DNA from: a virus
IMG/VR virus record: IMGVR_UViG_3300032291_001823
Span: 29,516 to 93,515 of that record
DNA length: 64,000 nt
Reading direction: 5' to 3' (one strand)
Shown piece by piece: positions 1 through 64,000 of this stretch (position 1 is the first letter of the stretch; each line of letters starts with the position of its first letter). Below the pieces are notes generated by a model. That model worked only from the letters and a program-made list of their open reading frames with translations. It was not told where the DNA came from and did not search any database. The translations under genes and the position numbers were made by a program.

Positions 1-1
1 T

Positions 2-3000
2 TACAAAACTTACATAAACGCACCTTGTTTAAATTTTAAAGTGAGCAGCCCTATTCATAAGGTTGTTCATAAAATTACAAACTGTACCACTGAAATCTAT
101 TGGACAGATGGTTTGAACCCTAGAAGGTTTCTAGATTTAAATAACCCACCATACACTACATCTATAGGAGTAAATGTTTGTGATAGTATTGATACATCTG
201 CAATTGACTGTAACAAATTAAAGATACAGCCTAATTTTTCAATTCCTGAAATAGATGTAACAGATATAGTTAATGGAGGAAATTTAACTGCAGGTGTGTA
301 TCAATTTGCAATACAATATTGTGACGCTGGTGGAGAGCCTTACACATCATACTACTCTGTAACAAACCCCACTCCAATATCCAACGAAGATATCATCACT
401 CTTGATTTCAACTATTCTGTAGGAAAGTCTATAGAACTATATATAAAGAATCTAGATCTTACAAGATATTTTGAATATTACAATATTGCTGTAATTAAAA
501 CAATTAATGCAATAACTTCTGTTGAATTAATTGGTACGTATTTTATTGATAGTTCTTCAAAAACAATCACTTACACTGGTCAGAATCAAACACAAATAAG
601 ACTTACGTTAGATGATGTGTTTGAAAAATTCCCATATTACGATATTGCAAGTGACGTAACTGCTGTACAAGATGTTATAGTTTGGCAAGGTCTTACATCT
701 ATAGATCAAGTTAACTATCAGAAGATTGCTAATCAAATAACTCTTCAGTGGGAAACTTGGAGAATACCCTCTACAGAAAACTATTCAAACTCAGTGAATG
801 CCACAAATCTTCGTGGTTATTTAAGAGATGAGGTTTATGCATTTGAAATAGTTTTCCTATTAAAAAATGGTCAACAGACAGATGGTTTCCATATTCCTGG
901 AAGAACATTGTCAGTTAATGACACATTATATCCAGATGTACCTGATACAAACCCTGACTTTATAGGAGAACCTACGTATTCCTCTGGAGGAATTGGATAT
1001 AGCCCTTATTGGAAAATATACAACACTGCCACAGAAATAGATTTCTCAGAAGGATATAGTTCAAACGCAGATTATAAAGGTGCATACAAATATGGTGATT
1101 TTGCATATTGGGAATCAACAGATGTATACCCTTGTAATACAGATGTTTGGGGAGATTTAGCAAATCAACCAATCAGACATCATAAGTTTCCAGATGCGCT
1201 TGTAAGCCCTATATTTGAAAGTGCAGTTTATGCATCAGGATCTCCATTAACTCCTGTTGAGACAAAGAATGCAGTGTTTCCAATAGGTGTAAAGATTGAT
1301 GTACAACAGATTAATCAACTTGTACAAACATCAGACCTAACTGCTGACGAGAAACAGAACATAGTTGGTTTTAAGATTGTACGTGGTAACAGAAATACAA
1401 ATAAGTCTGTTATTGCAAAAGGTATTTTAAGAAACGTAGGAAAGTACAACAGAGAAGGAACAGATTATTATTTTCCAAACTACCCTTACAACGACCTTAA
1501 GAAAGATCCTTTTATTACAACTAAAAGCAATGCTTTCTTAGGTCAGTGTGAAAGTTATAGAATAACTGTACTCACTTCAGGTGAATACCAGTATACAGAT
1601 TGTTACACTGCTGAAGTTGTAGAAGCACCAATGAATGCTGGTGATGTTATTACACAGTGTACAATTGGAACAATTACACTAATAAGTGGAACTGCAACAA
1701 TACTAAAAACTTCATGGTATACATACAAAATCTCTTCAATATCAGTTTCAAATACATGGTTTTGGGTTGATCCTGTATCACTTCTTACAAAAAGTTGGAT
1801 AGTTGGTCCTGGTCAAACTGTTACAGTGGATTCAAGCATCTTGCCAAATCCTGTACCAGGATTGCCAGGAACATTTACAAGAAATGCAATCAGTAATATA
1901 AATAATCCTTCTTGTGCAGGAACAGACCTGGATGGATTTTCAACAGACGATTCCAAATTCAGACATGTATTCAACTCTCCAGAAACATCCTTTGGAAGTC
2001 CTTTCTTAGGAAGTGTTTTGAAGTTGGAAAATGTAATGTTTGGTGCTGGTAGGGCTCACTTTGTAGAAGTGAAGAAGAATGCAATGTATAAGCTTATTAC
2101 AAAAGAAGCACAAGAAGATGCACTGAAAGCAAGTGAAGATGTTTCTAGAATTGCAGGAACTTTTGATGCCACTGCAATGTTTACGGCTTACCAATCCTAC
2201 TTACAGATATATATAAATGGTATTACAAGAAAGAATTATGGATATTCTTTCAACTCTATAGCTGAGTATAACTATTCAGCCAACATAGATAATAATCTGG
2301 GAATTAAACAAAGAGAACTTGATCTCTATCAATATCTTATTCCTGGTGTACAGAATGTAGGAGATAATTATAATATAAACAATTTCCAAAGAGAGTCTTC
2401 TGTTTATTTGAAAACAGCAGGAACTACACCTCTACCATTCCCAGATAAAACAAACAGTCTCATCCTCTCTTCTGGAGGAAGCTTGATAAGTGATGATTCA
2501 AGATTTACAATATCACAAAAAGACAGTTGTCTCACTCCAGAAAAAGAACAACCTATAAGTGTAGTTAGTTATTACGCAGCAATTAAGAACATCATCCCTA
2601 ACCAATGGGGTCAGATGTATTCTTATGAAACAATAGACACAGGAGCGCAAGTAATATTCGACCTATCTAACTCTTATACAGGAACAACTGTTTTTGGTGG
2701 AGACACATTTATAAATAAATTCTCATTCAAAACAAAAGTGCCCTTCTTTATTGATAATAGGGTGGGTGCTCCTGATGATAGTGATGTGTTCTATGATGAA
2801 CTTGGAAATATTGGCTATCCAAAGTATTGGCACTCTGCAAGATCTATTCTTAGCAATTACACTGTAGGAGGTGGTACAGGACCTCTTAAAAATATTATTT
2901 CTTACAAAGCACGTAATTTTGATTGCCCAAATAGTCAAGCAGATACATCTGGTAATCCTGGAAGAACATTCTATGATGGAAAGATGTACATGTTTACATA

Positions 3001-4342
3001 TGGTATTCCTACATTCTACTGTGAGTCAAGTGTAAACGTAGATCTTAGACAAGCATTTAATAATAAGGAAGGAGATTTCTATCCTCATGTTAGTACAGGT
3101 ATTCCTGATGAATGGGTTCAGGAAAGTAATGTAACTATTGCGTTTGACAACACTTACTATTACAATCCATCTTTCTCAAAACAGAACACTGAGAATTTTT
3201 TCTCACACCTTCCAGTTGATTGGACTGATGATCAATGTTATACAAATTTTCCATTCAGAGCAATATATTCTGACAGACAACAAAGTTATACAGACAATCG
3301 TGTAAATAGTTGGTTGATATACAGACCAATTAGCTTCTTTGATTTTCCACAGAATTATGGAAAGCTTACAAGCTTAGATGGTATTCAGAATAGAGCTGTC
3401 CTTGCAAGGTTTGAAAACAAATCATTGCTTTACAACACCTTGCTAACAATTGATACAAGCAACCCTCAAGCTGCTTACGTAGGAAACGACACATTGTTCA
3501 GAAGTTCTCCTCCAATAGATTTTGCAGAAACAGATCTTGGTTATGTAGGAAGTCAGAATAAAATGTTGTTAAAGATTCCTCAAGGACAGATAACTATTGA
3601 TGCAAAAAGAGGACAAGTGTTTCTTGTTTCAGGGAACAGTGTACAAGACTTGTCAGCGTTTGGCTCAGGACTGAATAGGTTCTTTACAGATCATCTTGCT
3701 TTTGAAATACTTAGATATTTTCCAAATGTTCCTACAGACAACCATTTCAATGGTGTAGGATTGCATGGTGTATTTGATAGCAAGTTTGATAGGGTTATAA
3801 TAAGTAAACTTGATTATATTCCTCTAAGAAATGACATTAAATACGACGCTGTTAAAGATGAGTTCTACATTGAAACCAAATATAGAATGCCTAGTGAGGA
3901 ATTATTTTACAGCGTCATTCGTGAAGTTGTTTATTTAACAGACACTACATATTTTTGTAATAAGTCTTGGACACTCTCTTTCAATTTCAATACAAAGAGT
4001 TGGGTGAGTTTCCATAGTTATATTCCTAACTGGTATATTGCAGAAAACAATTTCTTCTATTCTGGAATAAATACAGGTTGTGATTTACATGCAATTGCTG
4101 TACAGAGAATACCAACACCAACCACCACTACAACAAGTACAACACGTAGAACCACAACCACCACCACTACAACTACAACACTTGCGCCTCAATGTACTCT
4201 TGCAGGAAATGCTAGAGTTGGTGTTTGTACACTTGCAGGAACTGCAGTGCTAATACCTCCAGTGACTACAACTACAACCACAACAACAATAGCAGCAAAT
4301 TGTACATTGGCAGGAACAGCAGAATTTATTCCACCAGCTTAA
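2..4342 (+). CDS. crAss-like tail stabilisation ('muzzle', P22 gp10-like) protein, N-terminal part; 5'-truncated by window edge; C-terminal Cys/poly-Thr extension
   Basis: The frame is open from position 2 (YKTYINAPCLNFKV...), so GTG at 41 is not the true start. Motifs IYWTDGLNP, GYLRDEVYAF, PIRHHKFPD, GGDTFI, DAKRGQVF and SWTLSF..SWVSFHSY resemble crAss-like stabilisation proteins. It lies upstream of the cargo/RNAP genes. Confidence 0.8.
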   Translation, partial: YKTYINAPCLNFKVSSPIHKVVHKITNCTTEIYWTDGLNPRRFLDLNNPPYTTSIGVNVCDSIDTSAIDCNKLKIQPNFSIPEIDVTDIVNGGNLTAGVYQFAIQYCDAGGEPYTSYYSVTNPTPISNEDIITLDFNYSVGKSIELYIKNLDLTRYFEYYNIAVIKTINAITSVELIGTYFIDSSSKTITYTGQNQTQIRLTLDDVFEKFPYYDIASDVTAVQDVIVWQGLTSIDQVNYQKIANQITLQWETWRIPSTENYSNSVNATNLRGYLRDEVYAFEIVFLLKNGQQTDGFHIPGRTLSVNDTLYPDVPDTNPDFIGEPTYSSGGIGYSPYWKIYNTATEIDFSEGYSSNADYKGAYKYGDFAYWESTDVYPCNTDVWGDLANQPIRHHKFPDALVSPIFESAVYASGSPLTPVETKNAVFPIGVKIDVQQINQLVQTSDLTADEKQNIVGFKIVRGNRNTNKSVIAKGILRNVGKYNREGTDYYFPNYPYNDLKKDPFITTKSNAFLGQCESYRITVLTSGEYQYTDCYTAEVVEAPMNAGDVITQCTIGTITLISGTATILKTSWYTYKISSISVSNTWFWVDPVSLLTKSWIVGPGQTVTVDSSILPNPVPGLPGTFTRNAISNINNPSCAGTDLDGFSTDDSKFRHVFNSPETSFGSPFLGSVLKLENVMFGAGRAHFVEVKKNAMYKLITKEAQEDALKASEDVSRIAGTFDATAMFTAYQSYLQIYINGITRKNYGYSFNSIAEYNYSANIDNNLGIKQRELDLYQYLIPGVQNVGDNYNINNFQRESSVYLKTAGTTPLPFPDKTNSLILSSGGSLISDDSRFTISQKDSCLTPEKEQPISVVSYYAAIKNIIPNQWGQMYSYETIDTGAQVIFDLSNSYTGTTVFGGDTFINKFSFKTKVPFFIDNRVGAPDDSDVFYDELGNIGYPKYWHSARSILSNYTVGGGTGPLKNIISYKARNFDCPNSQADTSGNPGRTFYDGKMYMFTYGIPTFYCESSVNVDLRQAFNNKEGDFYPHVSTGIPDEWVQESNVTIAFDNTYYYNPSFSKQNTENFFSHLPVDWTDDQCYTNFPFRAIYSDRQQSYTDNRVNSWLIYRPISFFDFPQNYGKLTSLDGIQNRAVLARFENKSLLYNTLLTIDTSNPQAAYVGNDTLFRSSPPIDFAETDLGYVGSQNKMLLKIPQGQITIDAKRGQVFLVSGNSVQDLSAFGSGLNRFFTDHLAFEILRYFPNVPTDNHFNGVGLHGVFDSKFDRVIISKLDYIPLRNDIKYDAVKDEFYIETKYRMPSEELFYSVIREVVYLTDTTYFCNKSWTLSFNFNTKSWVSFHSYIPNWYIAENNFFYSGINTGCDLHAIAVQRIPTPTTTTTSTTRRTTTTTTTTTTLAPQCTLAGNARVGVCTLAGTAVLIPPVTTTTTTTTIAANCTLAGTAEFIPPA

Positions 4343-4361
4343 AACCTTAAAATATTATAAA

Positions 4362-4967
4362 ATGGCACAAACAGTATTAATAACATTGACTACGGCAGGA
4401 GCTGATACAGGACCTTTTAATCTATTTTCAAATGTAGATGGTTATGTATCTGCGTTTCAAACAGGAGTGGCGAAAGCTTCTCTTGTTTCAGGATTTACAT
4501 CTACAGTTGTTCCTGATGGAACATCTATAATAAGGGTGAAGTCTACAAGTGTTCTTTGTCCAAACTTTATAGATTTGGCAGTTTCTGGTGTCACCACCAC
4601 CACAACCACCACTACACAAGATCTTATTCAGGTGATTCTTTATGGTAGGCATGATCCAGCTGCTTCTACATTCCCACTTTTGGCATTTGCATATTCACAA
4701 AACGGAGGAGTTTCATGGACTCAAGTGGGTGCATCTTTTAACGACACAACTTGTACCCAAAGAGCTGTTATCAGTGTACAAAGAAACTCATCTCTTTCAA
4801 TAAAAGTTGTTCAAGATGGAAACGTTGGAAATACATGGCAATCAAGTAGAAGTGGTACAAGCTGTCCTGCTTTTACAATATTAAACTGTATTTGGCCAGC
4901 AGCAACTGCAGCAAATTCAAATACATACTACTTTACAGTGAATGGTGATAATCAAGGAACTTGTTAA
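4362..4967 (+). CDS. small virion-associated protein: N-terminal domain, T8 linker, Cys-containing beta-rich C-terminal domain
   Basis: 201-aa ORF with A-rich leader. N-terminus MAQTVLITLTTAGADTGPF is paralogous to that of the next ORF. Internal GVTTTTTTTTQD. Confidence 0.7.
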   Translation: MAQTVLITLTTAGADTGPFNLFSNVDGYVSAFQTGVAKASLVSGFTSTVVPDGTSIIRVKSTSVLCPNFIDLAVSGVTTTTTTTTQDLIQVILYGRHDPAASTFPLLAFAYSQNGGVSWTQVGASFNDTTCTQRAVISVQRNSSLSIKVVQDGNVGNTWQSSRSGTSCPAFTILNCIWPAATAANSNTYYFTVNGDNQGTC

Positions 4968-4976
4968 GAATAACAA

Positions 4977-5846
4977 ATGGCTAAGACAATAATCATAAAG
5001 TTAACTAGTGCAGGCAGAAGAACAGGCCCCTTTCAGATATTAGATGATAGGGGCAATGTTCTTGCCAATGATGTTTCTAAACAAAACATCATTGATGGCT
5101 TTACAGTTAGTGTTGCTGATGAAACAAAGGTTATTGTAATAAAATCTCTATACACATGCTGCAACACCTCAATCAACGTCTCAATAGGAACAGCTACAAA
5201 GGAGGAACTAGCAGCTCAACAATTCAAAGACACAAACACTGCATCTCTTTGGAGGCATTTGACAAACACCACTATTTATAATAAATATTACGGCTGTACA
5301 AATCCTTACATTATAGAATATTCATTTGCATTTAGATATCAAGATGAGATTCTTCAAAATATAAAAGACTATACAAAGGTGTATCAATACATTCCTTCAG
5401 AATATGGTGTGTTTGATGACAATCTTAAAGTTGAAATAGACAACCAGTATTTTGATAAATCAATTCTTTACAATGGTCAGCAGTCTTCTGGTGTGTTGAA
5501 ACTTGTTCCAAAACCAATCAACAACCTGAGTGACTACATGAAATATCCTATTTACAGCGCAGACAGTAAAACAATAACATTTACAAAAAGCGATAACTTC
5601 TACCAGTATAATACATTTTGGTCTTTGGTAAGAGATAAGTCTAAACCACTGTTCCTATCAACATGTGAGTCTCTTTCAATTGACAAAGTTGTAAACCAAT
5701 CTAATATGGACTACTCTAAAAGATCCTTTAAGAAGGAACCTTTGAGAGCTAAAGAACTTAAAGTTAGACATATTCTTGATTCAAGAAGCGACGTACATTT
5801 AGTTTCACAATTCTTTGTAACAGCAAACCAAATCTCTTACAAATAA
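4977..5846 (+). CDS. structural protein, probably the detached C-terminal part of the stabilisation/muzzle protein with an added N-terminal domain
   Basis: 289-aa ORF. LWRH..YYG..PYIIEY, FDKSILYNGQQSSG and YNTFW resemble the C-terminus of crAss-like stabilisation proteins as I recall them (not searched). Confidence 0.55.
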   Translation: MAKTIIIKLTSAGRRTGPFQILDDRGNVLANDVSKQNIIDGFTVSVADETKVIVIKSLYTCCNTSINVSIGTATKEELAAQQFKDTNTASLWRHLTNTTIYNKYYGCTNPYIIEYSFAFRYQDEILQNIKDYTKVYQYIPSEYGVFDDNLKVEIDNQYFDKSILYNGQQSSGVLKLVPKPINNLSDYMKYPIYSADSKTITFTKSDNFYQYNTFWSLVRDKSKPLFLSTCESLSIDKVVNQSNMDYSKRSFKKEPLRAKELKVRHILDSRSDVHLVSQFFVTANQISYK

Positions 5847-5847
5847 C

Positions 5848-8319
5848 ATGGCTAACAAGATTACATGCACATGTGGACATTCCTGGAATAAATCAGATTC
5901 CAGTAAGAAGGATGCAACTGTATGTCATATATGTGGAAAAGATAACACTATGAAAAATGGAGGATGGTTAGATAAATATGAAGCTCCAAAAGCCCAGAAT
6001 GGTATAGAAGGAACCATGGGAGGTCTCACTGACAAGGGATTTAATTATAATGGTGCATGGGGTGGAACAATGCAGAATGGTGGAGGTTTAACATTCCTTG
6101 AACCTACAAGTAGAAAGTTACCAAAAGGATATGTTATTCCATATAACACTCCTAGTACAGAGTTAGCAATTTCTGTAGGTGGTGAAAATGGAGAACCAGC
6201 TTATTTAATTCCATCATTTAAGTATGGTAGACATTTAACAGATAAAGATGCTAAAGCTGAATTTAGAAAAACAGGAGAACATCTTGGTGGTCCATTTAAA
6301 ACATGGCAAGAAGCTGATGAGTGGGAAAGAACAGTGAGACATCCGTATGTAGAGAAAGGACAAAACATTCCTACACCTCTTAGAAGATGGGGAAAAGATT
6401 TTGCAATGGGTGGGTCTATGCCTGGTGCTGTAGGATTCACGTACGCACGCACAGGAAGTATTCCTTCTAATGGTCCTTATGCAAAGAAGACAAAGGCTAG
6501 TGCACAAGATGGTACAAATGTAAAAAAACCATCGGTTAAACTTTCTCCTGATGAAATAAAAATGGAGCGTTTAAAACAGTATGCACAACAAGCTTCTAGA
6601 AAAGAAAACCCCAAGTTACAGTCTAGAGGATCTACACCTGATGCTGTTAGAAAGAAGTTGCATGATGATGCTCAAAAGGCAAAACTAAAAAACCAAATAC
6701 TAAAAGGTGCTGACATTGCTACAGACATAATGCAAGTTGGAAACTTTGTTCCTAATCCAATAGGTCAAGCTATTGGTAAAGTTGGTAATGCAGCTGGTGC
6801 TTGGATAGATGCTGCGCAGGCAGCTGGTGATCTTTATAATAGAAATTATGTATCTGCTGCAATAAATGCAGCAAGTGTTGCACTACCTAATGTACTTGCA
6901 AAGAATGAGTTTAGAAGAAATAGTAAATATTTAAAACCAGGACAACCTCTATACCCATTTAGTCCACAAGCAAGAAATAACTTTATTGATAGAGAATATT
7001 ACATAGAACCTTTTACAAAGGTGAGAGGTATGACAGATAAATCTCTATTAGCAAATCGTGCATTGCTTGGAGTACTTGGTGCTGAAACAGCTTATGATTC
7101 TTATCAGAATGGTGGTGAAATGAAATACTACCAAGAAGGCTTGGATTTCAAACCTAAGACAATCAGTGAAGATGGTTCCATTATAACACCTTATGGACAA
7201 TGGGAATATCCTGGTGAGATAACAACAATTCCATCTAACGAAATAACAATGGAAGGAGTACCTTATCCTGTCCTTGGAATATCAGACACTGGTGATACAC
7301 AGATGATGTATCCTGAGGAAGAATATGAGTTTGATGGAGAATCAGTTACAGAATACCCTGTAATGCAAAAAGGTGGACGTGTTCCTGTATACACAGAGAA
7401 TCCAAGAGATCCTAGACTTAGAGCTTATCAGGATAGTTTAAAGTTGCATAACCTTTCTTTAAAAATAGCTAATAGACCAAATGGTGATATAAGTTATGGA
7501 AGAAAGCCTGAAGGTAAGTTTAGTAAAACTTTTACTGCAGCAGATGCTATCGATTACTTATATCCAGTTACTCCTGATGAAATAGCAATGGTTAAACTGA
7601 GTAATAAATCTAAAATATTACCTACAAGACATTATCCAGGAGAAGGTGGTGGTGTACACTTTAAAAAACCAGTGCAACCTGTAGAATATAGAAAACCAGA
7701 ACCTACAACGGTGTATGTTGATGATCTTAACGATCCAAGACTAAGAGCATACCAAGATAGCTTATCTCTTTCTTCAAGACCAAGGCAAAATCCTAATCCA
7801 ATGATATCTATTCAGGAGTGGGAAAAGTCAAGAAGCAGTAGTGCTAAAAATTTTAAAGAAAAAGGAATAATGCCAATAGGTATAAGGGAGTTTTCTGAAC
7901 AACCTTATAGGAAATCAGAAGCTGTATTTGCAAAACCTAAACAAAAAGTAGAATATAGAAAACCACAACCAAAGAAAGAACAACCTGTTAAGAAACAAGA
8001 ACAATCTAAACCTGTTGAGAGAAAGCAGAACGTATATGAAGGTTCTCCTGTATATTCTCCAGGAACAGGAAGTGGTCTACCATCAGCTCTTATAGGTTTT
8101 ACTAATCAACAAGGTGACACAACATATATTAAGCCTGAAGACTACGAAAGGTTTGCTGTTCCTAAATATGGAAAAGAGTTTATAGAGAGTAAGAAGAAAC
8201 AGAGGAACGGTGGTGTTAACAGTGCTGATGCTCAACCTATTAAGAAGCTAGATCAATTGCTTAACTTTACAAACTATAATAAACCATCCAAAGGTGGATG
8301 GCTTGATAAATACAACTGA
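5848..8319 (+). CDS. putative internal virion (cargo) protein with repeated xxxGG motifs and internal duplication
   Basis: 823 aa. N-terminal CTCGH..CHICG Zn-knuckle, GGWLDKY near both ends, multiple M/A/Y-Q/K-x-G-G motifs. Sits between muzzle and RNAP genes. Confidence 0.6.
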   Translation: MANKITCTCGHSWNKSDSSKKDATVCHICGKDNTMKNGGWLDKYEAPKAQNGIEGTMGGLTDKGFNYNGAWGGTMQNGGGLTFLEPTSRKLPKGYVIPYNTPSTELAISVGGENGEPAYLIPSFKYGRHLTDKDAKAEFRKTGEHLGGPFKTWQEADEWERTVRHPYVEKGQNIPTPLRRWGKDFAMGGSMPGAVGFTYARTGSIPSNGPYAKKTKASAQDGTNVKKPSVKLSPDEIKMERLKQYAQQASRKENPKLQSRGSTPDAVRKKLHDDAQKAKLKNQILKGADIATDIMQVGNFVPNPIGQAIGKVGNAAGAWIDAAQAAGDLYNRNYVSAAINAASVALPNVLAKNEFRRNSKYLKPGQPLYPFSPQARNNFIDREYYIEPFTKVRGMTDKSLLANRALLGVLGAETAYDSYQNGGEMKYYQEGLDFKPKTISEDGSIITPYGQWEYPGEITTIPSNEITMEGVPYPVLGISDTGDTQMMYPEEEYEFDGESVTEYPVMQKGGRVPVYTENPRDPRLRAYQDSLKLHNLSLKIANRPNGDISYGRKPEGKFSKTFTAADAIDYLYPVTPDEIAMVKLSNKSKILPTRHYPGEGGGVHFKKPVQPVEYRKPEPTTVYVDDLNDPRLRAYQDSLSLSSRPRQNPNPMISIQEWEKSRSSSAKNFKEKGIMPIGIREFSEQPYRKSEAVFAKPKQKVEYRKPQPKKEQPVKKQEQSKPVERKQNVYEGSPVYSPGTGSGLPSALIGFTNQQGDTTYIKPEDYERFAVPKYGKEFIESKKKQRNGGVNSADAQPIKKLDQLLNFTNYNKPSKGGWLDKYN
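7387..7975 (+). repeat. diverged tandem duplication of a ~90-120 aa cassette
   Basis: VYTENPRDPRLRAYQDSL...FKKPVQPVEYRKPEP followed by VYVDDLNDPRLRAYQDSL...FAKPKQKVEYRKPQP. DNA gtagaatatagaaaacca occurs twice. Confidence 0.85.
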
Positions 8320-8320
8320 T

Positions 8321-11002
8321 ATGAAAGCAAAAATGCTCAAAATTGCTGGTGTTAAGTCTGAAGCTGAGTTCTACAAGAAGTTTCCTACAGAGGAAGCATT
8401 TATGGCTAAGCATGGCAAAGCTTTTAGCAAAGCTCAAAAAGGAATCAAACTGAGTGATCCTGATGTATCATCTGGTTTGAAAAATATTATAGAAGGGTCT
8501 ATTCAACTGAAAGAGGATATAGCTAATGTGAAGAAGGCAAAGCAGTATGGTAAGATTGCTGAACTTGCACAGAAAGCTGTTCGAAAACCAGAGGTTCCCA
8601 GAAGAAGATATATTAGACCAGAAGATACAATGGTTAATCCTATGAATCCTATGGGATCTGGAGCAGACTTCCTTCAGATGGAAATGGGAGGAAATGTTAC
8701 AGAAATTCAAAATATGTACAATCCTGGAGACATTTATTCTGACATGGGATATGAGCCTCTTGATGATAGTAATATAAAACAATACGATGATGGAGGAAAA
8801 CTTTTTGGATTAAATTCTAAAGAATCTGGTCAACTTGGTGGAGGTCTTGGAAGTCTTATTGGTGGTGGATCAGGAAGACCTTCTGGAGCAAGTCAAGTTG
8901 GAAGTGGCGTGGGTAGCATAGCAGGAATGGCAATTGGTGGTCCTCTTGGAGCAGCAATAGGTAGTGCTCTTGGAGGAGCAGTTGGAGGACTTATTGGAGG
9001 CGGTCAAGAAAAGAAAATAAAAGAACAAGAAAAGAAAATAGGAAACCTTGCTTTTCAAAGTGGTGTTGTAGGATTGCAAGATTCAATGTCAGCATACATG
9101 AAGAATGGTGGTTGGGTTTCTAATGATTGGCAACCACAAGTGATTGCAAAGTTTGGAGAGTATGACGTTAAAGATTTGCTGAAAGCTCCAAATGATGCAG
9201 ACATGCTTAGGTCTGGTGGTCATCTTAAAGACTACACAGCTCCTAGTGCAAGAGCTATGTCTACAGAAAGACCTGATTTTCAAATGGGTGGAGAGCTTCA
9301 AACTTATTGGGGTGGATATGCAGAACCTATTTCTCAAAATCCTTATTTACCTGATGGTGGTGAAACTGTAATGTTTAGAGGACAGTCTCACGATGAATCT
9401 GATGGACAAGGAAGAACAGGAATTGGAATCACCTATGGTGACAATCCTGTAGAAGTTGAAAGGGGTGAACCTGCTGTAAAACTTAGAGATGGAGGTAGTA
9501 ATGAAGAAAACCTTGTTGTATTTGGTAATATGAAGATTCCTTCCTACGGAGTTAGTGAGTTGGATGATCCTAAAGCAAAAGGTATGAAGTTTAAAACATA
9601 TACAGCAGGCTTGAGTAAAATTGAAAACAAAGCAAATAAAACAACTGACAAGGCTTTGAAACTTTTAGAAGATACTGACACAGATAGTGCTTTTGATCTT
9701 CTGTCAATTTCTACAGCTAAAGCAATGTTAAAAGGATCTGACATGAAACTTAAAGATGCAGCTATGAAAAAACAAACAGCTGCTAGTATACAAAGTGCAA
9801 TATTAGATACAGCAGAAGAAATGGGAGTTGAAAGTGATTCTCTTTCTAGAGGAAAAATCAAATCTGCTAAATCTGGAGGTAAGTTTACATCTGCTCAGGT
9901 GGGAATTAATCAACCTTTGACACCAATCCCTCCTGTAAATACATATTATCAAATTCCAGTTAGAGAAAATCAACTTCTTAAAACAACTGCTGCTGTACAA
10001 GAGTTGGTTAAACAACAGCAACAACAACAAGTAAAAAAAGCTGCACCAAAATCTAAAGTTACAAAAGCTCCTGCTATATCAGCTCCTATAAAAGATAGAC
10101 TTTTTGCACCAGTAGCACCTATAAAAAGAGACATACCAAAACTTCCAGCTATTAGTTCTACTATTGATCCAGAAATTTCAAAACGTGTAATTTCTGATTT
10201 AGAAAATCTTAAATTATCTAAACCAGGTGAGCCAGAAGATGAGTTTGATATGTCAGATTTTCTACAAATGGTAAACCCTTATTTAAGACCTGGTATACAA
10301 AATCGTTTAGACCCAGGTCAACTTGCTCCAGAGATGTTTGCTCTTTCAGCAAATCAACTTGAGCCAGTACAAGCCCAACTCTACACACCTCTTCTTGAGG
10401 AAGTAAGTAGAATCTCTTTACAAGACCAGCTTAATGAAATACAAGCTGAGGCAAATGCTGCTAGAAGAATGGTTGGTGGTAATCCAGCAGCTCAAGCAGC
10501 TATAGCAGCTCAAGCAGCATCTGCTAAGAACAAAGTGCTTGGTGAACAATTTAGAGTTAATCAAGCAATGGAAATGGAGTCTCGTAGAAGAAACTTAGCT
10601 ACATTGAATGATGCCACTCTTAAGAACCTTGGTATTCTTGATCAACAATATCAAAGGCAGTCTCAGGCTAAATCTGCTACAAAAGCACAAGCATTCACTG
10701 CTCTTAGTTCAATTGCTGATAAGATTGCAAAGAATAAAGCTGAAACTCTGAGCACAAATGTAATGGCAAACATGTATCCACAATACACGTTTGGTCCTAA
10801 TGGTAGAGTGTTTAACACTGGTTTGACAGAATTTAATATTCCTCAAGTTGGTGCCACATCAACCACAAAAGATAGTAAAGGAAATGATCTTATTCCTATA
10901 TATGGAAAAGACAATAATATTACAGGATATAGGGTGAAAGAGGATCCTAAGCCTAAAAAAGGAAGAAACGGTTCTATCGTAAAAGCAATAAAAAATCTAT
11001 AA
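8321..11002 (+). CDS. putative cargo/ejection protein with glycine-zipper membrane segment
   Basis: The likely start is ATG 8321, just after the upstream stop (ORF track starts at 8294). Contains GSGVGSIAGMAIGGPLGAAIGSALGGAVGGLIGG, the G.SH..G..VEVERGE motif, xxxGG motifs and an Ala/Gln-rich helical C-terminus. Confidence 0.65.
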   Translation: MKAKMLKIAGVKSEAEFYKKFPTEEAFMAKHGKAFSKAQKGIKLSDPDVSSGLKNIIEGSIQLKEDIANVKKAKQYGKIAELAQKAVRKPEVPRRRYIRPEDTMVNPMNPMGSGADFLQMEMGGNVTEIQNMYNPGDIYSDMGYEPLDDSNIKQYDDGGKLFGLNSKESGQLGGGLGSLIGGGSGRPSGASQVGSGVGSIAGMAIGGPLGAAIGSALGGAVGGLIGGGQEKKIKEQEKKIGNLAFQSGVVGLQDSMSAYMKNGGWVSNDWQPQVIAKFGEYDVKDLLKAPNDADMLRSGGHLKDYTAPSARAMSTERPDFQMGGELQTYWGGYAEPISQNPYLPDGGETVMFRGQSHDESDGQGRTGIGITYGDNPVEVERGEPAVKLRDGGSNEENLVVFGNMKIPSYGVSELDDPKAKGMKFKTYTAGLSKIENKANKTTDKALKLLEDTDTDSAFDLLSISTAKAMLKGSDMKLKDAAMKKQTAASIQSAILDTAEEMGVESDSLSRGKIKSAKSGGKFTSAQVGINQPLTPIPPVNTYYQIPVRENQLLKTTAAVQELVKQQQQQQVKKAAPKSKVTKAPAISAPIKDRLFAPVAPIKRDIPKLPAISSTIDPEISKRVISDLENLKLSKPGEPEDEFDMSDFLQMVNPYLRPGIQNRLDPGQLAPEMFALSANQLEPVQAQLYTPLLEEVSRISLQDQLNEIQAEANAARRMVGGNPAAQAAIAAQAASAKNKVLGEQFRVNQAMEMESRRRNLATLNDATLKNLGILDQQYQRQSQAKSATKAQAFTALSSIADKIAKNKAETLSTNVMANMYPQYTFGPNGRVFNTGLTEFNIPQVGATSTTKDSKGNDLIPIYGKDNNITGYRVKEDPKPKKGRNGSIVKAIKNL

Positions 11003-11044
11003 CTGATTCAGTTATACCAACTTACCAAGTTTCGTTATGATGTC

Positions 11045-11075
11045 TTGGTTATTATAATATATTAAATTACATTTG
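11045..11075 (+). promoter_or_regulatory. Bacteroidota-type sigma70 promoter
   Basis: TTG (11045-47), 20-nt spacer, TACATTTG (11068-75), 15 nt upstream of ATG 11091. Confidence 0.75.
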
Positions 11076-11090
11076 CTAACTTAACATATC

Positions 11091-13733
11091 ATGGCTTCAT
11101 TTACTGACCAAATAATGCAATTTAACCCATACGTTCAGCAATTGCCTGTTGAGGCAATGGCTAAAGTGGGTATGTATAAACAACAGAAGTATGAAGAAGG
11201 GGTACAGAAAATCCAAAGCTATATAGATAATGTGGCTGGATTGGATGTTGTTAAACCATTACATAAACAATATCTTCAATCCAAGCTTGATGAGCTTGGA
11301 GGAAAACTGAAGAGCGTAGCTGCTGGAGACTTCTCAAACTTCCAATTAGTTAACTCTGTAGGAGGAATGGCTACACAAATTGCAAAAGACCCCACAGTAC
11401 AAAATGCAGTAGCATCAACTCAATATGTAAGAAAAGGACAGCAAGATATGGAGACTGCTAGAAAAGCAGGTAAATCTTCTGTACAAAACGAAGCATGGTT
11501 TAATAATAAAATAAACGGATGGTTAAATAACAATGACATAAATGCTTCTTTTTCGGACTATTATGTTGAATATACAGATATTGAAAAGAAGCTTAGGGAT
11601 GTTGCAAAAGATGTCCACGAATACGATCGATCTATAGAAATGCCTTTCCAAAGAGATAATGGTGGCAATATTTTATATTTTGATAAAAATGGTAATGTTA
11701 CAACTCCAGACAAAGGGCAGAGTAGGATTGATGAAGTGCTGCTAAAAACTAAAGTTAAAGGGAAATCTGCTCAAAAGATTCTTGATAACTTTTACAGTAG
11801 TATTGATGAGAATGATAAAAGACAATTGAATATTGACGGTTGGTATCATTATAGAGGATACACTGGAGACTCGTTTAAACAAAAAATAACAAGTGATATA
11901 ACTTCTTCATACAATATGAAGAAAGACATACTATCAAAAGAAATTGTCAAGATATCAACAGAGCTCTCTGGAAATTCTAAGCTTACAAAGGAACAAAGAA
12001 ATGCTCTTACAGCAAAGATGAACGAGTATACAGATCTTGTAAACAAAGGTGGAATAGATAAAGAGCTTAGTGAGAAACTTAGTGATATTGGTAGAATTAG
12101 CGATGATGAACTTAAGGGTTCAGTTTACATGGAAAAAACATTAAATAAACTGGCCACTGATATTTCCTACCAAGATATAGAAACAGAATATAAAGACAAC
12201 CCTTACTTCAATGCATTGATGAAGAAGAAGGATTTAGCATTTAAATATTCAGAAGCTGTTAGAGACCAGAAGAATAAAGATAGAGATTACGGGTTAAGTC
12301 TAGAAAGACTTAATATAGAAAAATTCAAGTTAACAAAAGATGCTGCTGGTAAAGATATTATATTCGAAAACTTAGGAACATCTACAGATAAAACTCTTCC
12401 TACACTTGGGGATTTGCAAAATGGCATCACTGGTCTTGATGACGAAATGCAAAAGTTTAAACGAGAGAACGCTCCTTTTGTTATTTCAGGATATAACGAG
12501 ATGAATGATGTTCAGAAAAGAGAGGCAATGAATAGCCTAGTTGATCAATACCTAGCAAACCCATCAAGCATCACTGATAATAACAAAAGAAAAATTCTTG
12601 ATCAGTGGATTGGTATGCAAACTGATATGACTAGGAGAATGAGCAATTATGTAAACATTACACAAAAGGCAAAACCTTTTGACGACGCAATTAATAATAT
12701 TGCAGACTCTCTTCCTGGATATGTAAAAAATGGTACACAAATATATAGTGCTAAAGAAATCAGAAGTATAACTAGTGATATTAATAGATTTACTTCTTCT
12801 TTACAATTAAACAAATTTGGAGTTCCTATTGGAGGTGGGGTGACAGATTGGGGTAAAATGAAACAAGCATACGCTAATTCAAAATATCTTCCAATAATTA
12901 ATGTTATTGAGAAAAGACAAAAAAGTGGATTGGCATCATTAGTTGGTGAAGAAATGGAGATTGCAAAAACACTTGATAATATTCGTAGTCAAGTTAGAGA
13001 GAAATCAGCTAAGATTTCAAAAGATAAAGATAATTTTATTAATACAGAACTTGGAAAAATAATGCCTCAGTATCAAGATGAAGTTGGTACATTGGATAAA
13101 GAAGATAAGGTTACAATGGGAAAAGTTGATAATCTTATTGGTAACATGTATGGGATAGCAAGTCAACTTGGTGGAAAGATTGATTCTGAAAAGTTTGACC
13201 CTGCCACCATAACAGCATGGAGAACAGGTAAGCAAGCTAGTGATTTAAAATATGTTGTAAAGAGAAAAGCTGATATGTCTCAAGGAACTCTTCAAATATT
13301 TAATGGAAACGAAGTTCAAGAGATTCCACTTAACTCTAAACAACTAGGTAGATATTTTCCACAAGCAGCTAAAGGACATCCTCTAGATAGTGCGAAATAT
13401 ATGGTAATGAGTTCTCCTACAAAAACAACAAACGCAGCTGGAGTAGTTGATGGTGGACCATCTGGAGCATTAAATGCTGCATTTACAGGAGATCAGCTTC
13501 CGCTATTGGCAGGAAGTAAATATTCAAGTTTGGTAAGATTTGACATTGAAGGCGCTTCTGACAACGATGGTGGAGACGACGATCTATACCAAATTAGAAT
13601 GTATGTAAATGATAATGGTATTTGGAAAGATGATGTTGTGAACAAAGAGGGCTTTGCAAAATTAGATGGTGTATTTGCAATTATGCAAAACATTGGTACA
13701 AAGAAATATCAAGAAATAAAAGATAGCAAATAA
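11091..13733 (+). CDS. crAss-like cargo/ejection protein
   Basis: 880-aa helical protein immediately upstream of the virion RNAP gene and coupled to it by a TAATG overlap. Confidence 0.6.
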   Translation: MASFTDQIMQFNPYVQQLPVEAMAKVGMYKQQKYEEGVQKIQSYIDNVAGLDVVKPLHKQYLQSKLDELGGKLKSVAAGDFSNFQLVNSVGGMATQIAKDPTVQNAVASTQYVRKGQQDMETARKAGKSSVQNEAWFNNKINGWLNNNDINASFSDYYVEYTDIEKKLRDVAKDVHEYDRSIEMPFQRDNGGNILYFDKNGNVTTPDKGQSRIDEVLLKTKVKGKSAQKILDNFYSSIDENDKRQLNIDGWYHYRGYTGDSFKQKITSDITSSYNMKKDILSKEIVKISTELSGNSKLTKEQRNALTAKMNEYTDLVNKGGIDKELSEKLSDIGRISDDELKGSVYMEKTLNKLATDISYQDIETEYKDNPYFNALMKKKDLAFKYSEAVRDQKNKDRDYGLSLERLNIEKFKLTKDAAGKDIIFENLGTSTDKTLPTLGDLQNGITGLDDEMQKFKRENAPFVISGYNEMNDVQKREAMNSLVDQYLANPSSITDNNKRKILDQWIGMQTDMTRRMSNYVNITQKAKPFDDAINNIADSLPGYVKNGTQIYSAKEIRSITSDINRFTSSLQLNKFGVPIGGGVTDWGKMKQAYANSKYLPIINVIEKRQKSGLASLVGEEMEIAKTLDNIRSQVREKSAKISKDKDNFINTELGKIMPQYQDEVGTLDKEDKVTMGKVDNLIGNMYGIASQLGGKIDSEKFDPATITAWRTGKQASDLKYVVKRKADMSQGTLQIFNGNEVQEIPLNSKQLGRYFPQAAKGHPLDSAKYMVMSSPTKTTNAAGVVDGGPSGALNAAFTGDQLPLLAGSKYSSLVRFDIEGASDNDGGDDDLYQIRMYVNDNGIWKDDVVNKEGFAKLDGVFAIMQNIGTKKYQEIKDSK

Positions 13734-16700
13734 TGGCAATTTTTAAAGAAGAGTTGATAACAAACACTCCTTTAGAAGGAGATCCTATTCCGCAACTTGC
13801 ATTAGGTACTCCTCAATTAAGTGCTATGCCCACACTTCCAAATATTGAAGTTAGTGGAGGCTCTGTAAATAAATCTATAGAGGGTCTTGACTCTTCTCAA
13901 TTATCAAAGCTTGCAAAACTTCCTGGACAAGGTGGTGGTGCTAATCTTATTCCGTTAAGTGAAGTGGCAGCTAACAAAAGATACAACACTTATGTTAGAG
14001 GGATGGATCTTGAGAATATTTATGGAATGCAACAATCTGCATGGGCACAATTGGGAAATAGTGCTGTGAAAATGGCAGGATTGGCTGCAGGTACATTTGC
14101 TCAAAGTTTTGCTACAATTCCTAATACTATTTCTGCTTTTAAAAATGGTACAGCTGCTTTATCTGGAGGACCAGATAGTTATGAAGCTGCAATAGATGAT
14201 TGGACAAAAAATCTAGAAGACTATTTTCCTAACTACTACACTAGAAAAGAAAAAGAAAATCCATATCTAGCAATAGTTCCTTTCATGCCTGGAAGTGCTA
14301 ATTTCTGGGGTGATAAAATTATTAAGAATCTTGGTTTTACAGCAGGAGCTATTGGTGGAGCTCTTGTACAAGATGCAATTATTGGAGCTGCTACAGAAGG
14401 AATTGGAGCTGCTCCATTGGTGGCATCTCAACTTGGTAAAGCTTCTTTGTGGTTAAATAAACTTTACGCTGGTAGTACAAAAGTAGATAAGGTTTTAGAT
14501 CTTGCAAAAACTGTTGGAAAAACTGAACAACAAATTCTAAACATTAAACGTTTAGGAGAGATTGCTGCTGGAACAAAAGTAACAAACGGATTTAGATATG
14601 GAATGGGCATATATGGCTCTTCTAGAACTGAAGCTGCAATTGAGGCTCGTGATGGATATAGGCAAGTGAAGGATGAGTTGATTAAAGAATATAAAAGTCA
14701 AAATCCTGGAAAAGAACCAATTAGTTCTGATTTAGAAGAAATTGAAAAATATGCAACAGATGCAATGAATACCAGATTTGGTATTAACATGGCACTACTG
14801 ACAGTATCCAATGCTGTTCAGTTTGGAAACTTGTTTAAATCATTTACATCTGCTCAAAAAGGAATTAGCGGACAGCTCACAAGAGATATAGACGAGGTTG
14901 GTAAAATTGGACTTAAGGAAGGATCGCTTGACTTGTTTGAAAGAAAAGGTGCTCAAACACTTTCTGGAAAAATCTGGGAGTCTGTACAACCTAAATTGCC
15001 AAACATTCTGTCAGAAGGTGTATATGAGGAAGGTGGTCAATATGCTGCAGAAAAAGGAACTTATGATTATTTTACAAGAAAGTATAAAAATCTTTCAAAC
15101 CCATTATACAAAGATAACTGGAGCACCACTGTTGAAGCAGTTAATTCTACAGTGAAGGGACTAAAAGATCAATTTGGAACAGACGAAGGATTGGAGAACA
15201 TGATTGTTGGTGCAATCAGCGCAATGATTAGTGGTGGAATAATGTCTAAAATTGATACAGTAAGAGGACAAGGATCTGATGAACGTTTGCAAAGTTCTAT
15301 AAACATTCTCAATCAATATGGTCTCACTGGAGTGTTGAGTAGTAATTTTGAAAACACTTTGAACTCAGCTGGCATTGCTAAAGAGATGGATGAGGCTGTA
15401 AAAGCTAATGACGTCTTTAAATATAAAAATCTTAAGAACGACATGTTCATCAACTTTGTACAATCACGTATTCCTTCAGGAATGCATGAGGTTACAATTG
15501 AACAGTTGAGGATGTTGAAAGATTTGGATAAAGCTGAGTTTGAGAAGTCATTTGGTATGGACTTCAATTCTTCCAATAAGTCCACTGTAAATGAATATGT
15601 AGATTCATTAATTGATGAAGCTAATCAAATTAAGAAGATTAGTGATTCAATTGATTTTACATTCAAGAATCCTTTCAAGAAGATAGACAACCCAACCACT
15701 ACTGAAGAGGGAATTGAAACCTCACGTTTTAATGATTTCAATAAATGGAAAGCAGAGCTTACATTTCTTGCAGCAAAGATTCCACATGTAAATAACAGAT
15801 TAGACTCTATACAACAAAGTGTCAATAGCATTAGTCCTATTGTTACAAATGATTTGCTTTCTCAATTAACAAACAAAGAGTCTCTTAAAGATCTTAGCAC
15901 ATCTTATGAGGAAAAAGCCAATCAGTTAAATAAAACTATTACAGAGTTTACATCTATACAGGATAAGAAAAGAATAAACAATCAGGTTAAGGCATTACGT
16001 ACAGCTTCTGAAAGAATCAATCTTGGTTTGACAAATGGTGTAGATGGTAAATTATTTGATTATCTACTCAACTTTGAGCTCAATAATCAAGACCCAACTG
16101 CTAGCAGACAAGTTGGTCCAGAGAATACCACTGACTTATTCACTTATGGTCATGACATTAATAGGCTCAACTCTCTGAAAGATGATGTGTCTGAATTATA
16201 CGACAATCTCACAGGCGAAAAAGGATTTAACAAATTCATGGACCAAGGAGAGCAGCTTCGTTCTGGTGCTATTCCTGAGGAAGAAGATAAAGAAGAAAAA
16301 GAGATTGTTGTAAAAGAAGGTCCTCAGTTTACAAATAAAGCTGGTGTTAAAGAAACATTTGAAGAGGGTAGAGAATATCAAATTCCTGCAGGAAAGAAAG
16401 CTAAAATTGATAAGATTGCTGATGATAGGTGGCAAGTGACTGCACCTGATGGTAACATCACCTTTTATGAATCTGAGGAAAAAGCAAAAGAACAAGTTGA
16501 TTCTATAAATGAAGAATTTGGTAATCTTCAGAAAGCAAAGGTGATTGCTATCAATCCTGATGGTACACTGAAGGTGGAAGATATAAATGGTGACATATAT
16601 AATGTCGATCCATCCAAGTTTGAGGGGTATGAAAAGGTAGAAACTGAGCAGGAGAAACTGCAGAAGTTTAAACAAGATGTAGAAGAAGATCAAAAAGATA

Positions 16701-19700
16701 TAGAACATACATCTGGAACAATAGCTTCCAAAGAAAATACAGCAAAAACAAAAGCTGAGTTTGATGTAGAGAGTAAGAAGAAAGGAATTGAATGGTTATT
16801 TATATCAACTAGTGGTGCGTCTGAAGACTGGGAATCAGGTAAACTTAGTCCTAGTCAGCAACGTGCTATTACACTTAGGAACAATTACAGAAACCTTCCT
16901 AACAGAAACAACCTCAGAATAATCCTTGTTACACAGAATCAAGAAAACTCTCTTGGTTTATCTGGACTGACAGCAATGTCAATGGCTAACACTGGTGTAG
17001 ATTCTTCTACATACACAGACTTGAATGATGGATTTGTTGGTGCAGTGTATGTTGAACAAGATGGGGCTGATGTATATTTTGTAGATAAGAGTGGTAAGAA
17101 ACTTGGAAAGGTTGGTGATCCTGTGGACATTAATCAAGTGGTATTTGATACAATGCCTACAACAAGTCTTACATGGAGTGATAAAGAAAATAGGTATAGA
17201 GCTGGAGATGAGGATAAGGCACAAGAGTATTCAGATAGGTGGAAAGCAAAACGCAACCAACTGTTTAACACTCCAGAAGGAAAATATGAAATCTATAAGT
17301 TTTCTGTAAGCCCTGGTATTCCAGACATAGCAAACCTTAGCGATAACAACACTGTTGGTGAAACTCTTATTCCTGAAAATGAGATTGTTTACCAAGAAGG
17401 ACTTGTTGTAATCCCTACAACAGGAAATATTCAACACCAAGGACGCAACCTTAAGTTTCCTGATGGTGTTCCTGTTTTCCAATACAGAGATGTATTGACA
17501 TTCCTCAAGACACGTAAGTTCACTAAAGCTGAAGCACGAACTATTTTTGAGGTGATGAAAAAGATGTCTGAAGACATCAAACAAAAACTTGACCAAGGAA
17601 AGAAAATAAAGAGCAACAAGAAGTATACAAGGTTCCTTCAAAATGTTCTTTATTGGAGGAAATCACCAAAGACAGATAAGAATCAGATATTCATTGACTA
17701 TGATACAATGGATTTCTTCTTTGGTGGAAAGAGATATGATTTGACAAACCTTGGTGCAAGTGAGGCTGAAATTATAGATCAGCTTGAGAATCTCTACGCT
17801 AACATCAATAATGACTCTCTTACAAAAAACTTTAGTGAGAAGTTTAATGAATATTATATTGATGAGTCTAAAAATCTTGCAACAAGAACATGGGATAATT
17901 ATCAGTCTTATCTGTTGTCTTCAAAGTATCCAGATGGGTCTAATAGGTCAGTGGTAGACATTCCTTTGACAACTCCTATTCAGAAACCTACAGAGCTTAA
18001 GCCTTTTAATTTCAAACAAAAGTATTCCATTCTTGAGGGAGTGGAACTTCCTTCTATTGAAGTGAAGCCTGTTGTTAAACCAGAAGCTCCTACAGCACCT
18101 GCTCCTTCTGGAAAGAAGATAGGTGATTACACCGTAGATGGTGTAACGCAAAACGTATACCAACTTAAGAACGGTCCTGTTGGATTTACAGCCACTATTA
18201 AGGATGGTGAAGTTTTTGTAGAGGTTGAATCTAATGACACAATAAAGAAAATTACTGATAATAAGGATGCTCTTAACAATACAATAATTCCTTTATTAAA
18301 AGCAGAAAAGAAATTTGATGCTACAGAAAAAGACGAACAGCATGTTCTTGGTTTTGTTTCTCTCAAAATAGCAAACGATTTACAAAAACAATTGAATGCT
18401 TCAGTTGCTCCTACAACAGCAGCTGTATTGCAGCCTGATGTTTCTCCTCTTGCACAAGTGCAAGGAACAGCTAGGACAGAGCCTCTTACAACAGCAGTTT
18501 CTACAGATGCTAAGACTGATATAGAAGAAACTGGAAATCAGTTACAGGTTATTCAAATGATGACTCTTCGTATAAAGTCTTTGTCCAAAGAAGAAAGAGC
18601 TTTGATGGACAAATACTACGATGTACTAAATGCTGAAGGTTTAAGGAATGGAAAAGAGTTGTCTGAACTGTATTATAAAGTTAAAAAAGACGGTAGTAAT
18701 CCTGAGCTAGTAAAGAAGGTAGATGAGTTTCTTTCAGAAGTTAAGAAACTTCAAGCAGCTCCTGCTGTTACAGATGTTAAACCAACTACTCAGTTTACTC
18801 AATCTTTTGGAGCCTTTACTGTCTATGAAGGAAGTGACGGATCATATGATGTACAAGATAATACTGGTGAAGGCATAATAGCTGAGTATGTTAAAACAAA
18901 AGAAGAGGCTATACTCATAGCTAAGCGAGCTGATATAGAGAAAAGAAAACAAGAAGAGATAAAACAAAAAGCTCCATACGTTTTAATAAAAGGAAGCTAT
19001 GAGGGAGAGAATAAGACAATCGGTACATTAACTTTCAAAAGTAATGTAGACAATATATATGCATACGATGAAGGAAGTACAAACATATCTAAAGACGCAC
19101 TAAGAGGTGATAAGAGACTTTCAAAAATAACTAAAGAACAATACGACGCTGCTATAAAAGCACCTGAGTTAATAAAAGAAATTGAGGCTGAATATAATGC
19201 AAAATTAGATGTCTTAGAAGGGATTAAACCTACTGCACCAACAAATTTTGGAGGAACTAAACCACCTCCTAATACAGAATATAGAAGAGTGGGTGCTGAT
19301 GGAATAGAAAGAATTTCTAGTGAAGAGCTTGAGTTGTTCAAAGCTTGGGCTGCTGAAAAGGTTCCTACTATTCCATATACAGTGATGGAGAATGTTCTTA
19401 CAACACATGATGGTGAGAAAGCATGGGGTGCATTTGAAAATGGTGTTGCTAAGTTCTATAGGTCTGCAGCTAGAGGTACAGAATATCATGAAATAGGAGA
19501 AGCTGTATGGAACGGTATGCTTTCTCCTGAAGAGCGTCAGGCTATTCTTGATGAAGAAAGACAAAAGTCTGGTAAGTTTAAAGATAGACAATCAGGAAAA
19601 ACTTATTCCTATGATGATCCAAATGTAACTGACCAGATGCTGAAGGAGAGAATCATGGATGATTTTGCTGAGTTTAGACTTGGTAAACTCCCTGCTCGTT

Positions 19701-22700
19701 CTCTGAAGGAGAAAGTTCTCAGATTCTTCAGAAGCATTATTGAATTCTTCAAGCAGTTTGTACAGAAACCTTCTATGAAGGAACAACTGTTTAAAGCAAT
19801 TGACACAGGTAGATTTAAAGAAAGAGTTATTTCAGAGAGCGCAAAGAATGAATTTGCTGAATATAGAGCTGTAGAAGGATTGACAGAAGAGCAAACTCAT
19901 GACTTTGTACAGGATATTACAGCTCGTGTTTTTCAAATAGCATTTGGAACAAACATGTCTTTGTACAATCCTGAGCAAATTACAGCTCCTCAAATATTTG
20001 CAGAAATAAAAGAAAGCTATCAACAAGAAGGAAAATTAGATTTGCTTTCTGAAAATACATGGAGACAACTTATTGGTAAAACTCGTGACTTCCTTCGTAC
20101 GTTCAAAATAGATTTTGATGAAGAGGGTGTTCTTGGTATAAACGATGAGAACTATAATAAGAATGATTATGCTCGTGAGGCATTCTCTACAGACTGGAAA
20201 AAGTCTTCTCCATTTCCTATCAAGTTAATCCTGGGTACATTAACAGAAACTGTACCAACAAGTCAGATAGACACCACTTCTTTGGATCTTCCAAAACAAA
20301 AACTGTCTAGTGTAAATGGATATAAAATTCTAAACTTTGCAAGAACCTTTGCAACAGCTTTGGATAAGTTTGCAAACACCAACAGTGTAACAAAACTTGT
20401 AGACAAACTTATCGAACTGTCTAGATATGACAGTAATTACGTTCGCCTCTTCACTCGTCTGAAGGGAGATAGAAACACTGTATCTATAGACTTCTCAAAG
20501 TTCGAAGAGCAAGACTGGAGACTGTTCATCAACTTCTACCAGACATTTACAAAACAAAAACCTAATGCTGTTATACAATATATAGGTGAAAACAATGAAG
20601 TGTATAATGGTGCAGCTAATCTGTTCAGTGCTGTAGAACAATTTAAACAGGGATGGATTGAGAATGTTAAGACGTTAGCAAATGATAATACATCTCTGAT
20701 ATATTATTATTCTCCAGATAAGACATATAGAACAAAGAAACTGTCTGATATTCCTATTGGTAATCCTCAACAGATGGTTGAGTTTCTTGACAAGCTTGGT
20801 ATAAACTTCCCATTTGAGGTGTATCAAAACCTTAAAGACCCTCAACAAAAAGCTTTTGGAAGAGCTATATCTGCAATACATAAATATGCAAGTGAGAAAG
20901 AGATAGGAAAGGTTACAGGAGAAACACTCACCATAAATGGTCAGCTGAACACTCTTGCAGAACTTTATATAAAAGCCACCAATCCAAATATAGATTCTAC
21001 ATATTTTGGTGTAGATGGTAAACGTCAGCAATCTTATGCTGATAGTAATGCACCTTCTGTATTTGAGAACACGTTTAATGAAATAGAAACACTTGACGAG
21101 CTTCTTTCTGCAAGACCTGAACTTAACGATGTATTCTCTAAGAACAGTTTGATTCTAAAAAAAGGAGGACCATTCTTTGACAAAGATGGTAAACGTACAG
21201 ATAGGAAATTGAAAGTGGGCTACATCCAAGGTACAAAAGATACAGTGGATGATAAAGGAACATCTACATCAAAGCTAGGACTTGGTAGTAGGTTTACACA
21301 AGAGTTTAATCAAAACTTGTCTGGTGACTACTATATTCTTATTCCTGCAGACGGATCTACAGAATGGATGCTCAATCTTGGAAACCAAATAAGTTTTGAA
21401 GATTTTGAAGGAAATGAGGCAAATGATCAAATCCACAAAGTGTTCAGAGGTTATCTGGAAGATGAGATTGAACTTGCCCTGTCTGACAGGTCTTATTTGA
21501 GAAATGTCAAACCTCGTGCAAAAGAACTTCGTTTCTTCAAAGATATTCTTTCTGAAAACCTTTTGACAAACTTAAACAAGTTAATAGAAAAAGGTGACAA
21601 AGAAAAAATCAAAGAGTTCATTGATGAAAATATTTCTGAGATAAATGCAAACATAGACGACTATGTAAATGGTACAGTGGATGATTCAATTAGAGATTTT
21701 AAAAATAATAGTCAGATTTTCCAAATTAATGAGGATGCTTATTCATTCCCATTAATGAATGATAAGTTTGCAAAAGAGCAAGATGTTAATAAATATAACA
21801 TGTCTGAGGATGAGCTGAAGGCATTGTTCAAATTTGCAAACACCAATTACATCATAAACAATATTGAGTTCCATAAGATATTGTTTGGTGATCCTTATCA
21901 GTTTGCAATTAAAGAAAATCAACTGGATGAGACAAAACGTATCAAATCATTCCTCTCTCCAAGAAGAGTGACATTTGATAGCCCTGAGTTTAACACATGG
22001 TTGAATAGTAAGAATAAAGCAGGAGACATTTCTCTCTTACCTGGAGATCCTGGTTACCATGTACATAAAAGTTACACTTCAACAATCACCACTGCTGACG
22101 TAAATATTGTTGGTAGTATTGCTATGATGGAAGGTGTTCCTAAAGATATAAAAGATGCTTATGCCAAAACAAATGAGGCAGATGCAGCATCTATATTGAT
22201 GGACACTACATACAGAGAAATCAAGAATAAGAACGGACAATGGAGTAGGGAAGCTGAAGATTGGCATCAGTGGCAAATGGCTTATACAAGAAACAGGATG
22301 TCTGCCAAAGGATTGTACACTTATACAAATGACAATCTTAAAAAACAAGATGAGAAAACTATATCATCTCCTTCACCTAAACATACATTAGAGATATTGA
22401 AACCTATTGTGACTGGTAGTAAACACAATAAGAACACTATCGATCTTGTGTTGGATAAGTTTTCTCAAATGCCCATGTATTATAGCATGATTGAGGGAAC
22501 CAATCTAGAGAACCTCTATCTGAAGATGATGAAGGAGGACGTAGGATATACAATAATGATAAGTGGTAGAAAGGTTGGAGCTGAAAGTCTTCATAGTTTG
22601 TACAATCAAGATGGCTCATTTAATCAAGAAGCTTTCAATAATCGAATTGAAGTTCCTTGGAAGGCTTATGGTATTCAAGTGGAAACTACAACAGAAGACG

Positions 22701-25700
22701 ATAAGTATCAAACAAGAGGATCTCAGCTTACTAAAATGTCAAGCATGGATCTCTTTAGCAATGGTGAACCTCTTAGTAAAAATCCTGAAAGACAAGCAGT
22801 TATAAGAAAAGCTTATGATAGGAATAAGGATATTCTTGACAAGATGCATGAGAATTCTTATTATGAGCTTCTTAATAAATTAGGAGTTGAAGACCTTGGT
22901 GATAGTTTTAATGTAGTGGATAGGAAGAAACTTTCAGAATCTCTTGAACATGAGATGCTTAGAAGGGAGCTTTCTGACAATGCTATTGATACTGTTAGAA
23001 CTGATGAGAACGGTCAATTCAGAATACCATTTGAATCATCTCCTGCATACACACAGATAAGAAGTCTTATGTTCTCTATGGTGGACAAAGCTCTTGTTTC
23101 TCCAAAGATGAGTGGTGGTGCACACGTACAGGTTCCTGTTACACTCTGGGAATCTGCTACAAAAGGAAGAAGCTTGGCTTATAAAACCAAAGATGGTTGG
23201 AAAAAGATAACCAAAGAGGCATATGATAAGCTAGATGATAATGAGAAGAAGAAGGTGGCTCTTACAGATGACACTCTTAAGTTCTATACAAAGGATGCTC
23301 CGTATTGCGAAGTGATGATTCCTCATTGGTTCAAAGACAAGTTTCCAAAAAACAAATTCAAGACAGATGAAGATATTCTTAACTATCTGAATAATACAGA
23401 AGAGGGTAGGAAGATTCTTACAGGTATAGGATTTCGTATTCCTACACAGGCAACAAGTTCTGTTGAGGTGTTTAGGGTGAAAGGGTTTCTTCCAAAATAT
23501 ATGGGAGCAACAGTTATTGTACCTTCTGAAATCACCACTAAGTCTGGATCTGACTTTGATATTGATAAACTCAATATGTACCTGAAGTCTGTATACGTGA
23601 ATGCAAGAGGTGAGGTTAAGTTGATAAAATATCTAGGATCTGAAGGAAAAACAAAAGAATTCTTTAGAGGTGAGTTTGATAGGATTCTTGAAGGTAAAGC
23701 AGTTAAGAAAGCTGAACTACTTGAGGCAGTTGATATTCTTGCATACAATTTAGCAGATCCGAAAAACCTTCTTAAGAGGTATGATGGTATTTTGAATGTA
23801 CTTTTAGAAGAGTATAACGATATTTCTGATTTGGCAGATTCTCTTATGAAGGATTTGGAAAAACTTGGAGATGAGTCTGTTCAAGCTGATCTTAAAGAAA
23901 AGTTTGTAAACCAAGCATATAAGCAATCCCTTGAGAATGAATATTACGAATCTCTTGAAGAATTGCTCACTCTTCCTGAAGTGTTCCAAAGATTAATATC
24001 TCCTGTAAGTGATGGTGGTCTTAAGAAACTGTCTGAAAGACTGGATGAATTAACAGGTTTTGACGAGAGTAAGATTAAGAACAGGCTTCTTAACAGAAGC
24101 TATATGACTGCTCTCAGACATGCTTTTGTATCTGCAAAGAAATGGGTGGGTATTGCTGCTGTTAATATTACAGGACACTCATTGTTCCAGAAGTCTCAAA
24201 TATATCTTGACCCAGAAAGATTTGCATTTTTACCAAAGAGAGACAAAGAACTTCTTGGAGATGGTTCAGTTGTTCTCCCTCACAACACTGTTGTTGTAAA
24301 TGGAAAGACATACGTATCAATGTCTGGAGCAAAGACTGAAGATGGAACACAATACATATCTGATAGATTGTCTGGATATGGTACATCCTTTGTGGATGTT
24401 GCAAAAGATCCATACATCATGAAGATTATAAAGAGTGAATTGGTTGTTGGTACATTTATGTATCTTGAGAGAATTGGTGTAGGTGAGAAAGCTGCAATGT
24501 TCTTGAATCAACCAATCATTGCTAAATACCTTAGCCATCTGGACAGCATTGGTTATAAAAACCTATTCAACAAAGGTAATATAACTAATGCCCTGGAATC
24601 TTTTCCTTCAAAAGGAGAAACATTTAGGGCAGCAGGTATAGATGTAAATTCTCTTGGGAGTAATATTGAGAAGTATTACAAAAATGGTGGTAAGTTTGAC
24701 ACAGACATAGACAATGCTGTTCAGCAAAAGATATTCTTTGAGTTCTTGAAATATGCTAAAATGGCTGAGTTCAGTTTCAACCTCACTCAAGGATATAACT
24801 ACGACACTACTAGATTTGGTAGTGGTGACGCTCTATTCAGAAAACAAGTAAAAACCCAGAAAGCAAGAGATAAAAATATATTCTCTTCTATAGATAAGGT
24901 TTTTGATACATCATTTATTGGTGAGCAAGCTTTTTTAATTGACAAATCTACAGAAGCATTAGGAGAATATCTAAAGCTTGAAAATCCAAAACTGAGAATA
25001 ATAAGCGACAGTGTTCTAAGACCGTTTGCTGAAAACCAGTATTTGTCAGCTGACGATTATGAAAGGATAGGAAACAGGATTACATCATCTTTCCTAGACT
25101 TCATAATCCAAACCAAGACAACGCTAAGTGATGAAATAAAAGAACTATTGGTAGATCCTGCTACAGCTGTAGCTACACAACTTGCTGAAGCTCAGGCTAA
25201 GTTTCCTGAAAACAAGTTGTTGAATGAACTGCAGGTGGTTAGTTCTGATAGGTTTGATGGAGCAAAAAGCATCAAGCTTAGGACAAATGATAAGTCTGCA
25301 TACAGTGAAAATCTCTACCAAGGAATGTTCAGACAACTCAGAGACACTCCTGAGACAAATGCTTTATATAATAATATTGTAAAGCTGGCTATTCTTCAAG
25401 GAACCTATCAGAGTGCAATATCAATAAGGAATGTAATTCCTATTGAAGACTTTAGTAAAACAATTGCTCCAGTTATTGCAAATCTTGTAGCCACTCCTGA
25501 AATAGAAGCATTTGCAAAAGGAGCATTCCAAAGAAACAATTGGAAGAACCAAGATGTATGGAGAACAATTTCTCCTAAGTTTTTTGTAAACGATGAACCT
25601 ATTGGACAAGTTGAGACGTACAGTGGTGATGTTATTGACATCTATCAATACAACTCTCCTGCATTTCCAAATGTTGCAAATCTGAATATAAAAAGTGAAG

Positions 25701-26629
25701 ATAGAAAAATCCTTACACTGAATGAGGCTTATAACTATCTCGATGTACAAAGAGACTTCCTTTTAGTTCCTGCTGTTGTTACAGATAGAAAGACTGGTGA
25801 TATGATTGACGTTGAGTCAGGAACCACTATGGCAAAATCAATGATTGCTCAAATGAAAGCAAAAGGTGATATGTCATACAAGGATGTATATGGTTATCAG
25901 AAGGTGAGATATGATAATGGAGATCCTGTTCTTACATATGATAAGGATGGAAATGCAATACACATTTACAAACTTATCAATCTATATGGAGATGGAGTGT
26001 TTGCTTCTGAGTATTATAGTGTAAACAAACCTTCTGTGTTCAACAATGGTACAAAGAAGATTGATAATGAGATTCCTAACGCAGACATTATTAACTACTT
26101 TGCTCCAAGAACAACAGATCCTAAACCAATAGCTCCTACTCCTATAGAACCTAAACCTGCTGAAGAACCTAAGAAGAAAGAACTATTCACTCCAGAGAAA
26201 GGAATTGCTCAGAAATCATTCAGAGGCAAGCCGTTGAACTTTGTAGACAAGATTCCTACACAAAAGGAAACAGTTGTTGCAATGCAGAACAATAGACAAA
26301 CTGGTGTAATCACTATAGATTATAAAGCCATGGTTCAAAAGTTTGACGATAAGGCATGGACTAAACCAGCTAAGCAACTCGATGGATCTTTTGCTACACC
26401 TTTAGCTGAAGATGCATTTAAAAGTGCAGAGGAATGGTTTACCTTTGCATTGATTCATGAAGTGAAGCATGATACAATTTTTAAAGAACCAGGAGAGACA
26501 ACAGGACAATACGAGGATAGGATTAATCAAGCTGCTATGAAAGACCTTGAGGAAAACTATACAAAACCTCCAGTTGTAGATAATTTTCCTGACAAGAATT
26601 TGAATGTTAAAGATCAAAAATGTAACTAA
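13733..26629 (+). CDS. virion-packaged RNA polymerase polyprotein (phi14:2 gp66-like two-barrel RNAP) with zincin-like domains
   Basis: 4298 aa. GFRIPTQ (~23430) and GSDFDIDKL (Asp triad 23552-23566) catalytic motifs. Hydrophobic Gly/Ala-rich N-terminal region. HEIGE (19487) and HEVKH (26456) zincin-like motifs. Confidence 0.9.
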   Translation: MAIFKEELITNTPLEGDPIPQLALGTPQLSAMPTLPNIEVSGGSVNKSIEGLDSSQLSKLAKLPGQGGGANLIPLSEVAANKRYNTYVRGMDLENIYGMQQSAWAQLGNSAVKMAGLAAGTFAQSFATIPNTISAFKNGTAALSGGPDSYEAAIDDWTKNLEDYFPNYYTRKEKENPYLAIVPFMPGSANFWGDKIIKNLGFTAGAIGGALVQDAIIGAATEGIGAAPLVASQLGKASLWLNKLYAGSTKVDKVLDLAKTVGKTEQQILNIKRLGEIAAGTKVTNGFRYGMGIYGSSRTEAAIEARDGYRQVKDELIKEYKSQNPGKEPISSDLEEIEKYATDAMNTRFGINMALLTVSNAVQFGNLFKSFTSAQKGISGQLTRDIDEVGKIGLKEGSLDLFERKGAQTLSGKIWESVQPKLPNILSEGVYEEGGQYAAEKGTYDYFTRKYKNLSNPLYKDNWSTTVEAVNSTVKGLKDQFGTDEGLENMIVGAISAMISGGIMSKIDTVRGQGSDERLQSSINILNQYGLTGVLSSNFENTLNSAGIAKEMDEAVKANDVFKYKNLKNDMFINFVQSRIPSGMHEVTIEQLRMLKDLDKAEFEKSFGMDFNSSNKSTVNEYVDSLIDEANQIKKISDSIDFTFKNPFKKIDNPTTTEEGIETSRFNDFNKWKAELTFLAAKIPHVNNRLDSIQQSVNSISPIVTNDLLSQLTNKESLKDLSTSYEEKANQLNKTITEFTSIQDKKRINNQVKALRTASERINLGLTNGVDGKLFDYLLNFELNNQDPTASRQVGPENTTDLFTYGHDINRLNSLKDDVSELYDNLTGEKGFNKFMDQGEQLRSGAIPEEEDKEEKEIVVKEGPQFTNKAGVKETFEEGREYQIPAGKKAKIDKIADDRWQVTAPDGNITFYESEEKAKEQVDSINEEFGNLQKAKVIAINPDGTLKVEDINGDIYNVDPSKFEGYEKVETEQEKLQKFKQDVEEDQKDIEHTSGTIASKENTAKTKAEFDVESKKKGIEWLFISTSGASEDWESGKLSPSQQRAITLRNNYRNLPNRNNLRIILVTQNQENSLGLSGLTAMSMANTGVDSSTYTDLNDGFVGAVYVEQDGADVYFVDKSGKKLGKVGDPVDINQVVFDTMPTTSLTWSDKENRYRAGDEDKAQEYSDRWKAKRNQLFNTPEGKYEIYKFSVSPGIPDIANLSDNNTVGETLIPENEIVYQEGLVVIPTTGNIQHQGRNLKFPDGVPVFQYRDVLTFLKTRKFTKAEARTIFEVMKKMSEDIKQKLDQGKKIKSNKKYTRFLQNVLYWRKSPKTDKNQIFIDYDTMDFFFGGKRYDLTNLGASEAEIIDQLENLYANINNDSLTKNFSEKFNEYYIDESKNLATRTWDNYQSYLLSSKYPDGSNRSVVDIPLTTPIQKPTELKPFNFKQKYSILEGVELPSIEVKPVVKPEAPTAPAPSGKKIGDYTVDGVTQNVYQLKNGPVGFTATIKDGEVFVEVESNDTIKKITDNKDALNNTIIPLLKAEKKFDATEKDEQHVLGFVSLKIANDLQKQLNASVAPTTAAVLQPDVSPLAQVQGTARTEPLTTAVSTDAKTDIEETGNQLQVIQMMTLRIKSLSKEERALMDKYYDVLNAEGLRNGKELSELYYKVKKDGSNPELVKKVDEFLSEVKKLQAAPAVTDVKPTTQFTQSFGAFTVYEGSDGSYDVQDNTGEGIIAEYVKTKEEAILIAKRADIEKRKQEEIKQKAPYVLIKGSYEGENKTIGTLTFKSNVDNIYAYDEGSTNISKDALRGDKRLSKITKEQYDAAIKAPELIKEIEAEYNAKLDVLEGIKPTAPTNFGGTKPPPNTEYRRVGADGIERISSEELELFKAWAAEKVPTIPYTVMENVLTTHDGEKAWGAFENGVAKFYRSAARGTEYHEIGEAVWNGMLSPEERQAILDEERQKSGKFKDRQSGKTYSYDDPNVTDQMLKERIMDDFAEFRLGKLPARSLKEKVLRFFRSIIEFFKQFVQKPSMKEQLFKAIDTGRFKERVISESAKNEFAEYRAVEGLTEEQTHDFVQDITARVFQIAFGTNMSLYNPEQITAPQIFAEIKESYQQEGKLDLLSENTWRQLIGKTRDFLRTFKIDFDEEGVLGINDENYNKNDYAREAFSTDWKKSSPFPIKLILGTLTETVPTSQIDTTSLDLPKQKLSSVNGYKILNFARTFATALDKFANTNSVTKLVDKLIELSRYDSNYVRLFTRLKGDRNTVSIDFSKFEEQDWRLFINFYQTFTKQKPNAVIQYIGENNEVYNGAANLFSAVEQFKQGWIENVKTLANDNTSLIYYYSPDKTYRTKKLSDIPIGNPQQMVEFLDKLGINFPFEVYQNLKDPQQKAFGRAISAIHKYASEKEIGKVTGETLTINGQLNTLAELYIKATNPNIDSTYFGVDGKRQQSYADSNAPSVFENTFNEIETLDELLSARPELNDVFSKNSLILKKGGPFFDKDGKRTDRKLKVGYIQGTKDTVDDKGTSTSKLGLGSRFTQEFNQNLSGDYYILIPADGSTEWMLNLGNQISFEDFEGNEANDQIHKVFRGYLEDEIELALSDRSYLRNVKPRAKELRFFKDILSENLLTNLNKLIEKGDKEKIKEFIDENISEINANIDDYVNGTVDDSIRDFKNNSQIFQINEDAYSFPLMNDKFAKEQDVNKYNMSEDELKALFKFANTNYIINNIEFHKILFGDPYQFAIKENQLDETKRIKSFLSPRRVTFDSPEFNTWLNSKNKAGDISLLPGDPGYHVHKSYTSTITTADVNIVGSIAMMEGVPKDIKDAYAKTNEADAASILMDTTYREIKNKNGQWSREAEDWHQWQMAYTRNRMSAKGLYTYTNDNLKKQDEKTISSPSPKHTLEILKPIVTGSKHNKNTIDLVLDKFSQMPMYYSMIEGTNLENLYLKMMKEDVGYTIMISGRKVGAESLHSLYNQDGSFNQEAFNNRIEVPWKAYGIQVETTTEDDKYQTRGSQLTKMSSMDLFSNGEPLSKNPERQAVIRKAYDRNKDILDKMHENSYYELLNKLGVEDLGDSFNVVDRKKLSESLEHEMLRRELSDNAIDTVRTDENGQFRIPFESSPAYTQIRSLMFSMVDKALVSPKMSGGAHVQVPVTLWESATKGRSLAYKTKDGWKKITKEAYDKLDDNEKKKVALTDDTLKFYTKDAPYCEVMIPHWFKDKFPKNKFKTDEDILNYLNNTEEGRKILTGIGFRIPTQATSSVEVFRVKGFLPKYMGATVIVPSEITTKSGSDFDIDKLNMYLKSVYVNARGEVKLIKYLGSEGKTKEFFRGEFDRILEGKAVKKAELLEAVDILAYNLADPKNLLKRYDGILNVLLEEYNDISDLADSLMKDLEKLGDESVQADLKEKFVNQAYKQSLENEYYESLEELLTLPEVFQRLISPVSDGGLKKLSERLDELTGFDESKIKNRLLNRSYMTALRHAFVSAKKWVGIAAVNITGHSLFQKSQIYLDPERFAFLPKRDKELLGDGSVVLPHNTVVVNGKTYVSMSGAKTEDGTQYISDRLSGYGTSFVDVAKDPYIMKIIKSELVVGTFMYLERIGVGEKAAMFLNQPIIAKYLSHLDSIGYKNLFNKGNITNALESFPSKGETFRAAGIDVNSLGSNIEKYYKNGGKFDTDIDNAVQQKIFFEFLKYAKMAEFSFNLTQGYNYDTTRFGSGDALFRKQVKTQKARDKNIFSSIDKVFDTSFIGEQAFLIDKSTEALGEYLKLENPKLRIISDSVLRPFAENQYLSADDYERIGNRITSSFLDFIIQTKTTLSDEIKELLVDPATAVATQLAEAQAKFPENKLLNELQVVSSDRFDGAKSIKLRTNDKSAYSENLYQGMFRQLRDTPETNALYNNIVKLAILQGTYQSAISIRNVIPIEDFSKTIAPVIANLVATPEIEAFAKGAFQRNNWKNQDVWRTISPKFFVNDEPIGQVETYSGDVIDIYQYNSPAFPNVANLNIKSEDRKILTLNEAYNYLDVQRDFLLVPAVVTDRKTGDMIDVESGTTMAKSMIAQMKAKGDMSYKDVYGYQKVRYDNGDPVLTYDKDGNAIHIYKLINLYGDGVFASEYYSVNKPSVFNNGTKKIDNEIPNADIINYFAPRTTDPKPIAPTPIEPKPAEEPKKKELFTPEKGIAQKSFRGKPLNFVDKIPTQKETVVAMQNNRQTGVITIDYKAMVQKFDDKAWTKPAKQLDGSFATPLAEDAFKSAEEWFTFALIHEVKHDTIFKEPGETTGQYEDRINQAAMKDLEENYTKPPVVDNFPDKNLNVKDQKCN

Positions 26630-29600
26630 TGGCTTGTAGATTAGATGTTAGAAAAGCAATATTAGACAATGCCTTTGATGAAGCTTTTGAGGGTAGGTAT
26701 ACATTTACACGTATGTCAGACGACACTGTCAGAATAAATGGTCAAGTGGATGCTGCACAAACAAAGGCTTTAAGTAGGAACCAGGCTATTAACATAGCTA
26801 ATCAAAAACTAGAGTCAATCAAGAAATCATTCAATAATGCAATAACTGGATATGTTACAAACAGATCTGAGTATGATCCAGTTACAATTACATTAAACGT
26901 TAATCCAGCATACATTGAATATGAATATAGGAAACTACCATTAGATAAACAAACTGATCCTGCAGATAGAATGTTTCAGCTTCCAGGAACAGAACTATCA
27001 AAAGCTTCTCCTGAGACAATCAAACGTATTAAAGAACTCCTCAATAGGATAGGTGTTGATTATCAAGTTGTTAGCAAGATAGCTGTCAATGGTAAAATAA
27101 TTGGTGCAAACGGTGTTGCTGATATAACACAGAAGCTTATTCAAGTGGTGAATGGTAAAGAAGCAACAGCGCTTCCTGAGGAAGCTATGCACTTTGTTGT
27201 AGAAATCATCCAACAAACAGATCCTAAACTCTTCAGCACTCTTCTGAAGGAGATTAATGGATATAGGATGATGAAGGATGTATTTGCCACATACAGCAGC
27301 GATCCCAACTACCAAACAAAAGAAGGTAAACCTGATGTAATAAAACTCAAGAAAGAGGCTATTGCAAAGGTGCTTGCTGAAACAGTTATAAATAAGTCAG
27401 AAGGATCTATAGAAAATCCAGAGAATGTTGCTAAGGTGGAGAGTTGGTGGCAGAAAATAGTTAACTATCTAAAAGGATTGTTTAATAAGAGTGGGTTTGA
27501 CACAGCAGCAATGAAGATTATCTCTGGAGAAGAAATTGGAAGTGTAGATGATGTTAGAAATAAAGAAGCACAGATATACCTACAGAAAGGTACTAGAGAT
27601 TCTATATATGAAAAGCTTAAAGACATTTCTTCAAAGATTGAAAAAAAGGACGACGGATATTATATAGATGGTAAGAAGGTGCCTAGAAGGGTAACTGATC
27701 TTGTAAAAGATTGGTATGAGAGAAGGTTTAAAGCTAAAGATCTTACAAAGAATGAATATCAAACGGCTTTGTTTGATTTAAAGGCAGAGAAGGGAACAGC
27801 TGGTCATGCTGATCTTGAATATGCTTTTACTGTATTTGTAAACGAAGATGGATATTTAAGAACCACTCCACTTGATGATAGTGGATATGTTTCCCAGCTC
27901 AATCCAGATAATAGGGATATGTACGAGCTTTTGAGAGATAACTTAAAAGAACGTCTCAACTCTTTTCCTAAAGAGAATGGAGGAACAAGATTCTTGTCTG
28001 AAATAATGACGTATGATGCTAAACGTGGACTTGCTGGTACAATAGATTTCTTGGCAATTGAACCTGATGGTAAAACTAACATCCTGGACTGGAAGTTCAT
28101 GGATTTGAATGTTGACAAATATACAGATGTTCCTTGGTATAAGGTGAATGCTTGGAGACAGCAAATGGAGCAATACAAACTCTTGTTGGAGAAAGTTTAT
28201 GGGGTTAAACCACAAGACTTTAAGCAGACAAGAATGATTCCAATCAAGGCTAAATATGTTGGTGGAAATGTTAAAGAAGGAATCTTACCTACACTTTCAG
28301 GTATACAGATTGGAGATGTTAACGTAAAAAATGTTAAGGAGGATTACTTATTACCTGTAGGACTAGAAGGTGAAAAAACAGGAAACAAAAAGATTGATGC
28401 TCTCCTGGAAAAACTAAATGCTGTATACAAAAAGATGTCTGAAAAGAAAGCTCTTCCTAGTGAGAAGCTTAATAAGGCTGAGCAATTGAATGCTCTCTTT
28501 TCTGCTATTAGGCAGCTTCAGATTAAACAAAACATCAAACCTTTGTTGTATCAAGCAAAGGTGTTAAATAAACAACTGAATAAACTTCTTGAGCAATACC
28601 AAACAAACTGGAAAGGAAAAGATGTCAAATCTTTCTCTCAAGAACAAATCAGCGCTTTCTATGATGAATTGGAAAATGCATACAATTCAATATCACATTA
28701 CACTACATTAGATACAGAACTTAAGTTTCTATTCCAAGGAGAACTGTCTGAAGAAGATAAAGCACTTAGAGAAGACTTAAGAGATACAGTTGATGATGCA
28801 AGAGGTATATTATCAGAACTATCTGAAGTGTCAGGAGAGTTTGTAGAAGACTTTGTAGCTGGATCTGAAGGAGTAGAGAACTTCCTCACTCCTGAGAAGG
28901 TGATAAAGGGTATAACAAAATGGTTTTCTTCTACAGCTACAATTCCATTAAAAGCTTTGGAGGTGCTGTATAAAAAAGCAAATAGAGCATTTACATATGC
29001 TGCTCAAGATACAATTGTTGAAACCAAAAAACTCACGAACATCAAATCTAAATATGATGAGTGGGCAAAAGGTAAAGGGTTGTCATCTAAAAACTATTTC
29101 AGCTTTATAAAGAAAGAAAAGTCAAATGAGCTTATAGATGAGTTTAATCCAGAATTCTATAAAACTCTCAGAACAAAGATTGGTGAGAAGGACATTCAGT
29201 GGATTAAGAACAATATAAATGTTGCAGAATATACAGACTTTCTTAAAGAAAAACTGAAAGAAGATTTACAACGTATCCAAGATAAAGCAAGGGTGGGAAC
29301 TGATGAGGAAATACAGAAAGAGATAAAAAGAGAAATTGCACAAACTAAATCTTTATACGACACATCTACAATAGATTCAGCTGGATGGTATAACTATGAC
29401 CTACTTAAAAAGTTTCCTGACAGAACTACTTGGGAATCAAATGAATGGAAACAACTTAATAAGACTGAGAACAAACCAGCTCTTGATTTCTATAATTATA
29501 TTAAAGAAAGGAACGAATACTATCAGGAGATAGGATATATCAGTAAGGCTGAGGCTAGGGTGTTTCTACCTTTTGTTCGTAAAGGACTTATGGAGAAACT

Positions 29601-31566
29601 TGTACTTGGTGGTAAAATTACAGTTGGTGAACAGTTCCTAAGAACTATATCTATTGATGAGGGAGACATTGGATTTGGTAAAATTGATCCTCTTACAGGT
29701 AGACCAATTGACACTATTCCTACATATTTCACTAAAGAAATTGAAGGAGAACTTAGTGAAGACTTGTTTAGAAACATGGCTCTTTACAATGAAATGGCTA
29801 TCAGATATAAATATCTTAGTGACATTGAAGCTCAAGGACGTGCATTGATTAACACTGAAAGAAACAAGAAAGCAATTGCTACATCCATGTTTGGCAAAAC
29901 CGTATATAAAGATGGTGTGTTACAATACACTCCAGATAATAATGAGAATGCCCAGCTAATTGAGAACATGGTGAAGGGTATTGTATACGGACAGAAGTTT
30001 GTAGAAAGTGAAAGTTTTGACCAACTTCTTGGTAGCCTGAGTGATTTTGGCGAAAGAGCTAATAAGAAACTTGGAATTAATATATTCCCAGAGAATTTAT
30101 CTGGAAGACAAATCAGTATTAACAAGGTGATAAATCAACTTAATAATACATTCCAATTAAATGCCTTAGGACTTAATCCCTTATCTGCTCTATCAAACTT
30201 GTTGGGTGGTAGTTTTCAATCTATAATTAACGCTGAGACCTATTTTACAAAAAGTGATTTTGTATCTTCTGAGCTCTTTCTTACAGCAGGCAAAATGACT
30301 GGTGGTGAAGATCAAAAAAAGTTTGTTGGAGCACTTGAATATTTTCTCCCTCTTACAGAAAGTTACAATAAAGAACTTGCTAAACATCTATCAATCAATA
30401 AGTTAAGTCAAGAGAACATACAAGAATTTCTTATGATACTCATGAGGAAATCAGATATGCTTGTACAAACTGCAAACTTCCGTTCCTTCTTAATTAACAC
30501 TATAGTAGATGGAGGTAGAGTTGTAAATGCTCGTCAATATCTTAGAGAGCAACCTGAATATCAAGATATGTATGCAGGAACTCAAGAAGATAGGAAAGCT
30601 AGAAAGGAAAAGTTTGAAAGTGATGTAAAAAAGTTAATTGATGAAAAGGGTGTATTAAAACTTGCTGAAATAAAAGATGGAGAATTTATTATTCCAGGAG
30701 TTGATAAAAAGGATGAGAGTGTTATAGAACTTAGAAGAAAGGTGCAACAGGTTAGTAAGGATGCATTGGGTAACTTGTCTGAAGATGATTTGAGAATGAT
30801 AAATCTTAACATATATGGAAAATCTTTCATGTTGTTCAAGAACTGGATTCCTCGTCTGGTGGATGTGCGTTTAGGTAATATTAAATACAACTCAGCATCT
30901 GATGCTTATGAGTGGGGAAGAATGAGAAATGTGTTTAGGGTGATATCAGAAGACTTACTTGGTTCAATTAACAATCTTACAAACTCTCTACAAGGAAATG
31001 ATAAGGGTGTAGAGTTTATGAGAAAGCTTTACGAAAAGAAGAAACAAGAATACGAAACAGAAACTGGAAAGCCTTTGGAAATGACAGAATCCCAGTTTAT
31101 GGATCTCACAAGGAAAAATATTAAAGGACAGCTTGTAGACCTAATGTTCATGTTAACTGTGTATGCTCTCTATCTTGGACTGAAAGCAAATGCTCCAGAG
31201 GATGATGAAGATGCTATGGTTAAGAACCAATATAAGTTTATGCTTAGAGCTGCTGATAAGGTTAAAGATGAATTGGCTTATTTCTATGATCCTACAAGCT
31301 TAACAAGTCTTGTATCCTCTGGAATATTCCCATCAATGTCTTATCTAAATAACTTTAAAAAGCTTGTTGTTAACTTTAACACTGAGATGTTTGGACTGGC
31401 AGTTGGTGATGAGGAGCTTGTAGAAAAAACCAAGGTGATCAAATATCTTATGAAAACATTCCCTGTAGCTAATCAAGCTGCTGGAATGCTTCCAATGTTC
31501 TACCCAGAACTTGCTAAAGATCTTGGTATAAAGGCACAATCACAAGCTAGACCAATTTCTCTGTAA
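26629..31566 (+). CDS. large virion/ejection protein with zincin-like and PD-(D/E)xK nuclease-like domains
   Basis: 1645 aa, TAATG-coupled to the RNAP gene. Contains LPEEAMHF and KGTAGH...AGTIDFL..DGKTNILDWK...QMEQY, with a long helical C-terminus. Confidence 0.7.
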   Translation: MACRLDVRKAILDNAFDEAFEGRYTFTRMSDDTVRINGQVDAAQTKALSRNQAINIANQKLESIKKSFNNAITGYVTNRSEYDPVTITLNVNPAYIEYEYRKLPLDKQTDPADRMFQLPGTELSKASPETIKRIKELLNRIGVDYQVVSKIAVNGKIIGANGVADITQKLIQVVNGKEATALPEEAMHFVVEIIQQTDPKLFSTLLKEINGYRMMKDVFATYSSDPNYQTKEGKPDVIKLKKEAIAKVLAETVINKSEGSIENPENVAKVESWWQKIVNYLKGLFNKSGFDTAAMKIISGEEIGSVDDVRNKEAQIYLQKGTRDSIYEKLKDISSKIEKKDDGYYIDGKKVPRRVTDLVKDWYERRFKAKDLTKNEYQTALFDLKAEKGTAGHADLEYAFTVFVNEDGYLRTTPLDDSGYVSQLNPDNRDMYELLRDNLKERLNSFPKENGGTRFLSEIMTYDAKRGLAGTIDFLAIEPDGKTNILDWKFMDLNVDKYTDVPWYKVNAWRQQMEQYKLLLEKVYGVKPQDFKQTRMIPIKAKYVGGNVKEGILPTLSGIQIGDVNVKNVKEDYLLPVGLEGEKTGNKKIDALLEKLNAVYKKMSEKKALPSEKLNKAEQLNALFSAIRQLQIKQNIKPLLYQAKVLNKQLNKLLEQYQTNWKGKDVKSFSQEQISAFYDELENAYNSISHYTTLDTELKFLFQGELSEEDKALREDLRDTVDDARGILSELSEVSGEFVEDFVAGSEGVENFLTPEKVIKGITKWFSSTATIPLKALEVLYKKANRAFTYAAQDTIVETKKLTNIKSKYDEWAKGKGLSSKNYFSFIKKEKSNELIDEFNPEFYKTLRTKIGEKDIQWIKNNINVAEYTDFLKEKLKEDLQRIQDKARVGTDEEIQKEIKREIAQTKSLYDTSTIDSAGWYNYDLLKKFPDRTTWESNEWKQLNKTENKPALDFYNYIKERNEYYQEIGYISKAEARVFLPFVRKGLMEKLVLGGKITVGEQFLRTISIDEGDIGFGKIDPLTGRPIDTIPTYFTKEIEGELSEDLFRNMALYNEMAIRYKYLSDIEAQGRALINTERNKKAIATSMFGKTVYKDGVLQYTPDNNENAQLIENMVKGIVYGQKFVESESFDQLLGSLSDFGERANKKLGINIFPENLSGRQISINKVINQLNNTFQLNALGLNPLSALSNLLGGSFQSIINAETYFTKSDFVSSELFLTAGKMTGGEDQKKFVGALEYFLPLTESYNKELAKHLSINKLSQENIQEFLMILMRKSDMLVQTANFRSFLINTIVDGGRVVNARQYLREQPEYQDMYAGTQEDRKARKEKFESDVKKLIDEKGVLKLAEIKDGEFIIPGVDKKDESVIELRRKVQQVSKDALGNLSEDDLRMINLNIYGKSFMLFKNWIPRLVDVRLGNIKYNSASDAYEWGRMRNVFRVISEDLLGSINNLTNSLQGNDKGVEFMRKLYEKKKQEYETETGKPLEMTESQFMDLTRKNIKGQLVDLMFMLTVYALYLGLKANAPEDDEDAMVKNQYKFMLRAADKVKDELAYFYDPTSLTSLVSSGIFPSMSYLNNFKKLVVNFNTEMFGLAVGDEELVEKTKVIKYLMKTFPVANQAAGMLPMFYPELAKDLGIKAQSQARPISL

Positions 31567-31618
31567 ATAATAACAGAGTTGTATAGCTATATTATGACCA
31601 AAATTTTAGGAGGTGTCA

Positions 31619-31647
31619 TTGTAAATTATGGGAATTGGTTATTTTTG
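31619..31647 (+). promoter_or_regulatory. putative Bacteroidota-type promoter for the tail fibre operon
   Basis: TTG (31619-21), 18-nt spacer, TATTTTTG (31640-47) in a 170-bp intergenic gap. Confidence 0.5.
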
Positions 31648-31736
31648 TAATCTCCCGTAGACACATTTCGATTAAAATGTGTGTGTAAAGTCAGCTCTGA
31701 CAGATTCCAATTATATACTTTTTTATCTTTTTATAA

Positions 31737-33221
31737 ATGAATGTCACTTGTTCATCACCAGTGTGCCCTGTCATATTGAATTCCACCTGCGTATTTTACG
31801 AAGGTGAGAGTCTTATTTATACAGGTATAAACACAAACGACAGTTTGCAGGTAGCTCTGCAAAAGATAGATGCTGCTCTTGGTGTAACAACCGTAGTGAA
31901 TATTTATAACTCAAACGGAACATTAACAGGAAACAGAACAATAAGTTCTGGAGGATTTACATTAACAATAGGTCCTGTTACAACCTTTACAGCAGCTCCT
32001 GCAATAAGCACAATTACACAAGGATCTGTTTTCTTTGCAGGTTCAGGAGGAACAATAAGTCAGAACAATTCTCAATTCTTTTGGGATAATAGCACCAATA
32101 GATTAGGATTGGGAACAATCACTCCTTTATATAAGCTTGATATTAGTGGAACAGCACGTGTATCAAGTACATTAGAGGTTAATAGTTTGAATGGTGTTGG
32201 AAGTAGAATGGTGGTGGCTAATGCTAGTGGTGTATTAAGCACACAATCAATTCCTGTAAGTGGTGTAACAAGTATAAATACAACAGCTCCTATAACAGGG
32301 GGTCCAATCACTACCACTGGTACAATAGGTATAACACAAGCAACAATCTCTACAAACGGTTACCTAAGTTCAACAGATTGGAGTATATTCAATAATAAAC
32401 AGAACGCCCTATCCTTAACAACAACAGGAACAGGTGGTGCTTCTACACTTATTGGTAGTGTATTAAACATTCCTCAATATCAATCTGCATTAACTAATCC
32501 TATTACAGGCATAGGTGCAGCAGGACAAGTGGCATATTGGACAGGAGTGAGTTCTCAGAGTGGAAGTAATAATTTCCAATGGGATAACACAAATCAAAGA
32601 CTTTCAATAACTGGTCAAAATGTAACAAATACAACAACAATAAGTGCTACTTGTGCAGCATCAACTTTTTCATTGAATAATGTATCAAATCATTATGCAA
32701 ATTTTACTCTATCTACAACATCAGCAAGTGGTTCAATTTCTAATATATTAAGTAATAATTCATCATTAACTGGCTCTTTTGTTTTATTCTCATCAGCTGA
32801 GGGAAATAACCTTTTTGGGACATCAAGGAATAGTGCTTTAGCATTAGTAAATAATAGCGGAACAAAGTTTTACATTGGTACAATTAATGCTACTGATTTA
32901 ATATTCGGTACTACCAATATAGAACGTTTTAGATTGTTCGCAGGTGGAAATCTCGGAATAGGCACAGGAGCAACCGACACAACGGAACGCTTGCAGGTGA
33001 GTGGTACATCTGTAATCAAGGACATAGTGACATCAAGTGTTACATCTGCATTGCTTCAGTTGTCATCAACCACCAAAGGTTTCCTTCCTCCAAGAATGAC
33101 TCTTGTCCAAAAGAACGCAATAGCAACACCAGTTGAAGGTCTTATTGTATATCAAACGGATGGAACAAAGGGATTATATTTATATGACGGTGCTTCCTGG
33201 AGAGCAATAACAATAATATAA
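31737..33221 (+). CDS. tail fibre/spike protein
   Basis: 494 aa, G/S/T-rich. Cys-rich N-terminal anchor (C...CP....CVFYEG), FWD....RLGLGT..P and C-terminal SSTTKGFLPPRMT. Confidence 0.75.
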   Translation: MNVTCSSPVCPVILNSTCVFYEGESLIYTGINTNDSLQVALQKIDAALGVTTVVNIYNSNGTLTGNRTISSGGFTLTIGPVTTFTAAPAISTITQGSVFFAGSGGTISQNNSQFFWDNSTNRLGLGTITPLYKLDISGTARVSSTLEVNSLNGVGSRMVVANASGVLSTQSIPVSGVTSINTTAPITGGPITTTGTIGITQATISTNGYLSSTDWSIFNNKQNALSLTTTGTGGASTLIGSVLNIPQYQSALTNPITGIGAAGQVAYWTGVSSQSGSNNFQWDNTNQRLSITGQNVTNTTTISATCAASTFSLNNVSNHYANFTLSTTSASGSISNILSNNSSLTGSFVLFSSAEGNNLFGTSRNSALALVNNSGTKFYIGTINATDLIFGTTNIERFRLFAGGNLGIGTGATDTTERLQVSGTSVIKDIVTSSVTSALLQLSSTTKGFLPPRMTLVQKNAIATPVEGLIVYQTDGTKGLYLYDGASWRAITII

Positions 33222-33224
33222 AAC

Positions 33225-36200
33225 ATGGCAAACAGCATAGGATTAGTAGATGGTAATGTAATAACAGCAAGTGTTCCAGTGGCAGCAACAGCTGGTCAAG
33301 TGTTAAGCTCAAATGGAACAACGCTTGCATGGACAACTCCTACAACAGGAACTGTAACTGGGCTAACAGGAGAAGTTACTACAACTGGTAGTGGATTATT
33401 GACTGTAACTTTGTCAAACTTAGCCGTAATAGGTAAAACGCTTTCAGGACTTTCTGTAACTTCTGGATCTATCACATCTGCTGATTCTATACTCACAGCA
33501 ATGGGTAAGATACAAGGGCAGATAAATGGTCTAGCTGGAGGATCAACTTATAAAGGAACATGGAATGCTGCTACTAACACACCTACTATTGTAAGTAGCG
33601 TTGGTACTGGTGGTGATTATTACATTGTCAGTGTAGCAGGTACTACTAATATTAATGGTACAGCTTCATGGGATGTAGGTGATTGGATTATATTTGATGG
33701 AACTGTTTGGCAGAAGGTGGACAACACTGACTCCGTAACATCTGTTAATGGTTTTACAGGTGCAGTTAATCTCACTACAACAAACATAACAGAAGGAACT
33801 AACCTGTATTATACAGACACCAGAGCTAGATCTGCCATTAGTCTTACAACAACTGGGTCAAGTGGAGCTTCCACTTATATTTCAGGTGCTTTAAATATTC
33901 CCAACTATACTCTTGCTGGACTTGGAGGTGTACCTACAACCACTACATTGAGTATAAATGGTACATCATTTGACTTGAGTGCTAATAGAGTTTGGTCTGT
34001 GGGAACAGTTACAAGCGTAGTTGGTACAGGAGGTTATGGTGGACTCACTCTTAGCGGTACGGTTACTAACACAGGCTCACTGACGCTTGGGGGAACCCCA
34101 ACGGGCACATGGCCAATAAGCATAGGAGGAAATGCAGCAACAGTAACAATAGCTAACACAAACGTAAACACCAGTTATTATATACCTTTAGTTTCTTCAA
34201 CAGGAAATATGTCCTTGCTGATCGACGGTGGTAATGATCTTAACTACAATCCATTTACAAACGTATTCACTATAGGTGGTAGTATTGTTATTAATAGTGT
34301 AGTTATCAACGGTGGTACTGCTAATCAGTTCATGAAGGCCAACGGTACTCTTGATAATAATATATACCTAACAGGTTCTGGAGTATCTGGAAGAATAGCG
34401 TTCTGGGATTCTACATATGGTTTATCTAGTTCAGCAGCAATGCTATTTAACTCAGGTACAAATAACGTAACCTTAACAAGTCTATCTGGCACTGGCACAA
34501 GAATGGTCGTGGCTGATGCTGCTGGTGTTCTCTCTACACAAACTATACCTGTCACTTCAGTATTTGGAAGGACAGGTGCAGTGGTAGCACAGTCTGGTGA
34601 TTATACAACAACATTAGTTACAGAAGGTACTAACCTATATTACACAGATGCTAGAGCTAGGGCAGCCATAAGCTTAACAACTACAGGTTCAAGCGGATCA
34701 TCTACATATATAGGAGGAGTTATCAACGTACCAACTTATACATTAGCTGGACTTGGAGGAGTTTCGACAGGAACTACAATAACAATAAATGGAACCACTC
34801 TTGATTTAAGTGCTAACAGAACATGGTCTGTAGGTACGGTGACAAGTGTTAACGCTACAGTGCCTACAGGATTCTCCGTAGGAAGCCCAGTTACGTCTAG
34901 TGGTGACATAGCAATAAGTTATGCTGCTGGTTATTCACTTCCAACAACTGCAAAGCAAACACAATGGGACACTGCATACAATTTAACACTTGGCGCAGCA
35001 TTAACAAAAACTGATGACACAAATGTAACAATCACCTTAGGCGGTACACCAGCTACATCAGTATTAAGAGCAACATCCCTTACGCTAGGATGGACTGGGC
35101 AGTTGTCTGTTGCAAGAGGTGGTACGGGTGCAGCTACATTAACTGGAGTGTTAATTGGTAATGGTGCATCAGCAGTAACAGCAGTGGCAGGTACGGCTAA
35201 TCAAATCCTCAGAAGGAATACAGCAGGTACAGCTTATGAGTTTTTTACATCAGGTATAATTTCATCAACTGGTACAGTAAGCTTTGTGCCCCTTTGGTCG
35301 TCATCTACATCAATTGGAAATAGTCCTTTATCATTTGTTAGCGGAGAAGCTAATTTTGGGTCAAATAAGCTGGTGGCAGGAAACGTATCTTCTACCAATG
35401 GCTCGATAATGCTCCAAGACAACTATTCGAATGGGCATCTCAGCAATATCGGTAGCATGTACAGCGGTGGTAATTTGATGATGGGCTTTTGTGTAACCCC
35501 TTCAACTTCCTCTAGCGTAGATTTTGTTTCATCAACAGCAGCTCCCGACTTTGCTCGTTCTGCAATTGTTGCAGGAACTGACGTATATTTTTATACAGGC
35601 GCTGCACAGACAGTAAGTGTAGGTTCGTCAGTTTCGATGACAGAGAACATGAGGCTGTATAATAACGGCAATCTTGTCCTTCAGACTGGTGGTTCGTATG
35701 TAAATGCAACACAGAAGCTTCAGGTGTATGGAGAAACACTTATGAAGGGTACTGGTAGTACAGTTACAACAACAGCTTTAACTATACAAAACGATTCAAA
35801 TTCTACAACCTTCAAAGTTGCAGACTCTGGAGATGTATATGCAGGAGATGGAGCTTGGTTTAGAGTACAAGGTGTTTCTAAGAGATATATATACAAGACT
35901 GACGTAACAAATGAAATATTTAGTGTATCATCATGCTCTTCCCTTGGTACATCAATTAATCTGTTTGGAGCAACACATGCTACAAAGCCTAAAACAATTC
36001 AAATAGCAGCATTATATGCCCCTAATTCTGGCACGATAGCCTACAGTGGGCTAGAGATTGCGTCTAATATTGACCAGACTGGAACAGCAAACGCCATAAC
36101 TAGAGGTTTGTACATAAATCCAGTTCTCAACAATGTCGTCAGTCGGAACAACTGGCGCTCTGTAGAATGGAGTAATAATGAAGGATATGGATTGCTTGGT

Positions 36201-36950
36201 GTAGGAACTGCACAGAACTTACTTAATGGTAAGCTTACAGTGAACCCTACAGTGCTTGCAGCCAACTTTACAAACGCTAACACAATAAGTGTTCTTGGTT
36301 CACAGGTTTTGAATATTCCTGCAGGAGCTCGTGGTGCAGATGGTAATGTTTATTCAGCAGTTACGGGAGCTCACTATTTCAGATTTAATGGAGCCACTAC
36401 ACTTTTTGGAGATGCTCTTTGGTCAGGATCTGCTAACATAGCAAACATACAATTTGATACCACTGGTACTGTTACAATGGCAAACAGTGCTACAACAGGA
36501 TATAGACCACTGTCTGTAATGCAGCTTCAAATGCAAGCAAGTGGAGCAAATAGTGGAACCGTAGATAAAGGTGCTACACTCTTTATACAGGGTGTGTATC
36601 CAGCAGGATTGACAGGAATTGTAACATTCACTGACTACGCTGCTGTAAGAATCAATGATTTAAGAGAGTGGGGTGGTACATCTGTTGTGTTAACAAATAG
36701 ATGGGGTATATATCAAGCAGGGGCTGATGATAAGAACTATTTTGCAGCAAGTGTTGGTGTGGGTGTTGCTGCACCAGTTGCTTCAGCTAAGCTTCAAGTG
36801 GATTCAACTACACAAGGATTCTTACCTCCTAGAGTGACATTAGCTCAAATGAATGCAATTGGAACTCCTGCACCAGGATTGATTATTTTCAACACAACAG
36901 ATAATAAACACTACGGATATAACGGAACTGCATGGACGGCTTTTTATTAA
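33225..36950 (+). CDS. long tail fibre protein
   Basis: 1241 aa. YKGTWNA..NTP, VTSVNGFTGAV/VTSVFGRTGAV, a duplicated TEGTNLYYTD block and C-terminal DSTTQGFLPPR. Confidence 0.8.
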   Translation: MANSIGLVDGNVITASVPVAATAGQVLSSNGTTLAWTTPTTGTVTGLTGEVTTTGSGLLTVTLSNLAVIGKTLSGLSVTSGSITSADSILTAMGKIQGQINGLAGGSTYKGTWNAATNTPTIVSSVGTGGDYYIVSVAGTTNINGTASWDVGDWIIFDGTVWQKVDNTDSVTSVNGFTGAVNLTTTNITEGTNLYYTDTRARSAISLTTTGSSGASTYISGALNIPNYTLAGLGGVPTTTTLSINGTSFDLSANRVWSVGTVTSVVGTGGYGGLTLSGTVTNTGSLTLGGTPTGTWPISIGGNAATVTIANTNVNTSYYIPLVSSTGNMSLLIDGGNDLNYNPFTNVFTIGGSIVINSVVINGGTANQFMKANGTLDNNIYLTGSGVSGRIAFWDSTYGLSSSAAMLFNSGTNNVTLTSLSGTGTRMVVADAAGVLSTQTIPVTSVFGRTGAVVAQSGDYTTTLVTEGTNLYYTDARARAAISLTTTGSSGSSTYIGGVINVPTYTLAGLGGVSTGTTITINGTTLDLSANRTWSVGTVTSVNATVPTGFSVGSPVTSSGDIAISYAAGYSLPTTAKQTQWDTAYNLTLGAALTKTDDTNVTITLGGTPATSVLRATSLTLGWTGQLSVARGGTGAATLTGVLIGNGASAVTAVAGTANQILRRNTAGTAYEFFTSGIISSTGTVSFVPLWSSSTSIGNSPLSFVSGEANFGSNKLVAGNVSSTNGSIMLQDNYSNGHLSNIGSMYSGGNLMMGFCVTPSTSSSVDFVSSTAAPDFARSAIVAGTDVYFYTGAAQTVSVGSSVSMTENMRLYNNGNLVLQTGGSYVNATQKLQVYGETLMKGTGSTVTTTALTIQNDSNSTTFKVADSGDVYAGDGAWFRVQGVSKRYIYKTDVTNEIFSVSSCSSLGTSINLFGATHATKPKTIQIAALYAPNSGTIAYSGLEIASNIDQTGTANAITRGLYINPVLNNVVSRNNWRSVEWSNNEGYGLLGVGTAQNLLNGKLTVNPTVLAANFTNANTISVLGSQVLNIPAGARGADGNVYSAVTGAHYFRFNGATTLFGDALWSGSANIANIQFDTTGTVTMANSATTGYRPLSVMQLQMQASGANSGTVDKGATLFIQGVYPAGLTGIVTFTDYAAVRINDLREWGGTSVVLTNRWGIYQAGADDKNYFAASVGVGVAAPVASAKLQVDSTTQGFLPPRVTLAQMNAIGTPAPGLIIFNTTDNKHYGYNGTAWTAFY
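33789..34850 (+). repeat. internal ~80-aa duplication in tail fibre (copies ~33789-34020 and ~34620-34850)
   Basis: TEGTNLYYTD.RAR.AISLTTTGSSG.STYI.G..N.P.YTLAGLGGV...INGT..DLSANR.WSVGTVTSV occurs twice, synonymously diverged. Confidence 0.85.
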
Positions 36951-36969
36951 TATGTAATCTTATTAACCA

Positions 36970-37281
36970 ATGGAATATAATGAACTTGTAAAATCTGAAC
37001 TTTCTCAAATGGAACAGAGACTAACCGAAATGGAGGAAAAGATTGACAACATTGATAAAAAGTTGAACCAAGTTGTAGATGCAATATTGGGAAACTCCTT
37101 GACAAAGTCAGGAGGCTTTATGCAGGAGATGGAAAAGATAAAAGAAAAAATCTATCTCCTAGAGAGGAAACAAGATAAGATGGACGACTTTAAAAAGCGT
37201 ATTGTATGGACAATTAGTATAATTGTTGCAGCAGCAATGGTCATACAATATATTGTAAAAGTGTATTCTGAAATTAAATAA
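36970..37281 (+). CDS. putative holin (coiled coil plus C-terminal TM helix)
   Basis: IVWTISIIVAAAMVIQYIV hydrophobic helix; first gene of the lysis cassette. Confidence 0.5.
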   Translation: MEYNELVKSELSQMEQRLTEMEEKIDNIDKKLNQVVDAILGNSLTKSGGFMQEMEKIKEKIYLLERKQDKMDDFKKRIVWTISIIVAAAMVIQYIVKVYSEIK

Positions 37282-37288
37282 AACCAAA

Positions 37289-37882
37289 ATGAAAATCAAA
37301 TACGTTCTCGCATTATTAGCTCTTTCTGTAGGAATAACTTTCTACTTCTTAAAATGTAGAAACAACACACCTGTTCCTATTTCAAAAGTGGATACAGTGG
37401 TGAAGATCGTAAATATACATGATACGGTGGTTGGTAAGCCTAAGTTCATTAAAGGAGATACAGACACTTTATGGATTGTGGATGTACAATATGTTCCTGA
37501 TACAAACTACGATAAGCTTCTTCAGCAATATAAAGACTTAGGAGACAAGCATTTCTCCACAAACATATTCAAGAATAGTTATAAGATTGATTCCTTTGGA
37601 TATGTTACAGTGATGGATACAATACATCAAAACAGTGTTGTAGGAACAAAACTCCAATGGGATTTAAAGTTTCCCGAAAAGACAATTACAATAACAGAAC
37701 GTCCAGCTCCTAAGGCTGAATGGTATATAGGACCAATGGTTACAGCTAGTCCAAAAACACTTGGAAACAGTGTAAACGTTTCTGTTCTGTACAAGGACAA
37801 ACAGAATAGATATTATGCTGCTTCTCTAGGATGGAACGGTAGTACACAGATTGGTCTTTCTGCATATTTTAAAATTAAATAA
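37289..37882 (+). CDS. membrane-anchored lysis accessory protein (spanin-like)
   Basis: N-terminal TM/signal segment followed by Cys, DT-rich region and a C-terminal beta-rich segment ending in aromatic residues. Lies between holin and amidase. Confidence 0.45.
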   Translation: MKIKYVLALLALSVGITFYFLKCRNNTPVPISKVDTVVKIVNIHDTVVGKPKFIKGDTDTLWIVDVQYVPDTNYDKLLQQYKDLGDKHFSTNIFKNSYKIDSFGYVTVMDTIHQNSVVGTKLQWDLKFPEKTITITERPAPKAEWYIGPMVTASPKTLGNSVNVSVLYKDKQNRYYAASLGWNGSTQIGLSAYFKIK

Positions 37883-37884
37883 CT

Positions 37885-38427
37885 ATGTCTAGAAAAGTTT
37901 TTGTCATCGCAGGTCATGGAGGAACTGATTCAGGTGCAGTTGGAAACAGTTATATAGAAAGAGATCTTGCAATTGAACTAAGAGATCTTGTTATTAAAGA
38001 GCTTAAACTGCTGGGAATCAATGCATTAACAGACAGTAATGCAAACGCACTTTCACAAACTCTTGCTTGGTTAAGAGGAAAGTTTGCAAGCAAAGACATT
38101 CTATTTGATATACATTGGAATGCTGGAGCTGCAGCAGCTAAAGGATCAGAAGTGATTATACCAGATGCATCTTCACAGTTCGAAAAAGACCTTGCTAAAG
38201 ATCTCCTGAAGGTGCTGGTTAGTGTAGGATTTAAAGACAGAGGAGTGAAACCAGAAGCTCTTACGGCTAGAAAGAAATTAGGATGGATGAGACCTGTAGC
38301 TGAGAATGTTCTCATAGAGGTTTGTTTCATTACAAACTCTGCAGACATGAAACTCTATCAAGCCAACAAGCATACAATAGCAAAGAACATAGCTTCTACT
38401 CTGTCTACATACAGCAAAAAAGTATAA
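37885..38427 (+). CDS. N-acetylmuramoyl-L-alanine amidase endolysin (Amidase_3)
   Basis: AGHGG.DSGA...E, DIHWNA and VLIEVCFITN zinc-amidase motifs. Confidence 0.92.
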   Translation: MSRKVFVIAGHGGTDSGAVGNSYIERDLAIELRDLVIKELKLLGINALTDSNANALSQTLAWLRGKFASKDILFDIHWNAGAAAAKGSEVIIPDASSQFEKDLAKDLLKVLVSVGFKDRGVKPEALTARKKLGWMRPVAENVLIEVCFITNSADMKLYQANKHTIAKNIASTLSTYSKKV

Positions 38428-38428
38428 C

Positions 38429-38560
38429 ATGGCAAAAACTAAAGGCGGTGGTGCTGAGAAAATCAAGATGACATTTGGGAAGAGGAAGAAAGGAAAGGCT
38501 CAAAAGAGCAAAGGTCCTAAAGACAAAAACACTAGTCCATATAGGGGTCAGGGAAAATAA
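38429..38560 (+). CDS. 43-aa Lys-rich microprotein ending YRGQGK (not in ORF track)
   Basis: MAKTKGGGAEKIKMTFGKRKKGKAQKSKGPKDKNTSPYRGQGK; ATG is 1 nt after the amidase stop. Confidence 0.7.
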   Translation: MAKTKGGGAEKIKMTFGKRKKGKAQKSKGPKDKNTSPYRGQGK

Positions 38561-38588
38561 TTAATTTGGTTAATGTAAATTTTGCAAA

Positions 38589-38623
38589 TGACATTGTATA
38601 TAATGTCAAATGCCATACCTTTA
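38589..38623 (+). promoter_or_regulatory. putative promoter overlapped by a near-perfect 20-bp palindrome
   Basis: TTG (38594-96), 19-nt spacer, TACCTTTA (38616-23). TGACATTgTATAtAATGTCA at 38589-38608. Confidence 0.5.
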
Positions 38624-38635
38624 TAACATTTTAAT

Positions 38636-39202
38636 ATGCCTACATTTATAAAAGCTGGTTTTTGGAAAGAACTTTGTAAACCATGTGATGGTTACAAAGA
38701 GTGGCTTAATTTAGATAACTTTGTAAAGGAAAGAGCTGTACCAAAACTCTACTCTGCAACTTTTTTTGATACCACCTTACAAACAAATGGTGGAGCAACT
38801 ATAGCTAATCAAGTGTTAATTAATTCAACACAAGGTGCTGATGGGTTTACATTAGGACCAGATAATAGAATTAATGTTACTAATCCAGGAATTTACTTTT
38901 TAAGTGTTGGTCTTCAACTTTCATTTACAGGTGGTGCGTCAAATTATAATGTAACTGTTTGGTATACTGTTGATGATGTAATTGTTCCTAATTCATCATT
39001 TACATTTACTACCACTGGAGCACAAAATGATCAGACACTCGCAAAAATAACAGATACAATAACATTGACTGGTGGACAATATCTTAAATTTTATTGGTGG
39101 TCACAAGCCACTGGTATGAGACTTTTACCAACTGCTGCAGGAACTAATCCAACAAGACCATTGTCTCCATCTGTGAATGTTTCCATATTTAATGTAGGAT
39201 AA
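38636..39202 (+). CDS. virion decoration/fibre protein with C1q/BclA-like C-terminal beta-sandwich
   Basis: N-terminus shared with the 48577 ORF. The pattern I.V..PGIYFL...LQ...ITLT.GQYL is C1q/TNF-like. Confidence 0.55.
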   Translation: MPTFIKAGFWKELCKPCDGYKEWLNLDNFVKERAVPKLYSATFFDTTLQTNGGATIANQVLINSTQGADGFTLGPDNRINVTNPGIYFLSVGLQLSFTGGASNYNVTVWYTVDDVIVPNSSFTFTTTGAQNDQTLAKITDTITLTGGQYLKFYWWSQATGMRLLPTAAGTNPTRPLSPSVNVSIFNVG

Positions 39203-39218
39203 TAAAATATTAATACCG

Positions 39219-41021
39219 ATGCCAAGTAAACAAATAGGATGGAGCAACGAATCTAATCTTTTATATACAATATCAAGTCAAATATCAAGACTTGCAGGTA
39301 TAATAGCTACTTCTGGAGGAGGTGGTGGTGGTACAATCACAGGTGGAGGTGCTTCTGGTCAAGTGACATTCTGGGATGCTGCAACAAACATTACAGGGTC
39401 TAATAACTTGTTTTGGGATGCAGCACAGAATAGACTTGGTATTGGCACTAATACACCTCAAACATCTGGTGAATTAGCAACAAGCGGAGCAAGGTTGAGA
39501 TTTAATCAAACTGTTGGTGGTTCAATATTTCACGGTATTGAATTTGCCACAAATGGCACAGTCTATTCTTCTTTGTTAGCCAATCAAAATACTGGCGAAG
39601 TAAGGTTATCTACTAACGAATCTTATTTCCCTACATTCTACGCAAGTGGTAGTGAGGGGATGAGGCTTACAACCAACAGAAATCTAATCATCCAAAACGG
39701 AGGTACATTCACCGATGACAACACTAATAGATTACAAGTTAGTGGATCAGGAAAATTTAGTTTAAATCAGAATACATCTACTCAATTAACAGTAAGTAAT
39801 ACTAATGTTAATGCTGCTGCAGCTAGTGAAGTTCAAGTTACAACTAATGGAGGAACTGGTGTTTTTGGAAAATATAGTACACTAGGAGTTCCAGTTAAAA
39901 TAATTACTGCAAGTAATACATATTTATATAATGGCGTAACTGCAGGTGACATAGCAATTTTAAACGATTTTGCTACTGGTACTATTAAATTTGCAACAGG
40001 TGGTGTATCTACTGCTCAAATGGTTTTGCATCAAACTGGTAACCTTTCACTAGGCTCAACTACTGATGATAACACTAATAGATTACAAGTTTTAGGAAAT
40101 GCTAAAATTACAGGAGACTTATCAATACTAGCTAACTCTAGTGGTAGTACTATATCATCATACAATGCCACTTCAAGTACCATATTTCTTGGTAATACAG
40201 CTAGTGGAACAGTGGCTTTTGAATTACAGACTGGAAGCACAAGAAGATTTAGAATTTTTGCAACAGCTACTTCCACTACATTTGAATCTTCCAACCAAAC
40301 TGGAGCTTTTATTTTTAATAAAGATGTTAGTGTATCTGGAAAAATTTCTGTATTATCAATTGTACCAACATCTGGTATATCAGTAGCTATAGAAAATGGT
40401 ACTGAATTTGTTTTTGGAAATGGTGGTCCCTCATCTGCATTTACAAGAATCTCTTTAAGTAGCACTTATACAATCGCAAGCGGTACTAATACTTCTAATG
40501 GTATAAGAGATTCTGCTGTTATAAATATATCAGGAACAGCAGTTGCTGATTACGTTAGCTTCAATGCTACTCCTACTATAAATGGATTAGGTGCAACAGG
40601 TACATATAAAGCTTTTCAGTGGACAAATAATACAGGCTGGGGACTTTATGGTTCTGGTACAGCTCCTAACTATCTTGGTGGTGATCTTGCTGTAGCAGGT
40701 GTATTGAGAGAAACTGTTACAACAAATCGTCAGACAGTATCTTATACATTAGTTTTAACAGACAGAGGAAAGCTTGTAGAAACAAACGTTGGAGCAGCAA
40801 ACACCATCACTGTTCCTCCAAATTCCTCTATAGCATTCCCTATTGGAACTAAAATTGATATTGCCCAATATGGTGCAGGTCAAACAACAATTGTTCCAGG
40901 AATAGGTGTAACAGTGAGAAGTGCAGGAGGAGCATTGAAACTTTCAGCTCAATATAGCGGTGCAACGATAGTAAAAATAGGAACAGACGAATGGTATTTG
41001 TTTGGTGACATAACAGTTTAA
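39219..41021 (+). CDS. tail fibre/spike protein
   Basis: 600 aa. FWDAAQNRLGIGTNTP, TDDNTNRLQV twice and a C-terminal YTLVLTDRGK...FPIGT.I...Q.GAGQ...WYLFGD domain. Confidence 0.75.
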   Translation: MPSKQIGWSNESNLLYTISSQISRLAGIIATSGGGGGGTITGGGASGQVTFWDAATNITGSNNLFWDAAQNRLGIGTNTPQTSGELATSGARLRFNQTVGGSIFHGIEFATNGTVYSSLLANQNTGEVRLSTNESYFPTFYASGSEGMRLTTNRNLIIQNGGTFTDDNTNRLQVSGSGKFSLNQNTSTQLTVSNTNVNAAAASEVQVTTNGGTGVFGKYSTLGVPVKIITASNTYLYNGVTAGDIAILNDFATGTIKFATGGVSTAQMVLHQTGNLSLGSTTDDNTNRLQVLGNAKITGDLSILANSSGSTISSYNATSSTIFLGNTASGTVAFELQTGSTRRFRIFATATSTTFESSNQTGAFIFNKDVSVSGKISVLSIVPTSGISVAIENGTEFVFGNGGPSSAFTRISLSSTYTIASGTNTSNGIRDSAVINISGTAVADYVSFNATPTINGLGATGTYKAFQWTNNTGWGLYGSGTAPNYLGGDLAVAGVLRETVTTNRQTVSYTLVLTDRGKLVETNVGAANTITVPPNSSIAFPIGTKIDIAQYGAGQTTIVPGIGVTVRSAGGALKLSAQYSGATIVKIGTDEWYLFGDITV

Positions 41022-41023
41022 GC

Positions 41024-44000
41024 ATGAGTTTATATATAGGCATATTAGCATCACAAGGTTCAGGAGGAGCTCTATTGGATTCCTATGGAGGAGCTGCTGC
41101 AGCGTTTTCGTTAAGAAAACTAAGTTCTACATATGGAGGAGCAGCTGTAAGGGTGAGAAGAAGCCTAGACAATACAGAACAAGATATTCAATTTGCAGGA
41201 GGACAATTAGACCAAGCAGCTCTACAAGCATTTGTTGGATATGAGAACTTGTTGACATATTCAGAACAATTTGAGAATGTTGCTTGGAATAAAGTCCAGT
41301 CAACGGTAACTCCTAATGCTGGAGCTGATCCTCTTGGTGGAAATAACGCAGAGAGATGGTTAAGTAATGTTGGTGCAACAGGTCATAACTTAAACCAATC
41401 TAGGTCTTTGACTGTAGGCCAATCGTACACAATTTCCATTTGGGTCAGGTCAAACACAGGCGTAGATCAGTCATTTGGACTTTTTGGTTGTGATAGTATA
41501 GGTAGTCCTACTCTAACAGCGACAACTTCATGGCAAAGATTTACTTTTTCATTTGTTGCTAATACAAGTACAAATCATGGCTTACTTAGACCACCTAGTT
41601 TAGCAGCTAACGACCTCCTTGTCTTTGGCGCCCAAATCAACCAAGGCATCACAGCACAACCCTATCAAGTAACCACATCCACAGCAAACACAGCAAATGG
41701 ATTTGTAACCAAGTGGTATACACAGGATAGCAACTGGGAAAACCTACTGATTAACAGTAACAATTTTGCGGCTTGGACTCCTCAAGATGTTTCTGTCACA
41801 GCTAATGCAGCTGTTTCTCCATTTGGTCTTACGGATGCTAGTAAAATAACAGCCAACGCAAATGTGAACCCTCACGTTGTGTATACTTTTACGCCAGCAT
41901 CTATGGCTAGTACAAACATTAGAAGTGTTTATGCAAAAGCAGATGGTTACAATTTTATTTGTATAGGTAGTGGTATCACTACAAATCAGCAGTACTTTGA
42001 CCTAGCTAACGGAACTCTTGGTACAAGGTCTGGAGCTAATATAGTATCTGCCTCGATTCAAAACGTGGGAAATGGATGGTATAGGTGTTCTGTGATATTT
42101 AACGTTGTGGCAAATATTACAATTTGCGTGTCTAACGCTAATGGATCTTTATATTTTGCTGGAGATGGTACAAGCGGAATACTTTTATATGGAGCTCAAA
42201 TCTCAAACGGTACATGGCTTCAGCCGTATCAAGCCACAACAACAACACAAATCTTAAGAAGAGATGCATCACAAGCCACTGCTGCTTCACAGCCTAGGAT
42301 TGTAAATGCAGGTGTGATAGAGAGGGAGAATGGGAAACCTTCAATAAGGTTTGATGGTATTGACGACAATCTATTAAATGCAAATACAATACCAACGACT
42401 ACATCGTTGTCATTATTTGCGACGTTTAGAAAGATATCTCACGTAAACAATGCTGGCATATTCAGCCTTAGACCATCTTTGGTATCTCCAAACGACAAAG
42501 ATTGGGCATCTTCAAATGGTCGCTCGTTTAGTGCAGGAGTAGTACCAAATGGTTTTAATTTTATAGCGCATTACATCTTTTCTGGGTCTGATGGTTTTTC
42601 AGACCCCATAGACATTAAGCCTAATATCACTCTTGGATCTCTTGTCAGTACAAGCATATTTGAGACTGGTGGTTTGGCGAGTGTTTACACTAACGGTTCA
42701 GTTCTATTGACTGATACCTACAATGGAACACCAACGGCCCCAACTGGTCTTGTAATCGGTGCTAGGTACGATTCTGGCGTAAATCAGTTTGGAAATGTGT
42801 CAATACCTGACCTTATACTATATCCAACAAACCTTTTACCGTCTAGACTAGCTATTGAGTCAAACGTTGGTTCATACTACCAAACCCAATGGATAGGAAC
42901 CCAACAAGCCTTATTGGACCAGTTCGGGGGAAGTGCAGCAGCATTCTCATTAAGAAACCTATCATCCTCATACAGAGGACCATTAGTAAGAGTAAGAAGA
43001 AGTAATGACAACGCAGAGACAGATATAGGTGGAACATTCAGTGGAGACCTTGATGTTAATTCATTGTTGGCATTTACAGGTGGGCAGAATTTGGCTACTC
43101 AATCCGAGAATTTTGTGTCTGGCAATTGGAGTAAAACAGCTTTAACTGCTACATCGAATGCAACTATAGATCCTAATGGCTCTCTAACGGCTAATAAACT
43201 TACTGAAACAGCTGTAAATAGTGTACACAGAGCTGATCAGAACTTGACTTTAGACTTGTCAACCAATCAATGTACTGTATCTTTTTATGCAAAAGCAGCT
43301 GAAAGAAGGTATATAAACGCATCTATTGTATTTACAACTGGCGCTTTTGATGCATTTGGTATTGTTGTTGACCTTGTTACTGGAGCTATTATAACAAGCT
43401 ATACTACAGGACTATCAATCTTATCAAACACCACGTCTACAAATGTAGGAAACGGTTGGTGGAGAATTTCCTATACTGGAACAAATAGAAAAAGCGGCTC
43501 TAACTTATTTTCATTTTTTGTCGGAGAAAGCGCATCGAATTACTCCTATCTTGGTGTGGTAGGTTCTGGTGTATATTTATGGGGAGCACAAATAACTTCA
43601 GGAACCGTTCTTCAACCCTACGTCCCAACAACATCTCCAGCTATTAATGGCGCTAACGCATTTGTAACTAAATGGTATGACCAGAGTGGAATAGGGGATA
43701 ATCTTGTTCTACAGAGTGAGACATTTGGTAATGCTAGCTGGCAAAAATTTTTTACAACCGCATCAGACAACACAACAACAGCTCCAGATAATACAATAAC
43801 AGCTGACACATTATTCGAAACCAATGGTAATGGTCAACACTCATTGTATCAGACCAATGCATATGGTAGTGGTGTTTATACATATTCTACATATTTAAAA
43901 TATTTCAATAGGAAATATGTTTTGCTATCTTTGACTGATGCTGTAGCTAATGGTGCTGGTGTTGTACTAGACTTAGAAACGGCATCTTTTATTGGGAATA

Positions 44001-45655
44001 GTAGCGTTGGGTCTGGATATTCTGTTTTATCCTACTCAATAACTAACGCCTTAAACGGATGGTATAGATATTCTGTAACAGTTTCTACAACTGGAATACC
44101 TGTTCCAACTTTATTCTTAAGGGATAGTAATACATTAGCATGGAATAACTCTTACACTGGAAATGCTTCTATTGGTGTTTACGTCTGGGGTGCTCAATCA
44201 TCAGTTGGCTCAGAACTCCTACGCTATCAACCCACCACAACAGCTATTGCCCCTAAAAGGGATGCTATACAAACAACAGCTGCCAGTCAACCAAGGATAG
44301 TGAATGCTGGAAGTGTTGAGAGTGAGAATGGTAAGCCAGCTTTGTTCTGGACAGATGGAACTGGAATGAGGCTTGTGTCTTCGTTTAGTCCAATAGCTTC
44401 TCCACAGTCATTCTTTGCTGTAAGTAAGCTTGCTGCTGTATCAGGCATTCTTGCTGCTACTGTATTTGACAGTTATGATCCTGTTCAAAATGTTTATTAC
44501 TTTACAGGCATTACGGAGCCTCCGAATAATAGGTTTATTTATGCTGCTATCAATACTATTAGTGTAAACCAAGAACTAATACCAACACAAGATCTTACAT
44601 CTATAATACGAGACACCACTTCGTATGTTTATAATAATGGGGTTCTTGCTGGGTCTGGAACTTTACCATCTGGAACGCTTAGCGGTCTTTCTATAGGAAA
44701 TTTAAGAGGTAATCCAAATCCTTTCATTAATAACTACGACTGGTTTGGTAGTATTCAAGAACTAACTGTCTACCCAACTAACCAACCACTTAGAACATCT
44801 GTTCAATCCAACATCAACACCTACTACCAAATCTACTGGCAAGGAAATGGAACAGCATTGCTTGATTCCTTCTCTGGAGCATCAGCAGCTTATTCTTTGC
44901 GTAACTTGAGCTCTGCTTATACAGGACCTTTGATTAGGGTGAGGAGAAGTAATGATAACGCAGAAAGAGACATCTATGGTACCTTCAGAGGTGATCTTGA
45001 TCTTGCTGCTTTGACATCATTTGTAGGGGCAAACAGTGGATTTGTCACCACATGGTACGATCAGAGTGGTAGTGGTAGACATGCCACACAGGCAACAGCT
45101 GCTTCACAACCACGTATTGTTAATGCTGGGGCTGTGGATACAGAGAATGGAAAGCCAACAATGGTGTTTGACGGATCTAACGACTTCTTTACATATACAC
45201 CAGTAACCATAGCAGATATAGACTATTCTGTTTTTGCCGTTAGTAAGAGAAGTGCAAGTGGAGTAGCAGGATTTATGATTGGAAGTAACACAGAGGTTGG
45301 TTCACTATTTGGTCAGTTTACTGATAATAATACATATATTCAAACCCTTGGAACTACAGATAGATATTATCAATACTCAGACACACTCAACGACATAAGA
45401 ATAGCTACTGCTATAACAACTCAATCTTCTGGAATATATTGTAAAAACGGAGTGGCTATATCACAAAGTGCAACTGGTACGTTTCCGACATCAGCAACGA
45501 CTTTCACATCTATTGGTTCTTACCAAGGTCTTGGCGGAGGTCCGCTTGTATACTCAAATGCAGATATTTCTGAAGTTATATTGTTTAATACAAACCAAAG
45601 TGCATCTAGGTCTGGAGTTGAATCTAACATAAACAACTATTATAAAATATACTAA
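41024..45655 (+). CDS. large lectin-like adhesin/receptor-binding protein (3 ConA/LamG-like repeats with 4 inserted carbohydrate-binding-like modules)
   Basis: Three copies of LLD..G...AA.SLR.LSS.Y.G...RVRRS.DN.E.DI...FVT.WY.Q...AASQPRIVNAG. Four NL...S..F...GAQ modules. Confidence 0.7.
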   Translation: MSLYIGILASQGSGGALLDSYGGAAAAFSLRKLSSTYGGAAVRVRRSLDNTEQDIQFAGGQLDQAALQAFVGYENLLTYSEQFENVAWNKVQSTVTPNAGADPLGGNNAERWLSNVGATGHNLNQSRSLTVGQSYTISIWVRSNTGVDQSFGLFGCDSIGSPTLTATTSWQRFTFSFVANTSTNHGLLRPPSLAANDLLVFGAQINQGITAQPYQVTTSTANTANGFVTKWYTQDSNWENLLINSNNFAAWTPQDVSVTANAAVSPFGLTDASKITANANVNPHVVYTFTPASMASTNIRSVYAKADGYNFICIGSGITTNQQYFDLANGTLGTRSGANIVSASIQNVGNGWYRCSVIFNVVANITICVSNANGSLYFAGDGTSGILLYGAQISNGTWLQPYQATTTTQILRRDASQATAASQPRIVNAGVIERENGKPSIRFDGIDDNLLNANTIPTTTSLSLFATFRKISHVNNAGIFSLRPSLVSPNDKDWASSNGRSFSAGVVPNGFNFIAHYIFSGSDGFSDPIDIKPNITLGSLVSTSIFETGGLASVYTNGSVLLTDTYNGTPTAPTGLVIGARYDSGVNQFGNVSIPDLILYPTNLLPSRLAIESNVGSYYQTQWIGTQQALLDQFGGSAAAFSLRNLSSSYRGPLVRVRRSNDNAETDIGGTFSGDLDVNSLLAFTGGQNLATQSENFVSGNWSKTALTATSNATIDPNGSLTANKLTETAVNSVHRADQNLTLDLSTNQCTVSFYAKAAERRYINASIVFTTGAFDAFGIVVDLVTGAIITSYTTGLSILSNTTSTNVGNGWWRISYTGTNRKSGSNLFSFFVGESASNYSYLGVVGSGVYLWGAQITSGTVLQPYVPTTSPAINGANAFVTKWYDQSGIGDNLVLQSETFGNASWQKFFTTASDNTTTAPDNTITADTLFETNGNGQHSLYQTNAYGSGVYTYSTYLKYFNRKYVLLSLTDAVANGAGVVLDLETASFIGNSSVGSGYSVLSYSITNALNGWYRYSVTVSTTGIPVPTLFLRDSNTLAWNNSYTGNASIGVYVWGAQSSVGSELLRYQPTTTAIAPKRDAIQTTAASQPRIVNAGSVESENGKPALFWTDGTGMRLVSSFSPIASPQSFFAVSKLAAVSGILAATVFDSYDPVQNVYYFTGITEPPNNRFIYAAINTISVNQELIPTQDLTSIIRDTTSYVYNNGVLAGSGTLPSGTLSGLSIGNLRGNPNPFINNYDWFGSIQELTVYPTNQPLRTSVQSNINTYYQIYWQGNGTALLDSFSGASAAYSLRNLSSAYTGPLIRVRRSNDNAERDIYGTFRGDLDLAALTSFVGANSGFVTTWYDQSGSGRHATQATAASQPRIVNAGAVDTENGKPTMVFDGSNDFFTYTPVTIADIDYSVFAVSKRSASGVAGFMIGSNTEVGSLFGQFTDNNTYIQTLGTTDRYYQYSDTLNDIRIATAITTQSSGIYCKNGVAISQSATGTFPTSATTFTSIGSYQGLGGGPLVYSNADISEVILFNTNQSASRSGVESNINNYYKIY

Positions 45656-45656
45656 T

Positions 45657-45935
45657 ATGCTTTATTTAATCTATGCCAATGAGCAGGATGCCATTGACAG
45701 AAGCCAACAGATAGCTGTAGAACAGGGATGTACAGGTGATGTAACCTCCTATTGGTTTAGCTGGATACAACATCCAACAAATGGCGAAGGAGCTTTACAA
45801 GTTCCTGAAGACCAAACCAGTGTTCTTACAGAAGGAGAAATAGCATCCCTACAGAATCAGCAATACATGGATGACAATGGTTGGTTTCCTCCAGCCCCTG
45901 CTCCATTGATAGAAGATGCAGAAATAGTTAACTAA
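45657..45935 (+). CDS. small acidic tail-associated hypothetical protein
   Basis: 92 aa, ATG 1 nt after the adhesin stop. Confidence 0.6.
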   Translation: MLYLIYANEQDAIDRSQQIAVEQGCTGDVTSYWFSWIQHPTNGEGALQVPEDQTSVLTEGEIASLQNQQYMDDNGWFPPAPAPLIEDAEIVN

Positions 45936-45954
45936 CAAATAAAAAACAAATAAA

Positions 45955-46236
45955 ATGGTAAACATTCAAGACGTTCCTGTATGGATATCAGGACAAGTTA
46001 AAACTGCAAAGGTTCTTAACCTCACAGCTTATGACAACCTTTCCACTTCAGCTAATTTTTATTATGAGCTTAGGGAAGAAAGTGTTGTTCAAGAAGGTGA
46101 CATTGTAATTAGCGGAAGTGTTGTTGCTAGTGGAAACCTTTCAATGACTGATGAAGAATATCAAGCATGGGATGATTCTAATGATGGAGCTTATGCTTGG
46201 GCAGCAGGTAAGTTAAATGTCGTTATTATTCCTTAA
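45955..46236 (+). CDS. small tail-fibre-associated hypothetical protein
   Basis: 93 aa, A-rich leader; GNL.M...EY..W......Y.W.A..L pattern. Confidence 0.6.
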   Translation: MVNIQDVPVWISGQVKTAKVLNLTAYDNLSTSANFYYELREESVVQEGDIVISGSVVASGNLSMTDEEYQAWDDSNDGAYAWAAGKLNVVIIP

Positions 46237-46256
46237 TTTTGTAAAAAATCAATAGT

Positions 46257-46439
46257 ATGAACCAACAAATGACAGAAAAGCAAGCACTTGAGGTTGTTAA
46301 AGTTATTCTTGACCTTGCAAGTGAAAAGGGACTTTTTAAGACACTTAATGATTCTATGGCAGCAATCGCAGCGTTTAACACGTTGAGTGAAGCTGTTCTG
46401 AAAGAAGAAGAACAAGTTAAAAAGGGTGGTGCTAAATAA
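46257..46439 (+). CDS. small helical hypothetical protein (possible fibre assembly chaperone)
   Basis: 60-aa ORF preceded by TAATTTTG (46234-41). Confidence 0.55.
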   Translation: MNQQMTEKQALEVVKVILDLASEKGLFKTLNDSMAAIAAFNTLSEAVLKEEEQVKKGGAK

Positions 46440-46450
46440 GCACCCCCTTT
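46421..46450 (+). terminator. GC-rich hairpin, probable intrinsic terminator
   Basis: aaagggtggtgct-aaata-agcacccccttt (one bulge) spanning the stop codon. Confidence 0.6.
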
Positions 46451-46475
46451 ATTCCCCACAAACAAATTTTAAATC

Positions 46476-46610
46476 ATGACATCGAAACAAATAGGATGGA
46501 GCCAGGAGTCAAACCTTTTGTGGGAAATCTCTAAGAAGCTGGAGAATCTTATACGTATTGCTGGTAGTTCACAAACTACAACAAGTACAACCACTACAGC
46601 GGCTCCTTAA
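46476..46610 (+). CDS. 44-aa microprotein: fibre-type N-terminal anchor plus poly-Thr tail (not in ORF track)
   Basis: MTSKQIGWSQESNLLWEISKKLENLIRIAGSSQTTTSTTTTAAP; the N-terminus matches the 39219 ORF (MPSKQIGWSNESNLL). Confidence 0.85.
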   Translation: MTSKQIGWSQESNLLWEISKKLENLIRIAGSSQTTTSTTTTAAP

Positions 46611-46636
46611 TAATGGACATTTTTTAAAACCTACAT

Positions 46637-47656
46637 ATGGGCAAATCCCTTAAGATCGTTTGTGTTCAGCCTGATGACGACTACTATTTTTGGCAAGTTA
46701 ATGTCTGGTTGGAAAGTTTAAGACTAATTGATAAGAGTGATAAGGCAATTGTTCTCATCTTCACTCCTAACTTTAGAGAACAAAACATGAAATGGAAAGA
46801 GCTTGAGGCTGTATATCCTGAAGCTGAATTTGCATATTATAAGGATGAGGACAATATAAGCAAGACCTTTGGCATCTATATTCCTGTATTGCGTCCATAT
46901 ACATTGATGAAATATTTCAATGAACATCCAGAAATGGTAAATCATGCAATCTTCTATTGTGACTGTGACATTGTATTTACAGACAAATTTAACATAGATG
47001 ATTATATTGATGACGATGTTTGTTATGTTTCAGACACAAACAGCTACATAAATGCTTCTTATTTTGACAGTAAGGTGAATGATGTGAAGCCTGAAATGTT
47101 GGAGAAATATAAGAAAGCAGATATATTATCTGAAGTGACAAGCCTTGTTGGAATAACAAGGGAGATATGTGAGAAAAATAATAACCACTCTGGAGGAGCC
47201 CAATATCTCCTAAAGAATGTAGGAGGAAGTTTTTGGGATAAGGTTATAACAGATTGCCTAGTGATAAGATCTTATTTGATGAATGTCAATAGGCAGTTCT
47301 TTGAAAATGAAAATAAAGGATATCAAAGTTGGTGTGCTGATATGTGGGCAGTGTTATGGAACCTTTGGTTGAGAGAAAAAGAAGTGAAGGTGATTCCTGA
47401 ATTAGATTTTGCTTGGAGTTCTGATCCAATAGAAAAATTGGATAATATAGGAATCCTTCATAATGCTGGAATAGTGGGAAACAGTCAAGGAACTGCTCCT
47501 ACGTTCTATAAAGGACTCTATCATAATGGAAAGAATCCATTTGACGATCCTCACTTACAAACAGTTTTGAACAGCGAAGAAAGTAAAAAACTTTGCAATC
47601 ACTACTACCTAACTAGAATGTTTGACGTTAAACAGAAATATAATTTACAATATTAA
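46637..47656 (+). CDS. GT-A glycosyltransferase resembling peptidyl-Ser/Hyp O-glycosyltransferases (SERGT1/HPAT-like, GT96/GT95)
   Basis: YYFWQ, YIPVLRPY...KYF, hydrophobic strand plus DCD (DxD), GGAQYLL, WCADMWA and a C-terminal ILH. The motif order parallels plant Y..WQ / N(K/R)P / DxD / W..EMY. Confidence 0.7.
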   Translation: MGKSLKIVCVQPDDDYYFWQVNVWLESLRLIDKSDKAIVLIFTPNFREQNMKWKELEAVYPEAEFAYYKDEDNISKTFGIYIPVLRPYTLMKYFNEHPEMVNHAIFYCDCDIVFTDKFNIDDYIDDDVCYVSDTNSYINASYFDSKVNDVKPEMLEKYKKADILSEVTSLVGITREICEKNNNHSGGAQYLLKNVGGSFWDKVITDCLVIRSYLMNVNRQFFENENKGYQSWCADMWAVLWNLWLREKEVKVIPELDFAWSSDPIEKLDNIGILHNAGIVGNSQGTAPTFYKGLYHNGKNPFDDPHLQTVLNSEESKKLCNHYYLTRMFDVKQKYNLQY

Positions 47657-47667
47657 ATTGAAACAAA

Positions 47668-47844
47668 ATGGGAAATGATCGTAAAGATTTGAAAGCGTAT
47701 GTACGCTTTGATGGCAGCGGACGTGTAGTTCCTGGCAGCCTGGTCCTTAGAAAGAAAATGCCTAAAGTTGGAAAATGGATGGAAGTACAAGCTTATGAGT
47801 GTTGTGTATACACCACTACTACCACTACCACTATTGCTCCTTAA
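47668..47844 (+). CDS. 58-aa microprotein with poly-Thr tail (not in ORF track)
   Basis: MGNDRKDLKAYVRFDGSGRVVPGSLVLRKKMPKVGKWMEVQAYECCVYTTTTTTTIAP; A-rich leader aaacaaaATG; fills the intergenic gap. Confidence 0.85.
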   Translation: MGNDRKDLKAYVRFDGSGRVVPGSLVLRKKMPKVGKWMEVQAYECCVYTTTTTTTIAP

Positions 47845-47863
47845 TAACCAACAAATATAATTT

Positions 47864-48271
47864 ATGGCAAAGTCTCTTTTTCCTGAGGAAATGATAAAGT
47901 CTTCTGACATGTCATTGGAAGGAATTGCAAGCAAGCTCACATATTTTCATGAGCAGCTTCATCTCTTACATTGGCAAACAAACAGCTATGCGGAACATCA
48001 AGCTCTTGGAGGATTGTACGATTATGTACATGATTTCAAAGATGGTGTTATAGAAAAGCTTATGGGTTATATGAACAAACGACCTACAAGTGTAAAGATG
48101 GAACAATTGTCACCATCAGCAACACCTTCGTCAGTTGTTTCTGAGCTCCTTTCTTTTTCTTCAAGTCTTAAGAGCTATGCAGAGGGTAATGGTTTTCATG
48201 ACATTTCTAATTTGGCAGATGCTTTGTCTGGCGAAGCAGCTAAAACACGTTATCTATTAACACTTAGCTAA
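47864..48271 (+). CDS. ferritin/Dps-like four-helix protein (DUF5856-like)
   Basis: LHLLHWQTNSYAEHQALGGLYD...D..IEK.MG and C-terminal YLLTL. Confidence 0.75.
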   Translation: MAKSLFPEEMIKSSDMSLEGIASKLTYFHEQLHLLHWQTNSYAEHQALGGLYDYVHDFKDGVIEKLMGYMNKRPTSVKMEQLSPSATPSSVVSELLSFSSSLKSYAEGNGFHDISNLADALSGEAAKTRYLLTLS

Positions 48272-48558
48272 TGCAAGTGAATAAAAAGTTCTTTCCTCCT
48301 GTCTTACAAGACAACGAAACAGCTTATTTTTCACATTTAATAGGTGTAATTGAATCAGTTGATGAATTGGCAAGTCTGGAAATAACAAAGAACCCTAACT
48401 CTTATCATTTCAGACTTGCTCCTTCTCTTCCAAAGTATAACAACATGCTTCTAGAGGAGATATTAAAGTTCCACAACATATTCAAAATAAAATTAAATCT
48501 TTCAAAAAGCATAAAATCCTCTGGAACAATAACATTTCAAGTGGTTATAGAGGAATAA
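48271..48558 (+). CDS. hypothetical protein
   Basis: 95 aa, TAATG-coupled. Confidence 0.65.
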   Translation: MQVNKKFFPPVLQDNETAYFSHLIGVIESVDELASLEITKNPNSYHFRLAPSLPKYNNMLLEEILKFHNIFKIKLNLSKSIKSSGTITFQVVIEE

Positions 48559-48576
48559 TGCACAAAAACATAAACT

Positions 48577-49320
48577 ATGCCCACGTTTATAAAAACTGGA
48601 TATTGGGAAAAGTTACAGAAGGGATATAAAGGATGGTTGAATCTTGATGAGATAATTTCAGGTGCAGCAATCACTGGCTCTGGAACATCTGGATATTTTC
48701 CAAAGTTCAATGGAACCTCTGCTCTACAGAATAGCTCTATGTCAGAAACCACTCAAGGAATTGTTACTATTAGTCCAAGTGGTACTTTTAATTCAACATT
48801 TATTCTTGAAGGAGATGCTGGTGTATTTTATCAAGCAAATAGATATTCAAATAACTCAACCCATCCAAGATGTGAACTTAGGAAAGCAAGAGGAACTCGT
48901 ATAACTCCTTTAGTTGTTCAAACAAATGATCTGTTAGGTTCTTTAGAATTTTATGGATACGATGGATCAGCTTTTCAAAGAAATGGAATAATAGGAGTTT
49001 TTGTTGATAGTGTAGCAGGATCTGCAATAAATCCTAGATTACAAATTGGATTAGGTACATCAGCTCCTAACAACCAATACTATTTAACTCTTTTCAATAC
49101 AGGTAACTTTGCAATAGGAGGCGCTTCTGACGACCTTGCAAACAAACTGCAAGTCACTGGTTCTGTAATTTCTACACAATACAGACTATCAGCATTGAAC
49201 ACAGCACCTGCATCTGCAACAGCAACAGGAACTCTTGGAGAAATAAGAATTGATGCTAACCACATATATGTTTGCACAGCAACAAATGTATGGAAGCGTG
49301 CTGCAATAGCAACATGGTAA
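48577..49320 (+). CDS. short fibre/decoration protein
   Basis: N-terminus paralogous to the 38636 ORF. C-terminal APASATATGTLGEIR....IYVC.ATN.WKR fibre-tip motif. Confidence 0.65.
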   Translation: MPTFIKTGYWEKLQKGYKGWLNLDEIISGAAITGSGTSGYFPKFNGTSALQNSSMSETTQGIVTISPSGTFNSTFILEGDAGVFYQANRYSNNSTHPRCELRKARGTRITPLVVQTNDLLGSLEFYGYDGSAFQRNGIIGVFVDSVAGSAINPRLQIGLGTSAPNNQYYLTLFNTGNFAIGGASDDLANKLQVTGSVISTQYRLSALNTAPASATATGTLGEIRIDANHIYVCTATNVWKRAAIATW

Positions 49321-49327
49321 AAATAAA

Positions 49328-49359
49328 TTTGGTGATTTCAAATAAATACATTACATTCG
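49328..49359 (+). promoter_or_regulatory. Bacteroidota-type promoter
   Basis: TTTG (49328-31), 20-nt spacer, TACATTCG (49352-59). Confidence 0.7.
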
Positions 49360-49383
49360 TCACTAAAACCAAAAATTAAATAT

Positions 49384-49626
49384 ATGGAATCTGTAAAGAA
49401 TTCTTTTGATCCAAGTAAGAAGTACAAATGGCAGCCTAACACAAACTTTGAAGTGACAGGTGCTGAATTTGGTGTCATGTTAAATGCGTTCAGGCTTGCT
49501 CTTTCTACAGAAACTGCTCAACAAACTCTTTTAATTTACGAAGCTTCTAAGACAGCTGAGAGTGTTCTTGCAAGAGCTGTTGAGATTGGAATTGTAGAAG
49601 AAGCAGACGAACAGATAGATAACTAA
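49384..49626 (+). CDS. hypothetical protein
   Basis: 80 aa, downstream of the promoter. Confidence 0.65.
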   Translation: MESVKNSFDPSKKYKWQPNTNFEVTGAEFGVMLNAFRLALSTETAQQTLLIYEASKTAESVLARAVEIGIVEEADEQIDN

Positions 49627-49636
49627 AACAATAAAT

Positions 49637-49894
49637 ATGGAAACTAAAAAGTGGTATCAATCCAAGACAATCTGGGGAATTATCATTTCTGCAGCAGGTT
49701 TTATTGCAGCTCATGTACTTGAAGCTCCTGTAGAAATCCCAGAAAACGCTGATTTTGAACAACTTAAAGCACATGTAGAAGCTGTTAAAGCTGCTAAAAG
49801 TAACATCACTGTAATCATCAGTGAAGTTGTTGCTGCTGTAGGTAGTGTTCTTGCCATCATCGGTAGGGTTAAGTCTGAAGGAAAGATTGCCTAA
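49637..49894 (+). CDS. small two-TM membrane protein (holin-like)
   Basis: KKWYQSKTIWG, two hydrophobic segments and a basic C-terminus. Confidence 0.55.
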   Translation: METKKWYQSKTIWGIIISAAGFIAAHVLEAPVEIPENADFEQLKAHVEAVKAAKSNITVIISEVVAAVGSVLAIIGRVKSEGKIA

Positions 49895-49937
49895 ATTAAA
49901 TGGCTGGGTGACGAATAGCTAAAAGCACATTATTTCT

Positions 49938-50087
49938 ATGAAAAAGATGATTAAACGTAAGGATGGTTCTGTTTCCCAACATGGTTTATGGGACTCTATT
50001 CGTGCAAATAAAGGCTCTGGAAAGAAGCCTACATCACAGATGCTTAAGCAGGAGAAGAAAATTAAAGCTGCCTCCAAGAAGAAATGA
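49938..50087 (+). CDS. 49-aa basic microprotein (not in ORF track)
   Basis: MKKMIKRKDGSVSQHGLWDSIRANKGSGKKPTSQMLKQEKKIKAASKKK. Confidence 0.7.
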   Translation: MKKMIKRKDGSVSQHGLWDSIRANKGSGKKPTSQMLKQEKKIKAASKKK

Positions 50088-50164
50088 AAATGTGTGGCAT
50101 CCATATAATAGAATTGGATGAAGATGGGCTATGTTCTAAATGTTTAGAAGAAAATAATAAATAA
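50084..50164 (+). CDS. 26-aa CxxH/CxxC Zn-finger microprotein (not in ORF track)
   Basis: MKMCGIHIIELDEDGLCSKCLEENNK; ATGA overlap upstream and TAATG overlap downstream. Confidence 0.55.
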   Translation: MKMCGIHIIELDEDGLCSKCLEENNK

Positions 50165-50520
50165 TGCCCACGATTAAAAAACTATTACAATCCTCCCCAA
50201 GAATGAGAAATGTAACACCTGTTCCTAATGGTCCTCTTGTAAAAAAGAAAGGACCCTTTAAAGGATCTACCCTTAAGAGTGGTGGAAAGGTGACAGTGAG
50301 TGCTGGTGGAGAGAAGCACGTAGTTTATAAATCTAAGAAAAATAGTAGTAAAGCTACCAAAGGAGACATAATTGTGAACCATCCTACAAAGGATAAAGGT
50401 AAATGGGATACAATAAACCTCACCAAGATAGGAAGAGCTAAAACTGTTAAACAGGGTGTAGCCTCTACAAAGAAATGGCACAAAGACAATCCTAATTATA
50501 AATACAAAAAGTCTAAATAA
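50164..50520 (+). CDS. Lys-rich small protein
   Basis: 118 aa, LKSGGK motif, coupled on both sides. Confidence 0.7.
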   Translation: MPTIKKLLQSSPRMRNVTPVPNGPLVKKKGPFKGSTLKSGGKVTVSAGGEKHVVYKSKKNSSKATKGDIIVNHPTKDKGKWDTINLTKIGRAKTVKQGVASTKKWHKDNPNYKYKKSK

Positions 50521-50675
50521 TGGCAAAGATAAGCAAAGCTAAAAACCTGTCAGCAGGTGTTGGTGGAAAAGGTAAGAAAGCTCCTATGGTAGATCCAAAA
50601 GGTGCATATACAAAGGTGCAAGAACGCACTCTTGGTAACATGAAGAAAGGTGGTAAAATCTCTAAAAAGAAATAA
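50520..50675 (+). CDS. 51-aa basic microprotein (not in ORF track)
   Basis: MAKISKAKNLSAGVGGKGKKAPMVDPKGAYTKVQERTLGNMKKGGKISKKK; TAATG overlaps. Confidence 0.7.
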   Translation: MAKISKAKNLSAGVGGKGKKAPMVDPKGAYTKVQERTLGNMKKGGKISKKK

Positions 50676-50836
50676 TGGCTACAGATAAGAAATGGATACA
50701 GAAAGCAACAGCTTCTATTAAACGTAGAGGAACTGCTGGAAAATGTACACCTATTACTAAGCCTGGATGCACAGGTAAAGCTAAAGCCCTTGCTAAGACT
50801 TTCAAGAAAATGGCTAAAGCTCGTAAAAGCAAATGA
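50675..50836 (+). CDS. 53-aa basic microprotein (not in ORF track)
   Basis: MATDKKWIQKATASIKRRGTAGKCTPITKPGCTGKAKALAKTFKKMAKARKSK; TAATG and ATGA overlaps. Confidence 0.7.
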   Translation: MATDKKWIQKATASIKRRGTAGKCTPITKPGCTGKAKALAKTFKKMAKARKSK

Positions 50837-51045
50837 CAATATTCGAACCTTCTAATAGAATAGAAGTAATCACTCCAAAAGGAGAAGGAGTCATTTGGTT
50901 AGTGACCGAGTTCGGTCATGAAACAGATACAATATACACTGTAATTATTAACAATACAGGTGAGATGTGGCAATTACGACACAAAGACATTATTGTGAAA
51001 GCTAATATAACATTTGGAAGATATGGCCAGAATACCCAAGACTAA
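50833..51045 (+). CDS. hypothetical protein
   Basis: 70 aa, ATGA-coupled. Confidence 0.6.
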   Translation: MTIFEPSNRIEVITPKGEGVIWLVTEFGHETDTIYTVIINNTGEMWQLRHKDIIVKANITFGRYGQNTQD

Positions 51046-51373
51046 AGTTTATAACCCACAGAAAGCAGAAGCTTATGTAGGGAAAGGTGTTCTTAAAAAT
51101 GGTGGTAAGACACCAGCTTGGACACGCTCTGAAGGAAAAAATCCTTCTGGAGGATTAAATGCTAAAGGTGTTGCTAGCTATAGAGCTGCTAATCCTGGAT
51201 CTAAACTTAAAATGGCTGTAACCACACCTCCTTCAAAGTTGAAGAAGGGTAGCAAGGCTGCCAAAAGAAGAAAAAGTTTTTGTGCAAGGATGTCAGGAGT
51301 TAAAGGTCCTATGAAGAAACCTAATGGTAAACCAACTAGGAAAGCTCTTGCACTTCGTAAATGGAATTGTTAA
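51023..51373 (+). CDS. basic phage protein (DUF6321-like)
   Basis: W.RSEGKNPSGGLNAKG..SY...NPGSKLK...RRKSFCARM...LRKWNC; likely ATG at 51023. Confidence 0.65.
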   Translation: MARIPKTKVYNPQKAEAYVGKGVLKNGGKTPAWTRSEGKNPSGGLNAKGVASYRAANPGSKLKMAVTTPPSKLKKGSKAAKRRKSFCARMSGVKGPMKKPNGKPTRKALALRKWNC

Positions 51374-51393
51374 TAATTTAAAACATAATAATA

Positions 51394-51747
51394 ATGGCAA
51401 AAATTAAGAAAGCCCAAATGGGTAAAGGTGTTCCAAAAAGCAAAGCTGTAACAGAGTCTGGTAAGATGGTTGACAGGAAAGCTTTTATGAAAAGGCAAGA
51501 TGACATGGTTAAATCCATGAATGATCAGTATTTCTCTCGTCCTGAGAATAAGAAAGCTGTTGCTCCTAAGAAGAAAATGAAGAATGGTGGTAAAGCCTTC
51601 CCAGATCTTAATAAGGATGGTAAAGTTACTAAGGCTGACATTCTTAAAGGACGTGGTGTTATTAAGAATGGTGGTAAGATGGCAAAGAAAGCTATGAGTG
51701 GAATGAAGATGATGAAAGGTGGTGGCAAGTGTAAAAACGGCTGCTAA
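51394..51747 (+). CDS. Lys/Met-rich protein with EF-hand-like loop and xxxGG repeats
   Basis: FPDLNKDGKVTKADIL; MKNGGK, IKNGGK, MKGGGK. Confidence 0.7.
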   Translation: MAKIKKAQMGKGVPKSKAVTESGKMVDRKAFMKRQDDMVKSMNDQYFSRPENKKAVAPKKKMKNGGKAFPDLNKDGKVTKADILKGRGVIKNGGKMAKKAMSGMKMMKGGGKCKNGC

Positions 51748-51884
51748 TGAAATCTGGTAAACCAAAGAAAGCTCCTAAGGTGAAAAATCCTCGTCCTAAG
51801 GACAATTATATGAAGGAAGCTGACACAAAGCTTAGGCTAAAAAGTCCTCAATGGCCTATGAAACAGAAACGTCTTTCTAAATAA
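51747..51884 (+). CDS. 45-aa basic microprotein (not in ORF track)
   Basis: MKSGKPKKAPKVKNPRPKDNYMKEADTKLRLKSPQWPMKQKRLSK; TAATG overlap. Confidence 0.65.
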   Translation: MKSGKPKKAPKVKNPRPKDNYMKEADTKLRLKSPQWPMKQKRLSK

Positions 51885-51904
51885 TAACTCGTCCTGTATT
51901 CCGT

Positions 51905-51943
51905 AAGATGTGCACGCTCTTTCTGGTGCACTTCTTTTATTTT
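51905..51943 (+). terminator. hairpin at convergence of the two transcription blocks
   Basis: aagatgtgcac-N10-gtgcacttctt followed by a T-rich run. Confidence 0.5.
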
Positions 51944-52476
51944 AATGAGTTGTATATAGACAACACTTTTGGAATGAATGTTGAACTAGCTGCATCTTGA
52001 TAACATTGTTTAGCAAATATTCCATCTGACTCATACTCATCTAGATTCCATCTCTTGTCTCCTACACATTGTTTGGAAACAATAAAGTTGTGACTATCTA
52101 TACTGCCCACTTCTATAACGTTGCCTTTTAAACGCATGTTTCTATCTTTCCATTCTTGTGAGAACGATATGAAGTCTACGTTTAAATGGTTTACATTTTC
52201 CCATAGATAAGGATGGATAGTGGTATCATCATCGTTGAAATAGATGTGTCCGTTCTCCACCTTATCTATAGCGTGGTTTCTCTGTCCGTTTCCATATATA
52301 CTTCCCCCCACCTTTATTGCATACGCTTCACATTCCTGTGGTATGTCAACTTTAGGAACATCATAAGCATCAAATACAACTATCCATCTGTAGCTATCAC
52401 GTGGAATGTTTATAGTTTTTGCTATATCATGTAGGTTGTTAGGACGTGTACAAGGGGTAATTATGTTTAAGAACAT
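51937..52476 (-). CDS. small GT-A glycosyltransferase (GT43/GT2-like)
   Basis: IITPCTRP, QRNHAI, GHIYFNDDD and IDSHNF resemble GT43 TPT.R / QRN.AL / G.VYFADDD. Confidence 0.75.
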   Translation of the reverse strand: MFLNIITPCTRPNNLHDIAKTINIPRDSYRWIVVFDAYDVPKVDIPQECEAYAIKVGGSIYGNGQRNHAIDKVENGHIYFNDDDTTIHPYLWENVNHLNVDFISFSQEWKDRNMRLKGNVIEVGSIDSHNFIVSKQCVGDKRWNLDEYESDGIFAKQCYQDAASSTFIPKVLSIYNSLK

Positions 52477-53117
52477 GGTGTATTGTTCCTGTTTAATATA
52501 AGAAGCTTATCATTATTCCATCCTGGAGAGTACTTAAGCCTATGTTCTGTCATTATGAATGTCATAGATGAGAAGTAGTCTTCTACATCACTAATAGCCT
52601 CAACATACTTCCTTTCATCCTCGCTTCTGAATATGTCTTCTATAATAAGGAATCCTCCAGGTGCTATATGTTTATACGCAACGTTAATAAACCTCACCTG
52701 ATCATTGAACTCATGTGTACTGTCTTCTATTATAATGTCAAACATCTTTGAAGACAGTCCTTCTGATATAGATGACTTGTTCTTTATATCCATGTTTATA
52801 TAGGTGGTGTCTGACAGGTTATCATTGATTGCTTTTTGCAATCTCTGTTCTGCATACTCATACCCATATAACGTTGCGTTAGGGAAATACTCTCTCCAGC
52901 ACAGCATAGACATATTATCTAATATACCCACCTCTCCAAGAACAATTGGATTGTAACGCATATAAGAGAATAACATGTTGTAAACAGCTGTATATGGATG
53001 CTTATGTAACGATGGCACAGTGTTATACGGACATTTGTCTGTAGGATATTTAATTCCTATTTCACATAAGTCTGACACAGCATTTGTAGAATCAATGACC
53101 AAGTTTTGTACTTTCAT
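52467..53117 (-). CDS. class I SAM-dependent methyltransferase (sugar O-methyltransferase-like)
   Basis: TDK...H.YT..Y, EVGI...S...WREYFPNA.LYG.E, FDIIIEDSTH and PGGFLIIED; likely start MKVQN at 53117. Confidence 0.8.
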   Translation of the reverse strand: MKVQNLVIDSTNAVSDLCEIGIKYPTDKCPYNTVPSLHKHPYTAVYNMLFSYMRYNPIVLGEVGILDNMSMLCWREYFPNATLYGYEYAEQRLQKAINDNLSDTTYINMDIKNKSSISEGLSSKMFDIIIEDSTHEFNDQVRFINVAYKHIAPGGFLIIEDIFRSEDERKYVEAISDVEDYFSSMTFIMTEHRLKYSPGWNNDKLLILNRNNTPCS

Positions 53118-53127
53118 TTGTTGTGTT

Positions 53128-53697
53128 TTAGTTGTGTACGAACAGCACCTTATTAACCTTAGCAATGTTCTCCACTGGAAATCTTTGCTTGAAGTTTTCT
53201 ACAAACCATCCATCAGCAGCATACTCTGTTCCTAGGTATAGCTGTTGAGCCAAATCTCTACGTGTAGCAAATGCTCCCATATCAATTTGTCCTCCTGCAG
53301 GAACACATTTGAAATATGCATAATTGAAATGTGAATGCACCATATCCCAATACACCATTCCCACCTTCTGTTTACATAATGTAGATATTTCTTCTACAAA
53401 GTTGGGAGTGTAATAGTTATCATCACCTGTCATGATGATGTAATCAGCAGTGCTCATTTGTTTACCCATCTCTCTAGGAGTGTGACCCCAATCATTATAT
53501 CTCTTATCTGTAACCGTATGTCTTATTCTAGAATCCTTAAACATATTGATGATGTCTAATATCTCATCTAGATGATCAGTTCCATCTATAACAACGTTAG
53601 CTCCCCAATCTCCATTAGTTTGAGCAACTAGGGATGCTAACATTGATGTAAGAGGAGCAGGTCTATAGTATGTTGGAATTATGAACTCTACTAGCAT
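53128..53697 (-). CDS. small GT-A glycosyltransferase (GT2/GT43-like)
   Basis: FIIPTY, VIDG, WGHTPR, GDDNYY, IDMGAF, ADG. Confidence 0.8.
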   Translation of the reverse strand: MLVEFIIPTYYRPAPLTSMLASLVAQTNGDWGANVVIDGTDHLDEILDIINMFKDSRIRHTVTDKRYNDWGHTPREMGKQMSTADYIIMTGDDNYYTPNFVEEISTLCKQKVGMVYWDMVHSHFNYAYFKCVPAGGQIDMGAFATRRDLAQQLYLGTEYAADGWFVENFKQRFPVENIAKVNKVLFVHN

Positions 53698-54454
53698 TGT
53701 ATTGTTTTAATATGTTTAAATAATTTCTAGTCCAATTTGGCACTAGTTTGACATCACCAGTTGGAATTTGACCCATCTGCCTAAGCTTCTCAACATGTGC
53801 AGAATGTCTTTGTATTGCATTTGGACGTGAATCATCATCTGTACCAAGCCCACTCATGTGATAGCCCCTACCTCCCCACATATAGAACCAACTAACTTCC
53901 TCATCAGGAGGAGAAGCAATAACCACCTTATCTCTTCCAAGCTCATGCATTTTTACAACAAGAGTCATGTCATATCCAGCATTCTCTAAAGGATGTCTAC
54001 CTACAGCTTCCCAAGCATCTCTGCTATATACAATTCCTGAATTACCAAGTCCTGTAATAGCTTCAATGTTTTCTCCACTAAACAAAACTCCTCTGTTCCA
54101 ATGTAATAGATTAGATGCTGGTGTAAAATATTTTGCAATATTTCTTAGATGATTTGGCATAGCAATGTCATCATCATCCCACACAGCAATTATATCATGT
54201 TTACATTTCTCAAGAGTGTAATTTTCTTTCTCTCCTATTGTACTGAATGTCTCTTTAAGGTTGTAAATCTTAACCTCTGGATGATCAAATATGAGAGTTT
54301 GTAAAGGATAGTCATTTACAATAATGAGTTCTTTTTCTCCTGGATAGTCTTGCTGGAGAAAGCTGTAAATGGACTCTTCCAAGTAGTCCACTCTTCCATA
54401 AGTTATACACTTACACGATATCGGAGGAAAATAGTTTGTAGAATCGTTCTGCAT
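53663..54454 (-). CDS. GT2-like glycosyltransferase
   Basis: CITYGR..LEESI.SFL.QDY, ELIIVND, IAVWDDDD, GYD. Confidence 0.85.
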   Translation of the reverse strand: MQNDSTNYFPPISCKCITYGRVDYLEESIYSFLQQDYPGEKELIIVNDYPLQTLIFDHPEVKIYNLKETFSTIGEKENYTLEKCKHDIIAVWDDDDIAMPNHLRNIAKYFTPASNLLHWNRGVLFSGENIEAITGLGNSGIVYSRDAWEAVGRHPLENAGYDMTLVVKMHELGRDKVVIASPPDEEVSWFYMWGGRGYHMSGLGTDDDSRPNAIQRHSAHVEKLRQMGQIPTGDVKLVPNWTRNYLNILKQYNASRVHNSNIL

Positions 54455-54719
54455 CTTCTTTAGTTAAATAGATTTCTGTTTGAAAAACATCTCTTTGGCG
54501 CTTAGTTCCTTTCACCTTATTTGTTCTTACATCTACATCAGGAACTTCTTGTGACCTTTCATGTATGTCGTCCAGAAGGACAATCATTCTCTCGTCCTCA
54601 AGTGTTACAGCTCTGATAACCTTGTTTAAATTGAACCCATCAACATACTCCTTGTATTCAGGAGCTTCTGGAGTTCCACCAGAAATCTCTTTCCTCTTGT
54701 AAAAAAACATTTCACTCAT
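54411..54719 (-). CDS. hypothetical protein
   Basis: 102-aa ORF with A-rich leader. Confidence 0.65.
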   Translation of the reverse strand: MSEMFFYKRKEISGGTPEAPEYKEYVDGFNLNKVIRAVTLEDERMIVLLDDIHERSQEVPDVDVRTNKVKGTKRQRDVFQTEIYLTKEDAERFYKLFSSDIV

Positions 54720-54734
54720 TGTATTGTATTTTAA

Positions 54735-55094
54735 TTAATAAACCATAGGAACAGCTAAACCTTTTTCCAATATAACACTATTTAAATGTGTTAAGAATCC
54801 TTCTCCACAATATACATCTATTAGAGGTCTTCCGTATTTGTCCAGTTCTACACTCTTAACCATTATAACACTCCTCAAAGGTAGTGAATCTATTACAAAT
54901 TGTTTTGTAATCATTCCTTTTTCCTTTTCCTGTAGATTCTTTGTCTTTGTTTCAGGAGCATTAATTCCATAAAATCTACACGTAGAGGTGTAAGTGTTTC
55001 TGAACCCTGTATCAATAGCAAGTTCTACAGTGTCTCCATCTAACACTCTAATTACAATAGCTTTGTAATAATAAAGTTTATCTTCCATATTCAT
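54735..55094 (-). CDS. thermonuclease (SNase-like)
   Basis: RVLDGDT, R.YGINAPE, DKYGR.L, GLA; likely start MNMEDK (55094) or MEDK (55088). Confidence 0.88.
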   Translation of the reverse strand: MNMEDKLYYYKAIVIRVLDGDTVELAIDTGFRNTYTSTCRFYGINAPETKTKNLQEKEKGMITKQFVIDSLPLRSVIMVKSVELDKYGRPLIDVYCGEGFLTHLNSVILEKGLAVPMVY

Positions 55095-55740
55095 AATCAA
55101 GAATTTTTCCAACGATGTCTGATCTGTGGTTTTCCTTAAGCTTAATCCATTTGAGTTCTGATATCCTTTTAGACATCTCAATGACATAAGCCAGTCCATT
55201 CATACCATTATCCCTAATGTCAGTTTGCTCAAGGTCACCATTAATAATAATCTTACCTGTCTTACCAAGCCTTGTGAGAATAGCTAACATCTGAGCCTTT
55301 GTAAGATTTTGAGCTTCCTCAACAATCAGCAAGTCATCAATAGTCTTACCACGTATAAACTGTACAGGATAGGTGAGAATCTTTTTAGCTTCTATAAACT
55401 CCTGTATCTTCACTCCATCATAGCACTTAAGAAGGTTCTCCTGAAAGGCTTCTAGATAAGGATTAAACTTATCTTCTATTCCTCCAGGTAGATAGCCTAA
55501 TGAGTTACCCACTTCAATAGTGGCTCTTGTTACAAACACCTTTTCACACTGCTTCTTAAAAAGGAAATCAAGAGCCACTTGAGCACCAACTAATGACTTA
55601 CCACTGCCTGCTCTTCCTGTTATTATAACAATCTGATTGTCAATTATAAGTCTTTTGGCTTCTTTTTGTTCTTCGTTAAGAGTGATTTTATACTTAATAT
55701 CATTCTTATACTCACGCTTTGGTTCTTTCATACTTTTCAA
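55078..55740 (-). CDS. phoH: PhoH-like ATPase
   Basis: GRAGSGKS Walker A, LGYLPG, FIRGKT, EEAQN, LTRLG, GD..Q.D, HRS. Confidence 0.92.
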   Translation of the reverse strand: MKSMKEPKREYKNDIKYKITLNEEQKEAKRLIIDNQIVIITGRAGSGKSLVGAQVALDFLFKKQCEKVFVTRATIEVGNSLGYLPGGIEDKFNPYLEAFQENLLKCYDGVKIQEFIEAKKILTYPVQFIRGKTIDDLLIVEEAQNLTKAQMLAILTRLGKTGKIIINGDLEQTDIRDNGMNGLAYVIEMSKRISELKWIKLKENHRSDIVGKILDYEYGR

Positions 55741-56110
55741 GTAGTTTTTGTCTTCTAACGTTCACTTCTTCATACCTGTAAATGTCACTCTCAACTTGAT
55801 CATGTTCCTCTAGAGTGAGTAGGATGATGTTTTCTTTGTCATACTGTGCATCAGAATATTTGCTCTTAGGGAGGATGTGATGAAAATAGGTTGACAATGC
55901 TTCATCTCCTAGATATTTACCACTAACTTCAGAATAATGAGTGCGTTCTTTCCAGACATCTAGGAAGAAAGTTTTCATCTCCATTCCTCCACCATCTGCT
56001 TTCTTACTTACTGTTTTCTTTAGAGACTTCTTAGGAATGTGATTTTTACATAATCCATTTCCCCATACAGGACTGTTACATCCTTCCATCTTACATTTCT
56101 TTGAAACCAT
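55712..56110 (-). CDS. HNH-fold protein with N-terminal Zn finger (NinG-like)
   Basis: C...GC......GLC..H; FHHILPKSKY...ENIILL...EH. Confidence 0.6.
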   Translation of the reverse strand: MVSKKCKMEGCNSPVWGNGLCKNHIPKKSLKKTVSKKADGGGMEMKTFFLDVWKERTHYSEVSGKYLGDEALSTYFHHILPKSKYSDAQYDKENIILLTLEEHDQVESDIYRYEEVNVRRQKLLEKYERTKA

Positions 56111-56119
56111 GTTTAAATA

Positions 56120-56560
56120 TTAACTAACGCCAGTACTGCCAAATCCACCAGTTCCCCTTTCAGAATCTTCAAGACTGTCAACTTCTTCAAATTCAAAGTC
56201 AAGGATTTTCTCAAAATAAATTTGAGCAACTCTCTCTCCAACAGAATAAGGAAGAGGACCAGCATCCACAATACTTCCTTCAAAAGGAGAAAGAGAAAGC
56301 ATCCATTCACCACGATAGTCACTATCAATAACACCTAAATTGTTATTCATAGTCCATCTGTGTTTGGTTAAGTTGCTCCTGGGAACAATTATTCCTTTGT
56401 AACCAACAGGGATTTCTGTTGCAAATCCTAAACCATAAACAATTCTACCTTCTTTGAAGCTTATAGAACTTGCATAAACGTCGTAACAAGCAGCATGTAA
56501 ACTACCCTTTATAGGTAGTTTACAATTTGCATTAAGCTTTTTAAATTTCACCTTCATCAT
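56120..56560 (-). CDS. dut: trimeric dUTPase
   Basis: AACYD, PRS, GVIDSDYRGE, ERVAQ, RGTGGFGSTG. Confidence 0.95.
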   Translation of the reverse strand: MMKVKFKKLNANCKLPIKGSLHAACYDVYASSISFKEGRIVYGLGFATEIPVGYKGIIVPRSNLTKHRWTMNNNLGVIDSDYRGEWMLSLSPFEGSIVDAGPLPYSVGERVAQIYFEKILDFEFEEVDSLEDSERGTGGFGSTGVS

Positions 56561-57581
56561 TTGTTTCTTCTTTTATTTCAACAACTTGTAAAATCTTACT
56601 TTTAATCTTGCTTACAATATTATTATAAAACTCTTCATTGTCTTTCAACAACTTACGAAACTCTTCAACGTCATATTTAATCTCGTCAAAGGTAATTGTT
56701 TTTCCCCATTTCTTAAAAATCTCATGCTCACTACCAAGCTCCATAATCTCACCCACCTTGTCAATACCCTCACCATAAACAATCTCAAATTGAGATAGTC
56801 TATAAGGAGGAGACATTTTGTTCTTAGTAGCTTTCACCTTAGTAATATTACCGTAAGTTACATCACCCTCTTTTGCAAGGCTCTTGCTCACCTCGATTCT
56901 ACAATCACTATAGAACTTAAGAGCATGACCACCCTGAGTTGTTGTAGGATTACCAAACATTACACCAATCTTCTCACGATATTGACTAATTACAATCAGG
57001 CAAACGTTATGTTTAGAAAGAGCACTCTTAAGTTTTGGATAGGCATTGCTGTTAAGTACAGCCTTCTTACCAATAGCACTATCACCCACCTCACCATCTA
57101 ACACCTTCTTAGGAATCAATGATGAATCTGAATCTATAATTACAAGATCTACACTATCACTTGTAATCATTTCCATTGCAATATTAAAGCCCTCTTCACC
57201 ACAGCTTGGTTGGGCAATGAGCATCTTTGTTGTGTCTACACCAATTGACTGGAAATAAGACTTGTCAACAGCATGCTCACCATCTATATAAAGCACTACA
57301 CCACCTTTCTTCTGACATTCAGCTACAGCATGACCTGATATTGTAGATTTACCTGTACCTTCCCATCCCATAAGTTCATACATCCTACCCTTAACAAATC
57401 CACCTGTACCAAGTGTCACCCAATCAAAACCAATACTTCCTGTACTAATTACATCATAGTCACCATTTGTTTTACTGTCAAGGGTTATAACAGTTCCAGC
57501 ACCATATGCCTTATTTAATTTGTCTAAAGCTTCTTGAAATTTGCTTCCTCCTGAAGTTTCTGATTTTGTTGATTTTGCCAT
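56541..57581 (-). CDS. recA: RecA recombinase
   Basis: ISTGS, GWEGTGKST, YIDGEHA, QYREKIGVMFGNPTTTQGGHALKFYS, KNK..PPY. Confidence 0.95.
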   Translation of the reverse strand: MAKSTKSETSGGSKFQEALDKLNKAYGAGTVITLDSKTNGDYDVISTGSIGFDWVTLGTGGFVKGRMYELMGWEGTGKSTISGHAVAECQKKGGVVLYIDGEHAVDKSYFQSIGVDTTKMLIAQPSCGEEGFNIAMEMITSDSVDLVIIDSDSSLIPKKVLDGEVGDSAIGKKAVLNSNAYPKLKSALSKHNVCLIVISQYREKIGVMFGNPTTTQGGHALKFYSDCRIEVSKSLAKEGDVTYGNITKVKATKNKMSPPYRLSQFEIVYGEGIDKVGEIMELGSEHEIFKKWGKTITFDEIKYDVEEFRKLLKDNEEFYNNIVSKIKSKILQVVEIKEETNDEGEI

Positions 57582-57594
57582 TTGTTTTATACTT

Positions 57595-58044
57595 TTAAAT
57601 TTTATATTCTAATAAGTGAATAATGTCATCTAGATAAACGTATGTAATTAAGTCTTTTCTACCAGGTCTTGTAAATAACTCCTTATACTTTTTAAACCTG
57701 TATATTTTACCATGACCTACAAACTTTCTAATAAACTCAAGTAGTGCTTGTCTGTCAAATACATAAAAGAAATCTCCTAGTAGAAAGGCTATTTTTTGTA
57801 CATCTGAACAAAGCCAACCTTTATCACCTTTAACATTTCTTAACTCTAACCAAACCATTGTGTTTGATGTAAAGGAATCACTTCTATTTAACTTTTTACT
57901 TCCCTTTACATCGAAAGAGACACCATCAACAAAAAAATCAATGTGTTTAGTTATATTCTCTTCCTTAGTAGAATGAGTTACACTTTTACCAAGTCTTTCT
58001 ATTCTTCGCTTAAACTCTAATTCTGATGGAGTGTTTGAAAACAT
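57595..58044 (-). CDS. PD-(D/E)xK-family nuclease-like protein
   Basis: HIDF.VDG..FDVKG, W.E..NV.G..GWL. The true start is probably ATG 58044, because the longer ORF-track extension runs through a terminator and promoter. Confidence 0.65.
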   Translation of the reverse strand: MFSNTPSELEFKRRIERLGKSVTHSTKEENITKHIDFFVDGVSFDVKGSKKLNRSDSFTSNTMVWLELRNVKGDKGWLCSDVQKIAFLLGDFFYVFDRQALLEFIRKFVGHGKIYRFKKYKELFTRPGRKDLITYVYLDDIIHLLEYKI

Positions 58045-58047
58045 ATT

Positions 58048-58079
58048 CGAATTTACAAAATATTTTCCAACAGACCAAA
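58048..58079 (-). promoter_or_regulatory. Bacteroidota-type promoter, possibly giving a leaderless mRNA
   Basis: Minus strand TTTG-N20-TAAATTCG-aat-ATG. Confidence 0.7.
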
Positions 58080-58082
58080 AGT

Positions 58083-58116
58083 AAAAAAAAAAGTCCCAAT
58101 GTAGACACATCGGGAC
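58083..58116 (-). terminator. intrinsic terminator
   Basis: Minus strand gtcccgatgt-gtct-acattgggac followed by T10. Confidence 0.88.
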
Positions 58117-58136
58117 AGTTTAAATCGAAAAACAAG

Positions 58137-58310
58137 CTAACTCTTAATCACAGTGTTATTCTTTATTCCTTTTGGGTGATAAGGACAATGTCTGCATCCT
58201 CCTTTAGAACCACAGCAATGTCCTCTGTCAAGATGATACTTTTCAGTGAACACCACCTTTCCATTTTCCAAATAGAAATGTACACCTTCTATGAATTCCT
58301 TCTTCTCCAT
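58137..58310 (-). CDS. 57-aa Cys-rich protein (DUF5522-like; not in ORF track)
   Basis: MEKKEFIEGVHFYLENGKVVFTEKYHLDRGHCCGSKGGCRHCPYHPKGIKNNTVIKS. Confidence 0.8.
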   Translation of the reverse strand: MEKKEFIEGVHFYLENGKVVFTEKYHLDRGHCCGSKGGCRHCPYHPKGIKNNTVIKS

Positions 58311-58849
58311 TAAGGATTGCTTGCAATTTTTTTACAAATGTCTATAAAATACTGATTATCAAACTTATTTTTCATAATGTTTACATCTTTATGAACCCAT
58401 TGTACATTACCTAGAATATATCCCTTAGAAGAGTTTATTCTATCTAGAGAAGCTGTTGTTGAAGATGCTAAGTTTGTTCTATCTTTTGAAAAACTTTTTG
58501 ACATTATGAGAGGTAGTCCTGAAAGAGCACATTTGTAATTTTGTTTTTCTAGAAGATCTAAAATTTGCTCTTTTGTAACAGCAACTTCTATTTTTCTTTT
58601 TTTAGCTCCTTCTAAAATCCTTGAAAAGAATGTGCTGCTTAAATTACCAACGCCTTTGTAATGTTTATTGTTTCCACAACTTCTACAACAAGTAGATCTA
58701 CCTTGTCTAAGGGTATTTCCTAAAATAAAACTTTCAACTCCACATTTACATCTCACATGAAGTTTATACCATCTTTGGTATTTTTCAGTTTTTTCAGAAA
58801 TAACTTCCCAATCTCCAAACTTTTCTCCTATTACTGGCTTGATTCTCAT
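58310..58849 (-). CDS. free-standing HNH-type homing endonuclease
   Basis: G.KFG.W.VI...RCKCG...CCRSC; CALSG...SLDRINSSKGY..GNVQWVHKDVN.MK; directly downstream of RNR. Confidence 0.8.
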   Translation of the reverse strand: MRIKPVIGEKFGDWEVISEKTEKYQRWYKLHVRCKCGVESFILGNTLRQGRSTCCRSCGNNKHYKGVGNLSSTFFSRILEGAKKRKIEVAVTKEQILDLLEKQNYKCALSGLPLIMSKSFSKDRTNLASSTTASLDRINSSKGYILGNVQWVHKDVNIMKNKFDNQYFIDICKKIASNP

Positions 58850-58858
58850 TTTAAAATA

Positions 58859-58904
58859 TTTTGGTAGTACAGCAAATATATGTAATATTTACTATACTAC
58901 CAAA
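58859..58904 (-). promoter_or_regulatory. promoter embedded in inverted repeat upstream of HNH gene
   Basis: Minus strand TTTG-N20-TATATTTG; arms TTTGGTAGTAtAG / CTgTACTACCAAA. Confidence 0.8.
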
Positions 58905-58911
58905 TTTATTT

Positions 58912-60822
58912 TTAAATGTTAATCTCACACTGATTTCCACTGCAGGCACTGATTTGACTAAAATCTACTGAATCATCCATTTCTATTACTTTTGATAAAT
59001 CTAAAGATTTTAACATACTGATTCTTTCTTCATATTGTTCCTTAGATATATTCTCAAAAGGAGCTTGGGTATAACTTCCTCCATCATGATTCAAAACTGA
59101 CAAACCATTGTACACTTCACGATTGTTCCACATCCATTCTCCTACAACTTCCCATTCATTTCTACCTCCTGTAACAACTTCTTGATAACCTTCTGGTGTA
59201 GTTACATAAGCTCTTGCAGAATCAATAGAAATTGTAGCACTTACGTTATGTGTATTGTCACCATTAACATGTCCTGCTTTAACCCATTCTGTAGAGAACT
59301 TCTTAACACGCTCTAATGTGTCAATAGCTGTCTCTGTTCTGAATATAGAGCCCTCTGGGGCTTTCACAGGAATACGTACACATACAGTGTCTGCAGGACG
59401 AAGAACATCATCTTCACAAAGCTCTGGATGGTTCACCATTAGATAGGCAGCAATGTCCTCATTCTTATTAAACCTCATAGTTCTAAGATAGTAGTCATTA
59501 TGCCATGCATGAATACCACTAGCTGTACCTAACACTAATGATGTTGTACCACTTGGCTTAATACATGTAATCCTTGCTGCTTCGTTTGTACCAATAACAC
59601 CACTAATCATGCTGTTCATCACTTTAGCTATGTGAGCAGCCACTTCAAGATTGTATTTAAGAATCTCTCCAGAACCAATACCTGTCATACCAATTCCTAA
59701 CAGAGCATCCTTTTGTGTTGTTTTCTGCCAAATAGGTCTGAGATAGTGAAAGTCTGTAAATCCAGCCTGAAGTGTACCAAAGAATGATGCTACAGCAACA
59801 CGATCATTCAAATCGTCTTGACTCTTAATATCACTCACGTTAACTTCGCAAAGATTGCAAAATTGATATGGTCGTAGTGCAATCTCACAACATGGATTAG
59901 TTCCCCAATCTTTATTGTTAGTCCAATAAATACCAGGTTCACCAGAACCAGAAGCTTCTATCCTATTCCAAATATCATAGAATTTCACCTCATCAATAGC
60001 ACCTCTTTCAAGTACAGCTGAATTGTTTGCACGTCCTCTTTGTTCATTGAGTTCATACCAATTACCGTATTTGCATGTAAGCATTTCCTCATCGTCATGA
60101 CTAAACAAAGCAATCATTGCACTCCTACGGATACCACCAGCAAGAACGCTATTAGCAATGTGACAAAGAATATCATGACATTCTATAGGAGAAAGTTTTT
60201 CCCCTTCTTTCTTTCTGTCAAGAATAGCTTGAACATGTGTTAAGCAGATTTTAAGAGGTTCTGGACCAGGAGCTTTACCACCAGCTGTAACAAGTCTTGC
60301 ACCTTTCTCACGAATAGCACGAAAATCAAATATAGGAAGGCTTCCTGATCCTGTATATGATTTCATAAGCACTTTAACAGCATCAGCCCAGCCCATAATA
60401 GAGTCTTCAATCAGATAGTTACGCTTCTTGGTTGGCTTTACTATTGCTGGAAGCTGGTCAACGTGATGCTTTTGTACAGAATAGCCTACACCTGTTCCTC
60501 CAAGAAGAAGAAACATTGTTTCACTAAAGCTGTAAAGGCTGTCAATAGGAAGATAGCAACAGTTGTAGATTCTAGAGTTGTTAACTTCAGCAGCTGGACC
60601 AGCAAACTGGAGAGCTCTCATTGAAGGAAGCACCTTCTTATCCCTAATCATTCTTGCACTATCAATAATTGCATCTTTCAGATTAGGATATTTCTTAATC
60701 ATCATACCCTGATACCTGTCAACAATTTCTTCCCAGGTTTCTCGTCGTTTCAGTTCTGGATTGTATTTTGCATATTTGCTAAACACTGTAATCTTACTCA
60801 GAGCATCTAATCCTAAATCCAT
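58912..60822 (-). CDS. nrdJ: class II (adenosylcobalamin-dependent, monomeric RTPR-type) ribonucleotide reductase
   Basis: RETW, PSMR, YNC, GGTGVG, RRSA, TNPCCEI...FCNL, TCIKPSGT and C-terminal ACSGNQCEI; no beta subunit gene nearby. Confidence 0.9.
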   Translation of the reverse strand: MDLGLDALSKITVFSKYAKYNPELKRRETWEEIVDRYQGMMIKKYPNLKDAIIDSARMIRDKKVLPSMRALQFAGPAAEVNNSRIYNCCYLPIDSLYSFSETMFLLLGGTGVGYSVQKHHVDQLPAIVKPTKKRNYLIEDSIMGWADAVKVLMKSYTGSGSLPIFDFRAIREKGARLVTAGGKAPGPEPLKICLTHVQAILDRKKEGEKLSPIECHDILCHIANSVLAGGIRRSAMIALFSHDDEEMLTCKYGNWYELNEQRGRANNSAVLERGAIDEVKFYDIWNRIEASGSGEPGIYWTNNKDWGTNPCCEIALRPYQFCNLCEVNVSDIKSQDDLNDRVAVASFFGTLQAGFTDFHYLRPIWQKTTQKDALLGIGMTGIGSGEILKYNLEVAAHIAKVMNSMISGVIGTNEAARITCIKPSGTTSLVLGTASGIHAWHNDYYLRTMRFNKNEDIAAYLMVNHPELCEDDVLRPADTVCVRIPVKAPEGSIFRTETAIDTLERVKKFSTEWVKAGHVNGDNTHNVSATISIDSARAYVTTPEGYQEVVTGGRNEWEVVGEWMWNNREVYNGLSVLNHDGGSYTQAPFENISKEQYEERISMLKSLDLSKVIEMDDSVDFSQISACSGNQCEINI

Positions 60823-60842
60823 AGATCTTTGTTTAATTAGTT

Positions 60843-60889
60843 AAAAAATGAGGGATTGCGAATTTAACACAATCCCTCTTAATAACCAA
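60843..60889 (-). terminator. terminator hairpin with a promoter -7 box in its loop
   Basis: Minus strand gagggattgtg-ttaaatt-cgcaatccctc-atttttt, overlapping TTG-N20-TAAATTCG upstream of nrdJ. Confidence 0.7.
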
Positions 60890-60904
60890 CACGTTTGTAA
60901 AATT

Positions 60905-61159
60905 CTAATTAACTAACTTTCTTATTTTCTCTCCAAGATCATAGTTATTTGGAGTGGAATTAACGATTGTAGTTATTTCAGAATACTGTGTAAGTATCTT
61001 CTCAATATACAGGGTGGCATCTTGCAACTCCTGCTGAAGATGAAGAAGGTAGTTATCACGATTATTCTCATGTAAAGTTGTGTTATACTTACTTATTCCT
61101 ACAGAACTCCTCTGTTGGAACTTTGCTATAACCTGATCGACTATTGGGTCTGTTCGCAT
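60905..61159 (-). CDS. small all-alpha protein (nucleotide pyrophosphohydrolase-like)
   Basis: RS.VG..KY.TTL...L.HLQQEL.DA.LY. Confidence 0.5.
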   Translation of the reverse strand: MRTDPIVDQVIAKFQQRSSVGISKYNTTLHENNRDNYLLHLQQELQDATLYIEKILTQYSEITTIVNSTPNNYDLGEKIRKLVN

Positions 61160-61542
61160 AACTTTTCATTTAGAATTACAAAAGCATCTTTAACAGCTAC
61201 TCTCTCAACGTCAAGTCTTGAAGAATACCATTCTTTTTCATTACAATCAATGTCTCTAGGAAGGAGTGTATAGGAATACATTACAGAATCATTCTCTATA
61301 CGAGCATCTATGTTTATATAGATTTTGAATGAATCAAATACATCAAATAATCCTCTTGGAGAAACATTTACAAATGTAAGAAGTTTATCATCTGTTAACC
61401 TCTGGCTTTTTATAAACTCTTTGAAATTATCAGGGAAATCCTGTTCGTTTATATTAAGGAGAAGTTTCTCAGTGTAGAAGTCACAAATTACATCTGAAGC
61501 TTTCCTGTTCTTTTCTAGAAACTCTAAATCAATCATAATCAA
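61141..61542 (-). CDS. hypothetical protein
   Basis: 133-aa ORF overlapping its neighbours. Confidence 0.65.
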   Translation of the reverse strand: MIMIDLEFLEKNRKASDVICDFYTEKLLLNINEQDFPDNFKEFIKSQRLTDDKLLTFVNVSPRGLFDVFDSFKIYINIDARIENDSVMYSYTLLPRDIDCNEKEWYSSRLDVERVAVKDAFVILNEKLCEQTQ

Positions 61543-61751
61543 CGTTTTATAAAGTTGTTCTCAAGTTGCACTTTAGCTTCTTCCCACCATTTCCTTTCAT
61601 ATTCGTGTTCACCAGCAGCCTCTATAAGATTGCGTGATTTATAGCTTCTATGAAGGAGATCATTTTTCAAACTTTCCATTTTACAAAAATCTATGGTTTT
61701 CTCTACACCATATTTACTAATCATAACTGTTATAATCTCACTGTTGTACAT
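61539..61751 (-). CDS. hypothetical protein
   Basis: 70-aa ORF in operon. Confidence 0.6.
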   Translation of the reverse strand: MYNSEIITVMISKYGVEKTIDFCKMESLKNDLLHRSYKSRNLIEAAGEHEYERKWWEEAKVQLENNFIKR

Positions 61752-62295
61752 GATTTTTTATTTTATCATCGTGAAGAATCTCTTTTTCTTCAATCCAACC
61801 TTGCCAAACTTCCATGTCTTCTGTAAATTCCACTCCTAACTTTTCCTCCCAGAACTGCTTAAGGTCATTTGTTTTATTAAAGATTCTGTATTGAAGAGAT
61901 ATTTCATCCTTATGAAGATTGTTTTTCATAATTTTTATAATCTTCGGAAACAAGGATTGAAATTGTGGAGAGGTTTTGGAATATTTACCAAGCTTAACAA
62001 GTCCAAAATCAGATTTAAACCTTTCGTCAAGCTTGTACACTATTACAACAAATCCCTCTCCATAATCATAATCGTCCACTATAGACTTTGTTCTCTCATA
62101 CTCATCGTCAAGAAAAACCTTAAACCTATCGATGTTCTTTGGATGAAACAATAAATAAACAGAATTTTCATATTGTACGTCGTTCCTCCCATCCTTTATA
62201 TAAGCATTGACAAATCCATTATCTTTAAGCTTGGTTCTATCAATACTTAATGTTGGTACAAAGAAAATACTAGTTATTGTTCTTGTTAATTCCAT
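61738..62295 (-). CDS. conserved phage hypothetical protein
   Basis: 185 aa, GKYSK.S motif, adjacent to the exonuclease. Confidence 0.65.
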   Translation of the reverse strand: MELTRTITSIFFVPTLSIDRTKLKDNGFVNAYIKDGRNDVQYENSVYLLFHPKNIDRFKVFLDDEYERTKSIVDDYDYGEGFVVIVYKLDERFKSDFGLVKLGKYSKTSPQFQSLFPKIIKIMKNNLHKDEISLQYRIFNKTNDLKQFWEEKLGVEFTEDMEVWQGWIEEKEILHDDKIKNHVQQ

Positions 62296-62296
62296 T

Positions 62297-63343
62297 TCAC
62301 TTCCTAAGTTTTACTACACCGTTAGAAATATAATTGCTCCTTGAAACATTCCAAATGTTCATTTCCCTAGCCCATTTCAAATCCTCAATAAGAGATTTTA
62401 CACCTGGGTAACATCTTCCTTTATATTCAAACCCTTCATAGGCCTCTAAAATATTCTCCATATCAAGGGAATATATTAAAGGACTATAATAGTTTGTGCT
62501 GTCACAAACAATAAACTTTGGAGGAAGAACATCATAATCTGCAATATCCATCTCATCTTTCATGTATATTGCAGCTTTCCAATACAAGAATGCTTGAATA
62601 TATGCCCTACGATAGAGATAGTATTCTTCAAGGAAGTTCTCTACGCTCCATGTACATTTTAGGTCATACACTTGGACAGTTTTCTTATCATGGTCAATAA
62701 CCACCTTATCCATCATACTCTTAAACTTGTGACCATCAACAACATAACCCTCCACTTGGATTTGATTAATTACTTCCCACCTAACACTGTTAACTAGATT
62801 TACAACCTCATGAGTGAAAGAATTTGACCTGAGCTCTTGTACAATCTTTTCAGCATTTGTAACATCCTCTGTAGTGACAACTGTAAGACCTTTTGATTTC
62901 ACTGTACGCATCTCATTGTAGAAGATTTCAGAATCAGATCCTACAAACTTGCCAATTACAGCATCAAACTTAATCTTAAATCCACTTTCGACATATGCAT
63001 CTTTTGCAATTTCCTCAAACGTTCTTTTCACTTCACCATTCTCATCTGTAGCTTCCTTTGTAAACTTGTACAATGCTTCTACAAAGGATAACATAAGCCC
63101 TGTAGGAGCTGTTGCACAGGCAGACATGTAAAACCTATTGTCAAATTCCTCTGGCTCTAATAACAATGTTTCTACAATTCTTCCTGTTGTGGCAGCTTGT
63201 GTGTCTTTGTCTTCTACGGTTTCTCCAGCTACATATTTCTTATAATATTTCTTTCTATCTAAACTAAATTCCTTCAGACTCGATGAACTGTCTAGATTAA
63301 TAGCTCTGTACGTTGTTTCTGTCTTTTGCTTGCCTTCTATCAT
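62297..63343 (-). CDS. PD-(D/E)xK exonuclease (RecE/ExoVIII/Cas4-like)
   Basis: S.SSLK.F, G..V..LLLEP, K.MMDKV.ID......YDLK, Y.QAFLY. Confidence 0.8.
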   Translation of the reverse strand: MIEGKQKTETTYRAINLDSSSSLKEFSLDRKKYYKKYVAGETVEDKDTQAATTGRIVETLLLEPEEFDNRFYMSACATAPTGLMLSFVEALYKFTKEATDENGEVKRTFEEIAKDAYVESGFKIKFDAVIGKFVGSDSEIFYNEMRTVKSKGLTVVTTEDVTNAEKIVQELRSNSFTHEVVNLVNSVRWEVINQIQVEGYVVDGHKFKSMMDKVVIDHDKKTVQVYDLKCTWSVENFLEEYYLYRRAYIQAFLYWKAAIYMKDEMDIADYDVLPPKFIVCDSTNYYSPLIYSLDMENILEAYEGFEYKGRCYPGVKSLIEDLKWAREMNIWNVSRSNYISNGVVKLRK

Positions 63344-63560
63344 CTTGTATTTGTTTAAATGTATTGATAATTTCTGAATACATACGTCTCACTTCCTTTG
63401 GAACAGATTTATAAAACCATCTCACTTCAGCTTCGTAATCAGATCCTTGAGGTTCAAGAAGCCAAAAACTATAAAACTCACCATTATATTCAACAGAACC
63501 CTCATACCAAATTTCTGTAAAAGAGGGCTTTTTGTTTATATTAATGTTCATGTTTCCCAT
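63297..63560 (-). CDS. hypothetical protein
   Basis: 87-aa ORF in operon. Confidence 0.6.
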   Translation of the reverse strand: MGNMNININKKPSFTEIWYEGSVEYNGEFYSFWLLEPQGSDYEAEVRWFYKSVPKEVRRMYSEIINTFKQIQDDRRQAKDRNNVQSY

Positions 63561-63799
63561 TAGTAGGATATTTCTTTAGGTTCCCATTTATAACTATAAA
63601 GCCTATAAGTTCCATCAAATTTACTTTTAATAGGCTTTGATATAAACTTCACACTATTTTTAAGTTCGTGAGGAGTTAACACCATAACTTCTCCATCATA
63701 AGTGATTCTGAGAGAATGATTTTTGTCGAGACATTCTTGCACTGCATAGTCACGAACGTCAGCCATACCTTTCCATAATTTCTTAAGTCTAATTTCCAT
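63560..63799 (-). CDS. hypothetical protein
   Basis: Likely start MEIRLKK at 63799 after an A-rich leader. Confidence 0.6.
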   Translation of the reverse strand: MEIRLKKLWKGMADVRDYAVQECLDKNHSLRITYDGEVMVLTPHELKNSVKFISKPIKSKFDGTYRLYSYKWEPKEISY

Positions 63800-63822
63800 A
63801 GCTTTATTTTTTAATTGTAAAT

Positions 63823-63930
63823 TTAATACCCCCAAGCAGTTAATGTATGCTTGAATGGATTTCCTTCTATTTCCTTGACAAGTTTTAACATATCTCCTGC
63901 AATGTCTCTAATCTCTAATTCTAAACTCAT
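63823..63930 (-). CDS. 35-aa ORF resembling the C-terminal end of ThyX (split-gene fragment or 3' exon)
   Basis: MSLELEIRDIAGDMLKLVKEIEGNPFKHTLTAWGY resembles the ThyX (HAQ)xEIRxxAxxM terminal helix. Confidence 0.5.
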   Translation of the reverse strand: MSLELEIRDIAGDMLKLVKEIEGNPFKHTLTAWGY

Positions 63931-64000
63931 AAATTCTTTTTATTAAATCTAAAAATTGGTTGTACCCTAAGTTTCTTTTAGCTTTATTACAATCTTCACA
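63908..64000 (-). CDS. C-terminal end of an HNH endonuclease (truncated by window)
   Basis: CEDCNKAKRNLGYNQFLDLIKRIYEFRIRD*; C..CN.AK HNH tail, similar to the end of the 58310 ORF. Confidence 0.65.
   Translation of the reverse strand, partial: CEDCNKAKRNLGYNQFLDLIKRIYEFRIRD

Follow-up and report, generated by a model that had tools for sequence, protein, structure and literature searches.

To our knowledge, glycosylation of the virion has been demonstrated only for mycobacteriophages, in which the modified sites are reportedly C-terminal extensions. The phages Che8, Corndog and Myrna use their own glycosyltransferases to modify their own capsid and tail-tube proteins, and this glycosylation blunts antibody recognition (as summarised in PMC12363180). 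The same logic is evident in the viral locus described here, where an enzyme gene in the genome is combined with threonine-rich C-terminal tails on structural proteins: a phage glycosyltransferase is present, and Thr tails are found on a gp36-like capsid protein, on further products of the structural block and, in phages of Gram-positive bacteria, on major capsid and tail proteins. The differences lie in the acceptor, which unlike that of the mycobacteriophage system is putatively a short, quantised T7-x-x-P tag; in free-standing anchor-plus-tag proteins of 44-58 aa, which occur in this system; and in the carriers, which are cultured phages of Firmicutes and of one Bacteroidota genus together with uncultured crAss-like phages. 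The enzyme family also appears to differ from the mycobacteriophage glycosyltransferases, and a tblastn search with the enzyme (E ≤ 1e-3) against 50,697 phage records, among which we assume Che8, Corndog and Myrna to be present, gave 77 matches, none of them a Mycobacterium phage.

A further parallel is provided by the crassviruses. The head fibres gp21 and gp29 of phicrAss001 dock via their first 38-58 residues (PMC10172136), and such short N-terminal docking segments are the architecture that we propose for the two microproteins of this locus, ORF A and ORF B. Neither could be matched in sequence to a crassvirus chain of solved structure, and glycosylation is not mentioned in the consulted passages of the phicrAss001 account.

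In the window (the whole stretch of 64,000 nucleotides that was analysed), the glycosyltransferase gene lies between ORF A and ORF B (Table 1), and the original observation of two poly-Thr-tailed ORFs of less than 60 aa flanking a transferase is thereby confirmed. The surrounding genes are fibre- and tail-like, which supports the earlier placement of the cassette in a late structural block, while the label "crAss-like" holds only loosely. No tRNA genes were found within the window.

Table 1. Features of the cassette and of the related genes, in positions of the window.
Feature	Position	Strand	Description
Virion structural protein, 1551 aa	2..4342	+	C-terminal part; three Thr tracts near its end
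201-aa protein	4362..4967	+	T8 tract within the chain, behind an N-terminal module also present in the ORF at 4977
Tail-fibre-like protein, 600 aa	39219..41021	+	First ~32 residues correspond to the ORF A module
Terminator-like hairpin, then T-rich stretch	46428..46444	+	Just 5' of ORF A; weak, from a consensus scan only
ORF A	46476-46610	+	44 aa; C-terminal end SSQTTTSTTTTAAP, then stop
Glycosyltransferase	46637-47656	+	339 aa; GT-A, GT8-like retaining fold (predicted); between ORF A and ORF B
ORF B	47668-47844	+	58 aa; C-terminal end YECCVYTTTTTTTIAP, then stop
Methyltransferase	52467-53165	-	
Two GT2 glycosyltransferases	53128-53697 and 53663-54454	-	

Both microproteins are built in the same order. 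In ORF A, a helical docking module takes up the N-terminal 30 or so residues and is followed by TTTSTTTT-AAP as the tag and by a double stop. In ORF B, the N-terminal module is conserved, spans some 45 aa and closes with an invariant E-C-C, after which come a T7-IAP tag and, again, a double stop. Their final 12 nt, double stop included, are identical (GCTCCTTAATAA). As had been noted earlier, the Thr codons of both tags are mixed (ACT/ACA/ACC). At least six Thr among the last 14 residues were found in only three of the 858 ORFs of the window (six-frame, at least 20 aa), two of these being ORF A and ORF B, a count that, together with the clustering of such tails around the enzyme in related loci, places them far beyond chance. 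The N-terminal modules are conserved in related IMG/VR loci, as QIGW...LLWQISKQLE in ORF A and as LKAYVRFDGSGRVV...VGxW.E..YECC in ORF B, and since these modules and the Thr tails are kept beside the enzyme there, ORF A and ORF B are, on comparative evidence, real genes. The first ~32 residues of ORF A resemble the N-terminus of the 600-aa fibre (tblastn, 56% identity, E 5e-8), which fits the "anchor plus acceptor" organization originally proposed; for the ORF B module no paralogue was found in its own genome, and in relatives it bears passenger domains of 130-438 aa. Neither protein has a Pfam match. Against PDB chains, the ORF A profile recovered only designed helical repeats and coiled coils, a generic helix signal, and the ORF B profile nothing. 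A complex prediction for the enzyme with ORF B scored 0.01 ("no answer"), which counts neither for nor against binding. The resemblance of ORF B to glycocins is limited to its invariant Cys pair. A reading of ORF B as a glycocin or other modified peptide was rejected, as the enzyme is GT8-like and not a SunS-like GT2, and the genes around it encode fibre and structural proteins but no transporter.

The length of the Thr runs peaks at exactly seven (116 of 247 runs), and the runs, which are usually followed by x-[A/T/P]-P, are all read in the Thr frame and placed at the ends of ORFs. On account of this frame, the sharp peak and the mixed codons, an origin by slippage or DNA repeats was rejected, and the peak and the codons uphold the earlier view that selection acts on the protein. 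Thr tracts were found as internal linkers too. In a full-text literature search of incomplete coverage, no description of the enzyme family or of phage poly-Thr tags was found. Elsewhere in this genome, the 1551-aa protein carries, in order, T5ST2, T10 followed by LAP and T8 followed by IAA, and a 113-aa protein adjoining a tail-fibre-like gene also bears the tag. The C-terminal part of the 600-aa fibre has its best PHROG match in phrog_21510 (unknown function) and also matches a minor tail protein (phrog_8780). A 397-aa Thr-tailed protein resembles the phicrAss001 capsid chain 7qof_a (Z 14.0, 282 residues aligned), a chain whose length and domain content identify it as gp36, the auxiliary capsid protein of the outer layer (PMC10172136). 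The ORF A module in a fibre and the Thr tail on a gp36-like outer capsid protein point to the virion surface as the location of the tags.

The enzyme model (pLDDT 97.4, pTM 0.94) is a single Rossmann-like alpha/beta/alpha GT-A domain. While no Pfam match was found at E ≤ 1, and comparison with PDB chains by single sequence or profile gave nothing meaningful, the enzyme matches phrog_4417 (E 4.5e-52), and 188 PDB matches were obtained with Foldseek at E ≤ 0.001, among the top of which, as listed, all are GT-A enzymes, led by glycogenin (E 1.4e-5). In the VIA search, 102 chains match the model at Z ≥ 8; the top rows comprise LgtC, glycogenin, the Skp1 alpha-galactosyltransferase, GlyE, an Anaerococcus GT8 protein and LARGE1, with Z-scores of 14.2 for the Skp1 enzyme (6mw8; rmsd 3.5, 207 aligned) and likewise for LgtC, 14.1 for glycogenin, 13.8 for UGGT and 13.1 for GlyE, and the PBCV-1 capsid glycosyltransferase scores 11.0. 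Within a C-D-C-D motif (residues 108-111), D109 and D111 form a DxD that, like H275 and K292, is invariant in an alignment of 72 sequences (down to 29% identity); D109, D111 and H275 would be metal ligands. Reading the sequence by eye reveals neither a signal peptide nor a membrane segment. Judged by the predicted fold, the enzyme is probably a soluble, metal-dependent (DxD...His) GT-A glycosyltransferase of the retaining type, and the earlier recognition of a DxD glycosyltransferase is borne out by the fold matches and the invariant motif. The lipo-oligosaccharide enzyme LgtC and the O-antigen enzyme WbbM score as high as protein-directed enzymes, so the fold cannot name the acceptor. A best structural match to LPS- or DNA-modifying enzymes had originally been named as evidence against protein modification, and on this point the outcome is ambiguous: the nearest folds are of the GT8 retaining type and include protein-directed enzymes (Skp1 galactosyltransferase, glycogenin, UGGT, GlyE) as well as LgtC, which has the same Z of 14.2 as the Skp1 enzyme. 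At E ≤ 0.001, the family counts 753 cluster representatives (50% identity), and relatives of the enzyme also exist as fusions with methyltransferase, GT2 and GT6 domains. Its carriers are environmental crAss-like phages and phages of Enterococcus, Lactococcus, Lactobacillus, Staphylococcus and Clostridium.

Several GT8-type enzymes, a group that includes glycogenin, LgtC, the Skp1 alpha-galactosyltransferase and GlyE, modify proteins in the cytoplasm. These enzymes are alike to the 339-aa enzyme in fold, with Z 13-14 over nearly the whole chain, and share with it the DxD and a later conserved His/Lys; they differ in sequence, with only 8-12% identity in the structural alignments, and minimal GT8 domains are some 80-100 residues shorter. 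The Pfam profile Glyco_transf_8 (PF01501) has no match at E ≤ 10 in the genome, whereas control genomes do match. The plant enzymes HPAT (GT95) and SERGT1 (GT96), which add the first sugar to a peptide hydroxyl, are alike in the activity proposed for our enzyme, and the comparison was made with the HPAT profile. This profile (PF23452) has no match at E ≤ 10 in the genome, and searches of 72 family members (E ≤ 0.01) and of eight cultured-phage homologues (E ≤ 1) likewise reported none, its sole trace being 10% of the members of one related Atlas cluster, and no HPAT or SERGT1 chain is among the matches listed by the Foldseek and VIA searches. The original assignment of the transferase as SERGT1/HPAT-like is thus unsupported.

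The original expectation that homologues of the transferase co-occur with Thr-tailed ORFs holds strongly across both IMG/VR loci and phage genomes. In 80 IMG/VR loci with an enzyme 61-79% identical to ours, all 148 Thr-tailed ORFs are on the strand of the enzyme and 127 of them fall in the bins from -500 to +500 nt around it, these and the following co-occurrence counts being raw and uncorrected for shared ancestry. A Thr-tailed ORF lies upstream of the enzyme in 46/80 loci and downstream in 59/78, and most apparent absences are explained by the insertion of a homing-endonuclease-like ORF that parts ORF A from the enzyme, or by the same modules bearing longer passengers; some relatives combine the enzyme with passenger-bearing anchors and few or no Thr tails nearby. 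Seven phages of Gram-positive bacteria pair a homologue of 25-32% identity with poly-Thr-tailed proteins. In five of them the enzyme directly follows the Thr-tailed gene (phiFL1A, major tail; 4995_1, major capsid; R3.3; 1706; Iacchus), and in bIL285 and Planchet the Thr-tailed protein, annotated as major tail protein in Planchet, is encoded ~1.3-1.7 kb downstream. In Chryseobacterium phage MA9V-3, the genes just upstream of the enzyme encode long T/S linkers with T6-LAP and T6-AAP at their ends. With the pattern T7-x-x-P-stop as the sole criterion, 111 IMG/VR stretches were found, of which 35 encode a member of the enzyme family, and two of three complete contigs without it locally encode it elsewhere. 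A complete phage of 194 kb has T7 runs and no match to the family, so the tag is not strictly dependent on the enzyme. This genome and 13 near-complete enzyme-bearing relatives contain 3-24 (ACN)7 runs each, on one strand only, and none occur in the three enzyme-lacking TerL relatives Lbo-JY46, phi17:2 and cr118_1.

We propose, as the probable reading, that Thr tags, whether on virion proteins or on pegs reduced to an anchor and a tag, are O-glycosylated by a cytoplasmic transferase. The enzyme would work in the cytoplasm of the infected cell, drawing on a host nucleotide sugar, and would place an O-linked sugar on the threonines of a portable tag, which consists of roughly seven Thr and then x-[A/T/P]-P. 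This tag ends or interrupts the gp36-like outer capsid protein and the 113-aa, 1551-aa and 201-aa proteins, and is the sole payload of ORF A and ORF B, whose N-terminal modules resemble the docking modules of fibres. The outcome would be a virion with glycosylated, mucin-like pegs and tails. We infer that threonine is the acceptor, that the enzyme adds the first sugar, that this sugar is alpha-linked and that the microproteins are on the particle. The methyltransferase and the GT2 pair could be glycan-extending enzymes linked to the cassette.

Their presence also bears on the division of labor, since a host enzyme or another phage enzyme could prime the threonines and the GT8-like enzyme extend the glycan, much as happens on the serine-rich repeat proteins that GlyE and related enzymes modify; GlyE glycosylates such a protein in the pneumococcal pathway. 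We regard this as unlikely. It would agree with the activity of GlyE and the Skp1 alpha-galactosyltransferase, both among the closest folds and both extending an existing sugar, with the two GT2 enzymes and methyltransferase encoded by the phage, and with the fusion of family members to other glycosyltransferase domains. However, glycogenin, an equally close fold, primes on a protein hydroxyl, and it is this enzyme that accompanies the tag constantly, the other glycosyltransferases being variable. GT2 genes are present in 10 of the 13 near-complete relatives and missing from three, and no GT2/GT4 genes were found in five small Gram-positive phages that carry the enzyme, for which reason we favor the enzyme as the primer.

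It is quite unlikely that the Thr tracts stay unmodified and serve as hydrophilic spacers or tails of a kind common in the structural proteins of these phages, with the enzyme directed to a non-protein target such as a host envelope polysaccharide or lipo-oligosaccharide and its adjacency reflecting shared late expression. The rank of LgtC and WbbM among the best fold matches, the internal tracts and the 194-kb phage would all suit such a scenario, but it is hard to see what a spacer would do at the extreme C-terminus, where nothing follows, the run length is fixed near seven, no membrane segment is evident by eye in the enzyme, and enzyme and tag occur together in phages of Firmicutes and Bacteroidota and are jointly absent from the three TerL relatives. 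We consider it very unlikely that the microproteins, while glycosylated or enzyme-binding, are not virion components and serve as intracellular decoys, assembly factors or regulators, or are decayed stumps of anchor-plus-passenger proteins. Truncation is a plausible origin given the full passenger domains on the same anchors in relatives, yet dozens of diverged loci share clean T7-x-x-P-stop ends and conserved modules, the ORF A module is that of a fibre, and the head fibres of phicrAss001 dock through short N-terminal segments (PMC10172136).

With glycosylation of the tags as the preferred reading, we tentatively suggest, as a possibility of lower likelihood, that T7-x-A-P is a portable, genetically encoded glycosylation tag and that one cytoplasmic enzyme, from a family not described before, reads it, allowing modular glycan display on the particles of crAss-like and many Gram-positive phages, with ORF A and ORF B as minimal, glycan-only "fibres" that form a mucin-like coat of interchangeable anchors. 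Cultured phages carry the enzyme family, making direct testing feasible. If true, a short peptide tag and one soluble enzyme could become a tool for cytoplasmic protein glycosylation, and a large unannotated family (phrog_4417, without a Pfam match) would gain a function. Self-glycosylation would then be widespread among phages, with consequences for phage stability, for adhesion to mucus and polysaccharides, and for immune recognition in phage therapy.

The predicted glycosyltransferase (hereafter the enzyme) and the two microproteins flanking it, ORF A and ORF B, are co-directional, spaced by 26 and 11 nt, and lie in the fibre-rich part of the plus-strand block. The final 12 nt of ORF A and ORF B are identical, including a double TAA, and these two are among only three of the 858 six-frame ORFs in the window with at least six Thr within the last 14 residues. 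Searching IMG/VR with the enzyme as query gave 283 relatives, of which the best 80 were examined (61–79% identity, many on contigs of approximately 90–118 kb). In these 80 loci all 148 Thr-tailed ORFs are on the strand of the enzyme, 127 of them within the two 500-nt bins flanking it (−500 to +500). An ORF A-type protein, in which a Thr run follows a conserved QIGW...LLWQISKQLE module, is found just upstream of the enzyme in 46 of the 80 loci, and an ORF B-type protein just downstream in 59 of 78, its module being invariant at L8, R13, D15, R19, P32, V34, G35, E44, C45 and C46. Apparent absences reflect either a homing-endonuclease-like insert or modules, of both types, that bear passenger domains of 130–438 aa. 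ORF A and ORF B are thus genuine genes; since the same modules carry passenger domains in relatives, the N-terminal modules of both are reusable, with the microproteins as minimal "module plus tag" forms. The original prediction of two poly-Thr-ended microproteins around the enzyme is therefore borne out in the window, and the arrangement is conserved in related loci.

Location of the features discussed (window coordinates unless prefixed; G000, whole genome; L088, Enterococcus phage Planchet)
Feature	Position	Strand	Remarks
ORF A	46476–46610	+	44 aa; Thr run, then A-A-P
Enzyme ORF	46637–47656	+	339 aa
ORF B	47668–47844	+	58 aa; Thr run, then I-A-P
E-C-C of ORF B	47797–47805		Immediately ahead of the Thr run
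DUF5856 protein	47864–48271		Directly downstream of ORF B
600-aa fibre	39219		
First N-terminal pair	38636–39202 / 48577–49320		MPTFIK.G.W...WLNLD
Second N-terminal pair	4362–4967 / 4977–5846		MA.T..I.LT.AG..TGPF
Methyltransferase and two GT2 genes	52467–54454	−	Adjoin PhoH, dUTPase and RecA genes
397-aa Thr-tailed protein	G000 21963–23156	+	Outside the window; three genes downstream of that for the major capsid protein
Planchet shifted frame	L088:2760–2900		After the TAG stop of the major capsid gene

Several further features of the cassette were seen. The insert, an ORF of 194–197 aa judged homing-endonuclease-like by eye from its N-terminal motif, separates the ORF A homologue from the enzyme in four loci (L001, L010, L027 and L076), shifting the former to approximately 700 nt away. 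The E-C-C motif is invariant across ORF B homologues, and a Cys is found at most six residues before the first T/S block in 30 of 79 other T7-tagged proteins (L090–L208; families not independent), a frequency that, by impression, exceeds expectation from the usual rarity of Cys. The best PHROG of the DUF5856 protein is a starvation-inducible transcriptional regulator; among the related loci examined, at least L014, L065 and L073 also have this protein downstream of the cassette.

The tag itself, about seven Thr followed by x-[A/T/P]-P, is nearly fixed in length: pure Thr runs in the best 80 loci show a sharp maximum at 7 residues (116 of 247 runs), the next most frequent lengths being 4 (46), 8 (38) and 5 (25), and none exceeds 9. 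The residues that follow are most commonly AAP, ATP, VAP, EPR or EAP, as well as S/T continuations (STS and STT among them), and T7-VAP-type units occur in up to four tandem copies in related loci. Codons are mixed in the runs, in the window and in these loci alike, and ACC accounts for 20% of Thr codons within runs as opposed to 7% at isolated Thr (window and L001–L080), which may reflect reduced repeat instability or tRNA use. A fixed run length together with mixed codons, of which the latter were noted originally, speaks for selection on the tag as a peptide and against slippage. Six coding ORFs of the complete 93.5-kb genome contain Thr tracts, and each lies on the plus strand (ORF A, ORF B, a 1551-aa structural protein, and proteins of 201, 113 and 397 aa, the last two ending in T4-IAP and T4-LIP); the only others with such tracts are three short, non-coding-looking ORFs.

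The predicted co-occurrence of enzyme and Thr tails holds well beyond these relatives. Poly-Thr-tailed proteins accompany the enzyme homologue (25–32% identity) in all seven Gram-positive phages opened. In five, it lies directly downstream of one (the major tail protein in phiFL1A, the major capsid protein with T6-KP-T7-QA in 4995_1, the major structural protein with T10 in 1706, one protein in R3.3, where a second is downstream, and two upstream proteins in Iacchus), and in bIL285 (orf50) and Planchet (major tail protein) the Thr-tailed protein is about 1.3–1.7 kb downstream of it. Planchet also has a shifted frame of approximately 37 mostly Thr/Ser residues before a stop; by a programmed frameshift, some of the capsid subunits could there acquire a Thr tail. 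Of the three genes immediately preceding the enzyme in the cultured Chryseobacterium phage MA9V-3 (Bacteroidota host), two encode long T/S linkers, ending in T6-LAP and T6-AAP. In reverse, scanning IMG/VR solely for the DNA pattern of T7-x-x-P-stop gave 117 sites, all in the Thr frame immediately before the stop, a few in very short open frames; the enzyme family is present in 35 of the 111 stretches found (each at most about 15 kb), and two of the three complete contigs without it in the stretch carry it elsewhere. The third, a 194-kb phage, has tags and no match to the enzyme family, and may use a different transferase; this phage (L119, IMGVR_UViG_3300037991_007827; 194,521 bases, 100% complete) has eight (ACN)7 runs, that is, runs of seven Thr codons, and a T-rich tail with QSP at its end. 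In counts that treat genomes as independent despite shared ancestry, the genome studied here and 13 near-complete enzyme-bearing relatives have 3–24 (ACN)7 runs each, on a single strand; there are none in the three TerL relatives in which tblastn with the enzyme gave no match (Leptolyngbya phage Lbo-JY46, Cellulophaga phage phi17:2 and crAssphage cr118_1).

The enzyme matches no Pfam family, GT8 included, and belongs with PHROG 4417 ("unknown function"; E 4.5e-52) in a family of 753 cluster representatives (E <= 0.001). Y81, D109, D111, Y137, F258, H275, K292 and Y324 are invariant in an alignment of 72 sequences reaching down to 29% identity. Its AlphaFold model is confident (pLDDT 97.4), with glycogenin, UGGT, WbbM and GT6 enzymes as top Foldseek matches (E about 1e-5, TM 0.4–0.6); the independent VIA search gave Z-scores of 14.2 for Skp1 alpha-galactosyltransferase and LgtC, 14.1 for glycogenin, 13.8 for UGGT, 13.3 for WbbM, 13.1 for GlyE and 11.0 for the PBCV-1 capsid glycosyltransferase. 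By the matches in both searches it is a retaining-type, GT8-like GT-A glycosyltransferase, upholding the general identity first proposed; the fold does not reveal the acceptor. The proposed kinship to SERGT/HPAT is not supported: the Pfam HPAT model matched nothing in the genome, in 72 family members or in 8 cultured-phage homologues, and the one lead from searching with a protein language model was weak, HPAT appearing in 10% of a single related cluster. Fusions to methyltransferase, GT2, GT6, GlcNAc-transferase or O-fucosyltransferase domains are seen in longer members of the family, which fits a role in glycan building; one representative (P0243, 1369 aa) combines O-fucosyltransferase, GlcNAc-transferase (PF11397), F5/8 type C and enzyme domains.

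Five small Gram-positive enzyme-bearing phages have no GT2 or GT4 genes, and GT2 is absent from three of 13 near-complete relatives, so that the enzyme is the constant partner of the tag. While a host enzyme may prime the Thr residues instead, this constant partnership favours a self-sufficient phage enzyme that adds the first sugar. The products of the methyltransferase and GT2 genes on the minus strand could extend or methylate the tag glycan, a link to the cassette that we infer.

Where the tag is displayed is suggested by the 397-aa protein, whose model (pLDDT 68.6) matches phicrAss001 capsid chain a (Foldseek E 1e-7; VIA Z 14.0, 282 residues aligned) and, in its middle domain, FliD. It resembles in both respects gp36 of phicrAss001, described as a 333-residue auxiliary capsid protein with a FliD-like domain match, present in the outer capsid layer at one copy per major capsid protein (PMC10172136). 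Whichever way its C-terminus points, the likeness to gp36 thus puts the Thr tail on a protein of the outer layer of the capsid. Over its first 32 residues, ORF A matches the N-terminus of this phage's 600-aa fibre (56% identity, E 5e-8). The head fibres of phicrAss001 are reported to be anchored in hexon pockets by their first 38–58 residues (PMC10172136), so that docking by a short module is already established among crassviruses. The anchor-plus-acceptor role proposed for the microproteins is plausible, and both would presumably dock on the particle. Two gene pairs, each alike only in the first approximately 25 residues, look like further reusable docking modules.

TerL identities (40.6% to Leptolyngbya phage Lbo-JY46, 33.5% to Cellulophaga phi17:2 and 26–30% to Crassvirales), together with the gp36-like protein, make the phage crAss-like in the broad sense, as first proposed. 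Overall, the observation is confirmed and its interpretation partly supported. We found no description of the enzyme family or of poly-Thr tags in phages in the literature searched. The closest known system is virion glycosylation in mycobacteriophages (Freeman et al., 2023, as reported in PMC12363180), which, as described there, follows the same logic of enzyme plus acceptor. The enzyme family appears to differ, however, with 0 Mycobacterium phages among 77 phage-record matches, and the predicted acceptor here is a defined T7 tag, carried also by free-standing micro-acceptors.
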